Shown: positions 1 through 64,000 of the stretch, piece by piece | How the letters are laid out: each line of letters opens with the position of its first letter | Position numbering within the stretch: position 1 is the stretch's first letter | Source: an uncultured Gemmatimonadales bacterium | Lineage (GTDB): Bacteria > Gemmatimonadota > Gemmatimonadetes > Gemmatimonadales > GWC2-71-9 | NCBI GenBank assembly: GCA_963730185.1 | Contig: CAVSQW010000013.1 | Location: forward strand, 96,001-160,000 | Length of the DNA stretch: 64,000 bases | Reading direction: 5' to 3' | The notes under the pieces: generated by a model | What the model saw: the letters and a program-made list of their open reading frames with translations, nothing else | Told to the model about the DNA's origin: nothing | Databases searched by the model: none | Translations under genes and position numbers: made by a program

Positions 1-1475
1 AGGCTTGACGGCGCTCCGGCGTAGCAGCTCGAGGTGGGGCGCGATGACCCCGGCGAACTGGGTGGCGGCGGCGGCCGTGTCGCGCGGCGAGCCGAATTCG
101 GTCGCGTCCAGCACCATCGCGCCGACGGTCCGTTCCGCCACCCGGAGCGCGACTGCCAGCTCCGAGCCCTCCCGATGCTGCACTACCGTCCAGAGCCGCT
201 CGCCTTCCAGCACCGGCCGGGTCGGCAGGGTCTCGATCAAGTGAACCGGCAGATCGTGGAGCGGCCGGATGGCGTCGGGCGTGAGCTCCACGACTTCGGT
301 CTCCGACCAGCGAAGCTGGAAGCGAAGGCCGGTGTGCGGGATCAGCTCGCGGATCTCCGTGCTCACCAGGTGCAGCGCCTCCCCCAGATGGGTAGTTCCG
401 GCCAGCGCCTCCGCGGCGCGGAGCACCGGGAGCGACGGGGCCTGGAGGACTTCCAGCTGTCCCCGGAGCGCGTGCACCTCGCTCTCCAACCGGAGCGCCC
501 ACACCCGGGCGCTCACCAGCCGGGCCACGACTTGGGCGAGCTCCTCGTCCGACGGCCGGTACACGTCCGCGGCCGCGTGGCCGAAGAGCACGAGGCCGAT
601 GGTCTCGTCGCCGATGGTGAGCCGGGCGCCCAGCATCGACGCGACCCGGGTCGGCCCGTTGGTTCCGCCCGGCCAGGAGAGGCCCGGCGCTTCGGCATTG
701 AGGTCGGCGATCGTGCCGGTCGACTCGGCCCCGAGGAAGTCGTTCACCAACCGGGCCAGGTCGGCCCAAGTCGCGGCGTTCGCGCCCCAGCGCCGGCGAG
801 GCGCCAGCCCGCTCAAGGGCAGGGCCGCCCGTTTCCGTTCGCGAACGCCAGGAGCTCGAGCCGGTCGTGCGGCAGATGGGTGTGGAGGAGCCCGCTCAGC
901 TGCCGCACCAGCTCCGGCCCGCTCGGAGCGCTGATTGCGACCTCGGCGATCGTGGCGGGCAGTTCGTCCTGGTCGACGGTCCGGGTGATCGCGTTGGCCC
1001 CGCCCGACGCGGTGAGCGAGCGGCCGAGGGCGTCGAGCGTCGGAGCCAGCTGGCGCGAGAGCCCCTGGAGTCGGCGAATGGCCCGGGGCCCGTACGCCCC
1101 GGCCTCGAAGGTCCCGAAGAGCGCGATCCCGACGGTGCGATCCTGGCCCGTGACCGGCACGGCCACGGCCGAGGCATACTGCGCCCGGCGGAGCGTCTCC
1201 TCGAGCTCGAACAGCTGGTCCTGGGACAGGAACGGATCCGGCTCGGGTGGCGTGAGCCGGTCTTCGGCCAGGGCCTCCGGCCCGAGCAGCACGGCGCCGC
1301 CCCGGCTGGAGTAGACCCAGAGTCCGAACAACTGGTGGGGGACCTCCGCCCCGATCAGATTCCCCAGAGCCATGTGCCAGGTCGAGATCGCGACGGGATC
1401 GGGCACGCCGGAGGAGAGATCCAGGACGGGAGCGAGGATCTCGGGCGGGGTCTGGGGAACGTTGAGGCCGGTCAT
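1..1475 (-). CDS. Multi-GAF-like domain protein, 3' end beyond window, interrupted by a 1-nt frameshift at ~828-830
   Basis: ORF 813..1475 has a GAF-like segment (SAVAVPVTGQDRTVGIALFG). Adding one G to the GGG run on the minus strand (aac ggg [g]cg gcc ctg) gives an open frame to base 1 with two more GAF-like segments (SMLGARLTIGDETIGLVLFGH; LAVALRVAERTVGAMVL). Confidence 0.65.
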
Positions 1476-1589
1476 GGCGTATTTTCGGGTAGCAGAAGCT
1501 ATGCCCGTGAGGGCAATTCCGCTAACTTGTTGTGGAGTAACAACTTGAACGGTTCTTACGGGAGCCGGATGGAGAAGGAGTTCCGCAAA

Positions 1590-1796
1590 ATGGCGTCTCT
1601 CACGCTACAGATCGAAGGAATGAGCTGCGGCCACTGCCTGAACGCGGTCAACAAGGCGCTCACCGAGCTCGACGGGGTCACGATCAAAGAGGTGCGGATG
1701 GGGCGGGCGGAGGTGGAGTACGATCCCGCCAAGGTCGACCAGGGGAAGATCGTCGGGGCGGTGAGCGAGGCGGGGTACCAGGCGACGGCGGCGTGA
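1590..1796 (+). CDS. copZ: Heavy-metal-associated (HMA) domain metallochaperone, CopZ-like, 68 aa
   Basis: GMSCGHC (MxCxxC) motif and C-terminal AGY; AAGGAG SD upstream of ATG 1590. Confidence 0.88.
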   Translation: MASLTLQIEGMSCGHCLNAVNKALTELDGVTIKEVRMGRAEVEYDPAKVDQGKIVGAVSEAGYQATAA

Positions 1797-1803
1797 GCAG
1801 CTG

Positions 1804-2043
1804 ATGAGCCACCGTCTCCAGACCTACGAGACGCCCGAGATCGTGGTCACCTTCGATCCGAACGTCTGCATTCACTCGGGCAACTGCGTTCGGGGGCTCC
1901 CGACCGTGTTCGACGTGTCCCGGCGCCGCTGGGTGGCGCCTGAGGCCGCTGCGGCCCAGGCGGTCGAGGCCCAGATCGCCCGGTGCCCGTCGGGCGCGCT
2001 CCAGTGCCATCGGCAGGGGCCTGACGGCGCTGATTCTGCCTGA
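1804..2043 (+). CDS. Small divergent 4Fe-4S mono-cluster protein (YjdI/Fer4_19-like)
   Basis: CIHSGNC...VFD...RW...CPSGAL pattern; starts 7 nt after copZ. Confidence 0.82.
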   Translation: MSHRLQTYETPEIVVTFDPNVCIHSGNCVRGLPTVFDVSRRRWVAPEAAAAQAVEAQIARCPSGALQCHRQGPDGADSA

Positions 2044-2101
2044 GCGCCGCGATCGGCGAGCTGCCTAACTCCGGTGGCGATCCTCCACCGGCTTCGAGCG
2101 G

Positions 2102-4804
2102 TCAGTCGGCTTTGAGGGCCTGAATCGGCTCGACCCGCGAGGCGCGCCAGGCCGGCACGGCGCCGGCCGCGAGGCCCACGACCAGGAGGACGCCCGCCGC
2201 GAGCAGCAGGCTCGCGGGGTCGCGAGGCGAGACGCCGGAGAGCAGCCCCCGGACCAGGTTGGCGGCGGGCCACGCCAGCGCCAGGCCCGCCGCGAGTCCG
2301 ACCAGCACGATGCCGAGCGTGTCGCGAAGCACCAGCCAGCGGACGCCGCGTGCCCCGGCTCCGAGGGCGATCCGGATCCCGAGCTCGTTGGTCCGGCGAG
2401 CCACCGAGTAGGTCATGACCCCGTAGAGACCCACCGCCGCGAGCAGCAGGGCCAGGGCCCCGAAGAGTCGGGCCATCTCCGCCGCCATCCGACGCTCGGC
2501 CAACTGCCGCTCGAGCAGATCCGCGACCGAGGCGACCTCCCGGACCGGGAGCGAGCGGTCCACCCCGCCGATCGCCCGGCGAATCGCCGGGGCCAATGCG
2601 GCCGCCGAGCCGTCGACCCGCACTTCGACGCTGGACATGACGACCTCAGGCGCTTGGAGCGCCGCCAGATACACCATTTTGGGCGGCTCCTCCGTCAGGG
2701 AGTTGAACCGGGCGTCGGCCGCCACGCCTGCGATCTCCAGGTTGGCCGTCCCGTCGAAGCCGAATCGCCGTCCGACCACGGCCTCGGTGCCGAAGAAGTA
2801 CCGCGCCGCCGAGCGGCTCACCACCGCGAGCCGGCGGCTGCTGTCCCGGTCGGCAGGTGTGAAGGCCCGTCCGGTTACGATCGGGATGCCGGTCGTGGCG
2901 AAGAAGTCCGGGGTGACGTACTCGATCTGCGCGTCCGGATCCCACTCGGGGCCGTGGGACCTCCCCGGGACGTCGAACGACATGGTCATCGACGAGCCGG
3001 ATCCGATCGCGTAGGCCGAGAGGCTCGCCGATCGAATCCCGGGAAGGGCCCGGACCGCGTCCAGCAGGCGCTGGTGCAGGGCGGGGAGCTGGTCGGGCCG
3101 GTAGCCGGCGGCCCTGGAGTCGAAGCGCGCCGCGAGCAGCCCCTGGCGGGCGTAACCCGGGTCGAGCGTGGTGAGGTGATGAAAGGTGCGGGCGAAGAGC
3201 GCCGCGAGCACCACCAGCACGAGGGAGAGTGCCACCTGTCCCGCGACCAGCGCCCGACCGGCCCTGAGCCGGTCCGCGGCGGCCCGGCCCGCCGAACGGA
3301 GCTCGCCGAACGGCCGACTCGCGGCGACCCTGAGCGCCGGCGCCAGCCCGAACAAGAGGCCGGTCAGCACGGACACCGCCGCCGCGAAGGCCAGCAAGCG
3401 GCCGTCGAAGGGTACCTCGAGCGAGATCGGCGTGGTTGGCCCGGAGGCGCTCCGGACGAGCGCCGCCGCACCCACCCGAGCGACGAACAGGCTCGCGGCG
3501 CCGCCGAGCAGCGCCAGGACCAGCGACTCGGTCAGGACCTGCCGGACCAGGCGGGCTCGCCCCGCGCCCAGCGCGATCCGGATGCTCATCTCCTGGCGCC
3601 GAGCGGCGCTCCGAGCCAGGAGCAGGCTGGCCAGGTTGGCGCAGGTGATGAGGAGTACCAGTCCGACCGTGATCATCAAGGCCACCAGCGGATCGGCCAG
3701 CTGGTCCCGAAGGCCGGAGACGCCCCGATCGGCGCGTTCCAGCGCCACGTGTTCCCGGAGCCGGAACTCCCGGGTCGCGGAGTCGGCGCCGGCGAGTTGA
3801 TCTTCGAGGCTCGCCCGGTAGACCTGGGCCAGACGGGCCTCGACCGACGCCACCGGCTGGCCGGCCGGGATGCGGGTCAGGAGCCAGAGCCACCGGATGC
3901 CCGCTTGGGGCCACCACGGCTTCAGGAAGTCGGCATCGTCCGCCGACGCGTTGCCGAGGTACTTCAGGTCGGCCTGAAGGCCGAGGGGGAGCCAGAGGTC
4001 GGGCGTCTCGCCGGTGGCCACCCCGAAGAAGCCGGGCTCGGTCACCCCGATCACGGTGACGGCGGCACCGTTGACCCGGATGGTCGAGCCCACCACGCCG
4101 GGATCGCGGCCGAACCGGCTGGTCCAGTAGCGATGGCTCAGCACCACGACCGGCGCGGCCGACGCTCCCTGGTCGTCGCCCGGGCCGATCAGCCGGCCGA
4201 CCGCGGGCTGGACGCCGAGAAACGGAAACCAGCTTCCGGCGACCAGCTGGCCCGACGCCGTCTCCGGGAGATCGCCGATGGTGGCGTAGAGGCGAAAGCG
4301 GGGCGCGAACGAAGTGAGGTGGGCGGAGTCGGGCAGCGCCGCGGCGAACTGGCCGAGCTCGGCGGCCGAGAACCGGTTGCCCCGATGGTTGGCGTCGTCG
4401 AGGCCGACCCGCCGGATCAGCTCGATCTCGGCCGGGCGCTCGACCGGGAGGGAACGGAGAAGGAGCCCGTCGATGACCCCGAACACCGCCGTGTTGGCGC
4501 CGATTCCGATGGCGAGCGTGAGCATCGCGGCGGCCGCGAAGCCCGGCGCGCGGCGGAGGCCCCGAAGAGCGTAGCGGACATCGGCCCACCAGTCCGTGAG
4601 CCAACGGGCGGCCCCGACGTCGCGGGTGGCCTCCTTCACCTGCGCCACCCCGCCCAGGGACAGCCGAGCCTGTCGGCGGGCCTCGGCGGGCGACAGGCCG
4701 CCGGCCTCGAGCCGTCGCTGGTGCTCTTCGAGGTGAAAGGCGAGCTCGCGATCGAGGTCGTGCTCGAAGCGGTCGCGGCGGAGAAGGCGGCGGAGCCGGC
4801 GCAT
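2102..4804 (-). CDS. ADOP-type duplicated ABC/FtsX-MacB permease with N-terminal helical prefix domain
   Basis: ELAFHLE...EARRQA prefix, LAIGIGANTAVF, CANLASLLLAR, RRTNELGIRIALGA, PAWRASRVEPIQAL; two MacB_PCD+FtsX halves and no ATPase domain. Confidence 0.92.
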   Translation of the reverse strand: MRRLRRLLRRDRFEHDLDRELAFHLEEHQRRLEAGGLSPAEARRQARLSLGGVAQVKEATRDVGAARWLTDWWADVRYALRGLRRAPGFAAAAMLTLAIGIGANTAVFGVIDGLLLRSLPVERPAEIELIRRVGLDDANHRGNRFSAAELGQFAAALPDSAHLTSFAPRFRLYATIGDLPETASGQLVAGSWFPFLGVQPAVGRLIGPGDDQGASAAPVVVLSHRYWTSRFGRDPGVVGSTIRVNGAAVTVIGVTEPGFFGVATGETPDLWLPLGLQADLKYLGNASADDADFLKPWWPQAGIRWLWLLTRIPAGQPVASVEARLAQVYRASLEDQLAGADSATREFRLREHVALERADRGVSGLRDQLADPLVALMITVGLVLLITCANLASLLLARSAARRQEMSIRIALGAGRARLVRQVLTESLVLALLGGAASLFVARVGAAALVRSASGPTTPISLEVPFDGRLLAFAAAVSVLTGLLFGLAPALRVAASRPFGELRSAGRAAADRLRAGRALVAGQVALSLVLVVLAALFARTFHHLTTLDPGYARQGLLAARFDSRAAGYRPDQLPALHQRLLDAVRALPGIRSASLSAYAIGSGSSMTMSFDVPGRSHGPEWDPDAQIEYVTPDFFATTGIPIVTGRAFTPADRDSSRRLAVVSRSAARYFFGTEAVVGRRFGFDGTANLEIAGVAADARFNSLTEEPPKMVYLAALQAPEVVMSSVEVRVDGSAAALAPAIRRAIGGVDRSLPVREVASVADLLERQLAERRMAAEMARLFGALALLLAAVGLYGVMTYSVARRTNELGIRIALGAGARGVRWLVLRDTLGIVLVGLAAGLALAWPAANLVRGLLSGVSPRDPASLLLAAGVLLVVGLAAGAVPAWRASRVEPIQALKAD

Positions 4805-4812
4805 ACCAAGAC

Positions 4813-4841
4813 ACTCTACCCGTTAATAGGCAGAATGTCTA
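4813..4841 (-). promoter_or_regulatory. Putative sigma70 promoter TAGACA-N17-TAGAGT for the ADOP at 4804 (near-leaderless)
   Basis: -35 at 4836-4841, -10 at 4813-4818, 17-bp spacer, 8 nt to ATG, no SD. Confidence 0.5.
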
Positions 4842-4880
4842 GGTGTCGACTCCGGCTCCCGGTCGGGCCGATCGCCGCGG

Positions 4881-4909
4881 CCAACCCTGGCGGCGAGCGG
4901 TCTGTCTAA
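4881..4909 (+). promoter_or_regulatory. Putative ECF-sigma promoter CCAACCC-N16-GTCTAA
   Basis: Same bipartite motif recurs at 8423-8451, 28805-28834 and 46058-46086; 41 nt upstream of ATG 4951. Confidence 0.6.
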
Positions 4910-4950
4910 GGAGCGACTCGTCGCCCCCATCCCTCTCGTCCGGACGGACC

Positions 4951-5859
4951 ATGATTCGCATCGTTCACCTGTCGCTGCTCCTGATCCTCCCGTCCACCGT
5001 TACCCTGGCGCAATCGGCTCCGGACACCACCTACCAGGTGCCGTTCCGGGCCGAGCGAATCGACCTTCCGCGCTCGGTCAACGGGATCGCCTATCGGCTC
5101 CTGGTTCGGAAGCCGCTCCGCGAGGCCGAGCCGGGCGAGCGGGCGATCGCGATCTACCTGCTCGACGCCCAGTGGAACCTGCCGGCCGTCGCCACGATGG
5201 AAGCGAACTACGAGGTACTGGGCCACACTCCGCCGATCTACTTCGTCGGGGTCGGATACCAGAACGAGGCGGCGGGGACGCCGTTGGAGTCGAACCGGAC
5301 TCGCGACTACACGCCGACGGCGTTCCACCCGGCCGACCCAGCCCGTCATTTCCTCAAGCCGGTCGACTACGACGGGTCGGGTGGCGCCGACGCCTTTCTC
5401 GACGTCCTGGCCCGCGAGGTGATCCCGGCGGTGGAGGCGCGGTACCCGGTCGATTCGACCCGGCGAGCTCTGGTCGGGAAGTCGATGGGCGGGTTGCTGA
5501 CGGCCCATGCGCTGCTGGCCCGGCCCGGTCTCTTCACCGACTATCTGATCATTTCGCCGGCCATCTGGTGGGACGACTACTTCCTCGACTTCCGCGACCG
5601 GGCCGTGAACCGGGAGGAGCGGGCCACCCACGACCGCCGGCTTGACCGGCCGACCCGGGTCTGGATCGGGATGGGCGACGGTGAAGAGCGACTCGGGATG
5701 CTGGCGGATGTCTACGTGCTGGCCCGCTCGCTCCGGCTTCGGAACGACCCCAACCTCGACCTTACCGTGAGGGTCCTGCCCGGCGAGATCCATGAGAGTG
5801 TCTTCGCGCCGGCGTTCGCGGCGGGGTTCCGGGCCTTGTTCACCCGTTCCCGCCGCTGA
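4951..5859 (+). CDS. Secreted alpha/beta hydrolase (putative esterase, IroE/Fes-like family)
   Basis: Signal peptide (MIRIVHLSLLLILPSTVTLAQ), RTRDYTP, GGADAFL, nucleophile elbow GKSMGG, C-terminal His (GEIHES). Confidence 0.85.
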   Translation: MIRIVHLSLLLILPSTVTLAQSAPDTTYQVPFRAERIDLPRSVNGIAYRLLVRKPLREAEPGERAIAIYLLDAQWNLPAVATMEANYEVLGHTPPIYFVGVGYQNEAAGTPLESNRTRDYTPTAFHPADPARHFLKPVDYDGSGGADAFLDVLAREVIPAVEARYPVDSTRRALVGKSMGGLLTAHALLARPGLFTDYLIISPAIWWDDYFLDFRDRAVNREERATHDRRLDRPTRVWIGMGDGEERLGMLADVYVLARSLRLRNDPNLDLTVRVLPGEIHESVFAPAFAAGFRALFTRSRR

Positions 5860-5862
5860 GCG

Positions 5863-8379
5863 TTACTCGGCTCGGAGCGCCTCCGTCGGCGGGATTCGGG
5901 AGGCGCGGCGGGCCGGGATGAGTCCGGCACCAAGCGCCACCACCGCGATGGCGGCGGCGGCGCCGACGAAGGCCACGGCATCGAAGCCCGTCAGGCCATA
6001 GAGCAGCGACTGTGCGGCCCGGCCGATGCCGAGAGCGGCCGTGAACCCGATGGCCCCGCCGATCAGCACCATCCAGGCCACCTGCCGGACGATGAGGGTC
6101 TGGACCCGCTGGCGGTCGGCGCCGAGCGCCATGCGGACCCCGATCTCGCGGGTCCTGAGGGTCACGTTGTAGGCCAGGACGCCGTAGAGGCCGATCGCGG
6201 CCAACAAGGTGGCCAGGATGGCGAACGCGGCGGAGAGAGTGCTGATCATCCGGTCCAGGTAGACGTTCTCTTCCACCGTTTGGGGCAGGGTGGTGAGGTC
6301 GGCCACCGGAAGGTTCGGGTCGAGCTTGGCGACCAGCGGCGGAACGGCCCGGACCACGGAGGCGGGCGCGATCCGGGTTCGGACGTAGAAGACCAGGCGG
6401 GTCTGGTTGGTGTCCTGCCTCGCCGCGCTGAAGAAGAGCGGCTCGGGCTCGTCCATCTTGACCCGGTTGTAGGCGGAGTTGCGGACCACGCCCACGATCT
6501 GATAGTCCCGCCGCCCGTCACCCGGTTTGTGGGGGATGAGCGGATTTCCTTCGGTCACCCGCTTGCCGATCGCGCCGGAGCCGAGCTTGAACTGCTTGAC
6601 GAACTGCTCGTTCACCACGGCCACCAGCGGCGAGCCGGGCCCGTCCGCATCGGTGAATTCCCGACCTTGGAGGATCGGAATTCCCAGGGTCTTGAAGTAG
6701 TCGGTTCCGATCGCATTCGTCCGGGTGTTGGCGTCGGTGGTGATCGAGGCCTGGAAGCCCTCGACATCGACATCCGTCCCGTTGCTCCATCCCACCAGGA
6801 TCGGAACCTGCGCGCTGGTCACCCCGGTCACCCCGGGGATCGCCGCCAGCTCGGTCTTGAGCCGCTCGAATAGGGCCGCGCTCCGCGACCAGTCGTAGCC
6901 CATCTGCCCCGGTGAGACCGCGAAGCTCACCACGCTGTCGATGCGGACTCCGAGGTCCACCCGATTCACGTTGGCCAGGCTCCGGAGGAAGAGCCCGGCC
7001 GAGCAGAGGAGCGCCATGGAGAGCGTGATCTGGGCCGTGACCAGCGCGTTCCGGAACCGGCTCGCTCCCCGCCCGGCGGAGCCCCGCCCGGCGGCCGACT
7101 TGATCACGCTGAGGAGGTCGGGCCGGGTGGCCTGGAGCGCGGGCAGGAGCCCGAACAGGAAGGTGGCGCCGAGGGCCAGGCCGGCGGCGAAGAGCAGAAC
7201 CGGTCCGTCGAGCCCGAAGTCGATGCTTTGGGTCAGCTGCTGCGGTAGGAACGAGGTGATGAGGCGGAGCGTCCCCACGGCCACCAGGAGGCTCAACCCC
7301 CCGGCAATCACGGCGAGGATTGCCGATTCCACCAGGAGCTGTCCGACCAACGTCGCCCGGTTGGCGCCCAGCGACGACCGGACCGCCATCTCCGAGGCCC
7401 GCCCGGCGGCTCGCGCCAAGAGCAGGTTGGCGACGTTGGTGCAGGCCACCAGCAGTACGATCGCGGTGACCGCCAGGAGCAGGAACAACGGCGTGCTGGT
7501 CTGGGCCCGGAGGCCGCTCTGGCCCTGATTGCCGGGCGTGAACCGGACCACCTTCTTCTTGAACCGCTCCAGGGTCTGATCCGAGACGCCCTTCTGGAGC
7601 GGGACCTCCACGTCGTTGACGATCGAGTGGTAGAGCGTGTTGACCGCGGCCAGCGCCTTCGCCTCGGACACGCCGGGGGCCGGGCGTCCGAAGAGGTAGA
7701 GCCAGTACCTGGTTCGGTCGTCGCTCGCCTTGAGCCATGATATCTGGCCGATCATGGTGAGCGGTAAGAAGACCCGAGGCCGGGAGCCGAGGGTGGTGCC
7801 GTCGAAGCCCGCCGGGGCCACGCCGACCACCGTCAGGGCCTTGCCATTGACCAGGATGGTCTGGTCGAGCACGCCTGGATCCGCGCCCAACTCGGTGGTC
7901 CAGTAGCGGTAGCTCAGCACGACGACGGGGTCGCCGTCGATCGTCCGGTCGTCCTCGGGGCCCAGCAGGCGCCCCAGCGCTGGCTTGAGCCCGAGGACCG
8001 GGAAGTACGAGCCCGACACCGCAACCCCTTCGCCGCTCAGCGACTTGCCCTTGAACGACAGATCGGCGCCGATCAGTCGGTGCCCGGCGAGGGTGATCAG
8101 GTCCTGACCCTTCTGGAGGTCCCGGAACATCGGGTAGCTGAAGATCACGTCGCAGCCGCCGGCCTGGTTGCAGCTCTGAGACCCGGGATTTGGGCCTTCG
8201 GCCAGGACGTTGACCAGACCGTCGGGATTCACGACCGGCAGCGACTGAAGCATGACCCGCTGGATCAGCGAGAAGATGGCGGTGTTGGCGCCGATCCCGA
8301 GGGCGAGGGATCCGATGGCGACGGCGGTGACGAAGGGGCTCCGGGTCAGCGTGCGGACGGCCAGTCTTAGGTTCGGCAT
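5863..8379 (-). CDS. ADOP-type duplicated permease without prefix domain
   Basis: Starts MPNLRLAVRTL at 8379; [52 protein letters not shown]. Confidence 0.92.
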   Translation of the reverse strand: MPNLRLAVRTLTRSPFVTAVAIGSLALGIGANTAIFSLIQRVMLQSLPVVNPDGLVNVLAEGPNPGSQSCNQAGGCDVIFSYPMFRDLQKGQDLITLAGHRLIGADLSFKGKSLSGEGVAVSGSYFPVLGLKPALGRLLGPEDDRTIDGDPVVVLSYRYWTTELGADPGVLDQTILVNGKALTVVGVAPAGFDGTTLGSRPRVFLPLTMIGQISWLKASDDRTRYWLYLFGRPAPGVSEAKALAAVNTLYHSIVNDVEVPLQKGVSDQTLERFKKKVVRFTPGNQGQSGLRAQTSTPLFLLLAVTAIVLLVACTNVANLLLARAAGRASEMAVRSSLGANRATLVGQLLVESAILAVIAGGLSLLVAVGTLRLITSFLPQQLTQSIDFGLDGPVLLFAAGLALGATFLFGLLPALQATRPDLLSVIKSAAGRGSAGRGASRFRNALVTAQITLSMALLCSAGLFLRSLANVNRVDLGVRIDSVVSFAVSPGQMGYDWSRSAALFERLKTELAAIPGVTGVTSAQVPILVGWSNGTDVDVEGFQASITTDANTRTNAIGTDYFKTLGIPILQGREFTDADGPGSPLVAVVNEQFVKQFKLGSGAIGKRVTEGNPLIPHKPGDGRRDYQIVGVVRNSAYNRVKMDEPEPLFFSAARQDTNQTRLVFYVRTRIAPASVVRAVPPLVAKLDPNLPVADLTTLPQTVEENVYLDRMISTLSAAFAILATLLAAIGLYGVLAYNVTLRTREIGVRMALGADRQRVQTLIVRQVAWMVLIGGAIGFTAALGIGRAAQSLLYGLTGFDAVAFVGAAAAIAVVALGAGLIPARRASRIPPTEALRAE

Positions 8380-8422
8380 TTCGGGCTTTGGCGGCGTGGG
8401 CGGACGAGTCGGGCGACATCGG

Positions 8423-8451
8423 TTAGACTCGCCCAGCCAGCCGATCGTTGC
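8423..8451 (-). promoter_or_regulatory. Putative ECF-sigma promoter GCAACGA-N16-GTCTAA(CCGA)
   Basis: Shares GCAACG and GTCTAACCGA at identical spacing with the 46058 copy. Confidence 0.65.
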
Positions 8452-8471
8452 CTCCCGACCGGCCGAGCCGA

Positions 8472-9500
8472 CTAGGGGCCCCCGAGCAGCCCCGCGATGC
8501 GCCGGTGAAAGCGCTCGGCACAGGCCTGAATCGAGAGGGTCGCCAGATGGGGTGGTGGGGAAGGCGAAGTGGGGTGGTCCAGCGCCGCCGCGAGATGTCG
8601 GGCCAGGGTCGCGGGGTCGTCGGGATCGAAGTATCGGGCCGCGTCGCCGACGAACTGGCGGTGGGGCGGAATGTCGGAGACGATCACTGGACGGCGCATG
8701 GCCAAGCCCTCCAGCGGCGTCAGGCCGAGGCCTTCGAATCGGCTCGGGCACACGACCACCGCGGCCTGGCGGTAGGCCTCGACGACGGCCTGGTCCGACG
8801 TCCATCCCCCCGCGAGGTCCAGGCTCACCCCGAGTTCCCGGGCGAGGCGCCGGAGGGCCGGCGCCTCGGGCCCGTGGCCGATGATCCGAACCCGGGCCGG
8901 CCGACCCAGTCCCGCGACCGCCCGAAGCAGGGTCGCATGGTTCTTCTGGGGCACCAGGCGCGACACCGAGAGGATGACGGGTGGGGTACCCATGGGACCG
9001 CTCCGCTCGCCCGCCGCGTCGGGATCGCCGCCACCCGTCTCTTCGGGGAGCGCCTGGAACCGGTCGCTGTCATAGCAGAAGGGCACCAGCTCCGCTCGCA
9101 CCTCGAACCGGGCCAAGAGGTCGTCCAGGGTCTGTTGGGAGGGGGCCCAGACCTGGAGGGCGCGGCGCGCCACGTAGCGATTCCGGCTCAGGAATCCGGG
9201 TCGTTCAGCGTAGCCGCCGATCAGCCGGGGCAGCTTACGAATCCGGCCGGCCGCGAAGAAGATCAAGTCGGGCCGACCCTGGCCCAGCCACCACGGTGGC
9301 AGGTCCCACAGGTAGACGACCAGCGGCACCCGATGGCGAGCCGCGTACTCGTACCCGCGGACCGCGTTGGTGCCGTCGGCGGCGAGCGCCAGTCGGGCGG
9401 GCGCGTTGCCCTCGAGCGAGATCCGGAGGCCCGCCTCGCGGAGCAAGGGCACCGGAAGGGTGCAGTATCGATTGGGCGCGAACCACCGGACATCGTCCAT
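8472..9500 (-). CDS. Glycosyltransferase family 4 (GT-B)
   Basis: VSRLVPQKN, CPSRFEGLGLTPLEGLA (ExxxxxxxE), VIVSDIP. ATG 9500 is preferred because the TTG at 9572 lies within a TTGACG-N18-TACGCT promoter. Confidence 0.85.
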   Translation of the reverse strand: MDDVRWFAPNRYCTLPVPLLREAGLRISLEGNAPARLALAADGTNAVRGYEYAARHRVPLVVYLWDLPPWWLGQGRPDLIFFAAGRIRKLPRLIGGYAERPGFLSRNRYVARRALQVWAPSQQTLDDLLARFEVRAELVPFCYDSDRFQALPEETGGGDPDAAGERSGPMGTPPVILSVSRLVPQKNHATLLRAVAGLGRPARVRIIGHGPEAPALRRLARELGVSLDLAGGWTSDQAVVEAYRQAAVVVCPSRFEGLGLTPLEGLAMRRPVIVSDIPPHRQFVGDAARYFDPDDPATLARHLAAALDHPTSPSPPPHLATLSIQACAERFHRRIAGLLGGP

Positions 9501-9542
9501 CGGCAGACCGTTCAGTGGGTCCCCGGCGTGGGGCGCCGGCCA

Positions 9543-9572
9543 AGCGTAGCCCCGGGGGTGGAGGTCCGTCAA
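9543..9572 (-). promoter_or_regulatory. Putative sigma70 promoter TTGACG-N18-TACGCT
   Basis: -35 at 9567-9572, -10 at 9543-9548, upstream of the glycosyltransferase. Confidence 0.45.
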
Positions 9573-9659
9573 ATGTCGGACGGGCCTCCCCGATCGCCTT
9601 CGGTTTGGCCGACCGCCGGCTCATATTGTCGGTTCTTCGATCCCTCGGAGGATGGCGTC

Positions 9660-10337
9660 ATGTTCCTGGGACACTATGCTCTCGCGTTGGGCGTCAAACG
9701 CCGCGCTCCCCGAACCAATCTCGGCGTCCTGATGGCCGCCGCCCAGCTTCCCGACCTGATCTGGCCCGTGCTGCTGTTGCTCGGTGTCGAACGGGTGGCC
9801 CCTGGCGACCATGGCTTCACGGCTCTTCGTTTCGTTGACTATCCCTGGTCCCACAGTCTGCTGATGGTCGTGGTCACCGGGATCCTGGCCGGGGTGATCT
9901 ATCGGCTGGCCACCGGGCGTCGCGACCCCCGGGGCGCGATGCTGGTGGCCCTGCTGGCCACCAGTCACTGGGTGCTCGACTGGATCACCCATCGACCGGA
10001 CCTCCCCCTCTATCCCGGTGGCAGCGCCCGGTTGGGCCTCGGGCTCTGGAACTCGGCCGTGGCTACGGTGGCCATCGAGGGGCTGATGTGGATCGTGGGG
10101 ATCTGGCTCTACGTCGCCGCCACCCGACCGGTCAACCGGGGCGGCCGGTACGCGTTCTGGAGCTTGATCGCGTTGCTGACCTTCATCTACGTGGGCAGTA
10201 TCGCCTCGCCGCCGCCGGCCGACCTGAATGCTCTTGCCTGGGCCGCGATGGTCGGATGGCTGGTCCCTTTCTGGGCGGCCTGGGCCGATCGGGGTCGGCG
10301 GCCGGTGGGGGGGATGGGGACCGGCGACCCGAGCTAG
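9660..10337 (+). CDS. Membrane-bound metal-dependent hydrolase (YdjM-like)
   Basis: MFLGH, LPDL, YPWSHSL, SHWVLDWITHRPDLP motifs; multiple TM segments; GGAGG SD. Confidence 0.82.
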   Translation: MFLGHYALALGVKRRAPRTNLGVLMAAAQLPDLIWPVLLLLGVERVAPGDHGFTALRFVDYPWSHSLLMVVVTGILAGVIYRLATGRRDPRGAMLVALLATSHWVLDWITHRPDLPLYPGGSARLGLGLWNSAVATVAIEGLMWIVGIWLYVAATRPVNRGGRYAFWSLIALLTFIYVGSIASPPPADLNALAWAAMVGWLVPFWAAWADRGRRPVGGMGTGDPS

Positions 10338-10399
10338 TCACCGGCGGCAGCGTCGCGCCGGTTCGAGCCCCAGCGCTGCGCCGCCCCAGGAGGTGGGGT

Positions 10400-10681
10400 C
10401 TACGCGACTCGCTCGGCCGTGGCCGGGCTGATGGTGGTGGCGACCTCGGAGATCCGATTGGCCGGGAACCCGCCCTTCTGGGCGTGCTCCTTGATCAGGT
10501 CTTCGGAGGCGGCCTCGTAGACACAGTAGATCTTGTCGGTCGCGACGTAGCTGTGCAGCCAGCGGATGTCCGATCCCAACTGGTCCAACACGTCGCACGA
10601 CGTACGCGAAATAGCCTTCAGCTCGGCCGGACTCAGCCGGTGAGCTCCGGGCAGCTCGCGCTCGATCACGAATTGACGCAT
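10400..10681 (-). CDS. DUF4242 / SCO4226-like small putative metal-binding protein, 93 aa
   Basis: MRQFVIERELPG...WLHSYV...KIYCVYEA...IKEHAQKGGFPANRISEV; it is the 3' tail of the 1073-aa shadow ORF. Confidence 0.85.
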   Translation of the reverse strand: MRQFVIERELPGAHRLSPAELKAISRTSCDVLDQLGSDIRWLHSYVATDKIYCVYEAASEDLIKEHAQKGGFPANRISEVATTISPATAERVA

Positions 10682-10744
10682 AGGGAACTCCCCGAGAAGG
10701 GTGCCAGGAGTGTACGGCCTCGACCGGTTGGCCGGCAAGCGGCC

Positions 10745-10956
10745 TCCCGTTTCCCCGACGCCGCCGGTGACTACCTCTTCGGGGTCGCCCTGGCCGAGCA
10801 GGGTGAACGTCCTGGTGCGATGCTCGACGACGCCGTCGATGGTTCGGAGCATCCGGTCCAAGTCGGCCAGCTCGGGCACTGAGAAGCGGAACGACGAGCC
10901 CTGACTGCCGGTCTCAGGTCGCGGCCGAGGTCGGCCAGTAGTGTCGCGATCATCAT
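10745..10956 (-). pseudogene. Decayed 5' fragment of an ADOP permease
   Basis: GGAGG SD, then MMIATLLADLGRDLRPAVR, then in another frame FRFSVPELADLDRMLRTIDGVVEHRTRTFTLLGQGDPEEV, resembling VRFSVPEILDFREGARSFDGIAEYSGMTYTLQGSGDPVRV of the neighbouring ADOP. Confidence 0.65.
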
Positions 10957-11149
10957 CGATCCTCCCAAGGGGGTGCTCCCCCACGGTAGGACGGTGAGGC
11001 CCGACCGGTCCGGTACGGCAGGGGGCCCGCGGGGCTTCCGCTCCGGCGGTCGGATCGCCATACATCCAGGGATCCGCCCCGGGTTCAGCGCCGGGGAAAG
11101 GATTCACGCGCCCCCGTTGTATGGGGTCCGAGCCCCGAACGAGGACCTC

Positions 11150-13591
11150 ATGTTCCCGAACGACCTTCGCTTCGCGCTCCGCTCGCTGATCCGCGCTCCC
11201 GGCTTCGCCCTGGCGGTGGTGCTCACCCTCGGCCTCGGGATTGGCGCCAACACGGCGATCTTTTCGGTGGTTCGCGGCGTCCTGCTCAAGCCGTTGCCCC
11301 ACCGTGAGGGGGAGCGGCTCGTCTATCTCCGGCAGTCGGCCGACGGGCTGGGCGGCGACAACGTCCGATTCTCGGTTCCCGAGATCCTCGACTTCCGGGA
11401 GGGAGCCCGGAGCTTCGACGGGATTGCGGAGTATTCGGGCATGACCTACACGCTCCAGGGAAGCGGCGACCCGGTCCGCGTCGACGTGGGGCTGGTGACG
11501 GGGAACTACTTCGCGGTCATGGGGCTTCGGCCGCTCCTGGGCCGGGTGACCACCTCGGCCGACGACGGGACCGCCGTCCCCCCGGTCATGGTGCTCACCC
11601 ACGACTTCTGGCGCCGGCACTTCGGCGGCGACAGCGGGGTGGTCGGCCGGACGGTGCGGATCGACAACCAGGCCGTGGCCGTGATCGGGGTGCTGGAGCC
11701 GGCGCCGTCCTTTCCCGACCGGATCGACGCGATCATGAACATGGTGATCAGCCCCCACCACACCAGCGCGATGATGGTGCACGGGCGGACCCACCGGATG
11801 ACCGAGATGATCGCCCGGCTGGCCCCCGGGGTATCGGTGGACCGGGCCCGGGCCGAGGTGGCGGACATCCGGACCCGGGTCCAGGCCGATCATCCGGATG
11901 CCTACGACGCGGCGTCCAACTACCGGGTAACGCTCACGCCGTTCCGCGAAGTCCTCGGTCAGCGGGCTCGCCTGACCCTCTGGCTGCTGATGGGCGCTGC
12001 GGCGTTCGTGCTGGTCATCGCCTGCGCCAACGTCGCCAACCTGACCTTGATGCGGGGCGTGCGACGGGAGCAGGAGCTGGTGATCCGGTCGGCCCTGGGC
12101 GCCGGCGTCGGGCGGCTCCGGCGGCTGCTCCTGACCGAGAACCTGGTCCTCGCTCTCGCGGGCGGCGGGCTCGCCTTGCTGGTCGCCTGGGGCGGGGTGG
12201 GAATGCTGACCGCGCTGGCGGCGCGCTACTCGCCCCGGGCCGCCGAGATCCGACTCGACGGTGTGGTGCTCGGCTTCACCCTGTTCCTGGCAATCGGCGT
12301 GGCGGTGGTGCTGGCGTACGCGCCGCGGTTCGTGGCCGAGTCGGCGCTGGGCGCCTGGCTCACGGGGGCGGGCAAGTCGTCCGCCAGCGGGCGGCGCCAG
12401 CGGCTGCAGCGGCTTCTGGTCGTCGCCCAGGTGGCGGTGTCGGTGGTGCTGCTCACCGGGGCGGGCCTCCTGACCCGGACCCTGCTCGAGCTCGATCGGG
12501 TGGATAGCGGCTTCGACGCCGGCGACGAGGTGCTCACGATGGAGGTTCCGGTCGACGCGGCCGGCCGAAGCGCCGCCGACCAGGTGGGCCTCTACCAGCG
12601 CATGCAGGCGGAGCTGGCCGCTCTCCCGGGGGTGGTCCAGGTCGGCGCCGGGTCGACGCTGCCGCTTCACAACTCGGGGTTTCAGCTCGAGGTCAAGGCC
12701 GAAGGCCAGGCGCTGGCCTCGGGTGAGCCGATGCCTCGGGCGGACTATCGGACGGCGAGTCCCGATTTCTTCCGGGCCGCCGGCATCCCGCTGGTGGCCG
12801 GGCGGACCTTCGAGGCCGCCGACGGCGCCACCTCGCCGCTGGTGGCGGTCCTGAACCGGACCCTCGCCGAACGGCTCTTCCCCGGGGTGGATCCGATCGG
12901 CCGGCGGGTTGCCTGGACCGGTGACGTGCTCCGTTTCATCCCTGTCACCGGCGACTGGCGCACGGTCGTGGGCGTGGTGGGCGACACCAAAGACGACGGG
13001 CTCGACGGCGGTTCGCGGCCGGTGCTGTACCAGCCCCTCGCGCAGGGCATCTTCGGCGGGGGGCTGGTGATTCGGGCCCGGGGTGGCGCCGCGGCCATGG
13101 CGGCGGAGGCCACCCGGACGGTGCGGGCCATCGTGCCGGAGGCGCCGATCGAGAACGTGCTGACGGTGAGCGAGATCAAGCGGGAGAGCATGGCGCCCCG
13201 CCGCCTCAATGCCACCTTGGTGGCGGCGTTTGGGGTGCTGGCCCTTGTCATCGCGGCGGTGGGCATCGGCGGCGTGCTGGCGTTCTCGGTCAGCGCCCGG
13301 ACCAACGAGATCGGGATCCGGATGAGCTTGGGCGCCGACGCCGGCGCCGTGCAGCGGATGGTGCTGAGGGAGGGTGGGGTGCTGCTCGGGGCCGGTCTGG
13401 CGCTCGGGCTGGGGGTGGCCGTCGTCGCCACCCGGCTGGTTCGAGGGCTGTTCTACGGCGTGACGCCCGGCGACCCGGTGACCCTGGTGGCCGTGGGGCT
13501 GGCCATGGCGGTGGTCGGGCTGGCGGCCTGCTGGGTTCCGGCCCGGCGGGCGGCGCGGATCGACCCCGGGACCGCGATCCGGAGTCAGTGA
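11150..13591 (+). CDS. ADOP-type duplicated permease without prefix domain
   Basis: MFPNDLRFALRSL, LGIGANTAIFSVV, CANVANL, RTNEIGIRMSLGA, PARRAARIDP; GAGG SD. Confidence 0.92.
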   Translation: MFPNDLRFALRSLIRAPGFALAVVLTLGLGIGANTAIFSVVRGVLLKPLPHREGERLVYLRQSADGLGGDNVRFSVPEILDFREGARSFDGIAEYSGMTYTLQGSGDPVRVDVGLVTGNYFAVMGLRPLLGRVTTSADDGTAVPPVMVLTHDFWRRHFGGDSGVVGRTVRIDNQAVAVIGVLEPAPSFPDRIDAIMNMVISPHHTSAMMVHGRTHRMTEMIARLAPGVSVDRARAEVADIRTRVQADHPDAYDAASNYRVTLTPFREVLGQRARLTLWLLMGAAAFVLVIACANVANLTLMRGVRREQELVIRSALGAGVGRLRRLLLTENLVLALAGGGLALLVAWGGVGMLTALAARYSPRAAEIRLDGVVLGFTLFLAIGVAVVLAYAPRFVAESALGAWLTGAGKSSASGRRQRLQRLLVVAQVAVSVVLLTGAGLLTRTLLELDRVDSGFDAGDEVLTMEVPVDAAGRSAADQVGLYQRMQAELAALPGVVQVGAGSTLPLHNSGFQLEVKAEGQALASGEPMPRADYRTASPDFFRAAGIPLVAGRTFEAADGATSPLVAVLNRTLAERLFPGVDPIGRRVAWTGDVLRFIPVTGDWRTVVGVVGDTKDDGLDGGSRPVLYQPLAQGIFGGGLVIRARGGAAAMAAEATRTVRAIVPEAPIENVLTVSEIKRESMAPRRLNATLVAAFGVLALVIAAVGIGGVLAFSVSARTNEIGIRMSLGADAGAVQRMVLREGGVLLGAGLALGLGVAVVATRLVRGLFYGVTPGDPVTLVAVGLAMAVVGLAACWVPARRAARIDPGTAIRSQ

Positions 13592-13610
13592 CCCGCCGCC
13601 GCCCGCCTGG

Positions 13611-14192
13611 TCAGAGCACAAACGCGACGACGCCCCAACGAAGCCCGTAGGCTTCGGTGTGATCGACGGTCGCGACGCTGCCCCGGGTCAGCTTGTTCCG
13701 GTTGCGCTGGTAGTAGAGCTCGCCCGAGATGCCGACGTGCGCTCCAGCCATCAGCAGGACCCCGCCTCCGACGGACCAGGTCGTCGTGGTCGTCGTGGCA
13801 TCCTGGCCCTGAACGCTGGAGGTGCCGGACAGTCGGCCGAGCTGAAGCCGCCCGGAGACGAAGGGATAGAGGCGACTCGGTGCTGTCCAGGGATAGACCG
13901 TGAGGCCCGGCCCGACCGCCACGCCGTTCGCGGTGGAGCCGCCGGCGGAGAGGTGGCTGTAGCTCGCTCCCAGCTCCACCGCCACGCCCGGCGCCACGAA
14001 GTACCCCACGTCGGGTGCGATCGCGAGGGAGGTCGAGGCCTGGTCGGTGTCCCGGTCGCTGGCGTGGGTGATACTCGCCCCGCCCGCCAGGCGGATCGAG
14101 CCCCGCTGAACCGGGGAGGCTTGAGCGGTCAGCGGCCCGACGGCGCCGATCAGAAGGATGGTGGCGGCGGAGACGACGGACGAGGCGCGCAT
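13611..14192 (-). CDS. Small outer-membrane beta-barrel protein (OmpA/OmpW-like)
   Basis: Signal peptide, alternating amphipathic strands (PDVGYFV, GISGELYY, YGLRWGVVAFVL); GGAGG SD. Confidence 0.75.
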   Translation of the reverse strand: MRASSVVSAATILLIGAVGPLTAQASPVQRGSIRLAGGASITHASDRDTDQASTSLAIAPDVGYFVAPGVAVELGASYSHLSAGGSTANGVAVGPGLTVYPWTAPSRLYPFVSGRLQLGRLSGTSSVQGQDATTTTTTWSVGGGVLLMAGAHVGISGELYYQRNRNKLTRGSVATVDHTEAYGLRWGVVAFVL

Positions 14193-14302
14193 GGGTATCT
14201 TCCTCCGAGGCGGGGTGATACTCTCCCTACCGGCCGGCCCCGTGGCGGGGTTTCAGTCGGCGGCTTACCCACCCCTCGTCGACGGGGTAAACTAGGATGC
14301 GT

Positions 14303-14995
14303 ATGACCACCACTCAGATCACCAGAATCGTCGTCGCCCTGGTCACCGCCGGGGCGCTCGGGGCGTGCGGCAAGAGTCAGACGCCCGTCCAGGCCACTCC
14401 GAGTCCGGCCGTCGGCCAGACTGGTGAGTCCGCCGCCGTCGCACGGGCTCGGGCCGACAGCCTCCGCTATCCGTACATCAAGGCCGACATCGACTTCATG
14501 GTCGGGATGATCGGCCACCACGCCCAGGCCGTCGTGATGGCGGAGTGGGCGCCCTCCCACGGGGCCAGCCCGTCGGTCCAGACCCTGTGCGCCCGGATCC
14601 TCAACGCCCAGAACGACGAGATCCAGCTGATGCAGCGCTGGCTCCGCGATCGGAACCAGCCGGTCCCCGAGCCGGTGGGTGACGGGATGAGCGTCAAGAT
14701 CGACGGCGTCGTGCACCAGCACGACATGATGATGCCGGGCATGCTCAGCATGGAGCAGATGCGGGAGCTGGATGCCGCCCGGGGTCCCGACTTCGATCGG
14801 TTGTTCCTCAAGTACATGATCCAGCACCACAAGGGCGCGGTCGCCATGGTCCAGAAGCTCTTCGCGACCGACGGCGCCGCCCAGGACGAGCTGACCTTCA
14901 AGTTCGCCTCCGACGTCAACGTGGATCAGACCACGGAGATCGCCCGGATGGAGCAGATGTTGTTCGCGGTGCTGGTCGAGCAGCGCTCGAAGTAA
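14303..14995 (+). CDS. DUF305 (ferritin-like, CopM-like) lipoprotein
   Basis: Lipobox LGAC; duplicated MIxHHxxAVxM motifs (MIGHHAQAVVM, MIQHHKGAVAM), HQHDMMMPGM; TTACCC-N17-TAAACT upstream favours ATG 14303 over 14297. Confidence 0.88.
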   Translation: MTTTQITRIVVALVTAGALGACGKSQTPVQATPSPAVGQTGESAAVARARADSLRYPYIKADIDFMVGMIGHHAQAVVMAEWAPSHGASPSVQTLCARILNAQNDEIQLMQRWLRDRNQPVPEPVGDGMSVKIDGVVHQHDMMMPGMLSMEQMRELDAARGPDFDRLFLKYMIQHHKGAVAMVQKLFATDGAAQDELTFKFASDVNVDQTTEIARMEQMLFAVLVEQRSK

Positions 14996-15053
14996 CCGTT
15001 TCCCAATCGTTCGTCGGCTCGGCCCCCCCTCCGTCCCCTCGAGAGGTGTCGTC

Positions 15054-17054
15054 ATGTATTTCCCCTCCCCGGCCCGCGTCGGCCCGACGCTCGGCTTCGC
15101 CCTGGGCCTCCTGTCCCTGGGGGCCTGCGCCTCGTCGACCGGGTCGAGTGCCGGTAGCCCGTCGCCGGTCGCCGACCTGTCCACCCGGCCGCCCAGCCCG
15201 GATCCCCGGGTGGGTCTCAAGCCCGGCCTCTTCGACGCGGCCCAGGCCACCTGGAACCTGCGGGTTCTCTCGGAGACCCGGCCGTCCGAGCAGTTCAAGG
15301 GGATCACCAACTCCGACCTGGCCTTCACCGGCAAGTTCGCGATCCAGGGCAGCTACAGCGGCTGGCAGATCTGGGACATCTCCAATCCCCGGTCGCCGCG
15401 GCTGGAAACGGCCTACCTCTGCCCGGCGTCGCAGAGCGACGTCTCGGTCTACCGGAACCTGCTCTTCGTGTCGGGCGAGGGCCTGAGCGGCCGGCTCGAT
15501 TGCGGGACCGAAGGCGTGTCGGAGGCGGTCAGCAAGGACCGGCTCCGCGGGCTTCGGATCTTCGACATCACCGACATCGCCCATCCGATCAACGTCGGCA
15601 ACGTCCAGACGTGCCGGGGCTCGCACACCCACACCGTGCTGGTCGATCCCAAGGACCAGGACAACGTCTACGTCTACATCTCGGGCTCGTCCGGGGTCCG
15701 CTCCGACGAGGAGCTGCCCGGGTGCGTCGGCGGGATGCCGGACGAGGATCCCAACACGGCCCTCTTCCGGATCGAGGTCATCAAGGTCCCCCTTGCGCAC
15801 CCGGACCAGGCCGCGATCGTGAGCTCGCCCCGGATCTTCAACGATCTGGCCGCGCCCCCGGTCCATGGCGAGGCCCCGGCCGACATCGCCGCGGCCCAGA
15901 AGGCGCTGGCCGACGCCAAGGCCCGGGGTGAGTTCGTTGCCGTGATGGGCGGCCGGGAGCGGCCTCTGCCGGCCCGGTTTACGACGCCCATGCTCGACAG
16001 CATCGTCCACGCGCGAGGCGGCTCGGGCACCGCCACCAGCGCCGACAGCGCCGCGCTCAGGGCCGTGCTCCCCGACATCATCAACAAGATGATGGGCGGC
16101 GCCAGCGCCAACCGGCGGCGGATGGGCCCGACCCAGTGCCACGACATCACCGTCTATCCGGCCATCGGCCTGGCCGGCGGCGCCTGCGGCGGCTATGGCC
16201 TGCTGCTCGACATCAGCGATCCCGCCCATCCGGTCCGGATCGGCGCGGTGGCCGACTCCAACTTCTCCTACTGGCACTCGGCCACCTTCAACAACGACGG
16301 GACCAAGGTGCTGTTCACGGACGAGTGGGGCGGCGGCGGTCAGCCCAAGTGCCGGGCGACCGACAGAAAGGAGTGGGGAGCCGACGCGGTCTTCACGCTC
16401 CAGCACCGCGAGATGCAGTTCAAGAGCTATTACAAGCTTTCCGCCCCGCAAACGCCGGAAGAGAACTGCGTGGCCCACAACGGCTCGCTGATTCCGATTC
16501 CGGGTCGCGACGTGATGGTTCAGGGCTGGTATCAGGGCGGCATCTCGGTCTTCGACTGGACCGACCCGTCGAACCCCCACGAGATCGCGTTCTTCGACCG
16601 CGGTCCGGTAGACGGCACCCACATGGTCATGGGTGGGTCGTGGTCGGTCTATTGGTACAACGGCGTGATCGTGAGCTCCGAGATCGCCCGCGGGCTCGAC
16701 ATCTTCGAGCTCACCCCGAGCGGCTGGCTGTCTCAGAACGAGATCGACGCGGCCAAGTCGGTCCATTTCGACTACCTCAACGCCCAGGGACAGCCGCACC
16801 TCAGCTGGCCCCCGACGTTCGCGCTTGCCCGGGCGTACGTCGATCAGCTGGAGCGCTCGCGCGGGCTCTCGTCCGGCCGGATCGCCGCGGTGCGGCAAGC
16901 GTTGGCCTCGGCGGAAAGGGCCGGCGGGTCGGCCCGGAGCGAGGCGCTGAACCGGCTGGCCGGCGAGCTCGACGGCGAGGGCTCGGGGTCGAGCGACGCG
17001 GGCAAGGTCCGGATGCTGACCGGCGCGGTGCGGAACCTGGCCTCGGTCCGGTAG
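15054..17054 (+). CDS. LVIVD-repeat beta-propeller lipoprotein
   Basis: Lipobox LGAC; repeats WQIWDISNP, LRIFDITD, LLLDISDP, VFDWTDP; conserved His motifs GSHTHT, CHDIT, YWHSA, CVAHNG. Confidence 0.82.
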   Translation: MYFPSPARVGPTLGFALGLLSLGACASSTGSSAGSPSPVADLSTRPPSPDPRVGLKPGLFDAAQATWNLRVLSETRPSEQFKGITNSDLAFTGKFAIQGSYSGWQIWDISNPRSPRLETAYLCPASQSDVSVYRNLLFVSGEGLSGRLDCGTEGVSEAVSKDRLRGLRIFDITDIAHPINVGNVQTCRGSHTHTVLVDPKDQDNVYVYISGSSGVRSDEELPGCVGGMPDEDPNTALFRIEVIKVPLAHPDQAAIVSSPRIFNDLAAPPVHGEAPADIAAAQKALADAKARGEFVAVMGGRERPLPARFTTPMLDSIVHARGGSGTATSADSAALRAVLPDIINKMMGGASANRRRMGPTQCHDITVYPAIGLAGGACGGYGLLLDISDPAHPVRIGAVADSNFSYWHSATFNNDGTKVLFTDEWGGGGQPKCRATDRKEWGADAVFTLQHREMQFKSYYKLSAPQTPEENCVAHNGSLIPIPGRDVMVQGWYQGGISVFDWTDPSNPHEIAFFDRGPVDGTHMVMGGSWSVYWYNGVIVSSEIARGLDIFELTPSGWLSQNEIDAAKSVHFDYLNAQGQPHLSWPPTFALARAYVDQLERSRGLSSGRIAAVRQALASAERAGGSARSEALNRLAGELDGEGSGSSDAGKVRMLTGAVRNLASVR

Positions 17055-17071
17055 CGCCGCGGCCCAAGGGG

Positions 17072-17122
17072 GCCGAACGCCAGCGGGGGCGCCGTCGATC
17101 GGCGCCCCCGCTGGCGTTCGGC
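17072..17122. terminator. 23-bp perfect inverted repeat between convergent genes (probable bidirectional terminator)
   Basis: GCCGAACGCCAGCGGGGGCGCCG-tcgat-CGGCGCCCCCGCTGGCGTTCGGC; no real U-tract. Confidence 0.7.
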
Positions 17123-17130
17123 GTTCCGGG

Positions 17131-17856
17131 CTACGGAACCGGAAGGACCCGGTAGCGCACCTGGGTCCGAACCCCCTCCGGTACGACATCGCCGCCGAAG
17201 GACCGGGTCAACGACCGCCAATCGGTCCAGGCCGAATCGGCCCGCTTCGGCGAGGGCGCCAGCGGCAGGTCGAGGACCTGGGTAACCCGCTCGCTCCCGG
17301 GGTCCGGGCCGTAGCCGACCGAGAACGTCCGGTACCCCCGCGAGCGGAGGCGAGCCGAGCCGGGAACGATCACCGCGTCGCCGTCGACTCGGACGGAGTC
17401 GAAGGCGAGGTCGGCGTAGGCCCGGTCCGAGCTCGATACCACGACGCCGACCCGGAAGTCCCGCTCCCGAAGGCTGTCCCGGACGGGATACGCCGGCGGC
17501 AAACGGATCTCGAAGGCCAGGTTCAGCTCTTTGCCCTCCAGGGTGGGGGGACGGTCGGCGCTGAGCCAGGCCAGGCCGAGGGCGACTGCTACGAGGCCGA
17601 CGGTCGCGCCCCCGGCCACCCCGACCCGCGCCAGGCCCGCGGGGAAGCTCGTCACCGCCCGAGCCCGGGCCACCCGGACCCCGACCACGACGGTGAACCC
17701 AAGCGGGAGATAGACGAAGGCGATCAGCATGCCGCGACCGCCCTCCATGTTCGACACCCGGTGCCAGGTGGTGCCGAGATCGGCGGCGAACACGGTGAGG
17801 GCGGCGCCGAGGACGCCGTTGACGAGCCCGGCCAGCAGGGCAAGGGGCCAGGACAT
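17131..17856 (-). CDS. Hypothetical membrane protein (about 3 N-terminal TM helices plus soluble domain)
   Basis: Hydrophobic N-terminus with SNMEGGRG loop; fills the gap between terminator and polB; TTGACG box upstream. Confidence 0.7.
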   Translation of the reverse strand: MSWPLALLAGLVNGVLGAALTVFAADLGTTWHRVSNMEGGRGMLIAFVYLPLGFTVVVGVRVARARAVTSFPAGLARVGVAGGATVGLVAVALGLAWLSADRPPTLEGKELNLAFEIRLPPAYPVRDSLRERDFRVGVVVSSSDRAYADLAFDSVRVDGDAVIVPGSARLRSRGYRTFSVGYGPDPGSERVTQVLDLPLAPSPKRADSAWTDWRSLTRSFGGDVVPEGVRTQVRYRVLPVP

Positions 17857-17950
17857 CGGACAAATCTCCGGCCGCCCGGCCGCCCGTCAAGAGCCGACCC
17901 CGGCGTCCGTGGGTACATTCACCCCGCCCCCACGGAACAGGTGATTCCCG

Positions 17951-20341
17951 GTGACCGCGCCGACCAGCCGCGAAGACGAATGGCTCTGGGGTTGGGACCC
18001 GACCCCGGGGATCGTCTCGGTGTGGGCGGAGCCCGACGGGCGGACGATCGTGTGGCGCCGCCTCCCGGAGACGGGCGACCTGGTGCGCGAGGCGGAGCGG
18101 TTCCGCCCCTGGATCCTGCTCGACCGGCTCGACGATCTTCGCCATTTGGGCGACGAGCTCGGGCCGGATGGAGCCGGCTCGCGGGTGACCTATCGGGAGC
18201 TGGAGGGGCCGGGGGCGCTCCGCTATCTGGTCACCGCCGACCACGTTCGCCGGCTCGTCTCGGCCGTCGTCACCGGAGCGTCACGCCGGCTGGGCCGGCC
18301 GATCGGTCACCCCCGCGACCTCGGGCACGAGGCGGCTCTGCTGCTACCTCCCGAGGAGCAGTATCTGGTCGCGACCGGCCGCACCTACTTTCGCGACCTG
18401 CCATTCGACCGTCTCCACCGGCTCCAGTTCGATCTCGAGACGACCGGGCTGGATCCCGAGCGGCACCGGATCTTCATGGTCGCGGTCCGCGATCCCTCCG
18501 GGGCGACCGAGGTGCTGGAAGTGACCGGCCCGGGCGACGCACCCGAGGCCGATCTGATCCAGCGGTTGGCCGAGCGGGTCCGGGCGGCCGATCCCGACGT
18601 GATCGAGAATCACAATCTTCACGGGTTCGACCTCCCCTTTCTCGACCGCCGGTCCAGGAAGCTCGGCGTTCCCCTGGTGCTGGGGCGCCTCGACCGGCTC
18701 GGCGTCCGCCAGCGGGCGGCCCGCCGCGGTGCCGCGAGCGACCGCGAGGAGGGGATGCGGATTCGGTTCGTGGTCCCGGGACGGGAGCTCATCGATACCC
18801 TCGACGCCGTCCGGCGGTACGACTTCGCGACCCGCGAGCTGCCCGGACACGGCCTGAAAGCGGTGGCCCGCCACCTGGGACTGGCGAGCCCCGACCGGGA
18901 GTACGTCCGGGGCGACCAGATCCACCGGACCTGGCGCAGCGATCCGAAGCGGATCAGGCGCTATGCCACCGACGACGTCGAGGAGGTGGCCGCGCTGGCC
19001 CGGGTGCTGGGCGGCGCCGCGTTCGCCCTGGCCCGGATGGCGCCCCGGCGCTACGAGCGGCTGGCCGACGCCGGCGCGGCCACCGGGGTAATCGACCCGA
19101 TGCTGGTCCGGGCCTATCTCCGAAGCGGCGCCGCGCTCCCGGCGCACCAGCCCGGGGACGGAACCGAGCACAGCGGCGCGGCGCTGCACCTGTTCGCCAC
19201 CGGCGTGGCCCACCGGGTGGTCAAGGCCGACGTGGCGAGCCTCTACCCGTCGCTGATGCGGGCCTACCGGATCGGGCCGTCTCGCGACCAGCTGGGGGCG
19301 CTCCTCGCCCTGGTCGATCGCCTGGTTGAACGACGCCTGGCCGAGAAAGCGAGCGCCCGCGCGGCCCCGCCCGGCTCGGCCGAACGCTACACGCACGAGG
19401 CGACCTCGGCCGCGATGAAGCTGGTGGTCAACTCCGCCTACGGCTACCTAGCGGCCGGCGGCGACCTGACCCGGTTCGCCGACGTGCATGCCGCGAACGA
19501 GGTGACGCGTCGAGGGCGGGAGACGCTCGCGTTGATGTGCCGGGAGCTCGCCGCCCGCGGAGTCACCCTCCTCGAAGCCGACACCGACGGCGTCTACTTT
19601 GCCGTGCCCGGGTCCTGGTCCGAGGCCGACGAGCGACGGGTGGTCGACGAGGTCGCCGGCCTGCTGCCGTCCCTGGTCCAGCTGGAGTTCGAAGGGCGCT
19701 ACGCCGCGATGCTCTCCCACGAGCCGAAGAACTACGCCCTCCTCGGCTACGACGGCACCCTCGTGCTCCGCGGGGTCGCCTTCCGCTCGAGCCGAGCCGA
19801 GCCTTTCGGCGAGGCGTTTCTCCGTCGGGCCATCGGCAGGCTGCTGGTGGGCGACGTGGTCGGGGTGCGCGACGAGTACCTGGCGACCGCCGCGGCCCTC
19901 CGCCGGCGGGAGCTCTCGACCCGGGAGGTGTCGTCGCGGGTGCGGCTCACCAAGACGCCCGCCCGCTATCACGAGGTCCGCCCTGAGCGGCGGGAGCTTC
20001 CCTACGAGGCCCTGCTCGCCAGCGGCCGGACGGCCTGGCGCTTGGGTGAGAAGATCCGGGTCTATCGCCGGGGCAACGGGCTCGGCGGAGTGGTCACCGA
20101 CCTCGAGGACGAGGTGGTGGGCGGCGACCCTCGAGACTACGACGTGGAGCACTATCTCCGGGTCTTACGCGACAACTTCACGACCCGGCTGGCCCGGGCC
20201 TTCAGCCCCGAGGACTTCGCGGTGGTGTTCGCCGATCCGGACCAGCCGTCGCTCTTCGCGCCGACGCTCGACACGATCCGGCCGATTCTCCGTACGATCG
20301 CTGGCCCGTCGGTCGACCCGCCGGCTCGAGTGCCGGGATGA
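17951..20341 (+). CDS. polB: Family B DNA polymerase with 3'-5' exonuclease domain (Pol II-like)
   Basis: ExoI FDLETTG, ExoII NHNLHGFDLPFL, ExoIII YATDDV; motif A DVASLYPS, motif B KLVVNSAYGYL, motif C EADTDG. Confidence 0.9.
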   Translation: MTAPTSREDEWLWGWDPTPGIVSVWAEPDGRTIVWRRLPETGDLVREAERFRPWILLDRLDDLRHLGDELGPDGAGSRVTYRELEGPGALRYLVTADHVRRLVSAVVTGASRRLGRPIGHPRDLGHEAALLLPPEEQYLVATGRTYFRDLPFDRLHRLQFDLETTGLDPERHRIFMVAVRDPSGATEVLEVTGPGDAPEADLIQRLAERVRAADPDVIENHNLHGFDLPFLDRRSRKLGVPLVLGRLDRLGVRQRAARRGAASDREEGMRIRFVVPGRELIDTLDAVRRYDFATRELPGHGLKAVARHLGLASPDREYVRGDQIHRTWRSDPKRIRRYATDDVEEVAALARVLGGAAFALARMAPRRYERLADAGAATGVIDPMLVRAYLRSGAALPAHQPGDGTEHSGAALHLFATGVAHRVVKADVASLYPSLMRAYRIGPSRDQLGALLALVDRLVERRLAEKASARAAPPGSAERYTHEATSAAMKLVVNSAYGYLAAGGDLTRFADVHAANEVTRRGRETLALMCRELAARGVTLLEADTDGVYFAVPGSWSEADERRVVDEVAGLLPSLVQLEFEGRYAAMLSHEPKNYALLGYDGTLVLRGVAFRSSRAEPFGEAFLRRAIGRLLVGDVVGVRDEYLATAAALRRRELSTREVSSRVRLTKTPARYHEVRPERRELPYEALLASGRTAWRLGEKIRVYRRGNGLGGVVTDLEDEVVGGDPRDYDVEHYLRVLRDNFTTRLARAFSPEDFAVVFADPDQPSLFAPTLDTIRPILRTIAGPSVDPPARVPG

Positions 20342-20349
20342 CCTCGAAC

Positions 20350-20818
20350 CCGCCTCGGCAATCGCGACCCCATCACTTGGCGGAGCCTGGTTTGGGAGGG
20401 CGGCGACTGGCTGCTCTACGCTCTGCTCACCCCGGCCGTCTTCTGGACGGCGCGGCGATACCCGCTCGCTCGAGGCCGGGTCGGGTCCCGGATTCTGATT
20501 CACCTCGCTGCCTCGATCGTGCTCTGGCGCCGCCTGGGCCGGCGGCGGAGTGCTGCTCCGGTGGCTGCTCCTCGCGGCCGACCCACCGAGCCTTCGGGGC
20601 CTGGCGCTGATCGTGTCGCTGGTCCGCCCGGGGTTCGTCAGTCCCTGGCTCTTCCAGAACCACCCGATGGGGGCTTCCCCGGCTCCCGAAGGCTATGCCT
20701 GGACCCTGCCGCTCCTGTATCTGGTCTGGGCGGTGGCTATTCTGATCCTCTACCTCCCTGCCGCTGGTTCGCGGACCTCAAATCGCGGCAGAAGGGTCCC
20801 TGGCTCAGCTATCTGTAG
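20350..20818 (+). pseudogene. Chimeric remnant: membrane N-terminus of a LytS-like sensor kinase joined to the C-terminus of a DUF1624-like membrane protein
   Basis: WEGGDWLLYALLTPAVFWTARRYPL...RILIHLAASIVL then ...WLFQNHPM...GYAWTLPLLYLVWAVAILILYL(P)CRWFADLKSRQKGPWLSYL*; no clear start, frameshifts at ~20526 and ~20757. Confidence 0.6.
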
Positions 20819-20841
20819 ATGAGGTGCGCGTCGAATCTGCC

Positions 20842-20869
20842 GGCGGGTCGCGGGTTCGAGGTCGGGGGT
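20842..20869 (+). repeat. Four degenerate tandem heptamers (nnnRGGT)
   Basis: GGCGGGT CGCGGGT TCGAGGT CGGGGGT in register. Confidence 0.45.
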
Positions 20870-20930
20870 CCGGCTGGGAAAGCGGGTTACCGTCGGTCGG
20901 CCGTCGAGTAGCACCGGCGGTGCCCGACCG

Positions 20931-22466
20931 TCAGATCGCCGCCCCTCCCGAGGCCCGCCGCCGATTGGATCGCCGTTCGGCGCGAGCTGAATCCCGTCCG
21001 ATGGTCCGGACGCCGCCGAGCGAGATCAAGGCGCCGATCAGCGCGGCGGACGGGAGCACCAGCACCGCGGTGGAGAGCCCGAAGTGGTCGGAGAGCGACC
21101 CCACCAGCGGGAACGCGATGGAGTCCCCCGCGATGTGGATGAACATCAGGTAGGCGCCGACCACCGTCGTGCCGATCCGGGCCGGTACCACGTCGAAGAT
21201 CGTGGCCGTGAGGGGGCCGTTGTACCAGGTCAGGAAGAAGAACGCCGCGTAGAAGATCGGGACGACCAGGTGTGGCGTCCGGAGAGTCAGGAGCCAGATG
21301 GCGAGCGGCGCGCCGATCAGGAACCCGAAGGCCGTCACCAGGATCCGGGCGCTCGGAAATCGCTTGCGAAGCGAGTCGGCCAGCCACCCGCCGACGAGCG
21401 TGCCCGCGGTGCCCGCCAGCAGGCCTGCCAGTCCGAGGAGCCGGGTGGCCTCGGTGGTGGTGAGGCCGAGCGTCCGGGTTATGAACGCCGGCGCCCACGC
21501 CACCAGTCCGTTCATGCCGAACGAGATCAGTGCCCCGCCCGCGAACACGTACACCAGCGTCGGCGTCCCCAGCACGACGGAGAAGGCCCGGCGGATATCG
21601 TCGATCGCGGCGTCGATCACCGCGTCGCCCGCGTCGCGCTCCTCGCCGGCCTTGGCCCGGGTTCGCCGGAGCCAGAGCCGGATGTTGAAGATCAGGCCGA
21701 TGCCCACGATCGCGCTGAACGCGGCCGCGTCGGTCCGCGAGTCGGCGCCGTAGCGCTGATCCAGGACGTAGGCCAGCAGGGTTCCCGCGACCAGGCTCAG
21801 GAGGAGCGGCGCGATCGTACCGAGCAGGGCCGTTACCCCCATCCCCAGCTCCCGGAGCTCCCGGGTGAGCGACAGGTTCGGGAAGCTCCGGCTCGGATCG
21901 GTGAGCCGGAGCACCAAAGCGCCGATCCCGAAGCCGGGAAGGCCCAAGGCGAAGAACGTCACCCGCCATCCGTAGAGCGCCTCGAGCTGACCGGCGAGCA
22001 GAATGCCCAGGACGCCGCCCACCGCCAGGCCGGTCATGAAGATCCCCATCGCGAAGGCGCGCCGCTTGGGGAAGTAGTCGGCCACCAGCGAGGTCGACGC
22101 GGCCGCCGCGGCGGCGCCGCCCAGGCCCACCAGCGCTCGGGCGATGAAGAGCGACCGGAACCCGAGCGCCAGTCCCGAGAGCGAGGTCGCCACGCTCCAG
22201 AGCGCGATGCCGCCGGCGATCACCGCCCGCCGGGTGCGGAGGTCGCCGAGGAGGCCCAGGGGGAGGGAGGCGATCGAGAAGACCAGCACATAGGCCGTGC
22301 CCAACCATCCGAGCTGGGCGTCGGTGAGCGAGAGATCGCGTTTGAGCGGCTCGAAGAGCGCGAAGACCGCGTTCCGCTCGAGGTAGTTGAGGAGGTTGGT
22401 GACGGTGAGGAGGACCAGGGCGTACGAGGCGTAGCGCTTGGTCACCGCCGCCGGCGCCTCGGTCAC
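20931..22466 (-). CDS. MFS transporter, spinster-like, with a central two-helix insertion
   Basis: [19 protein letters not shown] (motif A), [21 protein letters not shown] start overlaps the DHS stop (GTGA). Confidence 0.88.
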
Positions 22467-23608
22467 GTCTCGCCCGCCGTCTTGGCCTTGCGAGCCCGGT
22501 CGTCGCGGAACGCCAGGGCCGAGCGATACTCGTCCACCAGCCGCTTCATCATCGCCTCCCGGTGGTCGTAGAGCCGTTTGACCGGCCGGCTTTCCCTTTT
22601 CGCCTTGGCGTAGGCCGTCAGCAGTGGGAGGGCGACGGTATTGTCGAGATAGCAGACAACGGTCCCCGGCAGCATCGCGGGATCGACCTTGCCCCAGCTT
22701 ACCGCCTCGCCCGGCGTGGCGCCCGAGAGCCCGCCGGTGTCCGGGCGGGCGTCGGTCATCTGGAGGAAGTAGTCGTGGCCCCGCTCGTCGATCCCGAGCA
22801 CCTCCTGGATCTGCGGTTCGGTCTGGAGCAGGAAGTTCTTGGGGCTGCCGCCGCCCACGATCAGGGCGCCGCTCTTGCCACCGGTCCGCTTGGCCTCGAG
22901 CACGATCGCGGCCGTCTCGTTCACGTCGGCGCTCACGTCGAACCGGAGCTTGCTGCCGGCCAGCGCCTGCTCGGCCACGTTCATTCCGATCGAGCTGTCA
23001 CCGGGGGAGCTGGTGTAGATCGGCACGGCGAGCTCGTGCGCCACGCTCAGCACCGAACGCTTGGCCAGGCCCAGGGCCTTCTCTCGCTCCCCGATGTAGC
23101 CGCCCAGGAGGTAGTGGTACTCGGCGCTGCTCATCGCCCGCTGGAACTCCGGCCGTTCGGACACCTCGCGGACGAACGCGTCGGTCGAGAGCAGGACCTG
23201 GTAGTCGAAGAAGATGTCGTAGATCCGGACCACGCCCTGCTCGCGGAGCGCGACGTCGTCGGCGAACGGGCTGCCCCGGTGGAGCGAGAGGCCCAGCGCG
23301 AAGTGAGCGTCGTGGTAAAGATTGGCGCCGGTGGAGATGACCCAGTCGACGAACCCGGCCTCGAGCAGGGGGATGAGGGTGCTCATCCCGAGACCGGCCG
23401 GCGTCATCGCTCCGGTCAGACTCATCCCGACCGTCACCTCGGGGGCCAGCATCCGCTCGGTGAAGAGCTGGCACGCCTCGCGAAGCCGGCCCGCGTTGTA
23501 GGCCAGGAAGGCGTTGTCGATCAGCTCGGCCACGGTTTCCCGGCCGGTGATCGCGGTGGGGTCGATGCGCGGGCCGCTCAGGTGCCGGGGGCGCTGGGGT
23601 GGAGTCAT
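22463..23608 (-). CDS. Deoxyhypusine synthase-like protein (probable homospermidine/aminobutyl-transferring enzyme)
   Basis: [44 protein letters not shown] with the catalytic Lys retained. Confidence 0.9.
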
Positions 23609-23633
23609 GCGCGCTGCCTTCGTGGTCGAGGGG

Positions 23634-24356
23634 TCAAGACTGGCGGGCCCCGATGATGCAGTCGGCCGCCTGGGTTGGGTCGTCCATCACCCGAAAGAGC
23701 GCCAGGTCGCCGGCGTCGATCTTGCCCTCACCCGCCAGCGTCTGCCGGAGCCAGTCGATCAACGGTGCCCAGTAGGCCGAGCCGTAGAGGATGACCGGTA
23801 TTTTCCGCATCTTGCCGGTCTGCATCAAGGTCAGGAACTCGAACAGCTCATCCAGGGTGCCGTATCCGCCGGGGAACGCGATCAGCGCCCGGGAGTACTT
23901 GGCCAGCATGGTCTTCCGGACGAAGAAGAAGCGAAAGAACATCTTCCGGCGAACGTACGGGTTGGTGCCCTCTTCGTGCGGCAGCTCGATGTTGCAGCCG
24001 ATCGAAAGGCCGTCACCCGCGACCGCGCCCTTGTTGGCGGCTTCCATGATGCCGGGCCCGCCGCCGGTGATCACCGGCAGACCGGCCCGGGCCAGGAGCT
24101 CCGCGGTGCGCTCCGCCGCCTCGTAGAACGGGTCGTCGGCCGAGACCCGGGCCGAACCGATGATGGTCACCGCGTCCCGGACGTCGCTCAGGCGCTCGAA
24201 ACCCTCGACGAACTCGCCCATGATCCGAAGCACCCGCCAGGGGTCGGTCTTGCGGAACGCGTCGGGGGCCTCGGGCGGATGCGCCGCGTCGAAGAGGATC
24301 TCGTCGGCGGTCGGGCCGCGGGGGTTGGCGCTGTGCTCGAGCGAGCGATCTGTCAC
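23634..24356 (-). CDS. LOG family (TIGR00730-type) nucleotide phosphoribohydrolase
   Basis: [47 protein letters not shown] start at 24356 after GGAG. Confidence 0.9.
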
Positions 24357-24431
24357 GGGTACTCTCTCCGAGGAATCGCGGAATATAAGCGTCTGCGCTC
24401 GCGCCACGACGCCAGTATCTTTCAGGGACCG

Positions 24432-24728
24432 ATGCCAGCGTCGTCCTCCGCCTCCGCCCCGGCCCCCTCGCCGCCGACCTGGGCCGGGCTCGTCATGGCC
24501 CTCGCCTTCCGAGGCTTGGTGCGCCCGAGGTTGGCCCTGGACCTGCTCCGGGCCGCCTGGGCGTTCCGCCGGCGTGGCTGGTGGCGCCTGCCCCCCTTCG
24601 TGCCCCTGCCGGACCGGACCTATCTCCGCTGGCGGATGTACACCGCCTACGGCAGCGAGGACGCCGTCCCCCCGGTCGAGGACGTGGTTCGCTTCGCCCG
24701 CTGGCGGCGGGAGACGATGCGCCTCTGA
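24432..24728 (+). CDS. Small Trp/Arg-rich hypothetical protein, 98 aa
   Basis: GWWRLPPFVPLPDRTYLRWRMYTAYG...DVVRFARWR; stop overlaps the ndh start (TGATG). Confidence 0.72.
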   Translation: MPASSSASAPAPSPPTWAGLVMALAFRGLVRPRLALDLLRAAWAFRRRGWWRLPPFVPLPDRTYLRWRMYTAYGSEDAVPPVEDVVRFARWRRETMRL

Positions 24729-26002
24729 TGGCGCCGGCCAGGGTCGTCGTCCTGGGCGGCGGGTTCGGTGGCCTCGAGCTCGCCAAGCGGCTGGCCAACA
24801 AGCCGGTGGCGGTCACGCTCGTGGACCGGACCAACCACTACGTCTTCCAGCCGCTCCTCTACCAGATCGCCGCCGCCGCCCTCTCCCCGGGCGACATCGC
24901 CTCGCCGATCCGCTCGATCCTCAGCCGGGCCGCCAACGTGGAGGTGCTCTTGGGAGCGGCCGACCGGGTCGAGGCCGACCGACGCCAGGTGCATCTCGCC
25001 GACGGAACCACGCTGGACTACGACTACTTGGTCGTCGCGACTGGAGCGAGACACTCGTATTTCGGCAAGCCGGAATGGGAAGCCTGGGCCCCCGGCCTCA
25101 AGACCTTGGAAGATGCCCTCGAGATCCGCCGCCGGGTGCTCCTGGCCTTCGAGCGGGCCGAACGGGAATCCGATCCCGTTGCCCGCCAGCGCCACCTCAC
25201 CTTCGTGATCGTCGGCGGCGGTCCGACCGGCGTCGAGCTAGCCGGCGCCCTGGCCGAGATCCGCCGGTTCGCGCTCAAGCGCGACTTCCGCCGCATCGAC
25301 CCGCGCGACGCCACCGTGATGCTCCTCGAGGGCGGGCCCCGGATCCTGCCCTCGTACCCGCCCCACTTGAGCCAGAAGGCCAAGGAGACCCTTCGCTCGC
25401 TGGGCGTCGACGTCAGGACCGAGACCATGGTGACCGCGATCGCGGCCGGCGAGGTCAACGCCGCCGGGTGGCGGATCCCGACCGACACCGTGATCTGGGC
25501 CGCCGGCAACCAGGCCAGTCCGCTGGTCCGCTCGCTCGGCTGCCCGACCGATCGGGCAGGCCGGGCCCTGGTGGAGCCCGACTGCTCGATCCCCGGTCAC
25601 CGAGAGCTCTTCGTCATCGGCGATGCGGCCGCCTTCACCCACGATCCGGACGCCAAGTTGCTGCCCGGCACCTCGCCGGTCGCCATGCAGCAGGGCCGGT
25701 ACCTGGGCGACATGATCCTGGCCGACCTCGCGGACCGGACCCGCCGGCCGTTCCGCTATCACGACAAGGGCCAGCTCGCCGTGATCGGCCGGGGGCACGC
25801 GATCGCCGATCTGAAGCGGGTCAAGCTCACGGGCCTGGTGGGATGGCTGGTGTGGATCTTCATCCACATCTTCTATCTGATCGGGTTCCGGAACCGGGCC
25901 GTGGTGATGCTCGAGTGGGCCTGGTCCTACCTGACGTTTCAGCGAGGGGCGCGCCTCATCACCGGCCCCTGGACGCCGGCCCAGGACAAGGGCTCAGGAT
26001 GA
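24728..26002 (+). CDS. ndh: Type II NADH dehydrogenase / NAD(P)-FAD oxidoreductase
   Basis: GGGFGG FAD motif, FQPLLYQ, VGGGPTGVELAG, WAAG, FVIGD, AMQQG, FRYHDKGQLAVIGR. Confidence 0.9.
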   Translation: MAPARVVVLGGGFGGLELAKRLANKPVAVTLVDRTNHYVFQPLLYQIAAAALSPGDIASPIRSILSRAANVEVLLGAADRVEADRRQVHLADGTTLDYDYLVVATGARHSYFGKPEWEAWAPGLKTLEDALEIRRRVLLAFERAERESDPVARQRHLTFVIVGGGPTGVELAGALAEIRRFALKRDFRRIDPRDATVMLLEGGPRILPSYPPHLSQKAKETLRSLGVDVRTETMVTAIAAGEVNAAGWRIPTDTVIWAAGNQASPLVRSLGCPTDRAGRALVEPDCSIPGHRELFVIGDAAAFTHDPDAKLLPGTSPVAMQQGRYLGDMILADLADRTRRPFRYHDKGQLAVIGRGHAIADLKRVKLTGLVGWLVWIFIHIFYLIGFRNRAVVMLEWAWSYLTFQRGARLITGPWTPAQDKGSG

Positions 26003-26958
26003 CCCTGACCCGCGAGGCGGTCGTCGCCCGGGCGAAAGCGCTTGGCTTTGTCGATTGCGGCATCGCCGATCTCGGCCCCAACCCCCACGCCGACGAGCTC
26101 GATCGCTGGCTCGCGGCCGGGTACGGCGGGACGATGCGCTATCTCCATCGGCAGGCCGCCAAGCGGAAGCGACCCGAGCGGATCGAGCCCGGCGCCATCC
26201 GCGCGGTGGTGGTGCTCGACAACTACTATCCCGGCCCCACCGCCGACGCGGAGGACCGGTTCAGGATCGCCAAGTACGCCCTGGGTCGGGACTACCACCT
26301 GACCGTGGGAGAGCGGCTCGAGCGCCTGGCCGCCTATCTCCGTCAGGGCGGGGCGGGAGTCGCTCGGCCCTTCGTGGACGCCGGTCCCGTGCCCGAACGC
26401 GAGCTGGCCCGGCGGGCCGGACTCGGGTGGATCGGCAAGAACACCATGCTGCTTCGCCCCGGCGACGGCTCGTTCTTCGTGATCGGCAGCGTGCTCACCG
26501 ATCTCCCGCTCGATCCGTCCCCGCCATTCGAGACCGACCACTGCGGGACCTGCACCCGGTGCCTCGACGCCTGCCCGACCAACGCTTTCCCGGCCCCCCG
26601 CGTGCTGGATGCCACCCGGTGCATCTCGTTTCTCACCATCGAGTGGAAGGGCGAGCTCCCGGCTGAGCTGGTCCCGCGGTTCGACGGCTGGGCGTTCGGC
26701 TGCGACATCTGCAACGACGTCTGTCCCTGGAACGAACGGTTCGCCCGGCCGACGGCGATCGCCGACTATCGCGATCGACACGACCCCGACCGCCACGATC
26801 CCGCCGCCTTCGATGACCTGAACGAGGCCGAGTTCGCCATCCGGTTCGGCGATACCCCACTGGAGCGACCGGGGCTCGAGCGGATGCGCCGGAACGTCCG
26901 CGCGGCGGTCGCCTCGCTCACCGACCCGCTCCCTCCCAACTTCGGATCCGAGCCATGA
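25999..26958 (+). CDS. queG: Epoxyqueuosine reductase
   Basis: YALGRDYH, VDAGPVPER, GLGWIGKN, CGTCTRCLDACP, RCIS, GCDICNDVCPWN. Confidence 0.95.
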   Translation: MTLTREAVVARAKALGFVDCGIADLGPNPHADELDRWLAAGYGGTMRYLHRQAAKRKRPERIEPGAIRAVVVLDNYYPGPTADAEDRFRIAKYALGRDYHLTVGERLERLAAYLRQGGAGVARPFVDAGPVPERELARRAGLGWIGKNTMLLRPGDGSFFVIGSVLTDLPLDPSPPFETDHCGTCTRCLDACPTNAFPAPRVLDATRCISFLTIEWKGELPAELVPRFDGWAFGCDICNDVCPWNERFARPTAIADYRDRHDPDRHDPAAFDDLNEAEFAIRFGDTPLERPGLERMRRNVRAAVASLTDPLPPNFGSEP

Positions 26959-27356
26959 TCGGTCACATGCACTCCGTCGCGATCTTCGTCAACGACCTCG
27001 ATCGCGCCCTGCAGTTCTACCGGGACACGCTCCGCCTGCCGGTGGCCCGCGAGGGATCGTTCGGCGCCGAGTTCTTCAAGGAGCCGACCCACCTGAGCGT
27101 CCACCCGGCCAACCATCCGGACGCCAAGGCCCTGGTGGGCCGGCATACCGGCATCACCCTCTACTTGCCGGGCCTGGTGCACTTCTGCGGAGAGCTGCAC
27201 GAGAAGGGAGTTCGGTTCGTGACCGAACCGACCCAGATGGCCTGGGGGGTCATGGCGATGATCGCCGATCCCGAGGGCAACGTGTTCGCCCTCTGGGAGG
27301 ACTCCCTGCCGCCCGATCAGGATCAGGTGCCGTCCGACCCGGTCCCGAGCCCGTAG
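26955..27356 (+). CDS. VOC/glyoxalase superfamily protein
   Basis: HSVAIFVNDLDRALQFYRDTL...WG..AMIADPEGN; ATGA overlap with queG. Confidence 0.85.
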   Translation: MIGHMHSVAIFVNDLDRALQFYRDTLRLPVAREGSFGAEFFKEPTHLSVHPANHPDAKALVGRHTGITLYLPGLVHFCGELHEKGVRFVTEPTQMAWGVMAMIADPEGNVFALWEDSLPPDQDQVPSDPVPSP

Positions 27357-28759
27357 TAGCGGAGCACCCGGTCGACGATCCCGCCGTCCGACGGGTCCAT
27401 CGACACGTCGGGCGGCACCCCGGTCGGATTGAGCGCGCCGGCCGGCAGGTCCGGCGAGTTCGCGATCATCGGATAGCCCAGCAAAAGGCCACGCGGGCGA
27501 CAGGCCAGCCGGATCAGCCGGACGTTGCCGTAGTCGATCAACCCGCCGGTGTGCCGCCCGAAGAGCGTGACCCGAGGATACCGCATCGCGGTCAGGACGA
27601 AGGCCTCGCCCGCGCTCGCGGTGCCGCCATCCGTCAGGATCGCGACCTGCGGCGGCCCCGCCCGGACGGAGGCCGGAGGATCCGGGTCGCCCGGCGGCCT
27701 CCGGAAGAGGGGGAGCAGCGCGCCCGGCGATCGCGCCATCCGGTCCACGATCGAGTCCGGTGCCCAGCCCGAGCGCTCGAAGTAGCGCTGGTTGTCCGGC
27801 GACGACAACACCACCGGGCGCCAGGACCCGCCCAGCCCCGCCGAGGGATGCTCCCCCCAGTAGAACGGCCGGAGTCCATCGGTCGTCCCCGCGCTCCCAC
27901 CCTCGTCGTCCCGTACGTCCACGATCAACAGCTTCGACCGCGCGATCTCGTCGCCGTGCTCCGCGAGGAGGCTGTCGAGGCGGGCTCGGTATTCGGGTGA
28001 GTGCGAGGGCACCGAGAGGATCGCCGCCTCGGCGCCGAGCGCCCGGTAGGTCGGCCGGCGGGGATCGACGGGATCGAGCGAGGCCTGCCGGCTGGTGTCG
28101 ACCGGCCAGGCCCGCCCCCAGGTCACCGGTGGCAGGTGGAAGAGCTGGTTGCGCCAGATCCGGCCGTCCAGGTGACGGGCGGTCTCGTCTTCGGCGTAGT
28201 AGCGAACCGCGTAGCCGCCGCTCGCCCGAGCGGTGAGCTCCGCCCGGATCTGGCCCGGACGCCAGCGCCCGGAGTCGGCCGCCAGCATCACGGCCACGAA
28301 CTGGCCCGGGGTTCCGTCGGCCGCTCGGACCACCGCCAGCCGATACCCCTTCGCGTACCAGATGCCCTCGGCCGGATCCAGCCGCCCGGCCCTGGCCTCG
28401 AGGTCACGGCGGATCTCGTCGGCCGACCGGGGGTCGACGGCCCGAGCTGCCGCCAGGGCGTCGGTCGAGTCGGCCGAGATCTCCGGGGCCTCGACGACGA
28501 AGAGGTGTCCGTCGTGGAACCAATCGGTCAGCTGCCGGAGTACCGCCACGCAGTCGTCCTCTCCGGTGTTGACGGCCCGCGCCCGGAGTCGGTCGACCAG
28601 TCGGCGGTAGGCCCGCTCCCGAGATCGACCCCTCACCTCCATCGTCCACGCGACGTAGTCCACTTCGATCTTGCTGGTGAGACTGTCGAGGTCGGCGAGG
28701 CACGAACAGGGCGGGGCAGGGCTGACGGCATGGAGCAGGACGAGCAAGGCGGGGCCCAT
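27323..28759 (-). CDS. Secreted S41 family peptidase
   Basis: LIVDVRDDEGGS, TASAGEAF (catalytic Ser), FGRHTGG, GVPPD; N-terminal hydrophobic leader. Confidence 0.82.
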   Translation of the reverse strand: MGPALLVLLHAVSPAPPCSCLADLDSLTSKIEVDYVAWTMEVRGRSRERAYRRLVDRLRARAVNTGEDDCVAVLRQLTDWFHDGHLFVVEAPEISADSTDALAAARAVDPRSADEIRRDLEARAGRLDPAEGIWYAKGYRLAVVRAADGTPGQFVAVMLAADSGRWRPGQIRAELTARASGGYAVRYYAEDETARHLDGRIWRNQLFHLPPVTWGRAWPVDTSRQASLDPVDPRRPTYRALGAEAAILSVPSHSPEYRARLDSLLAEHGDEIARSKLLIVDVRDDEGGSAGTTDGLRPFYWGEHPSAGLGGSWRPVVLSSPDNQRYFERSGWAPDSIVDRMARSPGALLPLFRRPPGDPDPPASVRAGPPQVAILTDGGTASAGEAFVLTAMRYPRVTLFGRHTGGLIDYGNVRLIRLACRPRGLLLGYPMIANSPDLPAGALNPTGVPPDVSMDPSDGGIVDRVLRYYGLGTGSDGT

Positions 28760-28804
28760 GAAGCCTCCTGAGAGTCGTGAGCCGGCGGCGCGGGAACGCC
28801 CACA

Positions 28805-28834
28805 CTAGACAGCGCTCACCTCGCGGAGGGTTGG
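28805..28834 (-). promoter_or_regulatory. Putative ECF-sigma promoter CCAACCC-N17-GTCTAG
   Basis: Matches the motif at 4881, 8423 and 46058; 45 nt upstream of the S41 ATG. Confidence 0.55.
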
Positions 28835-28881
28835 CTGCTCGGTCGGTTTTGTAGCGGAAAGGCGGCGCAGGCCGCCGAGGA

Positions 28882-30390
28882 TCAGCGCGCGGGGCTCCCC
28901 CCGAGGTCCTCGCCCGTGTCGAGCGAGTCGGCGGGGATCACCACGCCTTCGGCGCCCAGCTCGCGGAAGAGCTTCCACTGGGCTTGCCGGGCCGCCCAGA
29001 CGTTGCCGCCATGGTACATGACACTCACCAGCAGCACGCCGTCGGTCCGGCCCAGGTAGCCGACCAGCGAGGCAACGTTCCCGAGCGTCCCGGTCTTGGC
29101 CCGGACCACCCCGCGGCCCGGCAGGCCGTTGGCCAGCTTCCGGAGGGTGCCGGCGCCGTTGGGGGGCAGCAGCATCGGGAAGTTGCGCCCACCCGACGAC
29201 AGGGGGAACCGGGCCAGGTAGGCGATGAACGTCGACGGAGCCACCCGATTGGAATCCGAGAGTCCGCTGCCGTCGACGAGATGGACACCGCTGTAGTCGC
29301 CCGTGATCTGCTGGACGTGCGCCGTCAACCGCGCTGCGGGATCGGGCCCGCTCGCCGTGGCCCACTTGAGCAACAGCTCGGCGCCGAGGTTGCTGCTCCG
29401 CCGGTTGATGTCGCTCGCCAGGGAGTCGAACGTCGGCGAGCGGACCTCGGCCAGCACTACCCGGTCGTCCCGGGGCGGCTCTTCCGCGGTGGAGATGCCG
29501 GGGCTCTCGACCCAGTCGACCCCCGCCTTCGAGAGCGCCCGGGCCCAGCCCGCTTCCATCAGTGCCTGGGGATCGTTGGTCACCCGTGACAGGCTCCGCG
29601 ACCCGGCTCGAATGCCGAGCGTGCCAGCCAGCCGATACCGGCCACCGCGGAGCACCTGAAGGCTGACCCGGCTCCGCCGACCCGACACCGTCCTCGCCGT
29701 CACCGTGACCAGTCGGTCCACGCCGGTCGGCTCGGCCCCGATCAACACGACGTGCTGGCCGACTTTGGCGGCCGGCGCCACACTGACCGTGACGGTGTTG
29801 CTGTTGAGGGTCAGGTTCCCGACCAGCGGGGCGAAGTATCGGCCCCGGTGACGCTTGGCCCAGGTCGACGGATACTCCGCGTCAGGCTCGCCGTGGGCGC
29901 TCATCAGGGTCAAGGGGCCGGTCAGCCGCCGGATGCCGCGATCGGCCAGCTGCACCGCGAGGTCCGTCAGGCTCGGCCCGAATTCGCTTCGCTCGAGCGA
30001 GGGGTCGCCGTTCACCTCGATCGCCCACGTCCCCATCCACGTTCCGCTGGCCCGATCGACATGGCCGATCCCGATCACTCGGGTCGACTTTCGGGCGTCG
30101 CTCCCGAGCACGCTCCGGGCGTAGCCGGTCGTCAGCACCTTGACGGTCGAGGCCGGAATCATTGGCCGGGTGGGCTGGACCCCCCAGACCAGTCTGCCGG
30201 ATTGGTCGGCGACCGCGATCCCCCACTCGCCGGGGGCGCGGCGGGCGGTTTCCCGAAACCATTTGTCGAGTTCTTGCTGGAGGTCGGGCGAGTTGGAGAC
30301 CGGAACGGCGGTACCTTGCGCCGCGAGGGCTCGGGGCGCGCCGAGAAGCAGCGCACCCAGGCACCCGACCGTGACTACCGTACCTCTCAC
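28882..30390 (-). CDS. dacB: D-alanyl-D-alanine carboxypeptidase/endopeptidase PBP4 (S13)
   Basis: SxxK (PASTVK), GDPSL, SxN (RSSN), DGSGLS, KTGTL; signal peptide; start GTG 30390 or TTG 30399. Confidence 0.88.
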   Translation of the reverse strand: MRGTVVTVGCLGALLLGAPRALAAQGTAVPVSNSPDLQQELDKWFRETARRAPGEWGIAVADQSGRLVWGVQPTRPMIPASTVKVLTTGYARSVLGSDARKSTRVIGIGHVDRASGTWMGTWAIEVNGDPSLERSEFGPSLTDLAVQLADRGIRRLTGPLTLMSAHGEPDAEYPSTWAKRHRGRYFAPLVGNLTLNSNTVTVSVAPAAKVGQHVVLIGAEPTGVDRLVTVTARTVSGRRSRVSLQVLRGGRYRLAGTLGIRAGSRSLSRVTNDPQALMEAGWARALSKAGVDWVESPGISTAEEPPRDDRVVLAEVRSPTFDSLASDINRRSSNLGAELLLKWATASGPDPAARLTAHVQQITGDYSGVHLVDGSGLSDSNRVAPSTFIAYLARFPLSSGGRNFPMLLPPNGAGTLRKLANGLPGRGVVRAKTGTLGNVASLVGYLGRTDGVLLVSVMYHGGNVWAARQAQWKLFRELGAEGVVIPADSLDTGEDLGGSPAR

Positions 30391-30414
30391 ATAGTTCAAG
30401 ACCGACTCCGTGGG

Positions 30415-31578
30415 CTACCGCAACATCGCCTTGGCGATCGTCTGGAGCTGCATGTTGCTGGTACCCTCATAAATCGTGCCAATTTTGGCATCGCGGTAGA
30501 ACTTCTCGACCGGGTACTCCCTCGAGTAGCCGTAGCCTCCGAACAGCTCCAGCGCTTGTCCCGTGACCCGGTTGGCCACCTGGGAGCTGAAGAGCTTGGC
30601 GCCGGCCGCATCTTCGACGAACGGATGCCCGGTGTCCTTGAGGCGGGCGGTGTTGTAGACCATCAGCCGGGCGGCGTCGAGCTCCACCTTGCACTGGGCC
30701 AGCTGGAACTGCACCCCCTGGAACTCGGCGATCGACTTGCCGAACTGCTTCCGCTCCTGAACATACCGCACCGCGGCGTCGAGGGCGCCCTGGGCGATGC
30801 CGATCATCTGGGCCCCGATCCCGATTCGACCCTCGTTCAGGGTCTCGATCGCGACCTTGTATCCCTGCCCTACGGGGCCGAGGACGTTTTCGTTTGGCAC
30901 CCGACAACCCTCGAGGATCAGCTCGGTCGTGCTCGAGGCCCGGATGCCGAGCTTGTTTTCCTTCTTCCCCACCGAGAAGCCGGGGAAGTCCCGCTCCACC
31001 AGGAAGGCGGTGATTCCCTTGTACCCCTTCGAGAAATCGGTGTTGGCGAAGACGATGAAGACGCCGGCCTCGGCGCCGTTCGTGATCCAGAACTTCCGGC
31101 CGGTAAGCTCCCAGTGGTCGCCCTTCGACTCCGCCTTGCAGGCCAGCGCGAAGGCGTCGCTGCCGCTTCCGGGCTCGGAGAGGGCATAGGCCCCCAGGAG
31201 GCCGGTGGTCATCCGGGGAAACAGCCGCTGCTTCTGCTCGTCGTTCCCCCAGCGGAGGATCGCGTTGTTGACCAGGGTGTTGTGGACGTCGACGTAGATC
31301 GCGGCCGAGGCATCCACCCGGGCCAGCTCCTCGATGGCGAGGGTGGCCAGGAAGATCGAGCCGTCGGCGCCGCCGAGGGCCTCGGGTACTTCGATTCCCA
31401 TGAGTCCGAGGTCGAAGAACTTCTCGATCAGGTCGGGCCGGAACTTCGCGGCCTCGTCCATCTCCATCACGTGAGGAAGGACCTCAGTCTCGGCGAACTC
31501 ACGCACGGTCTGACGAAAGAGCTGCTCCTCTTCCGAGAGCGTGGTGAGAGCGGGGGGCGCGGTGATGGTGTCGGACAT
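30415..31578 (-). CDS. Acyl-CoA dehydrogenase (short/branched-chain-like)
   Basis: ALSEPGSGSDA, GRKFWITNG, KLGIRASST, ERKQFGKSI, GGYGY, IYEGTSN. Confidence 0.95.
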   Translation of the reverse strand: MSDTITAPPALTTLSEEEQLFRQTVREFAETEVLPHVMEMDEAAKFRPDLIEKFFDLGLMGIEVPEALGGADGSIFLATLAIEELARVDASAAIYVDVHNTLVNNAILRWGNDEQKQRLFPRMTTGLLGAYALSEPGSGSDAFALACKAESKGDHWELTGRKFWITNGAEAGVFIVFANTDFSKGYKGITAFLVERDFPGFSVGKKENKLGIRASSTTELILEGCRVPNENVLGPVGQGYKVAIETLNEGRIGIGAQMIGIAQGALDAAVRYVQERKQFGKSIAEFQGVQFQLAQCKVELDAARLMVYNTARLKDTGHPFVEDAAGAKLFSSQVANRVTGQALELFGGYGYSREYPVEKFYRDAKIGTIYEGTSNMQLQTIAKAMLR

Positions 31579-31743
31579 CTGTGGCTCCGGCAGCGGACGG
31601 AATCGACCTGTGAGCGCTCAAAGATAGCACCCCGGGGCAGCCGCTCAAATCCAATTCCGCCAACAGTTTGAGGCGAATTCAATGGTCCCGTGTGCATTCC
31701 GGGCCAATCGGCGCATCTCCCGGACCCACACACGGAGGACACG

Positions 31744-33645
31744 ATGTTCGGGCTCAAGCGTTGGGCGCTCGCGGGTGGACTGCTGTTCGGATTGACGCCC
31801 CAGGCCGGTACCGCGCCCGCGACCGGCTCGGTGGAGGGCCTGGTGCGGGCGGCCACGGGCGCCCCGTTGCCGGGCGCGGCCGTGGCCGTCGAAGGCGGAG
31901 CGAGCCAGACCCGCACCGACCCTCAAGGACGGTTCCGGATCGAAGGGCTGCCGGCTGGTCGAACCGTGCTCCGGGCCACCTTGCTCGGCTATGCGGCTGG
32001 CCGCGAGGTCGTCGAGGTCAGGGAAGGGCGGGTAGCCCGGGTCGAATTCCTGCTCCGGGCGATGCCGATGGCGCTCGATGAGCTCGTGACGACCGCTTCG
32101 CCCGAGTCGCAGGCCCCCTCACCGTCCACCCTCAGGATTCGGGGCAGCGGCATCGCCAAGGCCAATGGCCGGATTCTAGGCCAGTCGGCCCGCCGCGACT
32201 TCAACACCGAGGAGTACAAGTACTTCGACGACAATGGTTGGAAGACCTCGCGACGCGACCCGCTCTCCACCTTCTCGATCGATGTCGACGCCGCCAGCTA
32301 CAGCAACGTCCGTCGATTCATCTCCCGGGGACAGCTGCCGCCCAAGGACGCGGTCCGGGTCGAGGAGATGATCAACTACTTCCACTACGACTATCCCGAT
32401 CCTCGGGATGACGATCCCTTCTCCGTCACCACCGAGCTCACCGACGCTCCCTGGGCCCCGGGCCACAAGCTGGCCCTGATCGGCTTGCAGGGACGCCGCT
32501 TGATCATGGACCGCCTTCCCCCGACCAATCTGGTGTTCCTGCTCGACGTGAGCGGGTCGATGAACGCGCCCGACAAGTTGCCCCTGGTACAGGCGGGGTT
32601 CCGGCTGCTCGTCAACCAGCTCCGCCCGGAGGATCGGGTGGCGATCGTGGTCTATGCCGGCGCGGCCGGCCTGGTGCTGCCGTCGACCTCGGGAGCCGAC
32701 AAGGACCGGATCCTCGAGGCCATCGATCGCCTCCAGGCCGGCGGCTCGACGGCCGGCGGCGCCGGCATCCAACTGGCGTATGCCGTGGCCCGGGAGCACT
32801 TCCTTCCCGAGGGCAACAATCGGGTGATCCTCGCCACCGACGGCGACTTCAACGTCGGCGCCTCGAGCGAGGGCGAGCTGGTCCGGATGATCGAGGCGCG
32901 CCGCCAGGACGGCGTGTTCCTCACCGTGCTCGGCTTCGGCACCGGCAACCTCAAGGACTCGCGGATGGAGCAGCTGGCCGACAAGGGGAACGGCCACTAC
33001 GCCTACGTGGACGACCTGCTCGAAGCCAAGAAGGTCTTCGTCCAGGAGCTCGGCGCCACGCTCTACACCATCGCCAAGGACGTGAAGGTCCAGGTCGAGT
33101 TCAATCCCGCCCGGGTCGCCTCCTATCGCCTGGTGGGGTACGAGAACCGAGTCCTTGCCGCCGAGGACTTCAACGACGATCGGAAGGACGCGGGCGAGAT
33201 GGGCGCCGGGCACAGCGTGACCGCGCTCTACGAGATCATCCCGGTCGGGGGAGATTCCGACGACGATCGGCGGCCTGCCGTCGACCCCCTCAAGTACCAA
33301 ACCCGGGACCGCCCCCGGATCACCCGCGACCGTCCGTCGGGTGACTGGTTCACCGCCAAGTTCCGCTACAAGACCCCCCAGGGCCTCCGGAGCCGCCTGC
33401 TGGAGCGGGTGGTGCGCTCGGAGAACCGGCCGTCGACCGACTTCCGGTTCGCCACCGCGGTCGCCGCGTTCGGGATGGTGCTTCGGGATTCCGAGTACAA
33501 GGGCGACCTGACCTACCGCGAGGTGCTTTCCCTCGCCCGGGCCGCCCGGGGTAGGGACGACGACGGCTACCGAGGCGAGCTCGTCCGATTGGTCGAGACG
33601 GCCTCCTTGCTGGCCGAGCGGAATCCGGTGACCGGCGATCGATAG
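31744..33645 (+). CDS. Secreted VWA-domain protein (YfbK-like) with N-terminal carboxypeptidase-regulatory-like domain
   Basis: Signal peptide, GSVEGLV...TDPQGRF, PLSTFSIDVDAASY, MIDAS DVSGS, ATDGDFNVG, GYENR; GGAGG SD. Confidence 0.88.
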   Translation: MFGLKRWALAGGLLFGLTPQAGTAPATGSVEGLVRAATGAPLPGAAVAVEGGASQTRTDPQGRFRIEGLPAGRTVLRATLLGYAAGREVVEVREGRVARVEFLLRAMPMALDELVTTASPESQAPSPSTLRIRGSGIAKANGRILGQSARRDFNTEEYKYFDDNGWKTSRRDPLSTFSIDVDAASYSNVRRFISRGQLPPKDAVRVEEMINYFHYDYPDPRDDDPFSVTTELTDAPWAPGHKLALIGLQGRRLIMDRLPPTNLVFLLDVSGSMNAPDKLPLVQAGFRLLVNQLRPEDRVAIVVYAGAAGLVLPSTSGADKDRILEAIDRLQAGGSTAGGAGIQLAYAVAREHFLPEGNNRVILATDGDFNVGASSEGELVRMIEARRQDGVFLTVLGFGTGNLKDSRMEQLADKGNGHYAYVDDLLEAKKVFVQELGATLYTIAKDVKVQVEFNPARVASYRLVGYENRVLAAEDFNDDRKDAGEMGAGHSVTALYEIIPVGGDSDDDRRPAVDPLKYQTRDRPRITRDRPSGDWFTAKFRYKTPQGLRSRLLERVVRSENRPSTDFRFATAVAAFGMVLRDSEYKGDLTYREVLSLARAARGRDDDGYRGELVRLVETASLLAERNPVTGDR

Positions 33646-33670
33646 CGACGCTCTCCTGACCGTTGGGTGG

Positions 33671-33714
33671 GGCCAGGCCCCCGACGCCTCGCGCCAGGCG
33701 CCGGGGGTTTGGCC
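33671..33714 (+). terminator. Imperfect GC-rich hairpin after the VWA gene
   Basis: GGCCAGGCCCCCGACGCCT...AGGCGCCGGGGGTTTGGCC. Confidence 0.45.
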
Positions 33715-33811
33715 ATCCCGCCAGCGGACCAGGGCCATCTGGCCCCATGTGCGACGGATCGTCGCATCGTATGTTGGTTGGGTTGAAGAAACGTTCAGGC
33801 AGAGGCGCGCC

Positions 33812-34225
33812 ATGGGCATGACCTTCACGGTGGAACCGGGGCGGCGCCTGGTCTTCACTGTCGCCGACGGCCCCCTTCGGGTCGCGGATTTCGCCACCCA
33901 CGTCCAGGCCCTGGCCGACGCCGGGGCCCTCGGGCACTCGCAGTTGATCGACGCTCGATCGGCCTCGCTCGACATCACCACCCATGAAAATCGGAACTTC
34001 GCCGAGCTGATGCGACGGATGCGGGCGGTGCATGGATCGACCCGCACCGCCTTTGTCGTCTCCCGGGACCTCGACTATGGCCTCGCCCGGATGTACGAGG
34101 GCATGAGCGCCGAGATCGACCCCGGCTTTCGGGTCTTCCGCGACCTGACCGAAGCCCGGCAATGGATTCTCGAGCCCGTGGGGGGCGCGACCCGGGGCGA
34201 TCGTGCGGACCAGGAGCGGAGCTAG
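33812..34225 (+). CDS. Small STAS/SpoIIAA-like hypothetical protein
   Basis: LIDAR...RTAFVV...YGLARMY...FRVFRDLTEARQWI pattern. Confidence 0.72.
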   Translation: MGMTFTVEPGRRLVFTVADGPLRVADFATHVQALADAGALGHSQLIDARSASLDITTHENRNFAELMRRMRAVHGSTRTAFVVSRDLDYGLARMYEGMSAEIDPGFRVFRDLTEARQWILEPVGGATRGDRADQERS

Positions 34226-34251
34226 TCGGTCGGTTGGCTCCCGGGGCCGCG

Positions 34252-34301
34252 TTGACGGCCGGCCGAGCGTCGCGTACATTCCCCGGAAACGTTCCGGGGA
34301 A
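34252..34301 (+). promoter_or_regulatory. sigma70 promoter TTGACG-N17-TACATT with overlapping operator TTCCCCGGAA-ACG-TTCCGGGGAA
   Basis: -35 at 34252-34257, -10 at 34275-34280, 10-bp perfect inverted repeat at 34279-34301 immediately before padR. Confidence 0.7.
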
Positions 34302-34304
34302 CGC

Positions 34305-34646
34305 ATGGCTCAACCCGATCTCGATCTGCTCCAAGGCACCTTGGACGTCCTGGTGCTCAAGGCCCTTCAAGGCGGCGCGGCCCACGGCTACGCCGTCGCT
34401 CGCTGGATCCGGAGCCAGACCGACGAGGTGATCCAAGTCGAGGATCGGGCCTTGTACGTGGCCCTGCACCGGCTCGAGGCCCGGGGCTGGATCGAGTCGG
34501 AATGGGGTCTCTCCGAAAACAACCGCCGGGCCAAGTACTACGAGCTCACCGCAGCGGGTCGCCGTGGCCTCCGGGAGAAGGCCGCGGGGTGGTCGGTCTA
34601 CGCCGCGGCCATGGCCAAGGCGCTCGGCGGGCCTGCGGAGGCCTGA
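34305..34646 (+). CDS. PadR family transcriptional regulator (Acidobacterial type)
   Basis: LLQGTLDVLVLKAL, HGYAV, LYVALHRLE, SENNRRAKYYELT. Confidence 0.93.
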   Translation: MAQPDLDLLQGTLDVLVLKALQGGAAHGYAVARWIRSQTDEVIQVEDRALYVALHRLEARGWIESEWGLSENNRRAKYYELTAAGRRGLREKAAGWSVYAAAMAKALGGPAEA

Positions 34647-34647
34647 C

Positions 34648-37323
34648 GTGGCTCGTTTCGCCGGCGTTCGCCGTCTGCTCCGAATGCTCGCGCGGCGGCG
34701 GACCGTCGACCGCGACGTCCGGGACGAGCTGGACTTCCACCTCGTCTCCCGGGAGGACGAGCTGGTCCGGTCCGGACTCTCGCCGTCCGACGCGCGGGGC
34801 GTGGCCCGCCGGGAGTTCGGCGACCTGGACGCCGCCCGGGCGGAGCTGAGCCGTGTCACCCGGGTCGTGGCCCGAAGGCGCGACCGGGCCGAGTGGCTGG
34901 CCGACCTCGCTACGGACCTCCGGCTCGCGGGGAGGCGCCTCGTCCGAGAGCCGGGTTACTTCACCGCCGCCGTCCTGACGCTCGGTCTCGGCATCGGTGC
35001 CAACCTCGCCATCGCCGCGGTGGGCCAGGCCGCGCTGCTTCACCCGTTACCGTATCCGCGTCCCGACCGGCTGGTCGTGGTGGAGGAGACGAAGGGCGGC
35101 GTCGGCGCGGATCGGAGCGAGGCGTCCTACCCCGATTTCGAGGATCTTCGGACTGCCGCCGAGCCGGTGCTGAGCGGCCTCGAGGCGTTCGACCCCGGCA
35201 ACGCCACCGCGACCATCGGGGGACGGGCCGACCGGGTTCGGGTGACCGAGGTGACGCCGGGCTTCCTCGACCTGCTCGGCGCCCGACGTGTCCTGGGTCG
35301 GTCGTTCCGGCCGGAGGAGAACGTTCCGGGTGGCGGGTCGGTCACGGTGCTGTCCCATCGGTACTGGCGGGATGCCTTCGGCGCCGATCCCGGGGTCCTC
35401 GGCCGGGTCGTGACGCTCGACGGGACCGCCTACGCCGTCGTCGGCGTGGTGGCGGGTGACTTTCACTTTGCGCTGGGCGGTGACCCGGATCTCTGGCTTC
35501 CCTTGGGCGCGTCGGCCGGCCGGCGGGCCCAACGCTTCAATCACTGGCTTCATCCGGTGGGCCGCCTCCAAGACGGAGTATCCCTTGCCACGGCCGAGAG
35601 CCGCCTGGCGGGGGTGATGCGCCGGCTCGCGGCGGCCTATCCCGAGACCAACGCCGGGCGGGGGGTGGTGCTCACCTCGCTTCGAGACGAGATCGTCGGC
35701 GGCGTCCGGCCGATCGTGCTGGGCCTGGGGGCGGCGCTCCTCATGGTGCTGCTGATCGTCTGCGCCAACCTGGCGAGCCTGACCTTGGCCCGCGGCCTGG
35801 CCCGTGGCCGGGAGCTGGCGGTGCGGACGGCGCTGGGTGCGAGCCGGGGACGGGTGGTCCGACTCCTCCTGACCGAGAGCCTGCTGGTCGCGCTGGCCGG
35901 CGCCGTCCTCGGAGCGGTGGCCGCTGGTCCCGCCGTTCGCCTCGCGCTCGGCGCGGTCCCCGAGGGAACGCTCAACACCCTTCCTTTTCTCGCTCAGGCC
36001 CGGATCGCTCCGTCGACCCTCGGGTACGGGCTGGCGTTGTCGCTCGGGGCCGGTCTCCTGTTCGGCGCGGTTCCGCTCGTGGCGTTTCGTTGGTCGGAGC
36101 CGGGCGCGCTCCTCGCCGGCGGAGCCCGGCTTCTGGGTTCCCGGGGTCGTCTCCGGTCCGTTCTGGTGGTGGGTCAGGTGGCCTTGACCGCGGTGCTTCT
36201 AGTCGGCGCCGGGCTGCTGACCCGGAGCCTGGCACGCCTGCTCGACCAGGATCCTGGGTTCGTGTCCGATCACGTCCTGACTGCCCGGGTCGCCCTCGAC
36301 GCGCCCCGGTTCGACTCGGCCGGTACCCGAGGTCGCTACCTCGCCGAGGTGGTCCGCGAAGCCCGCACGCTGCCGGGCGTCCGATCCGTGGGCGGTGTCA
36401 CCCAGCTGCCACTCAACGGAGGCTCGACCAACACCTTCAAGGTCGAGGGTGCGCCGGAGCCTGATCCGGCCGCCCGTCCGGAGGCGGTGATGCGGGGCGT
36501 CGTCGGCGACTACTTCGAAACCCTGAAGATCCCGTTGTTCGACGGGCGCTTCCTCACCCCAGACGACGACCGTCCGACCGCGCGGTCCCTGCTGGTCAAC
36601 CGATCGCTGGCCGACCGGTTGTGGCCTCACCGCTCCGCGATCGGGCAGCGGCTCCGCTTCTACGCCTTTCCGGACAGCGCCTGGGAGGTCGTGGGTGTGG
36701 TGGGAGACGTGAGGACGGAGGCACTCGACGCCCGGGTCCCACCGACCATCTACTACTCCGGCATCGCGGCCGGCGACGGGCGGATGTCACTCGTCGTGGA
36801 GACCGCGGGCCTGCCCACCGAGCTGATTCCGGCGCTCCGGGCCATGCTGACCGCGCTGGCGCCGGACGTGCCGGGTTACTCGATCGCCTCGATGGACGAG
36901 TACGTCGCTCGGTCGCCGGCGATCGCCGGCCGGCGCCTCACCTTGATCGTGGTCGTGGCGCTGGCCGGACTCGCCCTGGCGCTGGCGGTGGTGGGGCTCT
37001 ATGGCGCGCTGGCCTACCAGGTGGCGCAACGCCGTCGTGAGCTCGGCCTCCGGATAGCCCTGGGCGCGAGTCCTGGTCGGCTCAGGGGAGCCGTGCTTCG
37101 GGCGGGGGCGGCCCTGGCTGGGCTCGGGCTCGGGCTCGGTTTGGTCGTCGCGCTGGTGGTAGGACGGGCGTTGACCGATCTGCTTTACGGCGTGGGCGCG
37201 ACCGACCCCACCACGTTCGGAGTGGTCGCGGTGCTGCTGCTCTTCACCGGCTTGGTGGCCAGTTGGCTTCCGGCCTATCGGGCGGCCCGGGTCGATCCCA
37301 TCGAGACCCTCCGGGACGACTGA
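34648..37323 (+). CDS. ADOP-type duplicated permease with N-terminal prefix domain
   Basis: DELDFHL...DARGVARREFG prefix, LGIGANLAI, CANLASL, RRRELGLRIALGA; GTG 1 nt after the padR stop. Confidence 0.92.
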   Translation: MARFAGVRRLLRMLARRRTVDRDVRDELDFHLVSREDELVRSGLSPSDARGVARREFGDLDAARAELSRVTRVVARRRDRAEWLADLATDLRLAGRRLVREPGYFTAAVLTLGLGIGANLAIAAVGQAALLHPLPYPRPDRLVVVEETKGGVGADRSEASYPDFEDLRTAAEPVLSGLEAFDPGNATATIGGRADRVRVTEVTPGFLDLLGARRVLGRSFRPEENVPGGGSVTVLSHRYWRDAFGADPGVLGRVVTLDGTAYAVVGVVAGDFHFALGGDPDLWLPLGASAGRRAQRFNHWLHPVGRLQDGVSLATAESRLAGVMRRLAAAYPETNAGRGVVLTSLRDEIVGGVRPIVLGLGAALLMVLLIVCANLASLTLARGLARGRELAVRTALGASRGRVVRLLLTESLLVALAGAVLGAVAAGPAVRLALGAVPEGTLNTLPFLAQARIAPSTLGYGLALSLGAGLLFGAVPLVAFRWSEPGALLAGGARLLGSRGRLRSVLVVGQVALTAVLLVGAGLLTRSLARLLDQDPGFVSDHVLTARVALDAPRFDSAGTRGRYLAEVVREARTLPGVRSVGGVTQLPLNGGSTNTFKVEGAPEPDPAARPEAVMRGVVGDYFETLKIPLFDGRFLTPDDDRPTARSLLVNRSLADRLWPHRSAIGQRLRFYAFPDSAWEVVGVVGDVRTEALDARVPPTIYYSGIAAGDGRMSLVVETAGLPTELIPALRAMLTALAPDVPGYSIASMDEYVARSPAIAGRRLTLIVVVALAGLALALAVVGLYGALAYQVAQRRRELGLRIALGASPGRLRGAVLRAGAALAGLGLGLGLVVALVVGRALTDLLYGVGATDPTTFGVVAVLLLFTGLVASWLPAYRAARVDPIETLRDD

Positions 37324-37411
37324 CCGCGATGTGACGGAAGTCTCAGCGCGCCCGGCGGCCCGGCCTAGATTTCTCCCGGCATCGAGCCTCACCCTTTGCC
37401 GGGAGCGTCCC

Positions 37412-37933
37412 ATGGTCCGACCGCTGCTGCTCGCCTTCGTGCTCCTGCCCGCCGGGCCGCTCTCGGCTCGGGCGCAGTCCGGCTCGCACCCCCACCACCG
37501 GCACCACGACTCCACTCAGGCCGGCGGCGACTCCGCCTATGCTGCGATGCAGGCGCGCGGCAAGCAGGTGATGGGCGTCGACCAGTACTCCTCGGTCCAC
37601 GTCTTCGACGCGCTACCCGACGGCGGCCGGATCGAGCTCCAGCGTCCCGAGGCCGACTCCGCCGACGTCGAGGCGATCCGGGACCATCTGCGCGACCTGA
37701 GCCGGCGGTTCGCGGCCGGCGATTTCTCGCTGCCGGGGATGGTGCACGACGAGGAGGTGCCGGGTGCCCGGACCTTGGCCGAGCGACGCGACCACGTGCA
37801 CTACGAATTCCGGCCGCTTCCCAAGGGGGGCGAGCTCCGGATCACGAGCCACGACGAACAGGCGCTGGCGGCGCTCCGGGAGTTCATGGCGTTCCAACGC
37901 CGCGAGCATCACGCGGCCGGCCGGCCCCGCTAG
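37412..37933 (+). CDS. Secreted His-rich hypothetical protein
   Basis: Signal peptide, HPHHRHH, MGVDQ...HVF...DGG, IRDHL, GDFSLPGMVH, FQRREHH. Confidence 0.75.
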   Translation: MVRPLLLAFVLLPAGPLSARAQSGSHPHHRHHDSTQAGGDSAYAAMQARGKQVMGVDQYSSVHVFDALPDGGRIELQRPEADSADVEAIRDHLRDLSRRFAAGDFSLPGMVHDEEVPGARTLAERRDHVHYEFRPLPKGGELRITSHDEQALAALREFMAFQRREHHAAGRPR

Positions 37934-38601
37934 TCGGGCGCCTCGGCGAGTCGGGCCAGACCGGCCGGATCGAGGAGGTCGAAGCGACCTCGTCCCGCCG
38001 GCGCGATCAGTCGCCGCCGGGCGAGGTCGCGGAGGGCTCGCACCACCACCTCGCGGACGGTCCCGATCTCCTCGGCCAGGGCGCCCTGGGTCATGCCCAG
38101 GACCACGGGGCCGCCGTCGGAGCGGGCCCGCTCGAGGAGAAAGCCGGCCACTCGGGCCCGGGCGTCGAGCCGGGCCAGCCGGTCCAGGCGCGACACGAGT
38201 TCCCGAACCCGCTCCGCGAGCCGCCTGAGAAACTGGAACGCCACCTCCGGGTGCGCCGCGGCCACGTCGAAGAGCGCCTCGCGGGAGAGCACCGCGCAAC
38301 GGGTCGGGCGGGCGGCGATGGCCGACGCCGGATAGACGCCGCCGGCGAAGAGCGGGATCTCGCCGAGCGTGCCACCGGCCTGCTCCACGTGAATGACGAA
38401 CTGCCGGGTTCCCCGCCCGCGCACCACCCGCACCTCACCCTCCAGGACGAGGTACAGTCCCTTCGGCTGGCTCCCGGCCGTCCAGAGCACTCGGCCGGGC
38501 TCGAACCGCCGCGCAACCGCGTGCCGGGCCAGCGCCGCGAGGGCCGGGGCCGGCAGACTCTCGGCGATGGGGAGGCGGTGCAGCTCGGCGGGATCGATCA
38601 T
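37930..38601 (-). CDS. Crp/Fnr family transcriptional regulator
   Basis: cNMP-binding barrel (LYLVLEGEV, GEIPLF) and HTH TQGALAEEIGTVREVVVRAL. Confidence 0.9.
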   Translation of the reverse strand: MIDPAELHRLPIAESLPAPALAALARHAVARRFEPGRVLWTAGSQPKGLYLVLEGEVRVVRGRGTRQFVIHVEQAGGTLGEIPLFAGGVYPASAIAARPTRCAVLSREALFDVAAAHPEVAFQFLRRLAERVRELVSRLDRLARLDARARVAGFLLERARSDGGPVVLGMTQGALAEEIGTVREVVVRALRDLARRRLIAPAGRGRFDLLDPAGLARLAEAPD

Positions 38602-38711
38602 GCCGTGGCCCAGCCCGCGCCGCTGACGCCGCGGCGTGCGGAGCCGATATTGCTTGCGATCAGGCGGGTCCGAGCGGGCCCACGAGAGCGACTCGTCACC
38701 TGGGGGAATCC

Positions 38712-39143
38712 ATGCCCGACATTCTCCACGATTTCCCGATCGCCGCCCCGATCGAACCCGTCTTCGATGCCGTGGCGACTCCGGGCGGTCTGGCCTGCTG
38801 GTGGGCGGCAGGGGCTAGCGGCACTCCGGCGCTGGGCGAAATCTACGACCTCGACTTCGGACCGGGCTATCGGTGGCGTGCCCAGGTGACCGAACTGGAC
38901 CGGCCGACCCGGATCGAGTGGAGCCTGATCGAGGCAGACGCGGATTGGACCGGTACTCGGGTGGCGCTCAGGCTCGCGCCCCGAGGCGAGCTCACCCAGG
39001 TCGAGTTCAGGCACCTGGGCTGGCCCGAGGCCAACGCCCATTTCCGGACCTCGTCCTTTTGCTGGGCGATGTACCTCCGGCTCCTCAAGCGGTACCTGGA
39101 GGTGGATGAGATCGTGCCGTACCAGCTCCGCCTCGACGTCTGA
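38712..39143 (+). CDS. SRPBCC/AHSA1-like domain protein
   Basis: VFDAVATPGGLACWW, DWTGT, FRHLGW, WAMYLRLLKRYLE. Confidence 0.85.
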   Translation: MPDILHDFPIAAPIEPVFDAVATPGGLACWWAAGASGTPALGEIYDLDFGPGYRWRAQVTELDRPTRIEWSLIEADADWTGTRVALRLAPRGELTQVEFRHLGWPEANAHFRTSSFCWAMYLRLLKRYLEVDEIVPYQLRLDV

Positions 39144-39145
39144 CG

Positions 39146-39718
39146 CTACCGGGGCAGCTTGCCCAGGACGTGCTGCATCACGGCCGTGGCGAGGACCTGG
39201 GCCGAATCCGGCTGGCCCTTGGGAGGATCGGCATTGACCGACACCTGATAGTGCCCGTCGTAGGCCGTGAGGGTCTTGATCTCCGGGGTCCAGTAGGCCA
39301 TCGAGCCCAGACCTTGGACCGGCGCGCTCGCGTCGAGCAGGTCCTGGCCCATGCCCGACACGGCGTCGTCACCCTTGGCGACGGCTGCCTTCAGGTCGTC
39401 GAACGAGGTCGGGGGCGATTCGCTGGCGCTGTAGCGGACCAGCACGCTCAGCCCGCGATACGAGGGCGCCGAATAGAGGCAGTTCGTCACCACGATGCCG
39501 CCGGCCTCGTTGCGCTGGTCGATGCGCTTCTTCCCTTCTCCCACCTCCTCGCCGAGGAACCGGCCGGCGTCGGCGGGCGAGACGATCTGACACACATCGA
39601 TGGCCGGGAGCCCGGCCGGATCGGCGGCCTTGGTCTCGCCGCCGCCCTTGGGGCCGCCGCCACAGGCGCCAAGCAGCAAAGCCAGGGGGAGGAGTCGGAT
39701 CACGGGCGATGAGGGCAT
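39146..39718 (-). CDS. Hypothetical lipoprotein (DUF3558-like)
   Basis: Lipobox LGAC; DVCQIVS...CLY, VQGLGSMAYW; GGAGG SD. Confidence 0.7.
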   Translation of the reverse strand: MPSSPVIRLLPLALLLGACGGGPKGGGETKAADPAGLPAIDVCQIVSPADAGRFLGEEVGEGKKRIDQRNEAGGIVVTNCLYSAPSYRGLSVLVRYSASESPPTSFDDLKAAVAKGDDAVSGMGQDLLDASAPVQGLGSMAYWTPEIKTLTAYDGHYQVSVNADPPKGQPDSAQVLATAVMQHVLGKLPR

Positions 39719-39736
39719 GACGGCCTCCGGGTTGGG

Positions 39737-40823
39737 TCAGTGGGTTCCCGGCTCCGAGAAGCGGAGCAGCTCTTCCAAGTATCGTCCCCAGACGGCCGGG
39801 AGGGAGTGGGTGCCGTGGCCGCGGGTCTGGTCGCTGATCGGAATCAAGAGGTAGCGTCCCCGTTTCACGTGGGTGATCTCCCGCTCCATGATCCCCAGCT
39901 CGGGCGGGTTGACCTGATCGTCGGCGGAATTGATCGCGAACAGAGGCGCCGTGATCGCCTCGAGGTGGGGCGAGGGGTCGTAGTTCCGCGAGGCGTCGAA
40001 CTGGTAGATCAGGTCGTTGGCGTCGAGCCCCGCCGCGTACCGCTTGACCCGGTCGGCCAGAAATCGCTCGGCCGCCTCGCGGGTCGGAGCTTCCTTCTGC
40101 CACTGCAAGCGGGCTCGACACCATGACCATCAGCTCGTGGACCGCCGAGATCAGCCCGTGCGGCTGGGCGGTGTATTCGCCGCCTTTCCACTCGGGGTCG
40201 GTCTCGATGTCGTCGATCATCATCTTCCGCATCATCCGATTCCGGCCGGCGATCTCCACCGGCAGGCTGGCGAGCGGCATCAGCGCGTCCATGAAGTCCG
40301 GGTAGGTATAGCCCCACACCCAGGTCTGCATGCCGCCCATCGACGTGCCGGTTACCAGGCGGAGATGGTTCACGCCGAGATGGTCGGTGAGGAGGAGGTA
40401 CTGGGCCCGGACCATGTCGTCGTAGGTGTACTTCGGGAACCGCATGTGGAGGCCGTCGCTCGGGCGGCTCGACTTCCCGTGACCGATGCCGTCCGGGAGA
40501 ATGAGGTAGTAACGGGTCGCGTCGAGGAGCTGACTCTGGCCGAACAAGTGGCCCCCGAAATTGGCCGAGAGAAAGCCGCGGCCGCTTCCTGTGGTCCCGT
40601 GCATGATCAGCACGGCATTGGTGGTCTTCCCGCTTGGGTCGCGGCGGGGGCTTCCAATGGTGGTGTAGTGGAGCCGGAGCTCGGGCAGGGTCTCGCCCGA
40701 CTGGAACCGGAAGTCGCGGACGACGTAGTCGCCCTCGGTCGGGGTGGGGTAGGTCTCGACCTGCGCGGCGAGCGGCGCCGTCAAGCCGGCCAGCGCGAGC
40801 AGGCCGGGGAGTGGGATGCGCAT
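39737..40823 (-). CDS. Secreted alpha/beta hydrolase of MetX-like fold, 1-nt frameshift at ~40107
   Basis: Signal peptide, HGTTG, GHGKSS, GTSMGG, NSADD, GHGTH. Removing one T (ccg ct[t]g cag tgg) joins ORFs 39369..40850 and 39737..40108. Confidence 0.8.
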
Positions 40824-40968
40824 GAGGTGCCTCCAGCGAGTCGACCTCACGTTAGTCGTTCCCCGCCCCCGGTGCCACTGACCTGCTCAGTCGGCTCCGG
40901 GGGCTGATGCCGGGGCCGAATCGGACCGCTCGGGCCCGGCCGACCGACGGCCGGGGCCCCGGGTGGCG

Positions 40969-42809
40969 TCAAGCGCCCGAGCCGGCCAGCACGTCGAGCG
41001 TCACGGGCACTCGCCCGAGCGGGGCCGACACCTGGGCGCCCTGGACCCGGTCCCGCACCGCGGTCAGCATCTCCCGCGCGATGGCCACACCCTCCGTCAG
41101 GCCGGCTTCCTTCCCCTGGTCGCTGGCCCGCCGCATCCGCTGGAGGATGACGTCCGGCACCGTGACTCCGGGGACCTCGTTGGCCAGGAACTCGGCGTTT
41201 CGGAGCGAGACCAGCGGCCAGATCCCGGCGATGATCGGAATCCGGAAGCTCTCGACGCTGGCGAGGAACCGGTCCAGCTGCTCGAGGTCGAAGACCGGCT
41301 GGGTGATCGCGAACTCCGCCCCGGCCTCGACCTTCCACGCGAACCGGCGGAGCTCCCGGTCCGGGTCCACTGCGGCCGGGTTCACGCCCACGCCGATGAC
41401 GAACCGGGTCGGCGCCCCGATCGGATTCCGGCCCGGATCGAGTCCCGATTGAGCCGCGACACCAGGTTGGTGAGGCCGATCGCGTCGATGTCGAACACGG
41501 CGGTCGCGTCGGGGTAGGGGCCCATCTTCGGTGGGTCGCCGGTGACCAGCAGCAGGTTCCGGAGCCCGGCGGCGGCGGCGCCCAGCAGGTCGCTCAGCAT
41601 GCCGAGCAGGTTACGGTCTCGGCAGGCGTAGTGGGTCACCGTCTCGAGGCCGGTCTCGCGCTCGATCATCAGCGAGGAGAGGAGCGCCCCCATCCGGCTC
41701 TGGGCTCGGGGGCCGTCGGGGACGTTGACCGCGTCGACCCCGGCCACCTTGAGGGCCCGGCACTGCTCGAACATCGGGGCCGGATCGGTGCCCCGGGGTG
41801 GCACGATCTCCACGGTGGTGATGAACTCGCCCCGGGCCAGCTTCCCGCCGTATCGGGAGCGGTCCTTGAGCGGGACCGGCTCGACCCCCGCAAACCCGGT
41901 CTCGTCGGCGCCCGTCACCGCGGCGTGATGCCGGGGCGACACCGACTGAACGAAGCCCACGATCGACTTGACGTGGTCCGGCGTGGTCCCGCAGCATCCT
42001 CCCACGAACTTGGCCCCCGCCTCCACGATCCGGCGGGCGTACTCGGCCATGTACTCGGGCCTCGCCATGTAGATCTTCCGGTCGCCCACCTCGCGCGGTA
42101 ACCCGGCGTTGGGTTGGGCCGAGATCGGGACCGTCACGACCTTCGCCAGCCGCTCCACCACGCCGAGGATGGCCTGGGGCCCGACCGAGCAGTTCACCCC
42201 GACCACGTTGGCGCCGGAGCTCGCCAGGGCCGGTCCGAAGACCTCGGGCTCGGTGCCGTAGGCGGTTCGGCCATCCTCGTTCACGGTCATCTGGGCGATG
42301 ATCGGGAGGTCGCTCACGCTCCGGATGCCCTCGATGGCGGCTTTGATCTCGTTGAGGTCGCTGAAGGTCTCCAGGATGAAGCCGTCGACCCCGCCGTTGG
42401 CGAGCCCCTGGGCCTGGCGCGCGAACGCGGCCCGCGCCTCGGTCACCGCCGTCTCGCCGAAGGGCTCGACCCTGACGCCCAGGGGGCCGATGGCGCCGAC
42501 CACCGCGGCCCGGTCGTCCGCGGCTTCGCGGGCGACCTTGGCCGCCGCGGTGTTCAGGGCCTCGGTCTCGGCCGCGAGCCCGTAGTGGGCGAGCTTGTAC
42601 GGGTTGGCGCCGAACGTGTTGGTCTCGATCGCCTCGGCGCCCACCTTCACGTAGGCCCGGTGAATGTCCCGGACCAGGTCCGGCTGACGGGCTGCCAGCT
42701 CGTCGAAGCAGACGTTGAGGAACACCCCGCGCCCGTAGAGCATGGTCCCCATGGCGCCGTCGAAGACGTGCACCCGCTCGTCGGCGATGAGGTCCGTGAG
42801 GCTGGGCAT
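40969..42809 (-). CDS. yitJ: Bifunctional homocysteine S-methyltransferase / 5,10-methylenetetrahydrofolate reductase (YitJ-like), 1-nt frameshift at ~41445
   Basis: [29 protein letters not shown] part EIVPP, HYACRDRN, VTGDPP, KVEAGAEFAITQPVFD. Adding one G (aat cgg g[g]a ctc gat ccg) restores the frame; AGGAGG SD before ATG 42809. Confidence 0.88.
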
Positions 42810-42858
42810 CGAGCCCTCCTTTCGACGCGAAAGCCCGAGGCTAAAAGGCCCCGGGTGG

Positions 42859-42908
42859 CGCGTTTTAGCGTTTGTTTTACGTGGCCGCAATCAGCGCAAA
42901 TCGCCACG
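42859..42908 (-). ncRNA. SAM-II (SAM-alpha-type) riboswitch aptamer, yitJ leader
   Basis: CGUGGC-GAUUUG-CGCUGAUUGC-G-GCCACG-UAAAACAAAC-GCUAAAAC-GCG: P1 stem, UUU loop, UUGC, A-rich L3 and GCUAAA of the H-type pseudoknot; upstream of a methionine gene. Confidence 0.88.
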
Positions 42909-42969
42909 ATCCAGTTGTTCACCAAACCTAGCGACCTTACCCGACGATCGCCACGGGCTAGCTTCCGGG

Positions 42970-43842
42970 ATGCGAGTCCATCTGGTCGACGGGACCTACG
43001 AGCTCTTCCGCCACTACTTCGCGATGCCGTCCTCCCTGGCCCCCGACGGTCGCGAGGTCGGCGCCCTCCTCGGCGTGCTCGGCTCGATTCTGGGAATGCT
43101 CCAGTCCGGTACTACGCACGTCGGCGTCGCCACGGACCACGTGGTCGAATCGTTCCGGAACCAGCTCTGGGCCGGCTACAAGACCGGCGAAGGGCTGGAG
43201 CCCGCCCTCTGGACCCAGTTCCACCCGCTCGAGGAGGCGCTTCGAGCCATGGGCGTCGTGGTGTTCGCGATGGAGGAGCTGGAGGCCGACGACGGCCTCG
43301 CCTCAGCCGCCCGGCTGGCCGCCGCCGACCCTGAGGTGGAGCAGGTCCTGATCTGCACGCCGGACAAGGACCTGAGCCAATGCGTGGTTGGCGATCGGGT
43401 GGTCCAGTTCGACCGCCGGAAGCGGGAGCTCCGGAACGAGGCCGGCGTCCGCGCCAAGTTCGGGGTCGGGCCGCGTTCGATTCCGGACTACCTGGCCCTG
43501 GTGGGCGACGCCGCCGACGGCTTTCCGGGGATTCCCGGATGGGGCGCCAAGTCCGCCGCCCAAGTCCTGGCCCGCTACGAGTTCCTGGAAGGGATTCCGG
43601 CCGATCCGGCCCGGTGGGAGGTGACGGTCCGGGGCGCCGCTCGCCTCTCCGCGGCGCTCGAGGCCGATCGCGACCACGCCTACCTCTTCCGGCGGCTGGC
43701 GACCTTGCGAACCGACGCGCCGCTGGTTGGCTCGGTCGACGAGCTCCGCTGGCGGGGACCGACCCCCCGGTTTCAGTCCGTGGCCGCGTCGTTAGGCGCG
43801 GCCGACCTGTGGCACCGCGCCCGTCGGGCGGCCGGGTCCTGA
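42970..43842 (+). CDS. Stand-alone 5'-3' exonuclease / flap endonuclease (Pol I 5'-nuclease family)
   Basis: LVDGTYELFR, FRNQLWAGYK, EADD, TPDKDL, LVGDAADGFPGIPGWGAKSA (H3TH). Confidence 0.9.
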   Translation: MRVHLVDGTYELFRHYFAMPSSLAPDGREVGALLGVLGSILGMLQSGTTHVGVATDHVVESFRNQLWAGYKTGEGLEPALWTQFHPLEEALRAMGVVVFAMEELEADDGLASAARLAAADPEVEQVLICTPDKDLSQCVVGDRVVQFDRRKRELRNEAGVRAKFGVGPRSIPDYLALVGDAADGFPGIPGWGAKSAAQVLARYEFLEGIPADPARWEVTVRGAARLSAALEADRDHAYLFRRLATLRTDAPLVGSVDELRWRGPTPRFQSVAASLGAADLWHRARRAAGS

Positions 43843-43899
43843 TCGGCCACCCGAGCGGGCCGGGCTCCGGGCCGGGGATCCGCTCCCGGCCCAGGTACC

Positions 43900-45792
43900 T
43901 CAGTACGAGCTGCTGTACGTCGTCGTCCCGAAGCTCGCGTTCTCATGACAGAGCGTCGAGAAGCCGGCCGACATGCCGGAGCCGATGGCGCTCCAGGACC
44001 CAGCCACGCCGGTGGCCGGCGCCCAGGCGTCGTTCCATCCACTCAGACCGTGGAAGTCGGGCATCGTGATCGTCGCCGTCGAACCGCCGATCCAGGCGGT
44101 GGTCGCGGTGATGAACGCGAACCTGATCGGTGACGTCGCGTTGTAGTACTCGAACGTGGCGCCGATGGTGAAGTCGCTCCCGAACGGGAAAGTCACCGCC
44201 ATCCGCTTGTACGCGGTCGACAGGTCCGTGACGACCGGCGTGTCGATCGGGCTCGGCAAGGTGACCGACCGGTCGGCCAGGGCATTGAACGCGACCGACG
44301 CGACCCGATACTCGGCGTAGCCGGTGGCCGGCGTCGTGCCGCTCTGGGCGAGGACGGTGAGCTGGTGAAAATCCGTCGGCCGTTGGATCGCCGGGGGGAA
44401 ACCGTAGGCGGTGAAGCCGGACTGCGGGCCGCTGGTGGTCGTGTACATCCCGGCGGTGTGGCAGGCCGCGGTGGTCCAGTAGTTCATGCTGTGCGTCACC
44501 TGCTCGGCTCCCATCACGTTCGAGACGGTGATGATGGCCGTTGCCGGGGCGAACGACTCCGAGCCGCCGAAATCCACGGTCCCGACCGAGGAAGGGCCGC
44601 TCGGCACGTTCACGTCTCGGCGAACGAGCCCGCGGTCGGGGTTGGAACCGGTGAAAGGATGGCGCCATCCGATCAAGTCCCGCTGGCCCACCGCCACGCC
44701 GGTCAGCGAGAAGAGCCCGTTGGCCGCTGCGGTGGTGATGGCCCCGCCCATCGACACGAGGGCGAAATCGCCGGCGGAGAGACCGGCCACCGTGCCATTG
44801 GCCGAGGCACCGCCGATCGGCACGGTCGGGCAGGCGATGACCGTCGAGCCGGTGAGCTCGGCCCGAGTCATGAAATGCACCTGCAGCTGCGGCGTCGTCG
44901 CCGAGGTCTCGATCACGAACGCGTAGCCACCGGTCGCTCCGTTGATGCTGAACTGCACCATCGAATTGGCCGGGACCGCCAGGACGCTCCAAGGACCGTT
45001 GCCGTCCTGGTAGGCGAACCAGACCGGCTTGGGCGCGCATCCGGAGACGTCGACCGTCGCATTGCCACCGCCGCCGCTGCCGGTCGTGACCGTCACCCCG
45101 ACCGTGGCGGTCTGGTTGGCCAGGCCGGTGGCGCTGCCGGTCACCGTCAGTGGGTACGTCCCGGTGGCCAGATTCGCGGTTGCCGCGACCGTCAGCGTCG
45201 ACGTCGTGCCGGTCGTGCTGGTCGGGTTGAGGCTCGCGGTGAGACCGGCCGGGGCCCCCGAGACGGCCAGCGCCACGCTCCCGGTGAACCCGCCGGTGCG
45301 CGCGATGGTGATGGCGGACGTCCCGTTCGCTCCCTGCGCGATGGAGACCGAGGTCGGCTGGGCCGATAGCGTGTACCCACCCGCGGCGGTGATGGTCAGC
45401 GAGAAGCTCGCCGAGGCCGTGGTCACGCCGCTGCCGGACGCCTGAACGGTCAGCGGGTAGGTCCCGGGTGCGGCGGAGCCCGAGGCCGTCACCGTCACCG
45501 TCGTCGTGGTGGTGGTCCCTGACGTTTGCGGGCTCGAGGCGCTGCCGGTGACGCCCGAAGGAGCGCCCTGGACGGCGATGCTGATCGTACCCGTGTAGCC
45601 GCCCCCCCGAGTGACGGTCGCCGTGACGGCCGTCGAGGCGCCCTGGCCAATGGTGGCGCTGGTCGGGCTGAGCCCGATCGAGATGGTGGGCGTCTGCCCC
45701 GGTTGGGTACCGCCGGAGCCGGACGAGCAGGCGGCGACGACGAGGAGTGTCGCCGTCATTAGGAAGGGAATGGTGGGCCGATGGGCTAGCAT
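43900..45792 (-). CDS. Ser/Thr/Gly-rich surface lipoprotein with tandem Ig-like domains
   Basis: Lipobox VAAC; two ~100-aa repeats each containing TR.GG(Y/F)TG...GAP.G...GTYPLTV. Confidence 0.75.
   Translation of the reverse strand: MLAHRPTIPFLMTATLLVVAACSSGSGGTQPGQTPTISIGLSPTSATIGQGASTAVTATVTRGGGYTGTISIAVQGAPSGVTGSASSPQTSGTTTTTTVTVTASGSAAPGTYPLTVQASGSGVTTASASFSLTITAAGGYTLSAQPTSVSIAQGANGTSAITIARTGGFTGSVALAVSGAPAGLTASLNPTSTTGTTSTLTVAATANLATGTYPLTVTGSATGLANQTATVGVTVTTGSGGGGNATVDVSGCAPKPVWFAYQDGNGPWSVLAVPANSMVQFSINGATGGYAFVIETSATTPQLQVHFMTRAELTGSTVIACPTVPIGGASANGTVAGLSAGDFALVSMGGAITTAAANGLFSLTGVAVGQRDLIGWRHPFTGSNPDRGLVRRDVNVPSGPSSVGTVDFGGSESFAPATAIITVSNVMGAEQVTHSMNYWTTAACHTAGMYTTTSGPQSGFTAYGFPPAIQRPTDFHQLTVLAQSGTTPATGYAEYRVASVAFNALADRSVTLPSPIDTPVVTDLSTAYKRMAVTFPFGSDFTIGATFEYYNATSPIRFAFITATTAWIGGSTATITMPDFHGLSGWNDAWAPATGVAGSWSAIGSGMSAGFSTLCHENASFGTTTYSSSY
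45082..45687 (-). repeat. Intragenic tandem duplication of an Ig-like domain (2 copies)
   Basis: PTSATIGQGAS...GTYPLTVQASG versus PTSVSIAQGAN...GTYPLTVTGSA. Confidence 0.7.
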
Positions 45793-46057
45793 GGAAGCTC
45801 CGCAACGACGCAGGGTGGAGCGCTGAACCGCCCTCGATCGAGGGCGCGCTCTCTCCATTGCGCGGAAGCAAGCAGGTGGCTCGCATCGCCACCGGTCGGC
45901 CTCCTTCCGCCACCCGGGCCGGCGGGGCGCCGACCCACGCCGCGCGCCGCCCCTGCGCCCCACCGGGCCGGCGGGCTAGCCGGCTCCGGCTTGGAGCTGA
46001 GATTATAAGTTTACGATATTGTTCAGTGGGCTCTGACCACCTTGGACATTCCAGAAT

Positions 46058-46086
46058 GCAACGTTTTGAGCGACGCCACGGTCTAA
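46058..46086 (+). promoter_or_regulatory. Putative ECF-sigma promoter GCAACGT-N16-GTCTAA(CCGA)
   Basis: Near-identical boxes to the 8423-8451 copy; 30 nt upstream of ATG 46117. Confidence 0.65.
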
Positions 46087-46116
46087 CCGAACGTTCCCGA
46101 CCGAGGTGGGCAGGTG

Positions 46117-48656
46117 ATGCTGGTGGCGATGGCGATCCTGGCGCTGGGCCAGAATCCAGTGGGCGGCGAAGCGGTGGCGTCCGGGCATCCCGTCGCCACG
46201 GCGGCCCGGACGGTCGCCGTGCGAGCCGTCCGGGCACCGGTGATCGACGGGCGTGACGACGATCCGGTGTGGCAGCACGCGGTCCGGATCGACGGGTTCT
46301 CCGAGTTCGATCCGGTCGAAGGCAAGGATCCGCGGTTCCGGACCGAGGGCCGGGTGGCCTACGACAGCCGGAACTTCTACGTCTTCGTCCGGATGTTCGA
46401 TCCGGAGCCGGATCGGATCCTCAAGCTGCTGGCCCGTCGCGACGTTCGGACGGCGAGCGACCAGATCAAGATCGTCATCGACTCGTACCACGACCGCCGC
46501 TCCGGCTACGAATTCGCCGTGAACCCGGCCGGCGTGAAGCGAGATTTCTCGATCTCCAACGACAACCACGAGGACCCGGCCTGGGACGGCGTCTGGGACG
46601 TGGCGACCACGGTCGACTCGTTGGGCTGGACGGCCGAGTTTCGGATTCCGCTCTCCCAGCTCCGGTACGGCGCGGCCGAGGTCCACACCTTCGGGTTCGG
46701 GATCTGGCGGGACATCGAGCGGTACAAAGAGCGGGTGAGCTGGCCGCTGTTCCGGCGGACCGACGCCGGCTTCGTGTCCCAGCTCGGCGAGGTCACCGGG
46801 CTCCGAGGGCTGGCGTCGCCTCGGCGGCTCGAGCTGAGCCCATACGCGGTGACCCGGAACGTCACCCGGCCGGTCGGTGACGGCTTCTCGCACCCACAGC
46901 AGCTCACGGCCGGACTCGATCTCAAGTACGGGGTGTCGTCGAATCTGACGTTGGACGCGACGGTGAATCCGGATTTCGGCCAGGTGGAGGCGGATCCGGC
47001 CGTGCTCAACCTCTCGGCGGTCGAGACGTTCTACCAGGAGCGGCGGCCGTTCTTCGTCGAGGGGAGCGGCCTCCTGAGCTTCCCGATCAACTGCTACGCG
47101 GTCCGCGACTGCGGTTCGGAGAATCTGTTCTATTCGCGCCGGATCGGGCGGGCACCCCAGCTGACCGACACCTACGGCGACGCCTCGTCCTCCCAGGGCA
47201 CCACGATCCTGGGCGCCGCCAAGCTCACCGGCCGGACGTCCGGTGGACTCTCGGTCGGGCTGCTCGAGGCGGTGACCGGCCGGGAACAGGGGACCCAGGG
47301 GCGGACCATCGAGCCCCGCTCCAGCTACTCCGTGGTCCGCGCGACCCAGGACCTGCGACAGGGCGAGACGACGATCGGCGTGATCGGCACGATCGTCGAC
47401 CGATCGAAGGACCAGTGGACCGGCCCGCTGCTTCGATCGAGCGCCCTGGTGGGAGGCGTCGATGTGCGCCATCGGGTCGGTCGTTTCGAGGCGAGCGGCC
47501 GGCTGGTCGGTTCGCGGGTCGGCGGCAGCGCCGAGGCGGTCGCGGCCACCCAGACCAACGCGGTGCACTACTTCCAGCGCCCCGACGCGGGGCTCGACTA
47601 CGATCCGACCCGGACCTCGCTCACCGGGACGTCCGAACAGCTCCGCTTCGCGAAAGTGAGCGGCGCCCGGCTCCATTTCGAGACGACCTATCAGCGGGTG
47701 TCGGCCGGCTTCGAAGCCAACGACCTCGGCTTTCTCCAGCGGGCGGACTGGCAGTCGCAGGCGACGTGGGCGCAGCTCGGGTGGAACCAGCCGGGTCCGT
47801 TCTTCCGCCAGCTCTACTGGAACTTCAATCAGTGGAACGAGTGGTCCGCGGGCGGCCTGACGCTGGACCACGGCGTCGGCACCAACGTGCACTTCTCGTT
47901 GCCCAACAACGTCTGGATGCATGCCGGGATCAGCGGCTCCGGCCTCGGGACGACCTACTGCGATCAGTGCGCCCGGGGGGGGCCGGCGCTTCGGGTCGAC
48001 GGAGGGTTCTCCAGCTGGGGCGGGATCGAAGGTGACGGCCGGCAGGTGATCGTGCCGAGCCTCTGGCTCAATTATGGGCGCCGGGATGGCGGCCGGAGCC
48101 GCTCGATCGGGATCAGTCCCTCGCTGAGCTTCCGGCTGGCCAACCGCTGGACCTCGTCGGTCGGCTTCAGCTACAACTGGAACCGGGACGACCGGCAGTG
48201 GTACGACGACTACACCGATTCGGCGGCCGTCACCCACTACACCTTCGCCCACCTCGAGCAGCGGACCGGGTCGGCCACCTTCCGGGTCAACTACACCGCT
48301 TCACCCACGCTGACCGTCCAGCTCTACGCCCAGCCCTTCGTGAGCAAGGGCCGGTACACCGACATCCGGGAGCTGGCCGATCCCCGGGCGCCGGCCTACG
48401 CCGACCGCTTCCAGCCCTACGGCGATCCGGCCGTGCGTGGCGATCCGGCCCAATTCAACTACCAGCAGTTCCGCTCCAACGCGGTGCTCCGCTGGGAGTA
48501 TCGTCCCGGGTCGACGCTCTTCGTGGTCTGGCAGCACGGTCGGGAGGACAGCGAAAGCCGCTCCGGAGACCGGTCGTTCTTCGGTGACGTCGGCCAGCTC
48601 TTCCGGACGCCGGCCGACAACACCATCCTGCTCAAGCTGTCGTACTGGATCGATCG

Positions 48657-48660
<4 letters not shown>
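46117..48660 (+). CDS. DUF5916 outer-membrane protein with N-terminal CBM9/DOMON-like domain
   Basis: [61 protein letters not shown]-terminal KLSYW. Confidence 0.85.
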
Positions 48661-52370
<3,710 letters not shown>

Positions 52371-52385
52371 CGGGGGAATCTCCTT

Positions 52386-52421
52386 AAAGCAAAGCCCGGC
52401 GAGCTAAAACGGGCGCCGGGC
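52386..52421 (-). terminator. Riboswitch expression platform: intrinsic terminator-like hairpin with U-tract
   Basis: GCCCGGCG-(CCCGUUUUAGCU)-CGCCGGGC followed by UUUGCUUU, directly before the metH SD. Confidence 0.7.
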
Positions 52422-52422
52422 A

Positions 52423-52472
52423 TGCGTTTTAGCTGGTTTTTAACGTGGCCGCAATCAGCACAAATTGCCACG
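52423..52472 (-). ncRNA. SAM-II (SAM-alpha-type) riboswitch aptamer, metH leader
   Basis: CGUGGC-AAUUUG-UGCUGAUUGC-G-GCCACG-UUAAAAACCA-GCUAAAAC-GCA; 42/50 identical to the yitJ copy, with a compensatory C-G to U-A change in P2. Confidence 0.88.
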
Positions 52473-52528
52473 GAACCGTCGGTTGTACCGCGAAGATAAG
52501 CAAGCGACGTGCCGACCGAAAGCGGCTG

Positions 52529-52574
52529 TCGTGAGTGGTGAGCAGGGAGTGAGTCGGCGGTAGGGAGTAGCGGG
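52529..52574 (+). repeat. Degenerate purine-rich heptamer repeats (TAGGGAG family)
   Basis: TCGTGAG TGGTGAG CAGGGAG ... TAGGGAG TAGCGGG. Confidence 0.5.
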
Positions 52575-52788
52575 GCGCCGAACCGGTCCGCGGCGCCGAA
52601 GGCTGATCTCCGAGAGCGGACCGCTCGGGTGTTCGGTTCCGGGACGCGGCGTTCCGGAGGCGCACAGGGGGACGTGAGTCCGAGATTGGTAAGCCGTTGT
52701 AGGAGAGTCGCTTACGATTTGAGCATTCGGGCACGGCGTCTGCCTTCCTAGGCACGACGAAGAAACATCCTGGCGGTGGGAGGACGGC

Positions 52789-53751
52789 GTGATCACAGCG
52801 GAGCTCTTCAACCAGCGAACGCCGTCGAGCGGGGTGCATGCGGCGCTCGATGCCGAGCGGGCGCGGGCGCGCGCGGTGCTGGGCGACCGCTATGACGTCC
52901 TCGAGTTGGTGGGGCACGGCGGGATGAGCCGGGTCTACCGCGGTCGGGAGCTCTGCACCGGCCGCGCGGTCGCGATCAAAATGCTGGCATCGCGGTATTC
53001 CGCGGTGCTGGCCGATCGGGAGCGCTTCCGGCGCGAGGCCGGGATCGCGGCGACCGTCAGGCATCCGAACATCGTCTCCTGCTTGGAATTCGTGCGCACC
53101 GGCCGCACCGTGGTGGCGGTGATGGAGTTCGTCGACGGGCCCACCCTCGCGCAGCGCCTCGAGGCCGTCGGGGCCCTCTCGCCCGCCGCCGTGCTCGGGC
53201 TGCTCGTGCCGATGGCGGCGGCGCTCGAGCACCTCCACGACAATCGAGTGGTGCACCTCGACGTCAAGCCGGCCAACATCCTCCTCCGCACGACCGACGG
53301 CGCTCCCTTCCTCACCGATTTCGGCATCGCGCTCCTCTGCACCTCGGAGCAGTCCCGAGCCGAGGTGAGCCGGCGGTTCGGCACGCCGGAGTTCATGTCG
53401 CCCGAGCAGTCGATGGGCTGGTGGGACGCCGATCACCGGAGCGACATCTACTCCCTCGGCCTGGTGGCCTACCGGGCCCTCGCCGGCCGGCTTCCCTATG
53501 CCGGTGGCAGTCCGGTCGCCCACGTCGCCCAGCGGACCTGCTTCGACGCGCCTCCGCTGGGACGGTTTGCCCCGCACGTCCCGGCCGCCCTGGCTCGAGT
53601 CATCGACCGGTGCCTGCTCCGCGATCCGAGGCGCCGTTGGGCCGGCGCGGGCGCGCTTCGGGAGGCACTGCTCGCCGTCGATCCGTCCGGGCGCCCCGTG
53701 TCCGCGACCTGGCGCGGCCGACTCGACGCCTTTCGCCGCCGGCGGGGGTAG
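52789..53751 (+). CDS. Cytoplasmic Hanks-type Ser/Thr protein kinase (non-RD)
   Basis: GHGGMSRVY, VAIKML, HLDVKPAN, DFG, GTPEFMSPEQ, SDIYSLG; no TM or sensor domain. Confidence 0.9.
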   Translation: MITAELFNQRTPSSGVHAALDAERARARAVLGDRYDVLELVGHGGMSRVYRGRELCTGRAVAIKMLASRYSAVLADRERFRREAGIAATVRHPNIVSCLEFVRTGRTVVAVMEFVDGPTLAQRLEAVGALSPAAVLGLLVPMAAALEHLHDNRVVHLDVKPANILLRTTDGAPFLTDFGIALLCTSEQSRAEVSRRFGTPEFMSPEQSMGWWDADHRSDIYSLGLVAYRALAGRLPYAGGSPVAHVAQRTCFDAPPLGRFAPHVPAALARVIDRCLLRDPRRRWAGAGALREALLAVDPSGRPVSATWRGRLDAFRRRRG

Positions 53752-53778
53752 TCGCCGCGGGGTCGATCAGGCCGTCTC

Positions 53779-53827
53779 CTCTTGACGATCGAGGGAAGGG
53801 GCGACATCTTCTCTCGACCGCCGAGAG
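53779..53827 (+). promoter_or_regulatory. sigma70 promoter TTGACG-N17-CATCTT with two 17-bp PadR-type operator palindromes
   Basis: CTCTTGA-CGA-TCGAGGG (53779-53795, over the -35) and CTCTCGA-CCG-CCGAGAG (53811-53827, over the TSS/SD). Confidence 0.65.
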
Positions 53828-53836
53828 GAAGATCGC

Positions 53837-54181
53837 ATGGCCCCCGATCGTACCGACCTGCTGCAGGGCACGATGGATCTCCTGATCCTCAAGATCCTCT
53901 CCCACGAGCCCATGCACGGCTGGGGGCTCACCCAGCGGATCGAACAGATCTCCCGCAACGTTCTCCAGGTGAATCAGGGCTCGCTCTACCCGGCCCTGGA
54001 GCGGCTCCGGCGCCGGGGCCTGATTCGCTCCGAGTGGCGTCTCACCGAAAACAACCGGCGGGCCCGGTACTACGACCTCACCTCGGCCGGTCGGAAGCAG
54101 CTGGCGGTCGAGCGGGAGCAATGGGAGCGCTCGGCCCAGGCGGTGAACCTGATCCTGGACTGGGCCGGAGGTGCGGCATGA
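53837..54181 (+). CDS. PadR family transcriptional regulator (Acidobacterial type)
   Basis: [40 protein letters not shown]. Confidence 0.93.
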
Positions 54182-56865
54182 GCCTGCTCTCGGACCTCCG
54201 GGCCCGTCTCGGATCGCTGTTTGGCCGGCGGGCCGCCGATCACGAGCTCGACGAGGAGCTTCGTTTTCACGTCGACATGGAAGCCGCGAAGTACGAGCGG
54301 ACCGGTCTCTCGCCGGCGGATGCCCGGCGGCAAGCGGTGATCCGTCTGGGACGGGTGAGCCAGACGGCCGAGGACACCCGGGACGCGCGGGGCGTTCGCT
54401 GGCTGGAGGATCTGGGGCGGGACCTCCGGCACGGCGCCCGACAGCTCCGGCGGACACCCGGCTTTACCCTGGCCGCGGTGACGACGCTCGCGCTCGGGAT
54501 CGGGGCGACGACGGCCATCTTCTCCGTCGTCAACGCCGTGCTGCTTCGCCGGGTTCCGTTCACGGCCCCGGACCGGCTGGTGGTGGTCTGGGAGACCGAC
54601 CGTCAGAGCGGCACCAGCCACGAGCCGTCGGCCTGGCCGGACTACGTCGATTTCGCTCGGCGGGTCCGGACCCTCGAGCGCGTCGTGGCCCTGGCGGGGG
54701 GCGTGGGGGCACTCTCTCCGACCGGGGAGGAGCCGGTCCGGCTCGCGGCCGTCCGGGTGACGCACGGCTACTTCGCCCTGCTCGGGGTCCAGCCGCTGGT
54801 GGGTCGAGTGTTCAGCGCCGAGGAGGATCGACCCGGTGGGCCGGCGGTGGTGCTCCTGGGCGAGGATCTCTGGCGCACCCGCTATGGGGCCGACCCGGCC
54901 GTGGTGGGGCGGACGATCCGGATCAACGAGACCGACTATCAGGTGCTTGGCGTGATGCCGGAGGCGGCCGACTTCGGTCTGGACCAGCTGCACCAGCGGG
55001 CCGACTACCACTCCGAATACGTCGCGAGCGGCCACGTGGACCTCTGGGCGCCGCTCGACGCGAGCGAGCAGCAGTTCTCCCGGGACACCCATCCGTTCCT
55101 GGTGCTCGGCCGGTTGGCGCCGGGCGCGTCGGTGGCGACCGCCCGGGACGAGCTGTCGGGGATCATGGCCGACCTGGAGACGACCTATCCCCGCTCGAAC
55201 AAGGCGCGCGGTGCCAACGTCGAGTCGCTCGATCACGTCGTCTTCGGGCCGGTCCGGCCGGTGCTCCTGCTCTTGGTCGTCGCGGTCGGACTGGTGTTGC
55301 TGGTGGCCTGCGTGAACGTCGCCAACCTGCTCCTGGCGCGGGGCGCCGTACGGGTCCAGGAGGTCGCGGTGCGGGGGGCGCTGGGTGCCGGGGCGGGCCG
55401 CTTGGGACGCCAGTTCCTGGCGGAGGCCGTGCTGCTCACCGGGATCGGAGCGGTGGGCGGGGTGGGGCTGGCCTACTTGGCCCTTCACGGCCTTGGATCG
55501 CTGGTGCCGCCCGGGTTACCGCGGGTCGACACGGTCGACATCGACCTTCGGGTCTTGCTGGTGACGCTGGCGGTGTCGATCGGGGTGGGGGTGGCCTTCG
55601 GTCTGGTGCCCACCCTGCAGGCGCGCCGGGTCGATCCGATGACCGCGATCACGGCCGAAGGACGCTCGGGCGGCGGCGGGCTCCGCCGCGCCCGCTTCCG
55701 CCAAGCGCTCGTCGTGGCGGAGCTGGCACTCTCGGTGGCCCTCGTGGTGTCCGCGGGGCTGCTGGTTCGGAGCCTCTGGACCGTGCTCCGGGTAAACCCG
55801 GGCTTCGATGTGCGCCAGGTGGTGAAGGCGGAGTACCAGCTGGCGCCGAAGCGCTATCCCACCGACTACTCGAAGTGGCCCCGCTTCTCCGAGATCCTCG
55901 ATTTCGACCAGCGGTTGCTCGATCGGGCGGGCCGGATTCCGGGCGCGACCGAAGTCGCGCTGGCCGGCGCCCAGCCGCTCGATCGTGGGTTCACCAACTC
56001 GTTCACCATCGTCGGACGCGAGGCCGAGTCGCGCGGCTGGCCGGAGATCCCGGTCCGCCAGGTGAGCCCGGGGTACTTCGCGACCATGCGGGTGCCCCTC
56101 GTGCGCGGCCGCCTCTTCACCGCGGGTGACGACGCGGACCACGCCCCCGTCGGCCTGATCAACGAAGCGGCCGTGAAGCGGTACTTCCCCGGCGCCGACC
56201 CGATCGGCCAGGAGATCCGCTATTGGGGCATCGCCCGGCGGATCGTCGGGGTGGTGGCCGACGAGCGGTTCTACGGAGTGACCGAGCCGGCGCCGCCCGC
56301 GACCTACCTTCCGGTCGGGCAGGCCCCCGGCCGCGGCGGGGTGCTGCTGGTGCGGGCCTCGGGCGACGTTCGGGCCGTGGCCGCCGATCTCCGGGCCGTG
56401 TTCCACGACGTGGATCCCGAGCTCGCCATCTACGGAGTCGAGCCCCTGGCGACCACGCTTCGGGAGTCGGTCGCCGAGCGGCGGTTCACGGCCCTGCTCC
56501 TCGGCGCGTTCGGGCTGGTGACGGTTTTGCTTGCCCTGGTCGGGATCCACGGGGTGATCGGCTACGCGACGACTCAGCGCTCCCATGAGATCGGGATCCG
56601 GGTGGCCTTGGGGGCGACCCGGGGCGACGTGACCGCGCTGGTGATGCGGAGCGGCCTCGGCCTGGCGGTCGCGGGGACCATCCTCGGCCTGGCCGGCGCG
56701 ATGGCCGGTTCGAGCCTCCTGGCCGGCTTCTTGTTCGGAGTGGGCCGCCTCGACCCGATCACCTTTCTCGTGGTGCCGGCGGTCGTCCTGCTGGCCACCG
56801 CCGTCGCGACCTGGCTGCCCGCCCGGCGCGCCGCCCGGGCCGAGCCCCTCGACTCGTTGAGATAG
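54178..56865 (+). CDS. ADOP-type duplicated permease with N-terminal prefix domain
   Basis: [11 protein letters not shown]...DARRQA prefix, [41 protein letters not shown] overlap with padR. Confidence 0.92.
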
Positions 56866-57025
56866 TGACTAGGGAGTAGTGACTGGGGAGTAGGGAGGGA
56901 GCAATGAGTCGGGAGCGGGGTGGCGTTGCCGGCCCAACTCCCCCTATCTCCCGCTCCCTCCCCTACTCCCTATCCCCTACTCCCTCCCTACTCCCTACTC
57001 CCTATTCACGAATCACAACTCCCTA
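56863..57025. repeat. Inverted heptamer-repeat element (TAGGGAG)n ... (CTCCCTA)n
   Basis: Left arm TAGTGAC TAGGGAG TAGTGAC TGGGGAG TAGGGAG; right arm CTCCCTA TCCCCTA ... CTCCCTA x3 TTCACGA ATCACAA CTCCCTA. Confidence 0.75.
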
Positions 57026-57070
57026 CAATACCTTTCGAGGTCCGCCGTCGGAGGTCGCATTCTGAGGGTC

Positions 57071-58090
57071 ATGCTTCTTTCCCGGCTCGGGTCCTTCGAC
57101 GAGCGGCCTGAGCCGCTCGAGCTTGCCGAGCGCCCCGACCCCGAGCCGGGTCCGGGCGAGGTGGTGGTCCGAGTTACCGCCTGCGGGGTCTGCCACACCG
57201 ATCTGGACATCATCGAGGGCCGGACGGCGCCACCGGCGCTTCCGGTTGTGCTCGGCCATCAAGTGGTCGGGTGGGTGGAGCGACTGGGGGCGGGGGCGCG
57301 GGGGCTGGACGTCGGCGACCGGGTCGGCGTAGCGTGGATTGCCGGCGCCTGCGGTCGATGCGACTGGTGCGCCCGGGGGCTCGAGAACCTCTGCCCCGAG
57401 TTCCAGGCCACCGGGCGAGACGTCGACGGTGGCTATGCCGAGCGGGTGGTGGTCGCGGCGGACTTCGCGCACCCGTTGGCCGCCTCGCTCGACGACGTCC
57501 GGACCGCGCCGTTGCTCTGCGCCGGAGCGATCGGGTATCGCTCGCTGTCGCTGACCCGGCTCGAGAACGGCCAGCCCCTTGGCCTCACCGGCTTCGGGGC
57601 CTCAGGGCACCTGGTCCTCAAGCTGGTGCGGGCGCGGTTCCCCGCCAGCGAGGTCTATGTGTTTGCCCGGAGCGAGGTGGAGCGCGATTTCGCGCGCTCG
57701 TTGGGGGCGGTCTGGGCCGGGGCCATCGGCGAGCGGCCACCCCGCCGGCTCCGGGCGGTGGTCGACACCACCCCGGTCTGGCGGCCGGTGGTCGAGGCGC
57801 TCCGGACCCTGGAGCCGGGCGGCCGGTTGGTGATCAACGCGATCCGCAAGGTCGACGCCGATCGGGGCGTGTTGGCCGAGATCGATTACGCCGAGGATCT
57901 CTGGATGGAGAAGGAGATCAAGAGCGTTGCCAACGTGACCCGGGCCGACGTGCGGGAATTCCTGGCCCTGGCGGCGGAGCTCGAGCTCCAGCCCGAGGTC
58001 GAGACCTTTCCCCTGACCGACGCCAATCGCGCCCTGCGCGCCATCCGGGAGGGCGGGCAGCGAGGCGCGAAAGTGCTGGTGGTGACGTAG
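57071..58090 (+). CDS. Zinc-binding alcohol dehydrogenase family protein
   Basis: CGVCHTD, GHQVVG, CGRCDWC...C structural zinc, APLLCAGAIGYRSL, GFGASG. Confidence 0.92.
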   Translation: MLLSRLGSFDERPEPLELAERPDPEPGPGEVVVRVTACGVCHTDLDIIEGRTAPPALPVVLGHQVVGWVERLGAGARGLDVGDRVGVAWIAGACGRCDWCARGLENLCPEFQATGRDVDGGYAERVVVAADFAHPLAASLDDVRTAPLLCAGAIGYRSLSLTRLENGQPLGLTGFGASGHLVLKLVRARFPASEVYVFARSEVERDFARSLGAVWAGAIGERPPRRLRAVVDTTPVWRPVVEALRTLEPGGRLVINAIRKVDADRGVLAEIDYAEDLWMEKEIKSVANVTRADVREFLALAAELELQPEVETFPLTDANRALRAIREGGQRGAKVLVVT

Positions 58091-58097
58091 GCGCGGC

Positions 58098-59687
58098 TCA
58101 GTGCCCGGCGGCTCCGGAGCCTCGGAGCCGGCCGGTCTTGAAGAGCAGCAGCAGCGGGATCGCGATCAGGAACACCCCACCCATCAGCAGGAAGACCCGG
58201 TCGAACGCGATGACCGCGGCCTGCTTCCGGACCAGGTAGTCGAGCGCCGCCCAGGCCCGAGCGGAGGCCTGCTCGGCCGAAGCGCTCACCGCCATGAATT
58301 TCCGGGTCAGGCCCTCGATCCGCGCCATGGTGGCCGGCTCGGCGGGGTTGAGGTGGGTCCGAAGGCCTTCCCGGGCGTGCTCGGTGTACCGGGTCACGAC
58401 GGTCGCGATGGCCGCGATCCCGAAGCTGCCGCCGAGCTGCCGCGCCAGCGAGTACAAGCCGGTGCCCTGGCCATACTGCGCCGGGCGGAGATCGGCGATC
58501 GCCGCGGCCGTGAGGGGCGGGAAGATCATTCCCAGGCCGATGCCGCGGAGAATGAGCGGGAAGGTGATGTCGGCGGCCCCGACCTCGGACGTGAACCGGG
58601 AGTGGAGGAGCATCGCCACGAAGAAGATGCCGATCCCCAGCGCGATCAGGCCGCGAACGTCGACGTTGTTGTTGATCCGGCCCATCGCCGCCATGGTCAC
58701 GGCGCTGGCCAGGGCGCCCGGCAGCATGATCCAGCCGGTCTCCGCCGGACCCAGGCCCACCACGTTCTGGACGAAGACGGGCAGGGCGAACACGCTGGCA
58801 TAGAGGGCGAACCCGAGCGCCGCGCCGAAGACCATCCCCGCCGCGAGCTGCCGGTTCTTGAGGATCCGGAGATCCACGATCGGATGCTCGGTGGTGAGCT
58901 CGTGCCAGATGAAGGCGATCACCCCGAACGCCGCGAGGGCGGCTTCGACCCGGATCTCGGTGGACTGGAACCAGTCGTGCGCGCCCCCCCGTTCGAGCAG
59001 CACCTGGAGCGAGCCGATGCCCAGCGCCAGCAGGGCCACCCCGGGCCAGTCGATGGAGCTGGACCGGTGGAGCTTGGACTCGGGCTCGGGGACCAGCCGC
59101 CAGCAGAGCGAGCCGGCCAGGATCCCGATCGGGAGGTTGATGTAGAAGATCCAGGGCCAGGAGTAGTTCTCGGTGATCCACCCGCCCAAGGTCGGGCCCA
59201 GGGCCGGACCGACCATGACGCTGATCCCGAAGATGGCCATCCCGATGGCCCGTTCGTCGGGCGGAAAGACGTCGAAGATGATCGCCTGCGCGGTGGAGAT
59301 CAGGGCGCCCCCGCCCACCCCCTGCACGACCCGCCAGAAGACCAGCCCCTCGAGGGTGGAGGCCTGGCCGCAGAGGTAGGACGCGACCGTGAAGAGCGCG
59401 ATCGAGCCCACGTAGTAGTTCCGTCGCCCGAATCGATCGGCCAGCCAGCTGGTAAGCGGCAGGACGATCACGTTGGCCACGATGTAGCCGGTGGAGACCC
59501 AGGAGATCTCTTCCAGCGTGGCGCCGAGGTTCCCCATCATGGTGGGGAGGGCCACGTTGACGATGCTGGTGTCGACCAGCTCGAGCACGCTGGCGAGCGC
59601 CACCGCGAACGAGATCAGGTAGCGGGCGCGGTAGATCTCCGACCGCGCGAGCGGCGGCCGCGCGGCGGGCAGGGCGATCGAGGTCAC
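58098..59687 (-). CDS. emrB: DHA2 family (EmrB/QacA) MFS efflux permease
   Basis: DTSIVNVALP, WLADRFGRR, GPTLGGWIT, WIFYINLPIG, RQLGGSFG. Confidence 0.9.
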   Translation of the reverse strand: MTSIALPAARPPLARSEIYRARYLISFAVALASVLELVDTSIVNVALPTMMGNLGATLEEISWVSTGYIVANVIVLPLTSWLADRFGRRNYYVGSIALFTVASYLCGQASTLEGLVFWRVVQGVGGGALISTAQAIIFDVFPPDERAIGMAIFGISVMVGPALGPTLGGWITENYSWPWIFYINLPIGILAGSLCWRLVPEPESKLHRSSSIDWPGVALLALGIGSLQVLLERGGAHDWFQSTEIRVEAALAAFGVIAFIWHELTTEHPIVDLRILKNRQLAAGMVFGAALGFALYASVFALPVFVQNVVGLGPAETGWIMLPGALASAVTMAAMGRINNNVDVRGLIALGIGIFFVAMLLHSRFTSEVGAADITFPLILRGIGLGMIFPPLTAAAIADLRPAQYGQGTGLYSLARQLGGSFGIAAIATVVTRYTEHAREGLRTHLNPAEPATMARIEGLTRKFMAVSASAEQASARAWAALDYLVRKQAAVIAFDRVFLLMGGVFLIAIPLLLLFKTGRLRGSGAAGH

Positions 59688-59694
59688 GCCGGGC

Positions 59695-60804
59695 TCAGTT
59701 GGTGACGATGCTCACGTCGACCGACATCCCCGGTCGGAGCGGGTGGGCCTCGTCCTGACCCGGGTCGACCGCGATCCGGACCGGGACCCGCTGCACCACC
59801 TTGGTGAAGTTGCCGGTCGCGTTGTCCGGCGGGAGCAGGGCGAACCGGGCTCCGGTGGCCGGGCTCACGCTCTCGACCGTTCCGTGGAAGGTGGCGCCCG
59901 GGTAGGCGTCGACCGAGAATTCGACCGGGGCGCCGATCGAGACGCGGGCCAGCTCGGTTTCCTTCAGATTGGCGGTGACCCAGACCTGCTCGTCCGGCAC
60001 GATCGACAGCAGACTCTGGCCGACCTGCACGAGCGTCCCCGGCTCGACCGCGCGCTCGGCGACCACGCCGGACGCCGACGCGAGAATCACGGTGTACCCG
60101 AGCTGGAGCCGGGCGTTCTCGACCTGGGCCTTGGCCGCGCTGAGCCGGGCATTGGCCACCCGGACGCCCGCTTGGGCAGCCTTGCTCTGGCTCGACGCCG
60201 CGGCGGCCTGCCCCTGCGCGGCCTCGAGGCCGGCCTTGGCGCTCTCCACCGCCCACGTGGCCTGATCGAGCTGCTGGGGCGGGATGATCTTCCGATCGGC
60301 GAGGCTCTGATAGCGCTTGAGATCGCTCTCGGCCTTGGCCAGGGCGGCCCGGGCCGCCGTCACCTCGGCCGCGGCCGAGCCGGCCTGGGCGACGCGGCTG
60401 GCCGCCTCGGCGTTGGCCTGGCCCGCCTGTCCGCCCCGGCCCACCTGGGCCTGGACGCTGGCCAGGTCGGCCTCGGCCTGATCCAGCCGGACCCGGAAGT
60501 CGCGATCGTCGAGCACGACCAGGGTGTCGCCGGCCTTCACATGCTGATTGTCGTCGATCAGCACCCGGGCGACGAAGCCCTGGACCCGGGGCGACACGGC
60601 CGTGATGTGGCCGTCGATCTGGGCGTTGTCGGTCGTCACGTGATGCCGGGCGAACTGGAAGCGCCGCCACCCGTAGATCCCCCCGGCGACGACGATCGCC
60701 GCCACCACCAGGATCGGCACGAGCGAGCGCCGCTTGGCGGACGCGCCGGCGACGGGCATCTCTCCAGAGACTGCGGTCATGGTCCCACTCTCCTCACGGC
60801 TCAC
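59695..60804 (-). CDS. emrA: HlyD/EmrA family membrane fusion protein
   Basis: TDNAQIDG, ANLKET, PATGARFALLPPDNATGNFTKVVQRVPVRI, LRPGMS. Confidence 0.9.
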   Translation of the reverse strand: MSREESGTMTAVSGEMPVAGASAKRRSLVPILVVAAIVVAGGIYGWRRFQFARHHVTTDNAQIDGHITAVSPRVQGFVARVLIDDNQHVKAGDTLVVLDDRDFRVRLDQAEADLASVQAQVGRGGQAGQANAEAASRVAQAGSAAAEVTAARAALAKAESDLKRYQSLADRKIIPPQQLDQATWAVESAKAGLEAAQGQAAAASSQSKAAQAGVRVANARLSAAKAQVENARLQLGYTVILASASGVVAERAVEPGTLVQVGQSLLSIVPDEQVWVTANLKETELARVSIGAPVEFSVDAYPGATFHGTVESVSPATGARFALLPPDNATGNFTKVVQRVPVRIAVDPGQDEAHPLRPGMSVDVSIVTN

Positions 60805-62090
60805 GGTAGCTGCTCGAGAATCCCCAACGCCCGGTACGCGGCGACCCGCGCGATGGCGAGGCCCACCCGGGCCTGGATCACTTGGTCGCGCGCGGCCACC
60901 AGCCCGGTCTGCGCGTTGGTCGTTTCGATGCTCCCGGCCACGCCGGCCCGGAAGCGCTCTTCGGCCTGGTCCAGCTCCTGCTCGGCCAAGCGCCGGCGCT
61001 CGCCGGCCAGGCTCACTTGCTCGGTCGCGGTCGCCAGGTCGAGCAGCGCCTGCCGCGCGTCGGCATTGACCCGGCGTTCCAGGTCCTGGAGCTTGATCCG
61101 CTCGGCTTCGATCTTGAGACTCTGCTCCTCGATCCGGCGCTCGCGATGGAGCCCGTCGAAGATCGGAATGGCGAGGCCCAGCTGGGCGAAGTAGCTGCCC
61201 GCCAGCGTCCCGGTGGCCTGACCGCTCTCGGTGTAGTACCCGCTCGCCACCAGGCTGGGCAGTCGCTCGGCCTTGATCGCCCGCCGCGAGCCCTCGAGCA
61301 CCCCCAGCCGCTGGCGTTCGGCCGCCAGCTCCGGCCGGTGGAGGAGGGCGAACGCCACCGCCGCGTCGGGGTCCCGGGGGATCGCGTCGGCCGCGGTGTC
61401 GGGGAGGCCGGCCAGCGTCAGGGTGGTGTCGGGCGGGAGATCGAGGGCGCGGGCCAGATCGAGCCGGGTCTTCTCACGGGCGTTCCGGGCCTGGCTCAGC
61501 TGGCTCCGGATCACGGCGGCATTGACCTCGTTCCGGGTCAGGTCGATCGCCGCCGTGAGTCCCGCCTGATTGAGCTGGCGGGCCTGATCCAGGAGCCGGA
61601 TGGCGATCACGCTGTCGGCCTCGCGGGCCCGCACCGTCTCCTCGGCGCTCAGGGCGCGGAGGAACGCGATCCCGGCGGTGGTCCCGGCCAGAACGCCGGC
61701 CGTCTGGGTGTCATAGCCCGCGGCCACGACCGAGTCCTTGGCGGTCCGGAGCCGGGTGAAGGCGGCCCAGTCGAACAGGGTCTGCGACGCCCGAAGCTGG
61801 AACGAGAACAGGGAGAACGGGTCGGTCACCCCGGTGGCGAACGGGAGGCCGAACTCATCGAGGTTGAGGGTCCGGCGGTTGACGGCGCCGTCGAAGGAGA
61901 CGGTGGGCAGGAGGCTTGCCCGCCGCTCCCCCACCCGCACCTGCGCGACCCGGGCGTCGATCCGCGCCAGGCTCGCGGCCACCCCGCGCTCGCGACCCAG
62001 CGCGATTGCGCGGGTCAGGTTCAGGGTGTCGGCGGGCGCCTGAGCCGTCGGGGCCAGGGTCGCGAGGGTGAGCAGCAAGGTCAGGGTCAC
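60801..62090 (-). CDS. TolC family outer-membrane efflux protein
   Basis: Signal peptide, LLPTV, QTLFD, RPEL, LAIPIFDG, ERFRAGV; coupled to emrA (GTGA). Confidence 0.88.
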   Translation of the reverse strand: MTLTLLLTLATLAPTAQAPADTLNLTRAIALGRERGVAASLARIDARVAQVRVGERRASLLPTVSFDGAVNRRTLNLDEFGLPFATGVTDPFSLFSFQLRASQTLFDWAAFTRLRTAKDSVVAAGYDTQTAGVLAGTTAGIAFLRALSAEETVRAREADSVIAIRLLDQARQLNQAGLTAAIDLTRNEVNAAVIRSQLSQARNAREKTRLDLARALDLPPDTTLTLAGLPDTAADAIPRDPDAAVAFALLHRPELAAERQRLGVLEGSRRAIKAERLPSLVASGYYTESGQATGTLAGSYFAQLGLAIPIFDGLHRERRIEEQSLKIEAERIKLQDLERRVNADARQALLDLATATEQVSLAGERRRLAEQELDQAEERFRAGVAGSIETTNAQTGLVAARDQVIQARVGLAIARVAAYRALGILEQLP

Positions 62091-62106
62091 GAAAACGGTC
62101 CTTGGG

Positions 62107-62760
62107 TCAGGCGGCCGCGGCCGTATTGGGGCGGGCCAACCCGTTGGTGACGAAGTCGAGAATCCCGTCGAGGACCTGGTCGTCCGTCAATGCCTGCGGG
62201 TCCACGCCGGCAAAGAAGCGCTGGTGCATCGCCCCGTGAACCAGGAGCGACGAGATGGCTCGGCAGAAGAAGTCGGGATTCACCCGCCGGAACTCGCCCT
62301 GGGCGACGCCCCGCTCCAGGATGGTCCGCACCAGGCGCCGAATCGGGAGGATCACCTCGTCGAAGTAGAACCGGGCCAGGTCCGGGAAGTTGCTGATCTC
62401 CGAGTGCACCAGCCGGACGATCCGCGCCATTTCCGGGGTCCGGACCGTGTCCCACATCTTGGTCATGATGCCGATCAGCTCCCGGCGAGCCGACTCCTCC
62501 CTCGGCTCGGCACCCGCCTCGTCGGCGGCGAACGAGCGCACGACCCGGCTCCGCACCATCTCCCGGAACAGCGCCTCCTTGTTCTCGAAGTAGAGGTAGA
62601 CGGTGCCCTTGCTCACCCCGGCTCGCCGGGCCACGTCGCAGAGGTTGGCCTTGGCGAAGCCCATCTCCCCGAAAACCGAGACCGCGGCGTCGATGATCTC
62701 GTCGGGGCGGTCGTCGGGCCGGCGGTGCCAGCGAGGAGTGCGAGGGGCATGTCGGGACAC
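62107..62760 (-). CDS. TetR/AcrR family transcriptional regulator
   Basis: IIDAAVSVFGEMGF...DVARRAGVSKGTVYLYFENKEALF; GTG 62760 after GGAG. Confidence 0.92.
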   Translation of the reverse strand: MSRHAPRTPRWHRRPDDRPDEIIDAAVSVFGEMGFAKANLCDVARRAGVSKGTVYLYFENKEALFREMVRSRVVRSFAADEAGAEPREESARRELIGIMTKMWDTVRTPEMARIVRLVHSEISNFPDLARFYFDEVILPIRRLVRTILERGVAQGEFRRVNPDFFCRAISSLLVHGAMHQRFFAGVDPQALTDDQVLDGILDFVTNGLARPNTAAAA

Positions 62761-62777
62761 GGGCTGCTCCCAGTTAA

Positions 62778-62832
62778 TGACCGGGAAGTAAGATAAAGAA
62801 TCCCTGGAAGAGTACAAGTGACCAGGTAGTCA
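62778..62832 (-). promoter_or_regulatory. Promoter (TTGTAC-N16-TATCTT) with two TetR-type operators TGAC-N6-GT(C/A)A
   Basis: TGAC-CGGGAA-GTAA at 62778-62791 and TGAC-CAGGTA-GTCA at 62819-62832. Confidence 0.55.
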
Positions 62833-62845
62833 GTTGCGGAGAGTG

Positions 62846-62936
62846 ACGGTGGGGGGAGGACGGGTGGGAGCGTGGGGGATGCGGGGGGATGAGGAGAGAC
62901 GGGGTGGGGACGGGGGAGGCAGCGGGGGATCGAGGG
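62846..62936. repeat. G-rich (+) / C-rich (-) low-complexity tract with ~10-nt periodicity
   Basis: About ten G-runs of 3-6 nt; units such as CGTGGGGGAT GCGGGGGGAT GAGGAGAGAC. Confidence 0.6.
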
Positions 62937-63221
62937 TCAGACCAGGGCCCGTCTCGCCTCCTCCGGCCCGACGCCACTGACCTCGACCACTTTGCGGCGG
63001 CCCGACTCGCCCTGGACGATCCGGACGGCGGAGGTGGGGACGCTCAGTGCGTCCGCGAGGAAGCGGCGGAGGGTCTCGTTGGCGGCGCCGTCGACCGGGG
63101 GGGCGGTGATCCGGACCTTCAGCGCCTCGCCGTGGAGGCCGGCCACCTCGGTGCGCGAGGCGCGGGGTTGGACGTGGACGAGGATGCGACAGCCGGCCGG
63201 GGCCGGCGTGAAGGGCGTCAC
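62937..63221 (-). CDS. yggU: DUF167 (YggU) family protein
   Basis: VHVQPRAS, LKVRITAPPVDGAAN, GESGRRK; GTG overlaps the yggT stop. Confidence 0.9.
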   Translation of the reverse strand: MTPFTPAPAGCRILVHVQPRASRTEVAGLHGEALKVRITAPPVDGAANETLRRFLADALSVPTSAVRIVQGESGRRKVVEVSGVGPEEARRALV

Positions 63222-63799
63222 CGCAGGGCCGTGGCCAGGAGCGAGCGTCCGAGGTAGAGCAGGAGGTAGGCGACGAGCGGACTCCAATCGAACCGCCCGG
63301 CGGGTGGAAGCAGCTTCCGGATCGGCTCGATCAACCAGTCCGTGAGGGTGTAGGCGGGGCGCACCCACCGATTGTACCGGGTCAGTCCGAACCACGGCGA
63401 GAAAACACGCACGATCAGCGCGAGCATCAGGAGCCCTAAGGCCCAGTCCAGCGCGACGCGGAGCCAGACGGTGGGCGGGGAGCTGGCCAGCTGGGCCAGT
63501 CCGTATCCGAACCCGATGAGCCAGCGGGTGACGCTGATGAGAAGCAGGCCGCCGGCGACCGCGAGGCCGAGCAGCCAGAGGCTGGCGTCCTGCGGGTTGC
63601 CGCCCCGCCGGGCGAGGCGATTCTCGATCGGCCGGAGCATCCTGTCGCTCGCCGAACGGATTCCGCGGAACCAGGGGTTCTTGGCGCCGAGCCGGCCGGA
63701 CCGGGCGGCCCAGTAGGTTCCGGCGACCGTGCCCGCGAACACCACGCTCGCGAACGCAACCGCCCGAACGACCAGGTCGATCGCGCCGACGACTTCCAT
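63218..63799 (-). CDS. yggT: YggT family membrane protein (two YGGT repeats)
   Basis: SDRMLRPI and LTDWLIEPIRKLLPPAGRFDWSPL. Confidence 0.88.
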   Translation of the reverse strand: MEVVGAIDLVVRAVAFASVVFAGTVAGTYWAARSGRLGAKNPWFRGIRSASDRMLRPIENRLARRGGNPQDASLWLLGLAVAGGLLLISVTRWLIGFGYGLAQLASSPPTVWLRVALDWALGLLMLALIVRVFSPWFGLTRYNRWVRPAYTLTDWLIEPIRKLLPPAGRFDWSPLVAYLLLYLGRSLLATALR

Positions 63800-63803
63800 G
63801 CGG

Positions 63804-64000
63804 CTAGTCGCCGCTGCAGGTCACCGAGGTCGGCTCGATCCGGCCGCAGGCGATGGTCTGGTCCATCCCGCTGGCGACGGGACCGCAGGCCGTCGTTTGG
63901 GCCGCCTGGGTGGCGGCCTTGCGGTCCTGCCCCGAGGCCTTGGCGCAACGGTTGGCACCGTTGAAGGTGACGCAGACCTCGCAGGTAACCTGCTGCGAGC
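63804..64000 (-). CDS. 3' part of a small six-cysteine hypothetical protein (start beyond window)
   Basis: Manual translation SQQVTCEVCVTFNGANRCAKASGQDRKAATQAAQTTACGPVASGMDQTIACGRIEPTSVTCSGD*; GC3-rich codons; stop 4 nt before yggT. Confidence 0.75.
   Translation of the reverse strand, partial: SQQVTCEVCVTFNGANRCAKASGQDRKAATQAAQTTACGPVASGMDQTIACGRIEPTSVTCSGD

Follow-up and report, generated by a model that had tools for sequence, protein, structure and literature searches.

The leader of the metH gene in this Gemmatimonadales bacterium combines what its sequence identifies as a genuine, ordinary SAM-II aptamer with an all-G/C terminator-like hairpin whose loop is complementary to the 3′ tail of that aptamer (Table 1). 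We consider it probable that the leader acts as a transcriptional OFF switch, in which a tail held by the SAM-bound aptamer would leave the terminator free to form and metH transcription would end early. This logic follows from three elements: the aptamer, a hairpin that covaries in relatives, and the complementarity between tail and hairpin apex. The aptamer itself adds little, SAM-II being well characterized and terminators behind it having been noted at its discovery; with both the aptamer class and the terminator mode known, it is the geometry of the platform alone that appears to be undescribed. Positions are those of the window, the whole stretch of 64,000 nucleotides that was analyzed, and RNA is read from its minus strand.

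Table 1. Genes and leader elements in the window
Feature	Position	Strand	Basis or remark
metH, cobalamin-dependent methionine synthase, 1237 aa	48657..52370	-	domains and NCBIfam
metH start AUG	52370	-
Shine-Dalgarno-like AAGGAG	52380..52385	-	directly after U tract
U-rich tract UUUGCUUU, 6 U in 8 nt	52386..52393	-
Terminator 3′ arm CGCCGGGC	52394..52401	-	folding; stem covaries in relatives
Terminator loop CCCGUUUUAGCU, 12 nt	52402..52413	-	folding, complementarity
Tail complement CGUUUUAGCU in terminator loop	52411-52402	-	10 nt
Terminator 5′ arm GCCCGGCG	52414..52421	-	folding; stem covaries in relatives
Aptamer 3′ tail AGCUAAAACGCAU	52422..52434	-	Rfam register, folding
P2a 3′ strand in tail	52425-52422	-
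Proposed antiterminator 5′ strand within tail	52434-52425	-
P2b 3′ strand in tail	G52433, C52432, A52430, A52429	-
P1 3′ strand GCCACG	52444..52449	-	Rfam alignment, relatives
P1 loop: L1 AAUUU; P2a 5′ GUGC 52461-52458; P2b 5′ UUGC 52454-52451	52450..52466	-	Rfam consensus register and covariation
P1 5′ strand CGUGGC	52467..52472	-	partner 52449-52444
RF00521 match before metH	52405..52481	-	Rfam model
yitJ-like bifunctional homocysteine S-methyltransferase/MTHFR gene	41382..42809	-	NF006396
Twin platform	42826..42855	-	stem, apex, U tract
Twin aptamer RF00521, before yitJ-like gene	42848..42917	-	Rfam model, identity to metH aptamer

SAM-II Aptamers and the Genes They Precede

A window-wide search with the Rfam model RF00521 (SAM-II, SAM_alpha) yields two sites, both on the minus strand, as the only ones reaching the gathering score. 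The first, before metH (52481-52405), scores 38.6 bits against a cut-off of 36 (E 3.7e-05) and spans model positions 1-79 of 79; the second, before a yitJ-like gene (42917-42848) and called here the twin, scores 37.1 bits against the same cut-off (E 9.2e-05). Elsewhere in the genome, a different contig has a third copy ahead of a thrC-like gene (39.8 bits), and scores in relatives reach up to 59.4 bits. The metH and twin scores are barely above the cut-off.

The 1237-aa ORF behind the first site contains all five MetH Pfam domains and scores 2094.7 bits against the NCBIfam methionine synthase equivalog NF007024 (cut-off 1497); the RF00521 match ends 34 nt upstream of it, so that the model match, the domains, and the equivalog together bear out the original prediction of a SAM-II riboswitch before metH. 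The yitJ-like gene scores 514.1 bits against NF006396 (cut-off 453) over profile positions 9-450 of 611 and is incomplete in its reading frame. Both aptamers are located in 5′ leaders, as expected of SAM-II. Matches to RF00521 occur in 53 of 61 genomes (this genome and 60 relatives). The genes downstream of the 102 hits encode mostly homocysteine S-methyltransferases (MetH or YitJ-like) and, next most commonly, thrC-like PALP enzymes; a few hits precede genes for Cys/Met-PLP enzymes, MTHFR, homoserine dehydrogenase, or MetX-like hydrolases, and one precedes a MetK gene. The metH, yitJ-like, and thrC-like genes of the present genome differ from the alpha-proteobacterial SAM-II genes listed in PMC4239095 (metY/metA/metX/hom). 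A literature search for SAM-II or "SAM riboswitch" joined with Gemmatimonadota names (Gemmatimonad*) found no paper, and the presence of SAM-II ahead of metH, yitJ-like, and thrC-like genes across many Gemmatimonadales has some value of its own.

The metH aptamer has the anatomy of the metA motif, the name under which SAM-II was discovered (Corbino et al. 2005, PMC1273637): the P1 loop is predicted to pair with a 3′ tail bearing GCUAAA in an H-type pseudoknot, the AUUUG (L1), UUGC, and GCUAAA (tail) motifs are present, and the leader belongs to a Met/SAM gene. The host is a member of the Gemmatimonadales, not of the proteobacteria or Bacteroidetes. P1 (CGUGGC/GCCACG) closes a loop of the length expected for SAM-II (about 17-21 nt); it is 99.8% paired across 100 leaders, and in alignment A3 five of its six pairs are invariant, the sixth reading CG, UG, or UA. 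P2b (UUGC with GC-AA) is present in the metH aptamer and invariant among the aligned leaders, the columns of the three motifs are invariant in alignment A1, and the tail core is near-invariant among relatives.

Alignment of the metH aptamer (52472-52423) with that of the twin (42908-42859) gives 42 identities in 50 positions, exactly as had been predicted. Six of the eight differences fall in loops, at position 7 (L1) and at positions 31, 35, 37, 38, and 39 (linker L3); the remaining two, positions 13 and 50, form a compensatory pair, U52460/A52423 in metH and C42896/G42859 in the twin, in the register of the third pair of pseudoknot helix P2a. This register was taken from the Rfam consensus alignment and then tested on 154 distinct SAM-II sequences. 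The pair forms in 86 of the 154 (GC 63, CG 19, UA 2, AU 2), against a mean of 65 in a permutation control in which none of 1,000 permutations reached 86, and many close relatives have a C.C, C.U, or C.A mismatch at this position. The P2a register is right and its third pair covaries family-wide. The original prediction, which took the swap between the twins as direct support for P2, was therefore correct in register; the single U-A/C-G exchange, taken alone, would be thin evidence.

The Expression Platform and a Predicted OFF Switch

Behind the metH aptamer lies a hairpin of eight G-C pairs with a computed energy of -16.5 kcal/mol, followed by a U-rich tract and then the ORF; a G/C stem with an adjoining U tract before the regulated gene is the anatomy of an intrinsic terminator. 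Its 12-nt loop is longer than is usual for such a terminator. Within this loop, CGUUUUAGCU is a perfect 10-bp complement of AGCUAAAACG in the aptamer tail; the complement had been noticed originally with a length of 9 bp, one short of the actual figure. A simple promoter and terminator scan of the region returned three terminator-like sites against 4.0 expected and no promoter-like site. The terminator scan allows loops of 3-8 nt, a range that leaves the 12-nt metH loop outside, and it saw only a 5-bp sub-stem; with the actual hairpin hidden by this limit, the scan speaks neither for nor against a terminator. Minimum-energy folding of the whole leader gives ordinary values in metH and the twin (z -1.08 and -1.15) and is not informative. 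Among sequencing runs matched to 51800-52600, no RNA run was listed, and the DNA runs share at most 0.21 of the sequence words.

In the mechanism proposed here, SAM binding would keep the 3′ tail (GCUAAAACG) engaged in pseudoknot P2 of the aptamer, leaving the G/C hairpin and U tract free, and termination would occur at about 52388-52385, just before the ribosome-binding site. Without SAM, the tail would pair with the terminator apex (10 bp in metH) once the apex had been transcribed. The tail would thus be contested by two hairpin loops, that of the aptamer, favored by SAM, and that of the terminator. In the tail:apex state the terminator 5′ arm would lie inside the loop of the helix, and the 3′ arm would start 0 nt after the helix; formation of both helices together would require a pseudoknot with a zero-length last connecting loop (connecting segments of 3, 2, and 0 nt). 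The terminator would therefore be delayed, and RNA polymerase could pass the U tract into metH.

Computed folding traces the competition along the transcript. The tail:apex helix alone has an energy of -10.2 kcal/mol, and in nascent RNAs ending at 52402-52396 it is the minimum-energy fold; once the transcript extends to 52394, the hairpin takes over. For the complete leader the computed energy is -33.1 kcal/mol with the hairpin and -26.3 kcal/mol with tail:apex enforced, making the terminator about 7 kcal/mol stabler, and a nested model sets an upper bound of 14.5 kcal/mol on the refolding barrier. The antiterminator 3′ strand shares 2 nt with the terminator arms in the twin and 0 nt in metH, where the canonical arrangement of an antiterminator sharing a strand with a terminator arm is consequently absent. 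Exclusion between terminator and antiterminator in metH would have to be topological, and this is the weakest link of the mechanism: read-through would depend on a kinetic or steric block, and the terminator might form alongside a partly frayed tail:apex helix, the two making up a pseudoknot. A comparable use of the tail is known from the transcriptional preQ1-I riboswitch of B. subtilis queC, also a small H-type pseudoknot, whose 3′ tail alternates between pseudoknot and antiterminator as proposed for the metH SAM-II; in queC one strand is common to the antiterminator and the terminator arm, and the ligand and details of the fold differ from SAM-II.

Two helices without a common nucleotide and a thermodynamically favored terminator would also suit a second, unlikely explanation, that the SAM-II riboswitch is real but the loop:tail complementarity has no switching role. 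The hairpin would then be a constitutive attenuator or a stabilizing structure, any control by SAM would take another route, for example RNA stability or Rho, and the motif would have been kept by descent. A precedent is the terminator after the SAM-II aptamer of S. meliloti metA, for which no link to an antiterminator could be established (PMC9373788). The comparison with relatives, given below, bears on this explanation from both sides.

The position of the Shine-Dalgarno-like sequence bears on a third explanation, which we regard as improbable: a translational switch, in which SAM binding or the hairpin would alter how accessible the Shine-Dalgarno sequence is, the U tract being incidental. 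Structural work on SAM-II centers on a translational riboswitch of the same aptamer class, that of metX from a Sargasso Sea metagenome (crystal structure 2QWY), and this best-studied example has its ribosome-binding site inside P2, where it is occluded directly (PMC10907184). The metH Shine-Dalgarno sequence begins right after the U tract, and a relative without the hairpin (L010) has GGAG directly after the tail, as a translational switch might. In metH, however, AAGGAG (52385-52380) is outside both P2 and the hairpin and unpaired in the predicted folds, and, unlike its metX counterpart, it lies about 37 nt beyond P2, with the hairpin and U tract between. The hairpin and U tract have the anatomy of an intrinsic terminator, and the tract is often U5-U7 in relatives, which speaks for control of transcription.

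The leaders of metH, the yitJ-like gene (42917-42826), and the thrC-like gene share a common platform plan within one genome. In the twin, the stem CCCGGGGC (42855-42848)/GCCUCGGG (42841-42834) differs in sequence from that of metH, the apex UUUUAGC (42846-42840) complements the tail GCUAAAA (42869-42863) over 7 bp, and CUUUCGCG makes a weak U tract, with only three U among its 8 nt. The claim that both leaders follow one plan with different stems accordingly stands, with a shorter complement and a weaker U tract in the twin. The 7-bp match is unremarkable alone, because at least 7 bp arises in 17% of shuffled platforms; it is the recurrence in relatives that is remarkable. Three leaders of one genome that agree in tail and in loop complement would also be expected if the conserved loop were a site acting in trans, recognized by a protein or by the tails of other SAM-II leaders, with terminated leaders serving as small RNAs; S. 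meliloti accumulates terminated SAM-II leader RNAs for which a trans role has been proposed (PMC9373788). A cis partner is present only 14 nt upstream of the loop and is transcribed first, and we think a trans site very improbable, the least probable of the explanations weighed here.

Conservation of the Hairpin and of the Tail:Apex Complement

A covariance model comprising P1 and the hairpin only was built from 49 family leaders located before methyltransferase or MTHFR genes. An alignment of 100 leaders contains these 49 and 51 further Gemmatimonadales leaders from a pattern scan, with L154 left out; the 51 were chosen by a pattern containing the core, and the 49 were not chosen by the tail:apex feature. 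Over the 100 leaders the hairpin stem is 93.8% paired, and seven of its eight pairs change on both sides. P1 and the hairpin together show 117 double-change cells versus 30.9 in shuffles (0/500 shuffles reach 117), in an alignment that was fitted to the hairpin; when the hairpin partners are slid by 1-3 columns, pairing falls to 28-49%. The terminator-like hairpin after the aptamer is real, with strong covariation of its stem.

The complementarity between tail and loop is likewise conserved in homologs, as the original prediction required. In the 49 unselected leaders, the longest uninterrupted pairing of the tail with the 50 nt that follow extends over at least 9 bp in 34 and at least 7 bp in 45; shuffled platforms reach at least 9 bp in 1.7% of cases, and reversed tails give at least 9 bp in 3/49 and at least 7 bp in 7/49. 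A strict classifier, demanding a helix of at least 7 bp at the apex of a G/C stem and then at least 4 U in 8 nt, passes 34 of 49 methyltransferase/MTHFR leaders in family f1 (five more have fewer U) and 8 of 18 thrC-type leaders in that family; in two sister families it passes 1 of 32.

Column-wise covariation between tail and apex is weak (8 double-change cells versus 5.3 in shuffles; 57/500 shuffles reach it), since the aptamer holds the tail constant and it never varies. Support for the tail:loop helix therefore comes mainly from conservation. Several features agree with a pairing role. Relatives have the motif CGUUUURGC at the apex of their hairpins as well, and tail U48 faces an A of the loop in 52 of 100 rows and a G in 42, both of which pair. 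At columns 56/80, 17 rows have CG and two have GC. Over 20 variants of the helix, differing in their flanks, keep 8-12 bp, among them GUCGCUAAAA/UUUUGGCGAC, CCGCUAAAAG/CUUUUGGCGG, GCUAAAACGGC/GCCGUUUUGGC, and AGACGCUC/GGGCGUCU, and in five metH-type leaders with the tail GCUAAGAC the loops read GCGUCU, which pairs with AGACGC(UC).

These observations divide between the switch and the reading in which the complementarity has no switching role. The latter is consistent with the weak covariation and with the conservation of the apex in the 49 unselected, mostly same-genus rows, where its mean consensus frequency is 0.84, compared with 0.90 and 0.82 for the arms; shared descent accounts for part of the apex conservation, because the apex is no better conserved there than the arms. 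It also fits the same-genus leaders L020 and L027 (2/49), which keep the hairpin though their apex, GUCAUGG, leaves only 4 bp; one further exception, L010 (1/49), is without the hairpin. Against it, the apex motif is kept on differing stems (8/8 genomes of the bacterium's own genus and 23/25 of genus g31) and in all three classes of paralogous leader, the changes seen in the loop tend to be those that preserve pairing (A or G opposite U in 94/100), the GCUAAGAC leaders of metH type carry matching loops, and helices of at least 9 bp are far more frequent than in shuffles (34/49 versus 1.7%). A transcriptional OFF switch remains the preferred interpretation.

Two lines of support were tried and rejected. 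The notion of a loop conserved while its stems drift fails within the 49 unselected rows and holds between genera only, and the -1 flank pair (columns 45/126) was dropped as general support, since it pairs in 12 of 99 scored rows.

Relation to Known Systems and Distribution

Terminators downstream of SAM-II were noted at its discovery and have been read as OFF switches (PMC1273637, PMC2258182); in 2007 they were described as the most frequent predicted mode of SAM-II in alpha- and beta-proteobacteria (PMC2258182). The original prediction was right that terminator-linked cases exist, and in the light of these sources its description of them as the less studied mode needs qualifying. For S. meliloti metZ, termination upon SAM binding has been predicted, and a terminated leader RNA of ~100 nt is seen on Northern blots (Scheuer et al. 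2022, PMC9373788); the metH leader resembles it in the predicted premature termination and differs in host and gene. An idea that the present aptamers might be a spermidine-sensing variant was set aside, as the source paper deals with SAM-I variants and not SAM-II.

A further parallel comes from Bacteroidales and alphaproteobacterial leaders recovered by the pattern scan (e.g., L109 and L124), in which, as here, a tail GCUAAAA complements a downstream UUUURGC near a hairpin and U tract. In those leaders UUUURGC forms the terminator's 5′ arm and the tail sequence recurs in the 3′ arm (for example, GGGGCUAA-U7 and GCCAAA..CCGGG-U7), which is the usual strand-sharing antiterminator, whereas in the metH and twin leaders UUUURGC occupies the apical loop of a stem made up entirely of G/C. 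It is possible, though we would put it slightly below an even chance, that in some Gemmatimonadales genera the strand-sharing antiterminator has been replaced by a "two loops, one tail" switch, in which the apical loop serves as the antiterminator strand, terminator and antiterminator have few nucleotides or none in common, exclusion is by topology only, and the design is reused on metH, yitJ-like, and thrC-like leaders. If so, this would be a compact platform design that riboswitch annotation based on secondary structure would miss. Should the proposed mechanism work, it would provide a natural case in which exclusion, steric or topological, controls a terminator in place of strand competition, of interest for models of co-transcriptional folding and for compact synthetic switches. 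The literature search found no description of a loop-located antiterminator in titles, the opening parts of abstracts, and passages; figures and supplements, such as Figure S1 of PMC9373788, may show a comparable model.

To survey the distribution of the platform, 401 genomes sampled evenly from the order, G000 among them, were scanned with two sequence patterns: the core of SAM-II, and the core plus UUUURGC within 8-30 nt, an exact pattern that undercounts variants. In family f1 the core is found in 155 of 186 genomes and the core plus UUUURGC in 65 of 186. The corresponding counts are 112/187 and 3/187 in family f2, which takes in the unpublished genome G326 (matched by the first pattern and not by the second), and 21/27 and 2/27 in family f3. 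The second pattern occurs in 27 of 104 sampled genera of Gemmatimonadales, mostly in one family. All eight genomes from the bacterium's own genus have it, as do 23 of the 25 from genus g31, and in four other well-sampled genera of the same family it was found in 0/10, 0/17, 0/11, and 0/17 genomes.

A pattern scan of a public species collection gave at least 118 loci. Among the 80 matches listed, 59 are from Gemmatimonadota/Gemmatimonadales/Gemmatimonadetes, 12 from Bacteroidales/Bacteroidia/Alistipes, and 7 from (alpha)proteobacteria. The platform variant is characteristic of certain genera within Gemmatimonadales rather than of the lineage as a whole, and is sporadic elsewhere. The suggestion of a lineage-specific SAM-II subtype can accordingly be kept for the platform, which is distinctive, in this narrower sense; the aptamer, as judged above, is an ordinary one. 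Eight of the Gemmatimonadales matches in the scan are identical in sequence to leaders of the window's relatives.

An unselected alphaproteobacterial sample contained SAM-II in 30 of 41 genomes. In 28 analyzed leaders of the 30 retrieved, the complement of the tail lies in the hairpin loop in two and in the 5′ arm in two; the loop-complement platform is rare in this sample.

Paired leaders and the yitJ-like gene

In many genomes of the same genus, leaders of the metH type and the yitJ type, each carrying a SAM-II aptamer, share a contig and strand and are separated by 5-17 kb (examples are G016:C14, G007:C31, G021:C15, G006:C2, and G003:C3). The corresponding distance in the window is 9.6 kb; the neighbourhood is therefore conserved. 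Profile matches reveal a frame change within the yitJ-like gene, which is covered by two overlapping ORFs; the change is a genuine frameshift or else a mistake in the assembly. Directly 3' of this gene, and on the same strand, is a gene encoding a MetX-like alpha/beta hydrolase. The two genes may form one SAM-II-controlled operon.

Coordinates of features in the window and of leaders elsewhere
Feature	Position	Strand	Evidence
yitJ-like ORF, 475 aa	41382-42809	-	S-methyl_trans; MTHFR profile positions 6-113
Overlapping ORF, other frame	40969-41391	-	MTHFR profile positions 151-260
MetX-like alpha/beta hydrolase	39369-40850	-	NCBIfam PRK06489, 367.7 bits
TAnnnT element and ACAAC(C/U)G motif	~52482-52499	-	by eye
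Terminator-like site	42857-42872	+	simple scan
Third SAM-II leader of the genome (G000), locus L001, before thrC-like gene	C6:365314-365387	-	39.8 bits
yitJ-type leader L010, genome G030	1509-1611

Third leader and variants in relatives

The genome encodes a third SAM-II leader, upstream of a thrC-like gene, whose platform (the terminator-like hairpin and U tract 3' of the aptamer) follows the same plan as those of the other leaders, with the stem CGUCUG/CGGACG followed by UUUUUCG. Its loop contains UCUUCUUGGC, an imperfect complement of GCUAAAAAG; the corresponding loop in relatives is CUUUUUGGC.

Five metH-type leaders from same-genus relatives (L058, L060, L064, L068, and L076) have variant aptamers, in which an A-to-G change gives the tail GCUAAGAC rather than GCUAAAAC. 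In the same leaders L1/P2a, which are parts of the SAM-II pseudoknot, read UUUCUGC in place of UUUGCGC, and the hairpin loop is GCGUCU (pairing with AGACGC) in place of GUUUUAGC.

Two further leaders depart from the usual arrangement 3' of the aptamer. The yitJ-type leader L010 is without a hairpin, having GGAG directly 3' of the tail and CUG where aligned relatives have AUG; this variant may act on translation and use a start codon other than AUG. Leader L032 (G026) carries a tandem duplication of the terminator 3' arm and U tract, with UAGCUUCGGGCUUUCG present twice.

Plus-strand call and upstream elements

The plus-strand terminator-like site is antisense to the tail and linker of the twin leader before the yitJ-like gene (GGCGCGTTTTAGCGTT and TGTTTTACGT), so the call is most likely artefactual, produced by the A-rich sequence of that tail.

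Inspection by eye of the window and its relatives identified two elements 5' of P1, the aptamer hairpin: a TAnnnT element about 20-25 nt upstream (TATCTT in the window; TAGGTT, TAGTCT, TAAGTT, and TACATT at the same place in relatives), and a recurrent ACAAC(C/U)G motif about 8-10 nt upstream. Together these elements may correspond to a -10 box and the start of the transcript. A consensus promoter scan found no promoter-like site.
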